NCBI GenBank assembly: GCA_964016885.1
Contig: OZ024743.1
Span: forward strand, 113,832,001-113,896,000
DNA: 64,000 nucleotides
Direction of reading: 5' to 3'
DNA from: Eledone cirrhosa
Lineage: Eukaryota
Part shown: positions 1 through 64,000 of the stretch, piece after piece
Numbering within the stretch: position 1 is the first letter of the stretch
Layout of the letters: each line of letters starts with the position of its first letter
The notes under the pieces: model-generated
Seen by the model: the letters and a program-made list of their open reading frames with translations, nothing else
The model's database searches: none
Told to the model about the DNA's origin: nothing
Made by a program: the position numbers and the translations under genes

Positions 1-14268: not shown

Positions 14269-15216
14269 CCCTATTATGCAGGGGGACAGGACTCTCAGAG
14301 CCCCCATCATCATGGTTTCTAGTGCATAACTTTTGAAAGGAAGAAAATCTTTCTTTGAAACTTGGTGACTTTTTCTAAGATTTATCCTGTTAAATGCTCA
14401 TGTAAGTGATTTTGAAAAAGAAGATTCTCCATTACTGTGAAAATGGCAGGAGTTGAACAGGGGGTATAAAATGATGATATTTTTTTGATTTTTCTGGTTA
14501 CAAAATTTTATTATTACAGACTTTGTAACTGAAACAATATTGGCAAACAACGTTATCAATCTAATGTATGTGTTTTGAGTTGCATAGCAATGGTTGCTAG
14601 GTAACTACGTTTTCATGGCAACCACACAAATTACCATGACAATAATTTTTTTTTATCCGTTTTAACATTGCATTGTTGTTGTTTCGTTTAGGAGCAAACA
14701 TGGCAAAGAACAGGTACACAACAGGGGCAATGGAAGCATTTCTGAATTTGGGCATGCCAAATCTGGTCAATTTAGTTGTAGTGATTAGTTTAGTTGTTAT
14801 TATCAAATATCAACCAAGATATTAAAAAAACTTTGATATGTGATAAACATAACATGTACATAAGTTGTAGCGCGTAAACAAATAGATGTGTGTTTTGGTA
14901 GTTTCAGGAGAAAGATATAATCTCCTCTCCCCCATAGTTTCACCGCCTTTTTATATGCAGTACCTATATCTCTGCAAAGTTTCAAAGCCATAGCTGTAGT
15001 GGTTATGGAAAAATTTTGAACATTATAAAAATACTAAATTTTAACACATCCGGGTACATCTCATGACGTCACCAGAAAAATGCTGCTGTCAGAAACAATT
15101 TTGCATATCAATGGTTTATACATATGTCAAGTTTCATTGTCATAGCATTAGTTGTTCACAATCCCCTGTCCTCCCCAGGTTTACAGAGCCTCTAAAACCC
15201 CCTATGTTTTATAGAG
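14269..15216. mobile_element. TTAA-flanked non-autonomous DNA transposon (piggyBac-like), degenerate
   Basis: ttaa|ccctattatgcaggggg...cccctatgttttatagag|ttaa, with subterminal inverted ggacagg/cctgtcc. Confidence 0.55.
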
Positions 15217-16019
15217 TTAAAGAAAGCAGTGGTTTGAGAAAAAAAAACAAAAAAAACAGACATTGAGAAAAGCTATATATGTATAACCCATGCTAGCGTG
15301 GAAAATAGACGTTAAACGATGATAATGATGAGGATGATGACGATATTGGACCAATGAACCAACACACATCGGGTATTATATATTAGAGATTGTGAGGAAG
15401 TGTCACTTTTCTTGGACTCAAGACCATTGCAATCCTATAGCAGGATGTAGCTATTAAATACATGCTGAACAAAGACAACAGTGAATTGCTTAAACCCCAC
15501 CAAGATGCTATTCAAAAGATTGATTATATCACATATCCGTAGAAGACTTTACATGTTATCAACAGCTGAACCAATATGTCGTGGTTGCTAAAACAATATA
15601 CAATGTCAGCCATAGGAAAGACAGGCTTGCTATAAATATGTATAAAAAATATTTCTCAGAACAAACATCATCATTATCACAATCATCGTTTATACATCCA
15701 TTTTTCTATGCTAGCATGCATTGAACAGGATGGTTGAGATAATGCTTACAGCTGGATGCCCTTCCTGACTCCAACCCTTTTAGTCACGTCTTACGTGATG
15801 CAGAGATACAGTGTATCTGTTGTAAAAATTGTGATACGCACAGCATGTTTTAATGCAAGGAATATTGGTTAAATATTCCCATTAAAACTTCTATTAAATA
15901 CTCATACAACAAGCTTGGTAGAGTTGTTTTTGAGAGAAAACAAAGACGATGTACCGTTACTGAGTTCATCTAACCAGTGGGTGTAAATGTTTCATTTAGA
16001 AATATCGATGTGTAACTAA

Positions 16020-16330
16020 GGCATAAGGCCAGCAATGTTGTAGGAAGGGGAAAGTTGATTAAATCAACCCCACTACTTGACTGGTTCTTTATTTTTAATG
16101 ACCTCAGAAGAATGAAAATCAAAATTGTCATCAGTGAGATTTGAAACTAGTTAAAAATAAAATTGATTTCTAATTTGGCTCAAGACCAGCAATATAGAAG
16201 GGAGTGAACATTTGATTAAATCAAATTCTGGTATTTGACTGGTACTTTATTTTATCGATGAAAAGCAAAATTGATCTCAGCAGCATTTGAACTCAGAATG
16301 TAAAGAATGAATGCCACAAATAATTTTCTC
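16020..16330 (-). mobile_element. Two degenerate SINE B-related copies in tandem
   Basis: ggccagcaat...ctggtactttattttatcga...atttgaactcagaa motifs. Confidence 0.7.
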
Positions 16331-17456
16331 TGATACTCTAATAGTTTTGGCATTCCACCCATATTTGGAAATAATGAGAAAGAGAAGAACCAGAGATAAC
16401 TGCTTTGAAACTGTCATTGAGAGCATTTGGCTGTTTTAACGGCTGTTCTAATAAATGTACGAGTATATTTTATATGAACTCTAATAAATGTACAAGTAAA
16501 GTTTGTTTGTGTAGATAAGTGTACAAACAAAAATAAAACAAGTAAGGTTGTTTACGAAAGTATTTTTCTCAACATGGTCCTTGTAGGTTACAGTAATAGT
16601 CGATTAAGAGGGGTCAGATTATAGTATCCAGGTGGAAGATCATGGAGTAATATATTTTTAAATGTACAGGCAAAACAAACACTAGGCGTGAAGTATAGAA
16701 AAAAGTGAAGAATTTTATCAAAAGTTCTTTCTTTTACATATGTTTCAATACAATATAAGTCTACATAATACTGGTTGTATAATAATATTATTATGATGCC
16801 CATTCATTAGCAATACATTAAATATTGCATTTCTTCAGAAAGATTTCAAAGTACGAGGTAAGTTTGTCCCATCTTGCAGTGAAGATATTTCTACTGCTAT
16901 CTGCTGTGAATAAAAGGCAACTGGACTAAGAGGAGAGGTAGAAAAGATATAATTTGAAGGGACAGAAAGAGTGGGAAATAAGTAAAAAAAAAAATTTAAA
17001 AAATTAGATATGAAAAAAGCAATGCGCTAGAATAGGGACAAAAAAAAAAAAAAAAAACGAGTGAAAATTTATTTTTACATAAACATGTATACACTATATA
17101 TATATAGACACACATCATACACACACACATATATATATACACATACATGCACACCTACACAAATACATACAAACGTACACACAATAATCTTCTACACAGC
17201 ATATATACATGCATACACATATACATATATTATTACATACATACACAAATACATGTAGGCTCACATGTACATACACAAATACACTTTTATGTATATAACC
17301 TAAAATCACCCAAAGGGTGGTTTTTCTGCTAGTAATAATAATAAGTGAGGTAGGAAGGGGGTAAGATCTTTTGAATGAAGTATTTGTTTTTCCTATACAT
17401 TAAAAAAAATATATATATTTATATATATATGTTTGCTGAAAATATTTATATGTATA

Positions 17457-17887
17457 TGTTTGCTGAAAATTTAAAGTGAGACTGTCACTACTCTAAAACA
17501 ATAGCATAAGGTCTTCGAAATGCTTTTAATTAAGCATACAGTGTATTGCAAAATACACTATATATATATTCATATATATATAGCTATTACAGAGCACCAA
17601 TTTTAATTTTCAATTTCTGCTTGACCGGCAACCGCTCTGTATAATCAGTTCCTGATTATTACTAGAAATTCTATAAGAATCAAACATTCATGATTTTCAG
17701 CAAACAGATGGGGTACTTGGCTTTGATAAGTACCAATCAGTATGAAACATAGCTCTGTCAGCTTTATCTCCCCTGTTTGCTGAAAATTTAAAGTAAGTGA
17801 GACTGTCACTACTCTAAAACAATAGCATAAGGTCTTCGAAATGCTTTTAATTAAGCATACAGTGTATTGCAAAATACACTATATATA
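17457..17887 (+). repeat. Direct repeat of about 110 bp (17457-17566 and 17774-17887) flanking a degenerate hammerhead; Penelope-like relic
   Basis: tgtttgctgaaaatttaaag...gcaaaatacactatat occurs twice; 17720-17762 reads gct-tTGATaA-gtac..gtat-GAAA-ca..tg-TC-agc inside a ttttcagcaaacag/ctgtttgctgaaaa stem. Confidence 0.75.
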
Positions 17888-17945
17888 CATTTATATATAT
17901 TTATATATATATATACACATACATGTGTGTGTGTGCGTGTGTAGC

Positions 17946-18332
17946 ATCATCATCATCATCATCAGTATTTAACGTCCATTTTTCCTCGGTGGCATGGGTT
18001 AGACAAGTTATCCTCTTGTAAGCAATGCTGTGTCAAGTGACCATACCTTGCTCATACAGAACTGATTTTGGCTTGGTTTCTACAGCTGGATGCCCTTTCT
18101 AGCACCAACCTCATTTACAGTGAGTACTGGGTGCTTTTTATCGTGATACCTACATGACCACTTTACAGTGTGGGCTGGGTGCTTTTTATCGTGATACCTA
18201 CATGACCACTTTACAGTGTGGGCTGGGTGCTTTTTGTCATGACACCTACACAACCACTTTACAGTGTGGACTGGGGGCATTTTGTCGTGACACCTACGTG
18301 ACCACTTTACAGTGTGGGCTGGGCACTTTTTT
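17946..18332 (-). mobile_element. Older V-like SINE 3' portion with about 4.5 tandem 48-bp units
   Basis: (cat)n tail, ctacagctggatgccctt, repeated tttacagtgtgggctgggtgctttttatcgtgatacctacatgaccac. Confidence 0.8.
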
Positions 18333-19110
18333 AGTGGAGAAGCCTCTGTATTTTAATTAACTTATATGCAGTAAGAGCTAATTTTACCACAAATTACACC
18401 CAACTATCTTGCTTGAAAATATAAGATGATGGGTGGAATCCCTTTGTTCATAGATTTGTAACAACAGCAACATCTAATAATTGGCACACTTATGTCCTTC
18501 GATACCAACCAGGCCCCAAACTGTCTCTAGTTCAGTAAAACAAGCCCATCCATAGTCTAGTATAATACTAAAAGTCTGCGAATGCTTGCTTGCTAGCTTG
18601 TCTGTAATATTATACAGCCAAAAGGGCGCATAATGGGAAAATACTTTGAAAGGAAGTTGCCGCTGAAATGGGAATACAAATGAAAGAAAACAAGTTTCGC
18701 GTAAATCGGTACACGGGTTCCCGAGATATGGGGTTTTTCCGGGTACCTTCATAAACAGAGAGAGAGATATTTATATATGTACATACACACACATATATAT
18801 ATGGGCCTTCCAGTTTCATTTCACATTATATACATACACGTCTGTATATATTTTAATTATTTAAAAATTATTTTTAAGTGAGCATGGTTTTTTAAAAATA
18901 TTTTGAAGTGAACGTGACCGAATGTGTCACGGGTGGTCTAATTTAAATTAAAACTTTCCAACATAATTTAAAATAAGAATCCTTTAAGATATGTTACAAA
19001 TACCATCTTTTTTAATGTTGTTCTTTTTATTAATAAAAATCCAAAAAATCATAAGCAAATATATTTTAATATATAGATATGTATATAAATATATATATAT
19101 ATGTATATAA

Positions 19111-19141
<31 letters not shown>

Positions 19142-19170
19142 TATATACATATGTATATATATATATATAT

Positions 19171-19527
19171 ATCATTTCATTTTTCATCATCATTTCATTT
19201 TACGTTCGCTTTTCCCTGGTTGCAAGGGTGGGACGGGAACTGATTCTGGCTCGATTTCTACAGCTGGATGCCCTTCCTAACACCAACCTCATTTACAGTG
19301 AGTGCTGGGTGCTTTTTTTGCCGTGGCACCTCAACGACCACTTTGCAGTGGAATGATAGGGACCCCAATCCCTATCAACTCATTTCTACAGCTGAGTAAA
19401 CTGGAGCAATGTGAAATAAAGTGTCTTGCTCAAGGAAACAACACATCATCCGGTCTGAGAATTGAACTCACAACCTTTTGATTGTAAGGCCAATGCTCTA
19501 ACACTAAGCCATGTGCCATGTGCCTCC
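19171..19527 (-). mobile_element. SINE family A, full length, within (TA)n
   Basis: Near-identical to the copy at 11261-11619. Confidence 0.92.
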
Positions 19528-19588
19528 ATATGTATATAAATATATATATATATGTGTGTATATATATATATGTGTATATATATATGTG

Positions 19589-19621
<33 letters not shown>

Positions 19622-19888
19622 GTAAATAATATATATATATATATGTATATAATATATATATATATATGTATATATGTGTATATATATATATGTATATAAT
19701 ATATATATATATATGTGTATATATATATATATGTATATATATATGTATATATATATATATATATCGGCAATATAAGCTTGTCTTTATTGACTTATATCGA
19801 GACAGACAAATTGTATTTACTTTAATTAGTTTATTTCATTACTAGCTAACTTTGTTTGTTACAATACAAACACGTTTTGTGTTTATCA

Positions 19889-19939
<51 letters not shown>

Positions 19940-20000
19940 TTATGTATATATATATATATATATGTATGTATATAAATATATATATATATGTATATATATA

Positions 20001-20882
20001 TCATCATCATCATCATCATCAACGTTTAACGTCCGTGTTCCACGCTTGCATGGGTTTGGACGGGGGTAGTCCCACTTGAGGCAAGAGTGATTGTCTTGCT
20101 CGCATAGGACTGTCTGGCAGGTTTTCTACAGTTGGATGCCCTTCCTAACACCAACCACATTTACAGTGTGGGTCTGGGAGGTTTTTACCGTGTTGCCTAC
20201 ACGGCCACATTACAGCGTGGACTGTGTGTTTTTTTTGTCGTGACACATACACGATCTCATTTGTTTCGGCCTCGATGGCGCGGCACCAACATAACTTTAC
20301 ATAGAACGGGGTGGTGTGGATGAGGTGGGGGTGGTGGTGGTGGGACGGGGTGTATTTTGTTAGAGATGCCTACTGGTTGGAGTAGGTTTTACTATATATT
20401 TAGGTAAGGCGGGTCTTCTCTGTTACTGAGTACCGCCAAAGGTCTCGGTCCAGTGACATTGTCTTGGAGAGGTGTAAGTGTGTGATGTCGGAGTTTATCA
20501 GCTCGTCCCATGTTTTTCTAGGTCTGCCTATTCCGTGACTACCGTCTATCTTTATTGCCCTGCACTTTGTTATACAGCTATCGACTTTCATGCGCATCAC
20601 GTGTCCATACCAACGTAGCCTTCTCTCGAGTAAACAACATCTGATCCCTCTTATCTCTAATTTTTTCCTTAGTTCGTTTATGCTTTGCCGTTCACGTATA
20701 TTACTGTTACACATCCAGCGGAGCATGCAAGCTCCGTTCCTCTCTAGTCTGCGTATATCCTCTGCACACAATGCCCAGGTCTCACTGCCATGCAGCATTG
20801 CTGTTCGTATGCAGGCATCGTACAACCTGCCTTTCATTTTTAGGGAGAACCCTTTAGCAGCTAATAGTGGTATAAGCTCTCT
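20001..20882 (-). mobile_element. RTE LINE family A, 5'-truncated (C-terminal about 160 aa plus long 3' UTR)
   Basis: RELIPLL...[12 protein letters not shown]...GRPRKTW...EKTRLT*, a few substitutions from the full copy; (cat)n tail; (TA)n at both ends. Confidence 0.96.
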
Positions 20883-20889
20883 ATATATA

Positions 20890-21087
<198 letters not shown>

Positions 21088-21303
21088 GATATATATATGT
21101 ATATGTATATATATATATGTATGTATATAAATATATATATATGTATATAAATATATATATATATGTATATGTATATAAATATATATATATGTATATAAAT
21201 ATGTATATATATGTATATAAATATATATATATATGTATATAAATATATATATATAGATGTATATAAATATATATATATATGTATATAAATATATATATAT
21301 ATG

Positions 21304-21350
<47 letters not shown>

Positions 21351-21354
21351 AAAT

Positions 21355-21388
<34 letters not shown>

Positions 21389-21444
21389 GTATAAATATAT
21401 ATATATATATATGCATAAATATATATATATATATATATATATAT

Positions 21445-24440
21445 GCTCTAACGAGGTTGTAGAAATGCTTGAACGTAAGGAGGTCGATGTTTGTTGTATT
21501 CAAGAGACCAGGTGGAGGGGAGGGTCGGCTAGATTCATCGTGGGTAAAGAACGATGCTATAAGCTTTTCTGGGTGGGAAATGACAATGGGTTGGGTGGGG
21601 TAGGAATCATGGTAGCAGAAAAGTGGGCAGATAAGATAATAGACGTAAATAGAGTGAACGGCAGAATAATTAAAATAAGACTTGTCCTCAATAAAACTAC
21701 GGTGACAGTAATATCTGCGTACGCACCACAATCCGGACTGCCCGGTGCTATAAAAGACAGATTCTACGAGACACTGATGCTCGCTACCTCCCAAATAACC
21801 GACAGTGACTATATAGTTATTGCAGGCGACCTAAATGGTCACGTTGGACAACATTGTGACGGCTATGACGGAATCCATGGAGGCTATGGGTTCGGTACTA
21901 GAAATAAGGAAGGCTCCAGAATCCTGGAATTCTGCGACGCAAATAACTTAACTATCTGTAACACTAACTTCAAAAAACGAGACAATCACTTGATCACCTA
22001 TAAATCGGGGGAACACACAAGCCAGGTAGATTATATCCTTACCAGAAGACGTGACAGAGTGTCTGTTGTTAACACTAAATCCCTCCCCCATGAAGAATTC
22101 ACCTCCCAACATAGACTGATAATTAGCGACCTCATAGTTAGGACGAGACGTACTAGACAGCGGAAGAGGACTATCCTCAGGAGAAAAATATGGAAGCTAA
22201 AGGACCCCATAGCCAGAAATAAATTTCAAAGCATATTACTTGACGCTTTCGACAGTAAGGAAGAGCAATTAGAGTCGTATAATATAGAGAAACAGTGGGA
22301 ATTCCTGAGAGCAAACCTGCTGACGGCGGCAGACGAAGTCTGTGGCTGGAGCAGGCCTGTAGGTAGGAGGAGAGTAACATGGTGGTGGAACAGTAAGGTG
22401 GAGGAGTCAATTAAGGCCAAAAAGCAGACTTGGAAAGCATGGCGGGATGGGGGAAGTAGAGAAGACTATCAAGTGGCCAGGAGGGAAGCTAGGAGACAAG
22501 TGTACTTCGCAAGAAGGGAAGCAGAGGAAAGAAAGTTCAAGCATGTTCTACAACGTGAGGACCAAAAACGTGAGGTGTTCAGGATTGCCAGGCAATGTGT
22601 CAAGGAAAACCGTGATATTGTCGGGGAGAAGTGTGTACTTAACGATGATGGCATACTTGCCATCACCGATGCTGATAAGAAGGTAGCTTGGAAGTGTCAC
22701 TACGAAAGGCTTCTAAATGAGGAGAACAAATGGGAGAAAGACAGTCTCCCCCACATCGACCCAATAGAGGGACCAGCAGTGATAGTCCAGGGTAGTACAA
22801 TAAGCAAGGCAATCAAAGATATGAAGACGGGTAAGGCGGCTGGTCCTTCGGAAATAGTTGCTGAGATGCTGAAGGCATCTGGTTCGGTGGGACACACCAT
22901 GGTCACCCGGATAGTTAACCAAGTCGTACAGAATGGGGTTGTTCCGAAGGACTGGCGTAGCAGCATCATCGTTAAGTGCTATAAGGGAAAAGGAGATGCC
23001 CTAGATAGGAGTAACTATAGAGGCATTAAATTAATCGACCAGGTCATGAAGGTCACGGAAAAAGTAATAGCGCAACTAATCAGAGAGAGAATTGACCTAG
23101 ATGAAATGCAGTTCGGATTTGTGTCAGGTAAAAGTACCACAGACGCTCTTTTCATTGTACGACAACTACAGGAGAAGTACCTAGCTAAAAGTAAACCCCT
23201 ATACTTAGCTTTCGTCGACTTGGAGAAAGCCTTCGACAGATTCCCCCGTTCCATTATCTGGTGGTCTCTTAGAAAACTAGGTGTTGACGAATGGCTTGTG
23301 AGAGCTATACAAGCCATGTATAAAGAAACAGTCAGTAAGGTTAGAATTAACAACGAATATAGTGAAGAGTTTAGCGTAAAAGTTGGTGTCCATCAGGGCT
23401 CTGTTCTTAGCCCCCTACTATTTATTATTGCCCTTCAGGCTATAACAGAGGAGTTCAAGACCAGCTGCCCATGGGAACTCCTATACGCAGACGATCTAAC
23501 GCTCATAGCTGAATCAATGACCGAACTAGAGAAGAAATTCCAAACATGGAAGCACGGCCTAGAATCAAAAGGCCTTAAAATTAACCTGGCTAAGACTAAA
23601 GTTCTAGTTTGTAGGAAAGAAAATAAGGCGGCAGTCCCATCTGGGAAATGGCCATGCTCAGTGTGTAGGAAAGGCGTAGGTAGAAACTCCATTTTATGTC
23701 CCAAATGCAAAGTATGGGTGCATAAAAGATGTAGTGGGATCACAGGTAAGCTAACTAAGAACATAGATTTTACATGTGGCCGGTGCTCTGGTGCAATAAG
23801 TAGCAGCAAGTGCCCACAAAATACTATCTCCTTCAACTGCGCAGAGGGTTCTATAGAAATAGTGGACAGCTTCCGTTACCTGGGTGACAAAATCAGCAGT
23901 GGGGGAGGGTGCTCTGAAAGTACAGTAGCTAGAGTCAGAACTGGATGGAAAAAGTTCAGAGAGCTTATACCACTATTAGTCGCTAGAGGGTTCTCCCTAA
24001 AAATGAAAGGCAGGTTATACGATGCCTGCATACGAACAGCAATGCTGCATGGCAGTGAGACCTGGGCATTGTGTGCAGAGGATATACGCAGACTAGAGAG
24101 GAACGAAGCTTGCATGCTCCGCTGGATGTGCAATAGTAATATACGTGAACGGCAAAGCATAAACGAACTAAGGAAAAAATTAGAAATAAGAGGGATCAGA
24201 TGTTGTTTACTCGAGAGAAGGCTACGTTGGTACGGTCACGTGATGCGCATGAAAGACGACAGCTGTATAACAAAGTGCAGGGCAATAAAGATAGACGGTA
24301 GTCACGGAATAGGCAGACCTAGAAAAACATGGGACGAGCTGATAAATTCCGACCTCACATGCTTACACCTCTCCAAGACAATGTCACTGGACCGAGACCT
24401 TTGGCGGTACTCAGTAATAGAGAAGACCCGCCTTACCTAA
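21445..24440 (+). CDS. RTE ORF: AP endonuclease, reverse transcriptase and PHD finger; N-terminus missing (the ATG at 21387 comes from the microsatellite)
   Basis: [34 protein letters not shown] (APE); [43 protein letters not shown] (RT); C4HC3 at 23655-23786; no stop for about 998 codons. Confidence 0.95.
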
Positions 24441-24941
24441 ATACAAAGTAAAAACCTACTACAGTCAGTAGGCATCTCTATCAAAACACCCCCACGTCCC
24501 ACCACCTCCACCCCATCCACACCGCCCCTTTCAATGTAAAGTTATGTTGGTCCCACAACATCCAGGCCGAAACAAATGAGATCGTGTAGGTGTCACGACA
24601 AAAAAACACACAGTCCACGCTGTAAATGTGGCCGTGTAGGCAACACGGTAAAAACCTCCCAGCCCCACACTGTAAATGTGGTTGGTGTTAGGAAGGGCAT
24701 CCAGCTGTAGAAAACCCGCCAGACAGTCCACGCTGTAATGTGGCCGTGTAGGCAACACGGTAAAAACCTCCCAGCCCCACACTGTAAATGTGGTTGGTGT
24801 TAGGAAGGGCATCCAACTGTAGAAAACCCGCCAGACAGTCCTATGCGAGCAAGACAACCACTCTTGCCTCAAGTGGGAAAACCCCCGTCCAAACCCATGC
24901 AAGCGTGGAACACGGACGCTAAACCTGATGATGATGATGAT
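21445..24941 (+). mobile_element. RTE LINE family A, nearly full length
   Basis: Single APE-RT ORF, 3' UTR of about 500 bp, (tga)n tail, flanked by (TA)n. Confidence 0.97.
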
Positions 24942-24966
24942 ATATATGTATAAATATATATATATA

Positions 24967-25148
24967 GCATTCACATTACTCAATATATACTATTATATGT
25001 TCATGGTAAAGGCTTTACCTCACACAATATCTCAAATAATATCGAATCTATGAGATTTTGAAAGTATTTATTTTGAGAACAATACCTTAAGATCAGTTTG
25101 AGCAACCAGTTACAGCCAGTTTCAACAGAAAGAGGTAGAGAATTCTGG
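24967..25148 (-). mobile_element. TTAA/CCCTTT-ended MITE (same family as 42866-43080 and about 59200-59372)
   Basis: gcattcacattactc...ggccggtttgaatattaaaggg|ttaa matches the reverse complement of 42866-43080. Confidence 0.7.
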
Positions 25149-25419
25149 CCGGTTTGAATATTAAAGGGTTAAATAACAACAACACTTCAGATATTTAAAA
25201 ATGAAAAATGAAGGGAAAGGCAAGGGCTCTGGTGTCACAGGAGAAGGGGGGAGTGATGGGCTCTGGACCTAGGGTGTGGCAGTGTTGGGGCCTGTGCCAT
25301 GCGGACAAGACCGCAAAAGCATTTCCACGGACAATGGCCAGCGACACCCACTAAAATAACCACCCCTCTTAATATTGAAATAATACTTTTAGTGAATCCC
25401 TTCATTAATTAATTCAAAT

Positions 25420-25605
25420 GGCGGTGGATTGGCAGTATCGGTAGAGGATTGGACGCCATGTTTTGACACATAGAGTTACGGCCCTTGCCATTCTGAGTTC
25501 AAATCCCGCCGAGGTTAACTTTGCCTTTCATCCTTACGGGGTCGATAAAATAAAGTACCAGTAATGCACTGGGTAATTGCTGGCCTTGTGCCAAAAGTAG
25601 AAACA
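25420..25605 (+). mobile_element. SINE family B, full length, with 16-bp TSD
   Basis: attaattaattcaaat at 25404-25419 and 25606-25621 flanks the element. Confidence 0.93.
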
Positions 25606-26660
25606 ATTAATTAATTCAAATGCTGTGTAAAACGGGAAAGGTGCTTTTGTGGAAGGTTAGCAGTGGCCCATGTATGCCAGTCTTCGCTCTAACTCCATGC
25701 CACCAATGTTGTCCGAATGAGGGGCAAAAGCTGATACAGCTTAGCACAGTGATGTCACAACTCTTTTTTTTTTTTTTTTTTTGTCAGCTGAATGAATTGT
25801 AGCTATGTAAAATAATATCTTGCTCAAGAATACAACACACCACCTAACACAGAAATCAAACTCACAACCTCACGATTGTGAATCCAACTCTCTAACCACT
25901 AAACCACACATATTTATTTGTATTTCATTAAAAATATGGTAACAAAAGGGTTTAGAAAAATGTAGAATTTTCATTGAAACTGGTTCAGTGGAAATATGTA
26001 AGATTTTTCTCAAATTTGAGTATTTCTAAAACCATAAAACAAAAACATGACTGGGCTCATATTTGATCTTTTTCATTAAGGATTTTACATATTTCCTTAT
26101 TAGTTCTTTATATTTGATTTAGAACAATAACATTACTAAATTCATAAATCTATTAAAACTGCACAGCCGTATTTTTAGAAGAATGCTGTTGGCATATTTG
26201 GAATATTTTGCAAACAAAATGTCATTTGTACCAGAGAGCACTAGGGAAGTTCTAAGAATATCCAGTGTTGAAGATTTCACTAGTATTCTGAAGATGGAGC
26301 TGTGAAGACCTTGAAACATAAATAGACATATGAATCTTGAAACACTGTTGTTCCAAAGGAAACAAAGATTTAATAAAGGAATATGCAAAAATCCTTCATA
26401 AAAAAACCTCAAACATAAACACAATCTTGTTTTCAATAAAACAAGGATGAATATATTGTGTTGGAAACTCCCATGTGACCATTGTGAGTAATTGCTTCTA
26501 TCTTTTTAGGAGGCAAATATAATTACTATATACTATATGTGTGTGTACATACATATATACATGCATGCATACATACATATGCATATATATGTGTGTATGG
26601 AAAGATAGACATAAAATGATAATGATGATATGTATACACATATAAATACTCACATGTGTA

Positions 26661-26881
26661 TTTTTTTCTCCCCAATTCTTTTTTCTCATTTTCCTCGTTC
26701 CTTCCTCGCATCACTCTTTACTTTCTATTTATCTTCTATTTCTAACTCTATCTTCTGATGAAGGACTAGTGTCTGAAACGTTAAGACTCTCTTCCTGTTA
26801 CTTCAAGCGTTAAACTAATATATTTCTTCCATGTATCCTGCTGTTTGTTTTGTTATTTCTGTTATTTCTGTTTACCTTTTA
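26661..26881 (+). mobile_element. Penelope-like terminal repeat relic (second copy at 35405-35606)
   Basis: Pyrimidine-rich repeat of about 210 bp shared between the two loci, carrying a minimal hammerhead. Confidence 0.78.
26751..26786 (+). ncRNA. Minimal type I hammerhead ribozyme motif
   Basis: UCUU-CUGAUGA-a-GGAC(uagu)GUCU-GAAA-CG-UU-AAGA; palindromic loopless stem III as in Penelope-associated hammerheads. Confidence 0.78.
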
Positions 26882-26984
26882 CACACACACACGCACGCGC
26901 ACACGCATGCACACACACATGCACACACAGGCACACACTCACACACGTACACACAGGCATACATGCACACACATATACATACAT

Positions 26985-29205
26985 ATATATATTCATGTAT
27001 AACTCACATACACATATACATATATATATTCATGTATAACACACACATATATATATATATATATAATACACATATATTCATGTATAACTCACACTCACAT
27101 ATACATACATATATTCATGTATAGCACACACACAGATATATATATATATACATAATACATATATTCATGTATAACACACACATACATACATATATATATT
27201 CATGTATAACTCACACACATATAAAACATATATATTCATGTATAACTCACACACATATAAAACATATCATCATCATCATCATCATCATCATTTTACGTCC
27301 GCTTTTCCCTGCTTGCAAGGGTGGGATGGGAACTGATTCTGGCTTGATTTCTACAGCTGGATGCCCTTCCTAACACCAACCTCATTTACAGTGTGGGCTG
27401 GGTCCTTTTTTGCCGTGGCACCTCCACGACCACTTTGCAGTGGAATGATAGGGACCCCAGCTCCTATCATCTCATTTCTACAGCTGAGTAAACTGGAGCA
27501 ATGTGAAATAAAGTGTCTTGCTCAAGGAAACAACACATCACTCGATCTGAGAATTGAACTCACAACCTTTCGATTGCAAGGCCAATGCTCTAACCACTAA
27601 GCCATGTGCCTCCAATATATATATATATTCATGTATAACTCACACACACATATAAAACATATATATATATATTCATGTATAACACACACACACATACTTA
27701 CGTATATATACATGTACAACTCACACACACATATAAAACATATATATATATATTCATGTATAACACACACACACATACATACGTATATATACATGTATAA
27801 CTCACACACACATATAAAACCTATATATATATTCATATATAACTCACACACATATAAAACATATATATATATATATTCATGTATAACACACACACATATA
27901 AAACCTATACATATATTCATGTATAAATCACACACACATATAAAACATATATATATATATATTCATGTATAACACACACACATATAAAACCTATATATAT
28001 ATATTCATGTATAACTCACATACACATATAAAACATATATATATATATTCATGTATAACACACACACACACATACATACGTATATATTCATGTATAGCTC
28101 ACACACACATATAAAACATATATATATATATTCATGTATAACACACACATATAAAACCTATATATATATATTCATATATAACTCACACACATATAAAACA
28201 TATATATATATTCATGTATAACACACACACATATAAAACCTATATATATATATTCATGCATAACACACACACACATATAAAACCTATATATATATTCATA
28301 TATAACTCACACACATATAAAACATATATATATATTCATGTATAACACACATGTGCATATAAAACCTATATATATATTCATGTATAACTCACACACACAT
28401 ATAAAACATATATATATATATTCATGTATAACACACACACATATAAAACCTATTTATATATTTATGTATAACTCACACACACATATAAAATATATATATA
28501 TATATATTCATGTATAACACACACACATATAAAACCTATATAATTATATATTCATGTATAACACACACACATATAAAACCTATATATATATTCATGTATA
28601 ACTCACACACACATATAAAACATATATATATATATTCATGTATAACACACACACATATAAAACCTATATATATATATTCATGTATAACTCACACACACAT
28701 ATAAAACATATATATATATATTCATGTATAACACACACATATAAAACCTATATATATATTCATGTATAACTCACACACACATATAAAACCTATATATATA
28801 TTCATGTATAACTCACATACACATATAAAACATATATATATATATTCATGTATAACACACACACATATAAAACCTATATATATATTCATGTATAACTCAC
28901 ATACACATATAAAACATATATATATATATATTCATGTATAACACACGCACATATAAAACCTATATATATATTCATGTATAACTCACACACACATAAAACA
29001 TATATATATTCATGTATAACACACACACACACATGCATACGTATATATTCATGTATAACTCACACACACATATAAAACATATATATATATATTCATGTAT
29101 AACACACACACATATAAAACCTATATATACATGTATAACTCTCACACACATATAAAACATATATATATATTCATGTATAACACACACACATATAAAACCT
29201 ATATA
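26985..29205. repeat. Minisatellite, unit of about 40 bp, attcatgtataac(t)cacacacatataaaac(c/a)tatatat
   Basis: Dozens of variable-length copies; interrupted by a SINE A. Confidence 0.96.
27266..27613 (-). mobile_element. SINE family A, full length
   Basis: Matches the other family A copies. Confidence 0.92.
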
Positions 29206-29529
29206 AATATATGTAATACATTGAAATACAAGCAAGAGACCTATTTCAAGCATATATTGTATATAAGTTTTGGATCTCAATACAACTAAGTTGAGATGCC
29301 ATGTTTCCTTTACGACAAAAGATAAATATACCCAGCACCAAAAGTTGGTTTTATCTTTTAAAATACTAATCAGAAGTCTATTGGTAAATATGACTAGAAA
29401 CGAAAATTATTCTTTCATTTTGGGAGTTTTGTGTTTCTTATAAAAAAAGATTTTCATGTTAAGAAATATCTGACTTGAAGTGTATTCAAATTCTTGTACA
29501 CACAAATCAATGTAGCCTGTGTGTATGTG

Positions 29530-29628
<99 letters not shown>

Positions 29629-30058
29629 GTGTGTGTGTATATGTATGTATATATATATATATATATAAATGCATGGGTGCGCATGTATATATATATATAT
29701 ATATGTGTGCATGGGTGTGTGTGTGTGTATATATATATATGCATGGGTGCGTGTGTATATATATATATGTGTGTATGTATGCTTATATATATGTGTGTAT
29801 GCTTATATATATATGTGTGTGTATGCTTATATATATATATGTGTGTGTGTGTGTGTATGCTTATATATACATGCATGTGTGTTTGTGTAAGTATGCATAT
29901 ATGTACATGTGTGTGTGTGTATCTATACATATTAATATATGTGTATATGCCATCTTTATTATCATGATATTCCCACACACACCCATATATACACACACAT
30001 ACATACATACACATATATATATAAATATATATATACACATATATACACACACATATAG

Positions 30059-30100
<42 letters not shown>

Positions 30101-30102
<2 letters not shown>

Positions 30103-30305
30103 CAAAGGAAATGTGGTAAGGAACCAGATGGATCATAACACACCAAAGTACTCAATACTTAGGGTAGTAGAGTGGGTAATAGGAACGAGTAGGACCCCAA
30201 CAGCTGAGCTCAAGCCGTTTCGACGGCTAATTCTGGACTAAAACGTTTTTGTCCAGAATTAGCCGTCGAAATGGGTTGAGCTCAGCCGTCGGGGTCCTAC
30301 TCGTT

Positions 30306-30361
<56 letters not shown>

Positions 30362-30468
30362 AAAAAGTATGGGGTCATACTTTTTCCTATTTCCCACTCT
30401 ACTACCCTAAGTATTGAGTACTCTGGTGCGTTATGGTCCATCTGGTTCCTTACCACATTTCCTTTGTT
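30101..30468. repeat. Nested palindrome complex within (TA)n
   Basis: Outer arms 30101-30185 and 30384-30468; inner palindrome 30179-30310 centred on aaaacgtttt; small palindrome 30357-30390. Confidence 0.93.
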
Positions 30469-30552
30469 ATATATATATATATATATATATATGATGATGA
30501 TGATATATATATATATCATTATCTCATATATATGTATGTTAGTGTGTATATA

Positions 30553-30584
<32 letters not shown>

Positions 30585-30915
30585 AAATCATCATCATCGT
30601 TGGAAGATAGACGTTAAATGATGATGGTGATGATGATGATGATATATATCAGAGAGAGAGAGTCTGTGTTTTATCATGGAAAATGTTGGTGTAAGAATCA
30701 TATTTCTTATAGTTCTAGATATGTAATTCAAAGAATTCCAAAAAAATACTTCAGACTTGAAGTCAATCCAACTTCCTTATTGCCTAAGCAGATTTATTCG
30801 GCATATGTAGAGAATTTAGAAAAGCTGGTGAGAGAAGCAATACATGTTAATGTCCTAGTTTAGGGTCATAAATAAATGAATTTGTATCAACACATAATTA
30901 AATATATATATATAT

Positions 30916-31216
30916 GGAGGCACATGGCTTATTGGTTAGAGCATTGGCTTTGCAATCGAAAGGTTGTGAGTTCAATTCTCAGACCGGGTGATGTGTTGTT
31001 TCCTTGAGCAAGACACTTTATTTCACATTGCTCCAGTTTACTCAGCTGTAGAAATGAGATGATAGCGACTGCGGTCCCTATCATTTCACTGCAAAGTGGT
31101 CGTGGAGGTACTACAGAAAAAAAAAGTACCCAGCACTCACTGTAAATGAGGTTGGTGTTAGGAAGGGCATCCAGCTGTAGAAATCAACCCAGAATCAGTT
31201 CCCATCCCACCCTTGC
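30916..31216 (+). mobile_element. SINE family A, tail clipped
   Basis: ggaggcacatggctt...cccaccttgc; no (ATG)n tail. Confidence 0.9.
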
Positions 31217-31293
31217 TCGGGATTCTAAAGCTCTCAACATTTGTAGTTTGTAGTTACGATGGAGATTCAGTATAATAATAACAGTATAATAAT

Positions 31294-31603
31294 AAAGATG
31301 CTGATGTTACATAAATCGTGTATTCATTATAATTATTTTAACGGTTCTCCCATGCAATCAAGATGTAATTCATGCATTTGTTGTTGTTATGAGAACGGTA
31401 TCCTCAGATGAAATTTGATTTTGCTGGATGCACAAGCAAAATGATATGTTTTTTTCCTGCTGGCAGCATATCACAAAATCGAATTTCATCTGAGGATACC
31501 GTTCTCATAGCAACAACAAATGCATGAATTACATCTTGATTGCATGGGAGAACCGTTGAAATAATTATAATGAATAAACGATTTATGTAACATCAGCATC
31601 TTT
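31294..31603. repeat. Inverted repeat, 130-bp arms, 50-bp spacer
   Basis: 31294-31423 versus 31474-31603, about 4 mismatches by eye. Confidence 0.93.
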
Positions 31604-31874
31604 GTTAATGTTATTTTTAAATATATATGTATATATGTATGTATATGTGTGCATACATATATGTATGTGTGTGTGTATGTAAATATGTATATATATATAT
31701 ACATTTAATTTAATTGGCAGTAGCACTAAAATAGCGTTAAGCATAATAAGGGTGTATTTATTATGCCAATTATTCCTAGGAGTGTTATGGGAGAAGAGTC
31801 CTCAAGTAAGTCTTCCAGTGGGTCCTGTCAAAGCTTACATATTTATATACAATAAATATCAAGAATATGCTTTC

Positions 31875-32165
31875 ATAGAAGCCTTTATGCTTCACCAAAT
31901 TGAGAAATCACAGCTCCGATACTAATAACATCTGGTTAAAATGCCTAAGAAAAGAATCACTGGACAGATTTTACAGGCAAAAAGCAACTGGCAGGAGACT
32001 CATAGGTCGAGCCCGAGCAAGATAGTTAGATAACATCCATGAGCTTGGCTGGTCTCACTTGGGGATCAAGCCAGATCAATTGGAAATGGTTGCTTTTGAC
32101 AGGACCCATTGGAAGGCATACTTGAGGACTCTGCTCCTACAGCACTCCCAGGAATAAGTAGGCAA
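31875..32165 (+). pseudogene. Highly decayed RTE C-terminal fragment
   Basis: QIEKSQLR and G-R-P-R-like remnants with stops. Confidence 0.55.
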
Positions 32166-32838
32166 AGTAGAGAGGTTCTTACATAAAATTATGATGGGAG
32201 GTTTTTAGACAAATATAAAAACTTTAAAAGAAACAGCTTTGTAATGCAGAAACAGAAGCAGTTTTCTGTGGGTTGATATCAAAAGAGTTAAAATATTCTA
32301 TATGTTTCTTATTGTGAATTTATTGTTGAACAGAAGTATACAATAATGAAAATATTTAAAAAAAAAAAAGGATTAACATAATAAGCAGGAAGATAGAGAA
32401 TAAAAGGAGTCAGAAAAAAAATTAGATAATAAAAAAGAGGTATGTGGGTGAGAGGGAACACCCTTGCTATGCAGTATATCTCAGTTGCACCCTCAGTTCA
32501 GGTACTGAGGATATCAGAGGTCTCAATAGGTACTTGATGTGATTTCCTGGTATATAAATACCTATCTTATTTAGCTGGAATGTTTTCTTTTATGAGAATT
32601 TTTGTCATTTCTATTGTTAAACTCCTTATAAGGCCAGATCAAGCAGACATGATCAAAGCTGTTCCAACCCTTAGCATTCTGTTTTCTTTTCAAACATTAT
32701 ATTTAGGACTACTTTATCCAACTGGCTCCTTTCTGAGGGTTTCTGGCAGGTCGGCTGATGACGTAAAGACTCCCTTCCTCTCTCAAAGTCAAACTAACTG
32801 TGTGAATACAAACTTGTTGACTGATTCATGAGTTGTAA

Positions 32839-33530
32839 CCCTTTCATTACCATATTTCTAATGAAATACACAGTATTAATTAATACGCTCTATTTAAATT
32901 AATTAACAAAGGATTTGAAAAGATTTACTAAAATTATGCTTTATTTCCTCATTAAGATGTTATTTGTAACATAACTTAACACGAAAAGGTTCTTATATTA
33001 AATGATGATGGAAGGTTTAATTTAAATAGAAAGTGTTCAAATCATTTTGAAAATAATTATGAATTTAGCGATGTAACTGACTTTCTCATTATCGATCTGG
33101 GGTTTGGAGCATAAGTTATCAAAGGTTCTTATATAAAGTTATGATGAAAGGTTTTGAGATAAATATACACTTTAACCCTTTCATTTCTATATTTTTGATG
33201 AGATATATTGCCTATGCTTTCAAATTAATTTTAGAAACAAAAACAAATTGAGAAGGATTTAGTAAATGCAAATAAGCTGGTGCTTGAAATATATTTTTAA
33301 AATATTCTTAGATAAAATTTATGATTCATAGTTTTAGTTTAAATTGGGCAGTTCTATGTCAAAGAACCAGGAGTGGTTTTGGATTGGTTGATATTAAAAG
33401 GGTTAAAATTACCATCTTTTTATCATATACCCTGGGGTAGTTTTAGATGGGTTGATGTTAAAGGGTTAAAATAAACATCTTTGGATCATAGAATCTGGGG
33501 TTGGTTTCAGTGGGTTAGTATCAAAAGGGT
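32839..33530. mobile_element. Cluster of nested or degenerate TTAA-CCCTTT...AAAGGG-TTAA MITEs
   Basis: Two left ends (32839, about 33176) and three right ends aaagggttaa (about 33400, 33465, 33528). Confidence 0.6.
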
Positions 33531-33734
33531 TAAGTTAAAATTTGCTGCAGATATTTCATTGTGCTTCAGTTCAGAATAAATACCAGATCCTCTTGAAGAA
33601 TTATGTTCCATGTCTACTTACCAAAGGTATAGAGGAACCATATAAAAGTATCTTTTCTCGAATAATCTAATAGATTCATTATTTAACCCTTTCAAAACCA
33701 ATCCACTCACTTGAGATCTTCAGTGATTCATCAC

Positions 33735-33966
33735 CATCACCCTCATCATCATCATCGTTTAACTATTTTCCATGCTAGCATGGGTTAAATGGGTTGTCCC
33801 GTTTGAGGCAAGTTGGGTCAGATGACCATGTCTGGCTAATATAGAACTGTTTCTGACTTGGTTACTACAGTCTGATGCCCTTCCTAATGCCAATCACATT
33901 TACAGTGTGTGCTGGATGCTTTTTGTCATGACACCTACACAACCACATTACAGTGTGGGCTGGGTA
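33735..33966 (-). mobile_element. Older V-like SINE fragment
   Basis: (cat)n tail, gatgcccttcctaatgccaa, tttacagtgtg repeats. Confidence 0.7.
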
Positions 33967-35484
33967 CTGGGGCAATGGTGTAATGGCATGGGAGAAAGGT
34001 GGTGTGATCAGATATGGGTGAGGTGTTGGGGCATGAGTAGTATATGAAAGGCTGAGGGAGGACAGTGGTTAAGAGGTGTATACTAGATGTATGCTTCAAT
34101 CTGTGTACATGGGAATGTGGATCTTCTGTGTTACTGCATAACGCCAAAGATCTTGATTGATATAAAATCTCTTATTTTACATTGTTTATATTTAAATTAA
34201 AACTTTAATTCATAGTTTTATGTAAGAACTTTTGTTATGTTCCAAACACAAGTTTAATAAAAAAAATGTCTAATTTAGGCTCGAGGCCAGAAAATGTTTG
34301 TGTGTGGGGGGTGGGGGTGTTGATTATATCAACCCAGGTACATTATTTTAAAACAAGTTTATTTGTGAGAAATTTAGGTAGGTTATTTACTAAATTTTTG
34401 GATATTTTCAAAAATATTTGAAACACATAAGTAACAAAAGGTTTCAAGAATCATGTTGTGTTTTACTTTTTAATGTTACGATAGTCAATAGTCTTCCAAT
34501 GTATTTGTTCATATGCTGTAATTCCAAAAAATAAATTTTAGCCATATGAGTAGTGCCGATTTCACAAAAGAAAGCACCCTGTCCACTCTATGAATTGGTA
34601 GTGTTGGCACCATGACATCTAGTCCACCCAGTAAGGAGGCAATGCCAGTGTCATGGCAAAAAGCTTCCACTACATGCTGTAGAAACTATGTTCCCAGAAC
34701 ACGATGTAAAGTGGTTGGCATTAGGAAGGGCATCCAACTATAGAAACCAAGCCAAAACAATGCATACCAGTAGGACCTAGTTATCTGACAGTTCTGACCT
34801 CATCAGGTGATTGCTGTCTGTGCTCATGTCCATATGTGCTTGTTTCTCTTGCGCACTCGTCTGTGTTCATGTGGCACCTTTTGCTGCAGCTGTGGCGTCG
34901 TCCCCACCACTTCCCAGTTCTATCCACCTTTATGACTTCACACCTTGTAGCTTAGCCATTTACGGTTCTACCACTGTATTGTTGTATGTGAAGCTAAGCA
35001 GCTTCTCTTACGACCATACCAGGTAATAAAATATACAGGCTACTACAATCTCCACTTTTCTACACAGCCCCTCTCGACTGCTGCTATGTGTGTTTATGTA
35101 CATATATGTAGAAATTCATATACATTGTTGTTATACACCCCCTAACGTCAGTCAGTTCATGTACACATGCACACTCATTTATCTCCAATCTCTGAGAAGC
35201 CATCCCATCACTGTTCAAGGCTTCTCCATCTAACATACAAACACACCTTCACACGCACACACACACACACACGCACAAAAACATGTACGTATGCTCACTT
35301 GTCCACCCCACATATACATTGATTACCTCCCTTCCTAAACCTCTCTAATGCGAAAGATACTTGACCAGCCACTCTTCAAGATGGCTGACTGAATACACAA
35401 GTGTGTTTTTTTCTCCCCCATTTTTTCCTCATTCCTTCCTCGTATCACTCTTTACTTTCTATTTATCTTCTATTTCTAACTCTA

Positions 35485-35520
35485 TCTTCTGATGAAGGAC
35501 TAGTGTCTGAAACGTTAAGG
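35485..35520 (+). ncRNA. Minimal type I hammerhead ribozyme motif (second copy)
   Basis: Identical to 26751-26786 except the last base (G.U pair in stem I). Confidence 0.78.
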
Positions 35521-36339
35521 CTCTCTTCCTGCTATTTCAAGCATTAAACTAATATATTTCTTCCATGTACTGTGCTGTTTGTTTTGTTATTTCTGTTTGC
35601 CTTTTACACACACAAAAACACCCTCATATATATACACACACACACCCTCATATATATATAATGTGTGCACACACACACATATATGTATGTGTGTGTTTGT
35701 GTGTATGCATTGATTCAATTAATAATTAGAGTTAATTTTGTTTTGGTAACATACATTTTAGCCTAGAGGTTTTTTCCAGTTTGGTATGAGTTTGTAAGCA
35801 AAATCATTATTCTTACATTAAATTGACATTTTTTATATATTTGCTTTATTCATTTGAAGGAATTTAAATCTATTACAATAATTATTTATAAATTTAAACA
35901 GATTATTTCTCTCAGCATCTAATTATTCTATTTGATTCAAGTTTACCAGCTGACAGTTTCCATCTCATAAATTCAGTGAATTTATTAGAAACCTGGCCAC
36001 AGCCACCCACAGCGCTGAGGAAAAGAAGAGAACTGAATACCAATATTTAACCATCCAATTCTTTCTTTATTATGCCAATCATTGTCAAGAACTCCAGTGT
36101 CCTCAGTTTTCAAATTGTTGTTCTCCTATCCAAAATTGAGAGGGGTGCATCAAGCTTGAGAAAAGAACCCTGTGAGGTTGAGTGGTTGATGCAGTGGATG
36201 TTGCCATTTTGTCTGCAGGGAGTAGCTTGAAATATACTGTCTAGATTATTTAACAATGTGAGTGTGTGTCTATGAAACATATACATATACACCAGGTCTG
36301 AACACAAAGGAATCAAATTCCCACTGTCACTGCCTCATT

Positions 36340-36575
36340 CTCTCCCGCTCACCCCATCTCTCACTATTATGAGCAAATGCGGGCCCATGTGCTGGCCACC
36401 CTGCGGCCCTGGTGGACAGAATAGAGAAGGTGTTTCCTCAGAGGATGGTGGGGGAGACACACTGGAAGAGCCATTCTATCTTGTGTGGCTCACATCTGTT
36501 GGTAGCCAAATCTGTACCGATGTTAGTGAGTAGGGAGGTGGCCCAGGGTCAGGGACACCAGAAGTCTCCACTACT
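36340..36575 (-). pseudogene. CRE-clade non-LTR retrotransposon C-terminal fragment
   Basis: Homologous to 43540-43790 (VETSGV...EWLFQ...GN). Confidence 0.65.
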
Positions 36576-36709
36576 TGTGGTGTAGAGCCTATTCTCCCCT
36601 CCCCTTTTTAATTCTTTTTATTCACATTTTTTTCTCTTTCTTTTTAATTTTTTTATAAATTTAAGGATTATTTAATCCAATGGAAATTTGTTGAATGAAA
36701 TAGTTTCAC

Positions 36710-36890
36710 ATCATCATCACCATCATCATCATTTTACATGCTTTTCCATGCTTACATGGGCTTCGTAGGTCTTTGCCAGTACAACATCCTCCACTTACTG
36801 CAAGCATTCATCACCTCAACAGTGAGGTTCAGTGATTTGAGACTAACTCTCACAAACACTGACCAGATCCCTCCTGGTCTCCCAACTTAA
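36710..36890 (-). mobile_element. Decayed RTE 3' end
   Basis: (cat)n-ttttacatgcttttccatgcttacatggg tail followed by an RTE C-terminal remnant. Confidence 0.6.
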
Positions 36891-37344
36891 AAAAAAAAGA
36901 AATATATAGAAAGGCTCCTTGACCTAAGATTTTATATTGGCACGAGGTTGACTTTGCCTTTCATCCTTACGGGGTCGATAAAATAAAGTACCAGTAATGC
37001 ACTCGGTAATTGCTGGCCTTGTGCCTAAAGTAGAAACAATTATTAGAGCAGAACCTAAACTTTTGATTTCCATTGCCATCAACAGATTGGGGGCTATTTT
37101 CTTTTCTTTTTACAAATCCGTTTCACTATAATCATTCTCCCATCTTTCATAAAGAGCAAACAGAACTGACTGATTCTGATTCTATCACATTCACAGTAAT
37201 CTTACTTTCAACCTTGACCAGTAGAATTTGACAAACAACCATTACATATCTCTACTGATACAGATATTTCAGGCAAAAATAATAAATAAACAAATAAACA
37301 AATAAAAAAATTCCTTTAATTCATGCAGCAATGTGATTTCATCT

Positions 37345-37795
<451 letters not shown>

Positions 37796-39216
37796 TTTTT
37801 CAGTTGCATAGATCATAACAGAAGTTGTAAATATATGAGAATGGCTTTTCTATTTGAACCCTGTTGGCATTCGGATCAATAAATACTTGCTCTGACTGCG
37901 GCCTGGAATATATCATTAACACATACATACCATTCCTCCATTCCTCTATTCCAGCATCAACTACTCTTGTGTTACTCTCAATAACAGATATATTGAACAT
38001 TTTATTCTGAAATAGAGTCACTTTAAGCATTCATAAACCAAGCTGGTGTTATATAAACTAAACAAATGCTGATATCATAACTAACAGACCATTGCTTTTG
38101 AATTATATTTTCAAAATCAGATCTCAACTTTTATAACCTATAAGAAATTTTATGTTGATTAAGTTTTGAGTTGTAATATTTTTACAATTGTTGATCAACA
38201 AAGCTATGATTTAGTAGGTAAGTTGAAGTCATTAATCAAGATAGACCACAGTCAAAATAAAGTACTTCCTGTCTAAGGAAGGAGCCCTCATGAGGTGGAA
38301 TGGCTAATGTAGCAAGTTCTACTGGCCTATGCAGTGAGTATTGCTGGTTGTTCACTGTGGTAAAACCTTTGCTATTTTGTTCATGAGGTGCTGTTGAGAT
38401 ATACCATCTAGACTGGGGTGTTGACATTGCCACCTCCTCCTATTGAGAAATACCCGCTAAACTGGGGTGTAGGTTGTTCTGCCACTTCCTGTTCATTTTT
38501 CCTTACTTTTCCTATTTAATTTCTTTGTTCTTTTTCTTCTTTTTCTTCTTTTTCTTCTTTTTCTTCTTTTTCTTCTTTTTCTTCTTTTTTTATTGCAAAC
38601 ATTATGTAATTTAAGTCTAAATAAATATGGTTTGAATAAGAGCAACTTTTATTTGACTTTGAAGAGCTGTCATGCTGTATGTAGTAGTTGTATCATCGGT
38701 TTAGTAGTACTTTCTAAAAATAAATAAAGCACCATTAAACCTATAGTTTTATGGTTCCCTATTTAAGGCCTGTCTAAATCAACTTCATCTGTCATCCTTA
38801 TATTGTTTTGTATGAAGTTTGTGGGTTTGCAGAGGATAGGAGAGAGGACTGATATTTCATGGCTGAGAGAGAAAAAATGTAATTTTCTCTCTCTCTGTGA
38901 TAATAGGACGTTCTTAAAATATTTGATTTCTCTTCCTTCTAAGACTACACACTTATCCAAATCATAATCAACATTGTATAATTTTTCCTGACACAGACCT
39001 TCATCAGTTTCCTCAGTAATTGTTAATTGTAATGTTAATTCTACATATCCTCATTTCACCTTTGCTGATGGTAATATGAGCCTACTGACTACCTGGGAGT
39101 GTGGTCTATCATATGGTCCATGAAGAGGGTTCTCATGTCCACTTAACATTTTATAGTAGTAACTAAATACTGATGCATAAAAATCCTTTAGAACTTTAAA
39201 AGCATATGTGGCACAT

Positions 39217-39558
39217 GGAGGCACATGGCTTAGTGGTTAGAGCATTGGCCTTGCAATCGAAAGGTTGTGAGTTCAATTCTCAGACCGGGTGATGTGTTGT
39301 TTCCTTGAGCAAGACACTTTATTTCACATTGCTCCAGTTTACTCAGCTGTAGAAATGAAATGATAGGGACTGGGGTCCCTATCATTCCACTGCAAAGTGG
39401 TCGTTGAGGTGCCACGGCAAAAAAAGCACCCAGCACTCACTGTAAAATGAGGTTGGTGTTAGGAAGGGCATCCAGCTGTAGAAATCAAGCCAGAATCAGT
39501 TCCCGTCCCACCCTTGCAAGCAGCGAAAAGCGGACATAAAATGATGATGATGATGATG
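39217..39558 (+). mobile_element. SINE family A, full length
   Basis: A box tggcttagtgg, B box gagttcaattc, (atg)n tail. Confidence 0.93.
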
Positions 39559-39724
39559 TATATTTAGTTGTTGTTGAACTCTTAACCTCTTATACCACAT
39601 GAAACTACATTTGCAAAATATTCCTGAAAAGTATTAAAAGAGCACTATGGCTGTATTATGTTAAAAATTGAAGATTTTACTTAACATGGCAAATGAAATT
39701 TTTTCAATATTTTGTCTACCAGTA

Positions 39725-39895
39725 CCGTATTTCCTGGTCTCGAAGACGCTATTTTTTTCCCTAAAATAAATCTAAAAAAATCTACCATGCATTCTGGAGG
39801 CCGAAGGTTGTTTATTATTTTATTTTCAAATTTTTGGTTGTCAAAATTGGGGTGCATCCTCGAGGACGAAGTGTTTTCGGCACCGGGAAATACGG
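39725..39895. mobile_element. Tc1/mariner(pogo)-type MITE
   Basis: TA|ccgtatttcc...ggaaatacgg|TA; inverted homolog of 5910-6076. Confidence 0.9.
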
Positions 39896-40098
39896 TAAAT
39901 ACTATAAACATTTCAATTAGCAAACTTGTTTTTAGATATTTTCTGCTATATCATTACAAGATGTTAAAAGTCAATTAAGAACTACAAATAGGCAAAAATT
40001 ATTCGTAGCATAATTGACTGCATCACAGTAGATATTACATACGTTTGTCTAATGCTGCAAATTTTCAGAATGATTTGTCATTTAATAAAGATACTATA

Positions 40099-42263
40099 TG
40101 TGGTTAGAAAAAGGTACTTCACTTACCGCTTATTGCTGGCACCGGTAATCCAATGGCTGGTTTCTCCTCTCCCACGTGCGTACAATCCAACTCTTTAACC
40201 GGGAGCTCCAAAACTGACGTCCACCACTTTCGCTGACCACGCTAGAGAGAGGCAGACCTGCTGCCCTTCCGGTCGAGCACCCTTCCGGACAAGCACCCTT
40301 CCGGTCAAGCATTCTTTTGGTCGAACACTCCCCAGCCTCCGGCCACCGCACACCACACCATACCCACATGCCCCCCTGATCTCAAGGATCAATTTCCCCC
40401 TCGTCCTGCTGCATATGAAAGTCTGCTGTCCAGGTTGGTGGTTTGCGACTTCTTTGTGATCTCCGCAGTGTTGGGGCGGCACTTTGGGTTTCCTCTTCCT
40501 TGGAGTCCATTGACACAGTAATTCTATGGACATCCAGGACATGACGTGGTACTCCGTCCACGGACACATTGTTCTGGGAATTTACGGCCGTCACCGTTCC
40601 CCTTCCCCATTGAGATGTGCAACGTGCATCTGGGGGCTTAACCCAGACTTCTTCGCCCACCTGCACGAATGCATTCTCTCTCTCCACTGGCCGTTGTGGT
40701 GGCATGCACGGGTGCCGCCACTTGTATCTGAATACTACTCTGTGTGGCACCGATTCCTCAACCTGTCTCACCCGAGGAGACATGTTGTACCAGAACATTG
40801 CCTCCATTAGTGAGATGTGTCCCCGCTCCACCATTGCTTTGATCGTCCGGTGGTGTCGCTCCACGATTCCATTTCCGCTCGGCCTGTACGCTGCTCTGAA
40901 GAAACGGTCCACCTTCCATCCATCGAGCATCTCCCTCAGCGCCTCCGAGCAGAATGCTGCGCTGTTGTCCATCAGCAGTTCGTCCACAGGGCCCCGCTCC
41001 AAGAACACCTCTCTCAACGTCCATGTGATATCCTCATCCGTTCCAGTCTTCATCTCCCTCCATTACGCCATCCGACACGGTCCACAGTTGACCATTAAGA
41101 GGTATGTTCCTTGTCGGTAGTGTGTTACATCCACCGCCAATTGCTTCCAGTCGCGATCCACCGGGAGGCTTCCCGTTTCGTGCACACCCGGAGCGGGATC
41201 AATGGACTGACATAGGATGCAGCCTCTAACCACTCTTGAACACTGTGTCTGCTAACATCCGAGTCGATTCTCCTGGCTAGGAACAGAGTCCTATCCACTC
41301 CCATGTGGTGCATGTCATGCAACCCTTTCAGATCCAACTCGGTCAGCCGACACATGGCAGCTATCTCCTCTTCTACATCCTCCAGTGCTTCCATCCAGGC
41401 TTTCTTCACCCTGGTTAAAACGTCCGCCCTATTTTTCTCTGAGGGCATGAAAACTACGCTCAGCCTCAGGTCGAACTCAGTGGCCAGCTCTCCTAAAGTT
41501 CCCAGGCGGCACTTTATCAGCATCTCCGCCGCCCCTCTCATTCGCACTCTCTTCTTACTGGTGAGCACTGATCTCACCCATCCGAGTACAGTAGCCGAAT
41601 CGGTGCGAATCTCGATGGTGCGCAGTCCCCACCTCAGGGCGAGGTTCACCCCCCTCAACACCGCATCCAGTTCGGCCACATTGATGTGGTTGCAATCGTC
41701 CTCCTTCCTAAGCCAGGCTGCATCCTCGACCTCAACACCTCCTATCTCCAACGTGACACCTAGTGCTATGCTGCTGGCATCGCACCATATGGTCCCACTC
41801 TGCAATTTGGGAACATACCAGCGTCCCCGCACTGGTTTGTCAGCCTTCACCCTCTCCATGATCTCCTGCATCATGGCCACCGTCCTCTCTCCCACTCTGT
41901 CACTCCAAGTCACCCCCGTCTGCTCGTCTCTTGACATAGCTGTATGCCGTCCGGAGCCACCCAACATGCCGTCCGGACCCACCAACTTTCCACACGCCGA
42001 GAAAAGCTTGTGGTTAGAAAAAGTTACTTCACTTACCTCTTATTGCCGGCACCGGTAATCGAATGGCTGGTTTCTCCTCTCCCACGTGCGTACAATCCAA
42101 CTCTTTAACTGGGAGCTCCAAAACGGACGTCCACCACCTTCGCTGACCATGCTAGAGAGAGGCAGACCTGCTGGCCCTTCCGGTCGAGCACCCTTCCGAT
42201 CAAGCACTCTTCCGGTCGAGCACTCCCCAGCCACCGGCCACCGCACACCACACCATACCCACC
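40099..42263 (-). mobile_element. Internally deleted LTR retrotransposon (Ty3/Gypsy-like domain order)
   Basis: Direct LTRs at 40099-40368 (TG..CA) and 42009-42263 (terminal base mutated); TSD ctata at 40094-40098 and 42264-42268; purine tract agggggg next to the 3' LTR. Confidence 0.93.
40382..42008 (-). pseudogene. pol remnant: RNase H plus DDE integrase, frameshifted
   Basis: WCDASS, HINVAELDAV, RTDSATV, NRADVLTR (RNase H); LHDMHHMG (HHCC-like); LMDNSAAF and GNGIVERHHRTIK (integrase core). Confidence 0.9.
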
Positions 42264-42865
42264 CTATAAACATTTGAAACAACAAACATGTTTTTAGATA
42301 ATTTAAAATCACTATAGGATGTTAAGACGTAATACCAGGCCAATGTTGATTGCACATGAATAATCAATTTTTTATAGCATCAAGGATCAGCCTATCCTAA
42401 TGGAAGACACTTTTTAAAATATATAATCAAGAATTTGGAGGAATTTAGTAATGTAACTTTCTCATTAATAAGTTGGTGTTTGGAACATGACATAAGAGAT
42501 TCTCATATCAAATTATGATGGAAGGTTTTTAGATATATAAACATTTTAAACCTTCCATGTTCATATTTCTAATGTAAGCAATAGGCTATTATTTTCAAAT
42601 CATTTTCAAAGTAATCAAGAATTTGCAGGGATTTAGTAATACAACAAACTCTCTGATTAATAAGTTGCTGTTTCGAACATAACTTAACAAATGTTCTTAT
42701 ATAAAATTATGTTGGATGGATTTTAGATAAATAAAAACTCTTTCAAATAGCTTTGTATCATAGGTGGTTTGGTATCAAAAAAGTTGAAGAGAGACCATTA
42801 AAAGTAGCAGTATTCTACATACTTTTGTGTTCCTTTTAGGGTTAAGACAGCAGAACGTGGTTTAA

Positions 42866-43080
42866 CTCTTTAGCGTTTAAACCGGCCATATCCGGCCAGA
42901 ACTCTCTCACCTCTTTCTGTTCAAACCGGCTGTAACTGGCTGCTCATACCTACATTAAGGTACTGTTCTCAAAATAAATAACAGCAAGATCTCATATATT
43001 ATGTGAGATAATTATGTAAGGTAAAGCCTTTACTGTGAAAATATAATAGTAAATATAGAATAATGTAAATGCTAAAAGTA
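42866..43080 (+). mobile_element. TTAA-flanked MITE
   Basis: ttaa|ctctttagcgtttaaaccggcc...gtaaatgctaaaag; homologs at 24967 and about 59200. Confidence 0.7.
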
Positions 43081-43539
43081 AAGAAGATTTCTAGCAAATC
43101 ATGTGACCATGCAGTGACTCCCTCATTAGTTTACATTTACCTTAGTTTGTTAAAAATGTGGGTATCTTCAACAAAGACTATTTTCAACCATTTACGGTAT
43201 TACTGTTACTTGAGTCTTTAGAAAGTTGGATATTTGTTCTGGGTTTCAGCATTCTGAATTCAAGTCTTGCTGAGGTCCACTTTGAATTTCATGCTTTTGA
43301 GGTTGATAAAGAAAGTACCAGCCCAGTGCTATGGCAACCCTCACTCCATCTAGCTGACATATCCTGGATATTCCAATGCATCAAATAAGGGATGATGTTT
43401 ATTATATATCAAATTTACTACACAATGTATATATGGAAAAATATCACACGATCCACATGACAGGTGCAATGTGTCCGAACACGGAAGAGCCAAACTCCCA
43501 CTGTCATCGCCTCCATTTCTCTCGCCCTCCCCATCTCTC

Positions 43540-43790
43540 TATATTGTGAGCAAATGGAGTTCCATGTGATGGCCTCCCCACCGCCCCGGCGGACAGAATG
43601 GAGAAGGTGTTTCCCGGAGGGGGGTAAGGCAGATGCCCTGGAAGAGCCATTCGATCTCACGAGGCTCACATCTGCGGCTGGCCAGCTCAGCGCCTATGGT
43701 GGTGAATAGGGAGGTAGCCCTAGGGCCGAGGACACCAGAAGTCTCCACTGCCAAGGGCATGACCGCAAACCTGTCGAACCGGTACTAGGG
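43540..43790 (-). pseudogene. CRE-clade non-LTR retrotransposon C-terminal (restriction-like endonuclease region) fragment
   Basis: FAVMPLAVETSGVLGPRATSLFTTIG...REIEWLFQ resembles the CRE consensus PLAVETxGxxG...RExxFLxQRxSxAIxRGN. Confidence 0.7.
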
Positions 43791-43874
43791 ATGATTAAGA
43801 GGGTCTCTGTGTTCGCTTGCAACAGCACAGACACCTAAAACCCTTAGCAAAACATGGTACATACAACTAAGTGA

Positions 43875-46265
43875 TTGTGGTGGGGGTAGTAGTGGTGGTG
43901 GTAGTGATAGTAGTGGCTGTGGTGGTAGTGGTGGTGGTAGTGATAGTGATAGTAGTGGTGGGTTCTAGGACTGTAGCATAATAGTAGATGGTGGTAGTGG
44001 TGGTGGTAGTAGTAGTGATGATGGTAGGGTTAATAGTGATGGTGGTAGGGGTAGTGATGGGTTCTAGGACTGTGGTATGATAGTAGTAATGGTAATGGTG
44101 GAGGTAGAAGTAATAGTGGTAGTAGCAGTAATGGTGATGGTAGTAGTAGTGGTGGTAGTAGTAGAGAGTTCTAGAACTGTGGTATAATAGTAGTAGTGGT
44201 AATGGTGGTAGTAGATGTAGTAGTGGTAATTATGATGGTGGTAGTGGTAGTAGTGATGGTAGTAGAAGTAGTAGTTGTGGTGGTAGTAGATGTAGTAGTG
44301 GTAATTATGATGGTGGTAGTGGTAGTAGTGATGGTGGTAGAAGTAGTAGTGGTGGTGGTGGTAGAAGTAGTAGTGGTGGTGGTAGTAGACGTAGTAGTGA
44401 TAATTATGATGGTAGTAGTGATGGTGGTAGAAGTAGTAGTGGTGGTGGTAGTAGATGTAGTAGTGGTAATTATGATGGTGGTAGTGGTAGTAGTGATGGT
44501 AGTAGTGGTGGTGGTGGTAGTAGACGTAGTAGTGGTAATTATGGTGGTGGTAGTGGTAGTAGTGATTGTGGTAGAAGTAGTAGTGGTGGTGGTAGTAGAC
44601 GTAGTAGTGGTAATTATGATGGTAGTAGTGATGGTGGTAGAAGTAGTAGTGGTGGTGGTAGTAGATGTAGTAGTGGTAATTATGATGGCGGTAGTGGTAG
44701 TAGTGATGGTGGTAGAAGTAGTAGTGGTGGTGGTACTAGACGTAGTAGTGGTAATTATGATGGTAGTAGTGGTAGTAGTGGTGGTGGTAGTAGACGAGTA
44801 GTGGTAATTATGATGGTGGTAGTGGTAGTAGTGATGGTGACAGAAGTAATAGTGGTGGTGGTAGTAGACGTAGTAGTGGTAATTATGATGGTGGTAGAAG
44901 TAGTAGTGGTGGTGGTAGTAGACGTAGTAGTGATAATTATGATGGTAGTAGTGATGGTGGTAGAAGTAGTAGTGGTGGTGGTAGTAGATGTAGTAGTGGT
45001 AATTATGATGGCGGTAGTGGTAGTAGTGATGGTGGTAGAAGTAGTAGACGTAGTAGTGGTAATTATGATGGTAGTAGTAATGGTGGTAGAAGTAGTAGTG
45101 GTGGTGGTAGTAGATGTAGTAGTGGTAATTATGATGGTGGTAGTGGTAGTAGTGATGATAGTAGAAGTAGTAGTTGTGGTGGTAGTAGATGTAGTAGTGG
45201 TAATTATGATGGTGGTAGTGGTAGTAGTGATGGTGGTAGAAGTAGTAGTGGTGGTGGTAGTAGATGTAGTAGTGGTAATTATGATGGTAGTAGTGGTAGT
45301 AGTGGTAGTGGTAGTAGACGAGTAGTGGTAATTATGATGGTGGTAGTGGTAGTAGTGATGGTGGCAGAAGTAGTAGTGGTGGTGGTAGTAGACGTAGTAG
45401 TGGTAATTATGATGGTGGTAGAAGTAGTAGTGGTGGTGGTAGTAGACGTAGTAGTGATAATTATGATGGTAGTAGTGATGGTGGTAGAAGTAGTAGTGGT
45501 GGTGGTAGTAGATGTAGTAGTGGTAATTATGATGGTGGTAGTGGTAGTAGTGGTGGTGGTAGTATACGTAGTAGTGGTAATTATGATGGTGGTAACGGTA
45601 GTAGTGATGGTGGTAGTAGTAGTAGTGGTGGTGGTAGTAGACGTAGTAGTGGTAATTATGATGATGGTAGTGGTAGTAGTGATGGTGGTAGAAGTAGTGG
45701 TGGTAGTGGTAGTAGACGAGTAGCGATAATTATGATGGTGGTAGTAGTGGTGGTGGTAGAAATAGTAGTGGTGGTGGTAGTAGACGTAGTAGTGGTAATT
45801 ATGATGGTGGTAGTGGTAGTAGTGATGGTGGTAGAAGTAGTAGTGGTGGTGGTAGTAGATGTAGTAGTGGTAATTATAATGGTGGTAGTGGTAGTAGTGG
45901 TGGTGGTAGTATACGTAGTAGTGGTAGTTATGATGGTGGTAGTGGTAGTAGTGATGGTGGTAGAAGTAGTAGTGTAGTAGACGTAGTGGTAATTATGATC
46001 ATGGTAGTGGTAGTAGTGATGGTGGTAGAAGTAGTAGTGGTGGTGGTAGTAGACGTAGTAGTGGTAATTATGATGGTGGTAGTGGTAGTAGTGATGGTGG
46101 TAGAAGTAGTAGTGGTGGTGGTAGTAGACGTAGTAGTGGTAATTATGATGGCGGTAGTGGTAGTAGTGATGGTGGTAGAAGTAGTGGTGGTGGTGGTAGT
46201 ATACGTAGTAGTGGTAATTATGATGGTGGTAGTGGTAGTAGTGGTGGTGGTAGTAGAGGTTCTAG
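43875..46265. repeat. (GTA/GTG)n triplet satellite with higher-order units of about 57-66 bp
   Basis: Repeated gtagtagtggtaattatgatggtg; the poly-Val ORFs are artefacts. Confidence 0.97.
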
Positions 46266-46489
46266 GACTATTGCGTGATAGTCATCTGTTACAAAACCAA
46301 ACAACTTGATATTCTTCTTACACAACATGGATGTTAAAAACGAATTGATTGTCCAATGGAAGGCAGTGTGGACATTGCTATGGTTGGCTTTTAATTCTTG
46401 GGCAATGACTAAGCAAAATGATATTGGTTTTTGCTGTTGTCATCATCATCATTATCATCATCATATCAACAGCCACTTTAAAACAGGCG

Positions 46490-46491
46490 GT

Positions 46492-46554
<63 letters not shown>

Positions 46555-46603
46555 CACCACCACTACTACTACTACTACCACCACCACCACCACCACCACC
46601 ACC

Positions 46604-46643
<40 letters not shown>

Positions 46644-46917
46644 TAAAACATACAACAACAACATCCACTTTAAATAGACAATGACAAACATTTTAAAGAG
46701 GTAACAACAACAACAACAACATCAATAACAACAACAGCAGCAGCAAATCAACAGCAGCAGCAGCAGCAGCAACAATAACAATAACAACAACATCATCAAC
46801 AACAACACTAGCAACATCAACATCAACAGCAACAACAGCAACGTTAACAATAATAACAACAACAACAGCAGCAACATCAACAATAACAGCAGCAGCAACA
46901 TCAACAATGACAACAAT

Positions 46918-46948
<31 letters not shown>

Positions 46949-46950
46949 TC

Positions 46951-46981
<31 letters not shown>

Positions 46982-47227
46982 GCAGAAACATCAACAATAA
47001 CAGCAACGGCAACAATAACAACAGCAACATCAACAAAAACAACAGCAACAACAGCAGCAGCAGCCACATCAACAACAGCAGCAACAACATTAACAACCAA
47101 CAGCAACAACATCAACAGTAACATCAGCAACAACATCGACAATAACAACAACAATAACATCAACAACAACATTAAGATCACAAAGATAAAATAACAACAA
47201 AGATAAAATAATCCCCCCCCCCCCCCA

Positions 47228-47277
<50 letters not shown>

Positions 47278-47290
47278 ACACACACACACA
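46490..47290. repeat. (ACT)n(ACC)n, (CAA/CAG)n and (CA)n microsatellites
   Basis: Direct inspection. Confidence 0.96.
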
Positions 47291-47449
47291 GACAAGAAAG
47301 TATGAGGTATAGAATAAACAAAAACACCATTGAACAATACCTCATGACATTATTTTATATTTTGTTCAATAACAGCAGTTGTTAGTTATGCTTTTATAAT
47401 TTTCAGTTTTTTTTTTAGTAAATTTCTGCTTTTTGTTTGGTTTCTGTCA

Positions 47450-48324
47450 TTGTTATTGTTGTAGTGTTGTTGTTTGTGTCTGTTGTTGTTGTGTGTGTCT
47501 GTTGTTATTGTGTGTCTGTTGTTGTTTGAGTCTGTTGTTGTTTGAGTCTGTTGTTGTTTGTGTCTGTTGTTGTTGTTTGAGTCTGTTGTTATTGGTGTCT
47601 GTTGTTGTTGTTTGTGTGTTGTTGTGTGTCTGTTGTTGTGTGTCTGTGGTTGTTGTTGTTGGTGTCTGTTGTTGTGTGTCTGTGGTTGTTGTGTGTGTCT
47701 GTTGTTGTTGTTTGTGTCTGTTGTTATTGGTGTCTGTTGTTGTTGTTTGTGTGTTGTTGTGTGTGTCTGTTGTTGTGTGTGTCTGTTGTTGTTGTTTGTG
47801 TCTGTTGTTGTTGTTTGTGTATGTTGTTATTGGTGTCTGTTGTTGTTGTTTGTGTGTTGTTGTTGTGTGTGTCTGTTGTTGTGTGTGTCTGTTGTTGTTG
47901 TTTGTGTCTGTTGTTGTTGTTTGTGTCTGTTGTTATTGGTGTCTGTTGTTGTTGTTTGTGTGTTGTTGTTGCGTGTGTCTGTTGTTGTTGTTGTGTGTGT
48001 CTGTTGTTGTGTGTGTCTGTTGTTGTTGTGTGTGTCTGTTGTTGTTATTTGTGTCTGTTGTTGTTGTTTGTGTCTGTTGTTGTTTGTGTCTGTTGTTGTG
48101 TGTGTCTATTGCTATTGTTTGTGTCTGTTGTTGTGTGTGTCTGTTGTTGCTGTTTGTGTCTGTTGTTGTTGGTGTCCGTTGCTGTTGTTTCTGTTCTGGT
48201 TGTTGCTGTTATTGTTACTGTTGTTGTTGATGTTGCTGTTATTGTTGTGTTAGTTTTGTGCTGTTGTGTGGTCTTTGCTGTTGTTTGTTGTTGTGTTAGT
48301 ATTGTGCTGTTGTGTGGTTGGTGC

Positions 48325-48375
<51 letters not shown>

Positions 48376-48752
48376 ATCGTTCCTGTTATTGTTGTTGTTG
48401 TGTTGTATTAGTATTGTGCTGTTGTGTGGTTGTTGCTGTTATTGTTGCTGTGTTGTGTTAGTGTTGTGCTGTTGTGGTTTTTATTGTTGTAGTTACTGTT
48501 GTAGTTACTGTTGTAGTATTGTAGTTGTTGTTGTATTGTTGTAGCTGCTGTTGTTGTTGCTGTTATTTTTGTTGTTATTGGTATTGTACTGTTGTGTTGC
48601 TTTTGTGGTTGTTGCTGCTGCTGTTGTCGTCGTTGTATTGCAGCTGCTGTTGTAGTTGTTACTGTTATTGCTGTTGCTGTATTGTTGTAGTTGCTGTTAT
48701 TGTTGTTGTTGTATTGCTGTAGTTGTTGCTTTATTGCTGTATTGTTGTTGTT
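47450..48752. repeat. (GTT)n/gtgtct-derived minisatellite
   Basis: Repeated tgtgtctgttgttgt. Confidence 0.96.
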
Positions 48753-49124
48753 AATACAAGGAAAGAATGGTTATGCATCACTTATTCAGCTCACAGTGTG
48801 GTGGTGGTGTTTCAGAAGTTACACCACAGTAATTTTTATTAATTATTCTTTAAACTAATTAGTTTTTGTCAGAAAACCAGTCCCCTCCCTTCCCCAAACC
48901 CCTTCTTTTTTGTTGTATGAGGAAATACCTGTATGTCTTTTCTTGTGTACTGTCTCCAGTAGCAGCCACTGTAATTAACCACCACTAACACTGTACACTA
49001 TTATCACTCCAACAATACCATACATCATCCCACCACCACCATATGTCATACTACCATGATCACAACCACCAATACCATACATCATACCACTAACACCAAT
49101 ACTATAGACCATAACACAAAGTAT

Positions 49125-50243
49125 ATTGTTTGATGCTCTACCGATTCTGCCAATCCACTGCCCTTATAATTGTTTCTACTTTTGGCACGAGGCCAGCAAT
49201 TACCCAGTGTATTACTGGTACTTTATTTTATCGACCCCGTAAGGATGAAAGGCAAAGTTAACCTCGGCGGGATTTGAACTCAGAAATAATAATGGTTTCT
49301 GATTTAGGCACAAGGCCAGCAATTTTGCGAAGTGGGAAAGTCGATTAAATCAACCTCAGTGTCTTACTGGTACTTTATTTTATTGACCTTGTAAGCATGA
49401 AAGGCAAAACTAACCTTGCCATGATTTGAACTCAGAATGTAAAGGGCCGTAACTCTATGCCGCAAAGCATGGTGTCTGATGCGTTAATGATACTACCAAT
49501 TTGTCAATAATAATAATAATAATAATAATAATTGTTTCTACTTTTGGCACAAGGCCAGCAATAGCCCCAGTGCATTACTGGTACTTTATTTTATCGACTC
49601 CGTAAGGATGAAAAGCAAAGTTAACCTCAGAAGATTTGAACTCAGAACGTAAAGGACCATAACTCTATGCTGCAAAGCATGGTGTCTGACGCTCTACCGA
49701 TATCGCCAATCCATAATAATTGTTTCTACTTTTGGCACAAGGCCAGCAATTATCCCAGTGCATTACTGGTACTTTATTTTATATCGACCCCGTAAGGATG
49801 AAAGGCAAAGTTAACCTCGGCAGGATTTGAACTCAGACCATAAAGGGCTGTAACTCTTTGCTGCAATGCATAGCGTCCGACCCTCTACCGACCCTGCCAA
49901 TCCTTCTTATATAGGCACAAGGCCAGCAATTTGAGGGGATGGGGGAAAGTCGATTGAATCAACCCCAATGCATTACTGGTACTTTATTTTATCGACCCTT
50001 TAAGGATGAAAGGCAAAGCTAACCTTGGTGGGATTTGAACTACAAACTTAGAAATAATTGTTTCTACTTTTGGCACAAGGCCAGCAATTATCCCAGTGTA
50101 TTACTGGTACTTTATTTTATTGACCCCGTAAGGATGAAAGGCAAAGTTAACCTCGGCGGGATTTGAACTCAGATTGTAAAGGGCAGTAACTCTTTGCTGC
50201 AAATCATGGCATCCGACCCTCTACCAATACTGCCAATCCACCA
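49125..50243 (-). mobile_element. Head-to-tail stack of six SINE B copies plus one head fragment
   Basis: ggcacaaggccagcaat...tactggtactttattt...atttgaactcag recurs at about 49170, 49300, 49535, 49720, 49912 and 50060, all in the same orientation. Confidence 0.92.
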
Positions 50244-50636
50244 ATGCTTTCTGTATTATTACTATCTTAATTTAATAATTAATTGATCACTTTTCAAGGT
50301 TGATACAGTTATTAATTATGACTGCCTGTTAGTTGTAGCATGACAAAGGTGGTCTCTATGTATGTGTGTTTGTTTGTGCCATAGTGTGAGTGTTTGTGTG
50401 CATGCTTGAGAGAGAAAGAACCTGAGAGAAAAATGTATGTACGCATGTGTGCAGCTGTTTGTGGGCATGTGTGTGTGTGTGTGTGTTATTTTTTGTGTGT
50501 GTGTTGCCTTTGCGAGTGTGTGTGTGTTTATGTTTGTGTGTGTTTTTGTATGTTTATGTGTCTGTATGTTTGTGCGTGTGTTTCTGTATGTGTGTTTGTG
50601 TATATGGATGCCTATGTTTGTACATGTGTCTCTGTG

Positions 50637-50671
<35 letters not shown>

Positions 50672-50750
50672 GTGTGTGTAAGTATGTGTGGTTGTATGTG
50701 TTTGCTTATGTAAATGTGTTGATGTGTGTGTGTCTATGATTATTTACCTA

Positions 50751-51451
50751 CTCTCAGGTCTTGAATAATCGTGCCCCCCCCCCTCCCGCCTGTTAATTTT
50801 TCAGATTTTTTCCAACCTTGCCGCTTTTATTTATTCCCTCCCCCCCCCCCTGCTTTTAAAATTTTGTTAATCTATCTCCAGCAAAATTTTGTTGTAAGTT
50901 ATTCATATCGATACAGGAGCTGGAGAATTTAATAATTTTATTTTGCAATAAAAAACCCCCATTATATATGACAAAAAAAAGAACATTACAAGAAATCTCA
51001 TATTTACAAACATCATCATCATCATCATCGTTTAACGTCCATCTTCCATGCTTGCATGGGTTTGGACGGGAGTTTTCCCACTTGAGGCAAGATTGGTTGT
51101 CTTGCTCGTATAGGACTGTCTGGCGGGTTTTCTACGGCTGGATGCCCTTCCTAACACCAACCACGTTTACAGTATGGACTGGGAGGTTTTTACTGTGTTA
51201 CCTACATGGCTACATTACAGCGTGGACTGTGTGTTTTTTTGTCGTTACACCTACACGACCTCATTTATTTCGGACTGGATGTTGTGGTACCAACATAACT
51301 TTACATCGAAAGGGGTGGTGTGGATGGTGTGGGGGTGGTGGATACTATACAATTACTGATCCCCACCCCATTTATCCCCCCCACACACACTTATAAAAAT
51401 TTAATCAAATGCCCCTCCCCCCTCCACTTACCCCCCCCCCCACTCCGAGAG
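50751..51451. mobile_element. TA-flanked MITE containing a nested RTE-A 3' fragment
   Basis: TA|ctctc...gagag|TA with poly-C subterminal tracts. Confidence 0.5.
51011..51342 (-). mobile_element. RTE family A, 3' UTR-only copy
   Basis: Colinear with 20001-20340 and 56915-57250. Confidence 0.9.
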
Positions 51452-51864
51452 TATGTGTCTACCCACTCAGGGGGCAATGTTGCACAGTTTATAGCTGTCA
51501 TATTGCTGTGGACAAAAGATGACTGACTCTCAAGTAATATTTTATCAACGATAAAATAAAGTACCAGTAATGAACTGGGTAATTGCTGGCCTTGTGCCTA
51601 AAGTAGAAACAAATATTTTATCAACACTTGCTAACATGCCTACATCAAAACTACCAACACACTCCACTCCAATTCACTAACACTTCACTCCACCTTCACT
51701 CCACTTCTACCTCACCCCACCTCCAACACTCCACACCAGACTACTCCATCACACTGCTCCACACCAGACCATTAAACATGTATATTACATCATTGTACGC
51801 CACTCCATAGTACACCACCATATGCTTCCCCACACCACTCCATTCCATACCACACCCTCACCAG

Positions 51865-52725
51865 TCCACACTACACCAAACCACACCATTCTACTTCATA
51901 CCACATATAATGATATGCCACTCCACACCACACCATAGCACTCTAGTCTACACCACACCACAACATTCCATACCATTCTAGTCTACACTACACCAAACCA
52001 CACCATTCTACTTCATACCACATATAATGATATGCCACTCCACACCACACCATACCACTCTAGTCTACACTACACCACACCACAACATTCCATACCATTC
52101 TACACCACTCAACACCACACCACACCATTCTACTTCATACCACATATAATGATATGCCACTCCACACCACACCACTCTAGTCTACACTACACCACACCAC
52201 AACATTCCATACCATTCTACACCACTCAACACCACACCACACCATTCTACTTCATACCACATATAATGATATGCCACTCCACACCACACCATACCACTCT
52301 AGTCTACACTACACCACACCACAACATTCCATACCATTCTACACCACTCAACACCAAACCACACCATTCTACTTCATACCACATATAATGATATGCCACT
52401 CCACACCACACCATACCACTCTAGTCTACACTACACCACACCACAACATTCCATACCATTCTACACCACTCAACACCACACCACACCATTCTACTTCATA
52501 CCACATATAATGATATGCCACTCCACACCACACCACTCTAGTCTACACTACACCACACCACAACATTCCATACCATTCTACACCACTCAACACCAAACCA
52601 CACCATTCTACTTCATACCACATATAATGATATGCCACTCCACACCACACCATACCACTCTAGTCTACACTACATCACACCACAACATTCCATACCATTC
52701 TACACCTCTCAACACCACACCACAC
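51865..52725. repeat. Tandem repeat, 122- and 117-bp units, about 7 copies
   Basis: atgccactccacaccacac recurs at about 51915, 52032, 52154, 52271, 52393, 52515 and 52632. Confidence 0.95.
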
Positions 52726-53983
52726 TAATGATCTCCACTCTTAAATACTTAGGTGGAAGTGAAGTGTTAGTTAGCTATTTCTCATCAAACAACATGTATG
52801 CCTGCAAATGGAATGTTCTGGTTGAATTGTCAGATTCACCCAACCACTTCAGCTCCCCCCTCTCTCTCTCTCTAGTTCAGTGAACCATTTCAGCTACCTC
52901 TCTCTCTTCCTTGCTCTCTCTCACCCCCCCCCCCCCCCACTTTCTCTAATTCATTGGCTGCTTTCATTTTATCAGGAATATTCACCACCAACAATGACCA
53001 AGGAATGCCTTCTGCTTTGAAAAAAAACATGATGATGGTAGCGACAGTGTTAACAACAACAATAACAGTACATTATAACACTATCATCCACTGGCAGACA
53101 AATGCTATTGCTAAATACCATTGTTGAACTCTCACACTACATATTCCCTTACCAAACCCAAACCCCCGCCCACTCAATCTCCAACTTCAAAGAGATTTAA
53201 CATGATTATATATATATATATGTATAGTTGTATGTGTGTATATATTAATATAAATAGATTAGTCTCAGAGAAATTCTTGCATGATTTATCAGCCCTTGAA
53301 TATTCCCCCCCCCGCCCAACCCCCGCCCCTCTCTCTCTCTTTTACCCACATTTTTCAGTTTATATATTTTCTGAAAAATTAATTTTGGGACGTATTTTCT
53401 TTTCATTAACCTATTTGATTAATTCTGCTCCACCACCACTACCAGGGGTTCTTGAATTACCTATAAGATTTTTTTTTTAATATAACCCTCTGGGTGTATG
53501 GAGAGATTACTGTTTCATTTGAATGTCTATGGTGCCAGGCATAACTTTAAAATGACTTCAGTTTTGGTTCCAGCATAGAAGTCTGTAATCTTATTTTACT
53601 AAATGAAAGATACTGAGATATATATATACATATATACATATTTGTCATAGTAGCTTAATTGCTAGAAGTTTATCTTGTATTTTACTCCATAGTTTATCTT
53701 GTATTTTACTCCATAGGACAGCACTTTGACTTGTGTCAGACACAGTGAGCCCGTGTGGACCAGCAGTGCCGTTAGTAGGGGTTGAAACTGCCAAAGTCCA
53801 TCTCAAAGGCTGATGAGCCTGGATTTCGTTGTCTTTCGTTTGTATTTTTATTTCCAAAAAATAATTTTTGAAGGTTTCTCCTTAAGAAAATTGTTTTTCA
53901 TTTTGGCTTGTTTTCGTTTGTTGTCTTGTCCTTTCTCTGTTCATTTTCCTAAGTTTATATTTGTATATACATATATATATAAT

Positions 53984-54334
53984 GGAGGCACATGGCTTAG
54001 TGGTTAGAGTATTGGCCTTGCAATCGAAAGGTTGTGAGTTCAATTCTCAGACCGGGTAATGTGTTGTTTCCTTGAGCAAGACACTTTATTTCACATTGCT
54101 CCAGTTTACTCAGCTGTAGAGATGAGATGATAGGGACTGGGGTACTTATCATTCCACTGCTAAGTGGTCGTGCAGGTGCCACGGAAAAAAGCACCCAACA
54201 CTCACTGTAAATGAAGTTGGTGTTAGGAAGGGCATCCAGCTGTAGAAATCAAGCCAGAATCAGTTCCTGTCCCACCTTTGCAAGCAGGGAAAAAGTGGAC
54301 GTAAAATGAAATGAATGAAATGAAATGAAATGAA
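53984..54334 (+). mobile_element. SINE family A with (AAATG)n tail variant
   Basis: Full head and body; tail gtaaaatgaaatgaatgaaatg. Confidence 0.92.
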
Positions 54335-54366
54335 TATATATATATGTGTGTGTGTATATATATGTA

Positions 54367-54404
<38 letters not shown>

Positions 54405-54518
54405 TTCTGTATAAGCAAGACATGGTCACCTGATCTAGCATTGCCCACAACAGGACAACTCGTTTAACCCATGGTAGTGTAGAAAATAGATGCAAAATGG
54501 TGATTATGATGATGATGA

Positions 54519-54855
54519 TCATCATCATCATTTCATTTTACGTCTGCTTTTCCCTGCTTGCAAGGGTGGGACGGGAACTGATTCTGACTTGATTTCTACA
54601 GCTGGATGCCCTTCCTAACACCAACCTCATTTACAGTGAGTGCTGGGTGCTTTTTTTTCCGTGGCGCCTACACGTCCACTTTGCAGATGATATGGACTGG
54701 GGTCTCTATCATCTCATTTCTACAGCTGAGTAAACTGGAGCAATGTGAAATAAAGTGTCTTGCTCAAGGAAACAACACATCACCCGGTCTGAGAATTGAA
54801 CTCACAACCTTTCGATTGCAAGGCCAATGCTCTAACCACTAAGCCATGTGCCTCC
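54519..54855 (-). mobile_element. SINE family A, full length
   Basis: Matches the family; joined tail-to-tail with an older SINE tail at 54400-54519. Confidence 0.92.
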
Positions 54856-54873
54856 TATATATATATATATATA

Positions 54874-56882
54874 TCATCATCATCATCATCATCATTTTAC
54901 GTCCGCTTTTCCCTGCTTGCAAGGGTGGGACGGGTCTTATTCAGCACAGCATCTCTCCACTCGTCACGGTCCTTCGTCATCTCCACCGTGAGCTTCAATG
55001 ATCTGAGGTCTGTTTCACCACCTCCGCCTATGTTTTTCATCGTCTACCTCTACCACGTCTTCCTTCAACTGGCATTTCCTGGCACTTCTTCACCCACCAG
55101 TCATCCTCCATGCGCATCACATGTCCATACCACCTCAGTCTCCTCTCCCGTACACTACATTCTATCCCTCTCAGACACAGTTTCTCTCTCAACACATTTA
55201 TGCTGGGTCGTTCATGCACATTTACACTGCACATCCAACGGAGCATGCTTGCCTCATTTCTCTCCAGCCGTCACATATCCTCTGCAGTTGCTGCCCATGT
55301 CTCACTACCATGCAGCATCGCGCTCCTCACACAGGCATCATACAACCGGCCTTTCGTACGCAGGGAGAAACCCTTCTTCGTCAACAGAGGAAGCAGCTCC
55401 CTAAACTTCTTCCAACCCGTCCTTATTCTAGATACTATGGCCTCAGAACACCCTCCTCCCATGCTAATCTGATCTCCTAGGTACTGGAAGCTATCCACCA
55501 CTTCTATAGCGCCCTCCTGCATTTGAAAATGTATCTATCAATGCGACTTCTACTGTCTAATTTCCCTGTACATCTACTGCATACATATTTCTCCCTACCT
55601 GTTAGTTTGCCTGCTATCCCACTACATCTCTTGTGTACCCAGGATCTGCATTGTGTGCATTTTATAGAATTTATGCCAGTTCCTTTTCTGCATATCAAAC
55701 ATGGCCATTTCCCTGACGGAATCAGAGTTTTGTCCTCTTTTCTACTCATCAACACTTTTGTCTTAGTTAGGTTCACTCTCAGTCCTCTTGCTTCCAACTG
55801 CTGTTTCCATAGCCAGAATTTATTCTCTAGCTCCTCTACTGATTCTGCTATAAGAACCAGATTGTCAGCATAGAGAAGTTCCCATGGACAGCCAGTCTTA
55901 AACTCCTCTGTTATGGCTTGGAGGACTATAATCAACAAGAGCAGGCTGAGGACCGAACCTTGATGTACTCCTACTTGTATCTGGAATTCCTCACTAAACT
56001 CCATTCCTACCCTGACTTTACTGAGAGTACCTCTGTACAAAGTTTGCACTGTCCTCACAAGCCATTCCTCAACACCTAGCTTCCTTAGGGACCACCAGAT
56101 GACAGATCGGGGTACCCTATCAAAGGCCTTCTCTAGGTCAACAAAGGCTAAGTATAGTGGCTTATTTTTCTCTAAGAACCTCTCTTGCAATTGTCTCACC
56201 AAGAAGAGGGCATCTGTTGTACTCTTCCCAGGCACAAAACCAAACTGCATCTCATCTAGTTTGACCCTTTCTCTAATTAGTTGTGCTAATATCCTTTCTG
56301 CCACTTTCATAACCTAATCCATCAGTTTTATACCCCTATAATTGCTCCTCTCCAGAGCATCTCCTTTACCTTTGTAGCAATTTATGAGAATACTGCTGCA
56401 CCAGTCTTTGGGTATGACACCACCATATATAGCCTGATTGATGATGCATGCAACCAGTTTAGTGCATACGTCCCCTGATGCCTTCAGCATCTCAGCAACT
56501 ATTCCCGATGGTTCAACAGCTTTACCATTTTTCATTTCCCTAATCGCCTCTTGGACCCTATATTCGTCAATCTCAATAGCTGGTCCCTCTGTCGGATCTA
56601 CTAAGGGTAATTTCTCTCTCTCCCATTCTTTCTCCACATTCATCAGTCTCTCATAATGACATTTCCAGGCCTCCTTTTTCTGATCATTCATGACACTAAG
56701 TACACCGGCATCATTCCGGACACATTTATCTCCAACAACAACCTGATTTGCATTGACACACTGCCTTGCAATGTGGAACACCGCATGCCTCTGATCTTCC
56801 CGTCGCAGAACATTGGCAAACCTCCTACTCTCCGCCTCCCTGCATGCTAAGTACACCTGACGTCTAGCTTCTCTCTTAGTGG
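54874..56882 (-). mobile_element. RTE LINE family B, 5'-truncated, inactive (RT plus PHD finger)
   Basis: [24 protein letters not shown] (catalytic D lost), C4HC3 finger, [12 protein letters not shown]; internal stops and frameshifts; ORF ends KTRPTLASREKRT* directly before (atg)n. Confidence 0.95.
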
Positions 56883-56914
<32 letters not shown>

Positions 56915-56916
<2 letters not shown>

Positions 56917-57682
56917 CATCATCATCATCATCAACGTTTAACGTCCATGTTCCACGCTTGCATGGGTTTGGACGGGGGTTTTCCCACTTGAGGCAAGAGT
57001 GATTGTCTTGCTCGCATAGGACTGTCTGGCGAGTTTTCTGCAGCTGGATGCCCTTCCTAACACCAACCACATTTACAGTGTGGGGCTGGGAGGTTTTTAC
57101 CGTGTTGCCTACACGGCCACATTACAGCGTGGACTGTGTGTTTTTTTGTCGTGACACCTACACGATCTCATTTGTTTCGGCCTGGATGTTGTGGCACCAA
57201 CATAACTTTACATTGAAAGGGGCGGTGTGGATGGGGTGGGGGTGGTGGGATGGGGTGTATTTTGTTAGAGATGCCTACTGACTGTAGTAGGTTTTACTTT
57301 GTATTTAGGTAAGGCGGGTCTTCTCTATTACTGAGTACCGCCAAAGGTCTCGGTCCAGTGACATTGTCTTGGAGAGGTGTAAGTGTGTGAGGTCGGAATT
57401 TATCAGCTCGTCCCAGGTTTTTCTGGGTCTGCCTACTCCGTGGCTACCGTCTATCTTTATTGCCCTGCAATTTGTTATACAGCTATCGTCTTTCATGCGC
57501 ATCACATGACCATACCAACGTAGCCTTCTCTCGAGTAAACAACATCTGATCCCTCTTATTTCTAATTTTTTCCTTAGTTCGTTTATGCTTTGCCGTTCAC
57601 GTATATTACTATTACACATCCAGCGGAGCATACAAACTTCGTTCCTCTCTAGTCTGCATATATCCTCTGCACACAATGCCCA
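56915..57682 (-). mobile_element. RTE LINE family A, 5'-truncated
   Basis: CAEDICRLERNE...EKTRLT* plus the same long 3' UTR. Confidence 0.96.
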
Positions 57683-57809
57683 AATTCAAGTGAAAAAAAC
57701 TCTATTTATGGGAGTATAAGTCAGACAGACCCAAAAAATATTTTAGTCGATCTCACTTATGTATTGATCTTCCTACCATGATTTCATTTTGCAGAAGAAG
57801 TAATGTACA

Positions 57810-58195
57810 TAATCATCCTCATCCTCTTTACGTTTTTCCAGACTTGCATGGGCTGGACAGGTCCTTGTTAGCTAAGCATCTCTTCTCTCATTACATTTCT
57901 TTGTCATCTCCCCTGTGAGTCTCAGTGATTTGAGATCAACTCTCATCACCTCTGCCCAAGCCTTTCTAGGTCTACCTCTACTGCAGCTTCCTTTCTCTGG
58001 CATTTCCTGGCACTTCTTCGCCCATTGATTGTCATCTATGCGCATCACATATCGGTACCAATGCAGTCTTCTCTCCTGTTCACAAAGTCAGATTCCTCTG
58101 AAACCCAGCTTCTCCCTCAGTTCGTCCAAGTTCTGTCTTTCTTTCACATTTATATTGAACATCCAATGAAGCATGACGGCTTCATTTCTCTCCAG
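57810..58195 (-). pseudogene. Decayed RTE 3' fragment (family B-related)
   Basis: RRLHWYRYVMRI- and RGRPRK-like remnants plus an RTE-type tail. Confidence 0.75.
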
Positions 58196-58999
58196 GAAAG
58201 ACGAAAAGCAAAGTTTACTTCAGCTGGATTTGAACACAACGGGCCCACAACGGGCCATACCTAAATGTTGCAAATGATTTTGTCCGGTTTTCTAACCTTT
58301 TGTCCTTGGCAGATAAGTTTATAATAATACTGACACATGCCCAATGTAGTTTTGTGTATAATCTGAAATATCATGGTTTTTACGTCTTTATATAATAATA
58401 TAATTATATATAGTTAACTTGTTAATGCACATTGCATTAAATATGTTAACACTAACTTTACTGTTGTTTTTCCTGTAAATGGTGACACTGAATAATTTTA
58501 ATGTTTAGACAGTTGATATTAAGTTTAAACTGTGATAAGAGAGGGAGAAAGAGAGAGACTGACTGGGGGAGAGGAAGAAAGAAAGAGGGAGGGGAAACGA
58601 GAAAGAAAGAGTGGAGAAGAGAGAGGGTGGGAAAAAGAGTAAATGGGTTCTAAGGAGAATGATTTGGGCAAAATATTTGACAGTCTAAAAAGCAGTGTGA
58701 GTAATGAGAGACAAAGAGAAAGAACCTAAGAGTGTGTATATGTGTGGCTAGCAGTGGGATAGACAAACAGACAGACAAATACATAGAAGTGTTACATTAA
58801 AGTGAAGCAATTAGCTTATAAAAGATAAATTCAATGTAACAAAAAGTGAGAGTTTTAATATTATGACAGTAAGCTGATGGAAGAAAGGACACTTTGACAC
58901 TTGTTTCAGAGATTAAAGGTAGTTTTTCTTTCCCTTCTCTTCAATTAGTTGGCTAGAATCCATAAAATATTATATTACTGTTTTCTATGTTATATTGTG

Positions 59000-59120
59000 A
59001 AGGCGCCTGGCCTAGTGGTTAAGGTGTTGGACTTACAACCATAATATCATGGATTGGGTAGGTCCATTGTGTTCTTCATTTCACATTGTTCCAGTTAACT
59101 CAGCTGAAAATGAGTACCAG
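59000..59120 (+). mobile_element. Degenerate tRNA-headed SINE
   Basis: aggcgcctggcctagtggttaag head; ttcacattgttccagttaactcagctg body. Confidence 0.65.
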
Positions 59121-59453
59121 CAGCACCTAGAAAGTTAACTTTGTAATAGACTAATATTGTGTCCAAGAGGAATCTTGTACTCTTAGTCTCTCAACACATT
59201 ACTCTATATTTATTATTGTATTTTCACAGAAAAGGCATTATCTCACATAATATCAAATCTATGAGATTTTGATATTATCTATTTTGAGAACAATACCTTA
59301 ACATCGTTATGAATGGCCGATTACGACCAGTTTGAACAGAAAAGGTGGGAGAATTCTGGTCAGACACCAGGGTTAAACACCAAGTGAATCTGGTATTCAA
59401 CCTGGCCTGATGAGCTTGGGTCAGACTTTAACTTTTATTTGAAACTATATAAT

Positions 59454-59638
59454 TGTTTCTACTTTAGGCACAAGGCCAGCAATTACCCAGTGCATTACTG
59501 GTACTTTATTTTATCGACCCCGTAAGGATGAAAGGCAAAGTCAACTTCGGCGGGATTTGAACTCAGATCGTAAAGGGACGTAACTATGCTGGAAAGCATG
59601 GCGTCTGACCCTCTACCGATACTGCCAATCCACCGCCC
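59454..59638 (-). mobile_element. SINE family B, full length, with 15-bp TSD
   Basis: ttgaaactatataat at 59439-59453 and 59639-59653. Confidence 0.93.
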
Positions 59639-60439
59639 TTGAAACTATATAATAAAAACCCTTTTGTTTCCATATTTCTAAAATACCTGCATATTGTTAG
59701 ATGCAACTAAAAGGTTTGGCACCAAGAAGAACATTTAGGCATAAAACATTGCCTCAAATAAGAACCCATAATGAGTGGGAAGTCTGTCACGGAGGCCCAC
59801 AAGACTAAATCCTACATTAGCTGGGAAAATAGCCTTAAAATGCTTTTTGTTTCCATATTGTTAATGAAATACACTTCATATGTGTATTAATTAATTTCTA
59901 TAATATTCAAGAATTCTCTGCAAAGCTGTTCTGCTAGAGAACGGTTGCAGGTGGTGGATAGTGATATGGCCACCAAATATGATGGTTAGTTGCAATAAAA
60001 GCAGGCAGCTTCTAGACAAATAAGCAACCCTGGAGCAACAGGGGTAAACTGCTAAGGGATAGGAAGAAATGGGAGACACCTGAGGCTCCCAAGAAAACTC
60101 TCACAAACCAGTGATGTAGTTACGATGAGGCAAGTAAAGGCCACCTCTAAAAAGAGCCTCGTCTTTGCGGGTTTGAGAAAGTACCAGATTTGTGACTGGT
60201 GCGAATAAGACAACTAGAGCTGCAATATGGTGAGAGGTATGAAAAGGAACCATATCGCATTGTCCTTTGCATGGGTTACTAAGAGACATGTTCAGGACTT
60301 AGGTAGAGGGGCCTATTCAAAAAATATATTGCAGTCTCCATTTCATGCCATAAAACTGGTGATGGGCCAGCGACCTGTCCTGGGAGGCCACCTATCTTGG
60401 GAATGGACGCATAAAGATTGTGTGTCCTGAGATTTCAAA

Positions 60440-61550
60440 GGGAGTTCAGAACCTCAATAATGGGAACCTGCAACATCACAACCCTTACAGGTAAGGAGCA
60501 GGAACTAGTGGAGGAGGCTAGATGTTACCGGCTAGATATAGTCGGGGTTTCCTCAACAAAGTGCCATGGCTCTGATACTGTAGATTTGGATGGAGGATGC
60601 AAACTCCACTATTCAGATATGGCACCAGAAATGACTGCACAGGCAGGGGTGGGGATACGCACAAGCACCTGGCTGACAGAATGTGTTATGGGCTGGATCC
60701 CACTAGGAGGGAATATTTGCCTCTTGAAGCTTAGGCTGAAAGATAGGTCTCTGTGGCTGGTGCAAGTTTAATCATCAAACAAGGAGTCTGAATACAGGTC
60801 CTTCCTTGAAGTCACTGCAATATTAGATGTAGTTAAAACTGAGTCATATATCCTGATGGGAGCCTTCAATGTACATGTTGCCACTGACCACCATGTCCTG
60901 GAAAGGAGTGATTGGAGGGAACGGCAACCCCGATCTAAATACAAATGGAGAGGCCTTTTTAGACTTCTGTTCTAGCAATGGACTCTCTATCATGAACATC
61001 TTCCAGTACAGAGACATCTATAGATATACATGGTATAAGGGGAATCAAAGACAGAGGTCAATAATTGATTTCGTTATTGTCTCTGATCTCTTTGATTCAG
61101 TGCTGGATGTTCATCTTAAGAGAGGGGCTGAGCTGTCAACGGATCACCATCTAGTGTAAAATCAGTTGGCTGGAATTTTTTGATGACATTGTGTTACTTA
61201 ACTCAACAGAAGGTGATCTTTGATTTGTACTTAAAAGATTTTATGCTGAATGCTGCATGGCTGGCATGAATATCAGTGCTGTGAAACCTGTGACACTTGT
61301 CCTCTCTTGGAATCCTGTGCAGTACATTTTATATGTGAATGGAGTTCCACTGAAGCAGGTAGAGAAGTTCAAGTATTTTGGGGCCATGTTCAGGAGGCTG
61401 AATTAAGTGCAAGAATTGCAGGAGCTGGTGTAGTAATGTGCCAGCTTCAACATTCAGTAGGTGTAAAAGCCAAACCTGCTATCTTCAATTGGATATTCAT
61501 GCCAACTCTTACCTAAGGTCAAGAATCTTGGGTAATGACTGAAAAAATAT
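60440..61550 (+). pseudogene. Third RTE family: APE domain plus fragments of RT, heavily deleted
   Basis: GTCNITTLTGKEQELVEEA..RLDIVGVSSTK, WKGVIG, RSIIDF, AELSTDHHLV; then remnants of DD and LKQVEKFKY. Confidence 0.82.
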
Positions 61551-62049
61551 GATTGCCCAGGAATAAGAGGGCAAAGAAGAAGAAAAAGAAGAAGGTTCAA
61601 TAAATGGAAGGAGTTTAGTACAGTAACAAACTAGGTGATGATTTGGAATAAGCAATAAGTATGCATTCATCTGTTTCAAAAATGAGTGTTCCACTTATTC
61701 AATCTACAGACTGGCTCACTTGTAAACCTTTAAAATACGCACCCTTATGAAACCGCCTCTATTAAAGTGATTAAATTTAAATTTAAATCTTGTGTTGAAA
61801 TCTCATTATTACATACAAGATAATATTAGATTTCAGGAGTGAAATAGTTGTCTTTTGTTTTTAAGTTGAAAGTTAGTTATTTCAAACCTCTCATAATTGT
61901 TAATTATTTTGGTAATTAAGGTATAAAACAAATCCTCGGGTAAGGAAGCTGCAGTCGAGGGTGACTAAGGAAGGCTTGGCCAGAGGTTGTGAGAACTGAT
62001 CACAAATAGCTGAAGCACACAGAGATGACATTTACCATAGCCTTGGTTC

Positions 62050-62370
62050 AACCTAGGCCTTGTGAGTGAAACTGGATATAAGAGGAATCAGATGTGTGCA
62101 GGAGAGAAGACTAAGCTGTTATGGATATGTGATGTGCATGGATGTTGATTGCTGAGCAAAGAAGTGCCAAGAAATCCCAGTGGAAGGAAACTGTAGTAGA
62201 GGAAGACCTAGGCAAAGGCAGTGAGAGCTGATCTTAAATCACTGAATCTCAGAGAGGAGATGATAAAGGATCACTGTCAATGGAGAGATGCTGCACTGGA
62301 AAAGATACAACCAACTCATGCAAGCATAGAAAAGCAGGTATAAAACGATGATGATGATTATGATGATGAT
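62050..62370 (+). pseudogene. Decayed RTE 3' fragment
   Basis: ERRLSCYGYVM and RGRPR remnants; tail aaacgatgatgatg. Confidence 0.75.
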
Positions 62371-62689
62371 AAAAACTGTATACTCTTCTTAAAAATATAG
62401 TCAGAAAAGAGTTAAATTAACAAAAGTGTGGTTGTATTTCATAGTCAAGTATATCCTTAATATCTAATTTTCTGGTAGATTCAGTTTGACACATTCTGTG
62501 GCACGGTTGACCCATTGAATTAAAGGTGCAATCCCTTCGATAAGCTTTCAGACAGTTTCTGCCAACCTAGTTTCACTCACATGGCTCGAGTTAACCCAGT
62601 TGCCCAAAATGCCAAAATGCCATACAGAAACTTTATGATTGTTGCTTGTGACTTCCTTGAATTATCATTGTTTGATTAATAGCTTCTGC

Positions 62690-63692
62690 TACCTAAGTGA
62701 TCTAAATAGCAGTGGAAGAGTGTTCTCTGAGAGCATAGTAGCTAGAATAAGAACAGGATGGAAAAACTTCAAAGAGCTATTTATAACCTCTGTTGACAAC
62801 AAAAGCTTTCTATGAACAAAACATTGGCTGTATGATTCCTGTGTGTGATTTGCAATGTTGCATAGAAGTGAGACATGGTCAGTGAATGCAGAGGATATGA
62901 AATGGCTGGAAATAAATAAAGTGAACATGCTCCATTTGATGTACCATGTTGATATGTGTGAATGGCAGAGCATGAATGAACAGAGAGAGAAACTGGGTAT
63001 AAGTGGAATCAGATTTAGTGTGCAAAAAAGAAGACTACACTGGTATGGATATGTGATCATCATCATCATTTTATGACCGCTTTTCCCTGCTTGCAAGGGT
63101 GGGATGGGAACTGATTCTGGCTTGATTTCTACAACTGGATGCCCTTCCTAACACCAACCTCCTTTACAGTGAGTGCTGGGTGCTTTTTTTCCCGTGGTAC
63201 CTACACGTCCACTTTACAGTGTGGGCTGGGTGCTCTTTTGCCGTGGTACCTCCACGACCACTTTGCAGTGGAATGATAGGAACTCCAGTCCTATCATCTC
63301 ATTTCTACAGCTGAATAAAAGTGGAGCAATGTGAAATAAAGTGTCTTGCTCAAGGAAACAACTCAAGGAAACAACACATCACCTGGTCTGAGAATTGAAC
63401 TCACAACCTTTCGATTGCAAGGCCAATGCTCTAACCACTAAACCATGTGTCTCCATGTGATGTGTATGGAAAATGATTATTGGGTGATGAAGTGCCTAGA
63501 AATCTTAGTGAAAGAATGCTGGAGTAGAGGAAGACCTGGATTGTGGTGTTGAGAGCTGATCTCAAATCACTGAAGCTCACAGTTTAGATTACAATGGACT
63601 GTAATGAGTACAGGGAGTCTGTGTTGGAAAAGATCTGTCCAACCCATGCAAGAATGGAAAGACAGACATAAAGCAATGAAGATGATGATGAT
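62690..63692 (+). pseudogene. Decayed RTE 3' fragment interrupted by a SINE A
   Basis: RIRTGWKNFKEL, MLHRSETW, KRRLHWYGYV before the SINE; continues at 63455. Confidence 0.85.
63058..63454 (-). mobile_element. SINE family A nested in an RTE, 7-bp TSD
   Basis: atgtgat at 63051-63057 and 63455-63461. Confidence 0.92.
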
Positions 63693-64000
63693 AATTGACT
63701 CATTTATGTACAGCTATGATATATTATATTTCATCCCTTCAAAATACTAAACAGTGTTAACTTTACACTGACAGCAAAACTTCTGACTTAACACCTTTCT
63801 TATCAAGATGACACATTTGGATATGAACCAGAGACAAAGGAAGTGGGTAATGATTACTAATGCAGGCACAAGGCCAGCAATTTATGGTGAGAGAGAGGGG
63901 AGTCAATTATATCAAAACCCTCACCCTCACAAGAATGAAAGGCAAAGTTGTCCTCAGCAGGATTTCATCTGATAGTCTAACGACTTTGTTAACACACCAC

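What the first reader, a model, noticed from the sequence alone, without database searches (positions are those of the whole stretch)
24420..24941. RTE LINE family that appears to have adopted a SINE as its 3' end
Seen: in RTE family B the ORF runs into the tail (aagacccgtccc...cggacgtaa-aatgatg). In family A the ORF stops at the equivalent point (aagacccgccttacctaa) and is followed by about 500 bp. That stretch holds a block of about 85 bp homologous to the body of SINE family A (including ggttggtgttaggaagggcatccagc) and then a separate RTE-type tail. The same UTR occurs in four copies (20001, 24440, 51011, 56915), three still joined to the ORF, so it moves as a unit. Established: SINEs usually borrow tails from LINEs; the conserved block resembles the V-SINE domain as I recall it. 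Inference: the flow here was reversed (a LINE captured a SINE 3' half as its RT-recognition end), or this LINE is a donor of the domain.
Basis: partly seen in the sequence, partly recalled or inferred. Interest (0 to 1): 0.72.

Follow-up and report, generated by a model that had tools for sequence, protein, structure and literature searches.

The report
Retrotransposon front module moved to tail
This jumping gene carries in its tail a short, likely folded RNA module that its relatives keep in front of the gene; the module was likely moved there once in an ancestor and later passed on to a short parasitic element, not taken from it as first proposed.

Summary
Observation real; SINE-capture and V-domain readings not supported. 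All 30 family A loci picked by ORF alone carry the same long 3' UTR. The block is an RTE 5'-UTR element: it lies before the ORF in family B (6 of 6 copies reaching that far) and in 28 of 33 full-length metagenome relatives, and between ORF and tail in 0 of 55. Families A, A', D and decayed F' carry it in the 3' UTR, form one clade (UFBoot 95), keep a remnant of the old tail at the stop, and A lacks it in front. SINE A is a CORE-SINE whose block is 94-96% like family D but 82-88% like A; a SINE with D's whole 3' end exists, so the flow was likely LINE to SINE, then a tail swap to B. No SINE head or CORE remains in the UTR; an extinct SINE donor for the first move is not excluded. Earlier scan notes report the same module in this and another genome. 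New variant of bipartite RTE elements; moderate interest.

The parts
21445..24440 (+). RTE family A ORF (endonuclease, RT, PHD finger), 5'-truncated copy, open to the stop
24423..24437 (+). Remnant of the ancestral RTE tail at the ORF end (codons KTRLT; family B reads KTRPTLASREKRT into its tail)
24441..24530 (+). C-rich linker; no match to SINE head or CORE
24531..24606 (+). Degenerate copies of the 48-bp unit; 24582-24610 is a predicted H-type pseudoknot homologous to the unit in RTE 5' UTRs
24607..24719 (+). Block, first copy of a 113-bp tandem duplication (unit plus conserved GGAAGGGCATCC stem-loop at 24680-24710)
24720..24832 (+). Block, second copy (stem-loop at 24792-24822); homologous to the 5'-UTR element of families B, B', H and of metagenome RTEs
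24836..24883 (+). Spacer shared with families D, E, F' and the older SINE form; absent from B-tailed SINE A
24884..24941 (+). Present RTE-type tail and (GAT)n
20002..20882 (-). Family A copy, ORF end plus one-block UTR
51011..51341 (-). Family A-type copy truncated inside the UTR
56915..57682 (-). Family A copy, ORF end plus one-block UTR
54873..56875 (-). RTE family B, 5'-truncated, ORF running into a short tail identical to SINE A's; full-length B copies elsewhere carry the block in the 5' UTR
33736..34150 (-). Older long-UTR RTE (family E): ORF end, linker, units, block, spacer, tail
17903..18332 (-). Truncated long-UTR element with several 48-bp units, block, spacer and tail
39215..39558 (+). 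SINE A example (tRNA-like head, CORE, D-type block, B tail); seven more copies at about 11.3k, 19.2k, 27.3k, 30.9k, 54.0k, 54.5k and 63.1k

Best explanation
The block in this LINE's 3' UTR matches a conserved element that related RTE LINEs carry in their 5' UTR, and it was likely moved behind the ORF once, in the ancestor of families A, A', D, E and F', as a ready-made '5' piece + spacer + tail' unit. Shown: position 5' in B, B', H and distant relatives, position 3' in one clade, tail remnant at the stop, absence from A's own 5' UTR. Inferred: the unit was a bipartite (internally deleted) RTE derivative that landed head-to-tail behind an autonomous copy or was joined by a template switch; reverse transcription then started at the second tail and the first tail decayed; the 48-bp part multiplied by slippage; the 5' UTR was replaced by unrelated sequence. 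A CORE-SINE then likely took family D's 3' end in the ordinary direction and later swapped to family B's tail at a shared CCCGT, giving SINE A. The module is predicted to fold (pseudoknot plus capped stem-loop) and likely acts at the RNA level as a binding site for the element's own protein, which would explain why it works at either end; this function is untested.
For: 5' position: 6 of 6 family B loci that reach the 5' UTR, of 30 fetched; families B' and H; 28 of 33 metagenome RTEs with at least 300 nt of 5' flank, sense strand, 165-342 nt before the endonuclease start (one with a second hit further up), controls 0 of 33 reverse strand and 2 of 33 inside the ORF; 0 of 55 between ORF and own tail (the one 3' hit, L237, lies after that element's tail). 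Short tail is ancestral: metagenome 3' ends and outgroup proteins ending RPTHAS-like (e.g. P0003, P0004, P0009). One clade of 3'-block families: FastTree 0.998 (A, A', D; full ORF) and 0.982 (with F'; C-terminal part), IQ-TREE UFBoot 95 read from the raw tree. Tail remnant longest in old F' (L381), shorter in D, shortest in A. Motif absent from 18 family A upstream stretches (14 read over 700 nt, 4 of the same loci over 4.5 kb) and 1 family D stretch. SINE direction: SINE A block 94-96% to D, 82-88% to A; SINE with head, CORE and D's block, spacer and tail in 12 of the first 30 of 2,695 pattern matches, D linker in 15, 3 truncated; SINEs and D one clade, UFBoot 99. Structure: stem-loop covaries over 27 sequences (0 of 500 shuffles reach the score); pseudoknot stem 1 has changes on both sides in 4 of 5 pairs. 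Bipartite RTE derivatives and RTE-5'-derived SINE bodies are established (PMC5786205, PMC7245038).
Against: The immediate donor was not found as a family: L325 (H-type 5' UTR, array, block, spacer, tail, no ORF) is a single copy and may be a later recombinant. The 3' module is only about 60% identical to present B/H 5' UTRs, so the event is old and its route is blurred. F' rows in the tree are decayed fragments; E has too little ORF to place. Only one family D copy reached its 5' UTR. The stem-loop structure was taken from RNAalifold on the same alignment and the pseudoknot rows were picked by a pattern that demands stem 2, so both tests are partly circular; my first structure guess was not supported. 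No functional data.
Confidence: 0.68

Rival explanations
1. The ancestor of A/D/E/F' captured the 3' half of a now extinct or unsampled RTE-type SINE (head lost), so the first reader's direction holds for the original event though not for SINE A.
For: The 3' unit has the layout of a bipartite SINE's 3' half (PMC5786205); SINEs sit head-to-tail behind RTE tails in this window (54503-54925); a further small element with a different upstream part, the motif and an RTE tail exists (15.7k).
Against: No head or CORE remnant in A's UTR (score 24, shuffle level). Of 71 CORE copies in 1.58 Mb of held, non-random loci, the 47 followed directly by the block all have the young D-type block; none of 20 fetched old arrays showed a SINE head joined upstream (read by eye); several lead instead to a long C-rich LINE UTR and an ORF end.
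Confidence: 0.17
2. Self-duplication: a head-to-tail dimer of one autonomous RTE lost the second ORF, with no independent non-autonomous family involved.
For: One-off internally deleted copies (L357, L362) and a 5'-UTR piece sitting directly behind an element's tail (L237) show the raw material; tail-like repeats recur in the F' linker.
Against: Cannot be told from capture of a bipartite family with the present data; needs two rare steps in one locus. It differs from the best explanation only in route.
Confidence: 0.1
3. Family A took its UTR from SINE A and the block is the V domain.
For: SINE A and A's UTR share about 110 bp at 82-88%.
Against: SINE A lacks the spacer that A, D, E and F' share and has B's tail; it is closer to D; the UTR is older than SINE A; V core motif has 0 matches in the window at up to 3 mismatches.
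Confidence: 0.03

Closest known systems
Bipartite non-autonomous RTE LINEs and RTE-5'-derived SINE bodies (Kojima 2018, PMC5786205; Kojima 2020, PMC7245038)
   Same: A piece from inside the RTE 5' UTR joined to an RTE tail; SINE A has the WALLSI2/SINE2-2_ACar layout (tRNA head, CORE, RTE 5' piece, RTE tail); tail exchange.
   Different: There the bipartite unit is the 3' part of a non-autonomous element; here it is the 3' UTR of an autonomous, ORF-bearing lineage, and the SINE got the 5'-derived piece second-hand from a LINE 3' UTR. The motif's letters were not found in the Kojima 2018 supplement.
CORE-SINEs (octopus OR1/OR2 named as CORE-SINEs in PMC4824008 and PMC4758252; BivaCORE-SINE2)
   Same: SINE A's first body matches the BivaCORE-SINE2 CORE printed in the supplement.
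   Different: The block shared with the LINE lies downstream of CORE and is not part of it. OR1/OR2 sequences were not seen, so identity with them is untested.
V-SINE domain (Ogiwara 2002; bivalve V-SINEs in PMC4824008)
   Same: Both are conserved middle parts of SINEs.
   Different: The V core seen in BivaV-SINE1/2 is absent from the window.
Ceph domain 3' half (RTE 5'-UTR domain, PMC5786205)
   Same: Also an RTE 5'-UTR domain reused in cephalopod SINEs; a similar stretch lies upstream of the block in family H 5' UTRs (by eye).
   Different: A different segment of the 5' UTR; not present in family A's 3' UTR.
Twister ribozymes in RTE 5' UTRs (Schistosoma Perere-3, PMC8501958; search listing and abstract start only)
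   Same: In three metagenome relatives a twister-P1 match (below the gathering score) ends just before the block.
   Different: The block itself matched no Rfam family in the loci scanned, and no ribozyme match was found in the family B locus L163.

Membership tests
RTE-clade LINE (family A) | Single ORF with AP endonuclease and RT | tested here: met
   PF03372/PF14529 and PF00078 above cut-off, plus PHD; no second ORF seen upstream
RTE-clade LINE (family A) | Short stem-type tail ending in a microsatellite | tested here: met
   24884-24941; same tail type in metagenome relatives
RTE-clade LINE (family A) | RT phylogeny with named RTE references | not tested
V-SINE domain (block) | V core sequence | tested here: not met
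   0 matches, 3 mismatches allowed; motif taken from bivalve V-SINE alignments; the vertebrate V paper was not held
Ceph domain (block) | CORE-like 5' half plus RTE 5' domain of SepiaSINE/OegopSINE | tested here: not met
   Block letters absent from the Kojima supplement
RTE 5'-UTR element (block) | Sense-strand position before the ORF across the clade | tested here: met
   28 of 33 relatives; 6 of 6 family B copies
CORE-SINE (SINE A) | CORE domain after the head | tested here: met
   Matches BivaCORE-SINE2 by eye
CORE-SINE (SINE A) | tRNA-derived head with A and B boxes | tested here: inconclusive
   Box-like motifs visible; ARAGORN calls no tRNA in the window
Bipartite RTE SINE (SINE A) | RTE 5'-UTR piece plus tail of a partner RTE | tested here: met
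   Tail equals family B's; block homologous to B's 5' UTR at about 64% but taken via D's 3' UTR
Captured SINE 3' half (family A UTR) | Remnant of SINE head or CORE at the junction, or a SINE basal to the LINE UTRs | tested here: not met
   the sample is not genome-wide
Self-cleaving ribozyme (block) | Match to a ribozyme model and cleavage | tested here: inconclusive
   No Rfam match over the block in 24 loci; cleavage cannot be tested here

The most novel reading that the evidence does not exclude
An autonomous LINE lineage turned its cis-elements round: the RNA handle that RTE elements across eukaryotes keep in the 5' UTR was moved to the 3' UTR, which freed the 5' end for wholesale promoter replacement and made the 3' end a self-contained mobilisation cassette that SINEs and satellites then inherited. 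It would show that the enigmatic RTE 5' piece kept in bipartite SINEs is a position-independent protein-binding signal.
Probability: 0.35. Interest if true: 0.65.

Novelty: new variant of a known kind. Interest (0 to 1): 0.4.

Why it matters
Why so many RTE-driven SINEs keep a piece of the LINE's 5' UTR is an open question (PMC5786205 speculates about function). Here sister LINE families in one genome carry the same module at opposite ends, with thousands of young copies, a natural pair for testing whether it is a promoter, a translation element or a protein-binding handle. It also warns that a SINE body resembling a LINE UTR does not by itself give the direction of transfer. It is not evidence of a LINE capturing a SINE.

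Tried and rejected
V-domain and Ceph-domain identity. A long simple hairpin for the motif: 61-143 of 500 shuffles reached it, rejected. L237 as an independent 3' relocation: the motif lies after its own tail. L325 as a donor family: no second copy with array among 30 loci (output partly cut). Old arrays as SINEs: no head found. L392 dropped from the tree (its ORF belongs to another element) and L388 cut to residues 817-996; the first tree run timed out. Support values printed after re-rooting are shifted; values quoted come from the raw trees. Expression: no RNA holder listed; one 151-nt contig of a run only guessed to be RNA spans the stop, not used. Literature: searches (motif letters with SINE) returned 0 papers; others gave the papers cited; none seen describes this relocation. 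Repbase and Dfam are not available, most subscription papers and the V-SINE paper are not held, and file 1 of the PMC4824008 supplement was not searchable, so 'already catalogued' cannot be excluded. Papers seen: PMC5786205 parts 1-4 of 5 and supplement passages; PMC4824008 passages and supplement file 2 parts 2-3; PMC4758252 passages and part 1 of section 11; PMC7245038 and PMC9115989 passages; PMC13282606 part 1 of 3; PMC8501958 listing only.

Full report
Observation. The element at 21445-24941 is a 5'-truncated RTE-type LINE with an open ORF (endonuclease, RT, PHD). Its ORF stops at 24440 and is followed by about 485 nt before (GAT)n. Three more copies of the UTR lie in the window, two joined to ORF. 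The focal copy has a 113-bp tandem duplication of the block; the others have one block and about 375 nt. Thirty loci chosen by ORF sequence only (the best 30 of 40 scored, so biased to close copies, and including the window copy) all have the same stop context and UTR, with one (7), two (22) or three (1) blocks detected. Genome-wide, 6,863 of 7,882 exact ORF-end matches continue exactly into the UTR start. Among held copies at least 90% identical in the C-terminal protein, 31 of 34 carry the block; of the other three, two begin the UTR and are interrupted and one runs off its locus. The UTR is a fixed family trait. Contigs from four runs labelled as four other organisms bridge the stop codon; labels are coded and mixed samples cannot be excluded, so this is only a hint that the junction is shared between species.

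What the block is. It is not the V domain: the V core printed for bivalve V-SINEs has no match in the window. SINE A's conserved first body is CORE, and the shared block lies downstream of it. Following Kojima's finding that SINE middles often derive from RTE 5' UTRs (PMC5786205), I fetched family B copies: all 6 of 30 that reach the 5' UTR carry the block about 60 nt before the first ATG. So do family B' (L166) and an older family H. In 80 metagenome contigs of the same PHD-bearing clade, the core motif occurs in the 5' UTR of 28 of the 33 with at least 300 nt of flank, always sense, against 0 of 33 on the reverse strand and 2 of 33 in ORF stretches of equal length; it occurs between ORF and own tail in 0 of 55. 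In three relatives it directly follows a sub-threshold twister-P1 match. The block is therefore an old, clade-wide RTE 5'-UTR element.

Which state is derived. Distant relatives and family B end in a short tail into which the ORF often runs. Families A, A', D (73-76% protein identity to A), E and old decayed F' have ORF, tail remnant, C-rich linker, 48-bp units, block, spacer and a second tail. The remnant of the first tail is longest in F' (L381), shorter in D and shortest in A. On ORF trees the 3'-block families form one clade, sister to B, B', C and H: FastTree 0.998 and 0.982, UFBoot 95 (raw trees; F' rows are fragments, E is not placed). Family A's 5' UTR is unrelated, built of tandem monomers, and lacks the motif; so does the single D 5' UTR seen. 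The simplest history is one move from 5' to 3' in the common ancestor, followed by loss in front.

Direction with respect to SINE A. SINE A's block is 94-96% identical to D's and 82-88% to A's, and its homology to D starts sharply at the first unit and ends at CCCGT, where SINE A continues into B's tail and D into the spacer. The expected intermediate exists: a SINE with the same head and CORE followed by D's block, spacer and tail, 94-95% identical to D over about 235 nt and 72-77% to A. Of the first 30 of 2,695 matches to a junction pattern, 12 have the SINE head, 15 the D linker (one reassigned by eye) and 3 are truncated. On a tree of the module, both SINE forms nest with D (UFBoot 99) inside the diversity of LINE UTRs. 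This is the ordinary pattern of a SINE sharing its partner's 3' end, then swapping tails. Nothing of a SINE head or CORE remains in A's UTR.

How it likely works. Shown: positions, clade structure, identities. Predicted: a stem-loop capped by GGA/UCC pairs, with a covarying lower stem over 27 sequences (structure from RNAalifold on the same alignment), preceded by an H-type pseudoknot whose first stem covaries in 10 sequences (rows picked by a pattern requiring the second stem). The pseudoknot idea came from an earlier scan note (e1-10340845). Inferred: a bipartite RTE unit placed behind an autonomous copy supplied a second tail, which became the start of reverse transcription; the module is kept because it acts as RNA, likely as a handle for the ORF protein. 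Whether the first donor was a bipartite LINE derivative, a SINE's 3' half or a dimer of the element itself is not settled; L325 shows a 5' UTR-array-block-spacer-tail arrangement without ORF, but in one copy only.

Novelty. Bipartite RTE units and RTE-derived SINE bodies are well described (PMC5786205, PMC7245038). My searches (limits under Tried and rejected) found no paper on an autonomous lineage carrying the 5' element in its 3' UTR. Earlier notes of this scan describe the same module in this genome and in another; they are unchecked and are not counted as support. Verdict: real feature, new variant of a known kind, reversed-flow claim not supported for SINE A; interest 0.4.

Noticed in passing
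G000 loci L320-L339; window 17903-18332: The 48-bp unit expands into arrays of 5 to about 70 copies that often still end in block, spacer and tail; earlier scan notes treat this as satellite seeding.
   Followed up: partly
L167-L170 (family A 5' ends): Family A's 5' UTR consists of tandem monomers several hundred bases long, repeated over more than 4 kb in L169, unrelated to B's or D's 5' UTR.
   Followed up: partly
SINE A, e.g. window 39215-39558: A perfect short inverted repeat marks the junction between CORE and block, and a 13-14-nt direct repeat is shared by the CORE end and the block end; L400 is deleted between the two.
   Followed up: no
L245:181-258, L227:79-156, L240:42-119, L237:47-135: Twister-P1 matches below the gathering score in RTE 5' UTRs; other relatives have different structured elements in the same slot before the motif.
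   Followed up: partly
window 15666-15800 (-); L200:3496 (-): Another small element with the motif, a different upstream part and an RTE tail, possibly a second bipartite SINE.
   Followed up: no
L341-L369: Old RTE family H with tandem 5'-UTR monomers resembling the Ceph 3' half, then the block, then the ORF; a few internally deleted copies.
   Followed up: partly
window 40382-42039 (-): Fragments of an LTR-retrotransposon-like pol (RNase H-like RVT_3 hit, weak integrase hit).
   Followed up: partly
window 2536-4582 (-): Broken ORFs that read like a Helitron helicase (recalled resemblance; no Pfam hit).
   Followed up: partly
window 63056-63459: SINE A copy with two units inserted inside an older short-tailed RTE copy (62.7-63.7k); most copies sit in (TA)n or behind (GAT)n tails.
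   Followed up: no
held loci: At least four other CORE-SINE types with different 3' parts occur in this genome.
   Followed up: no
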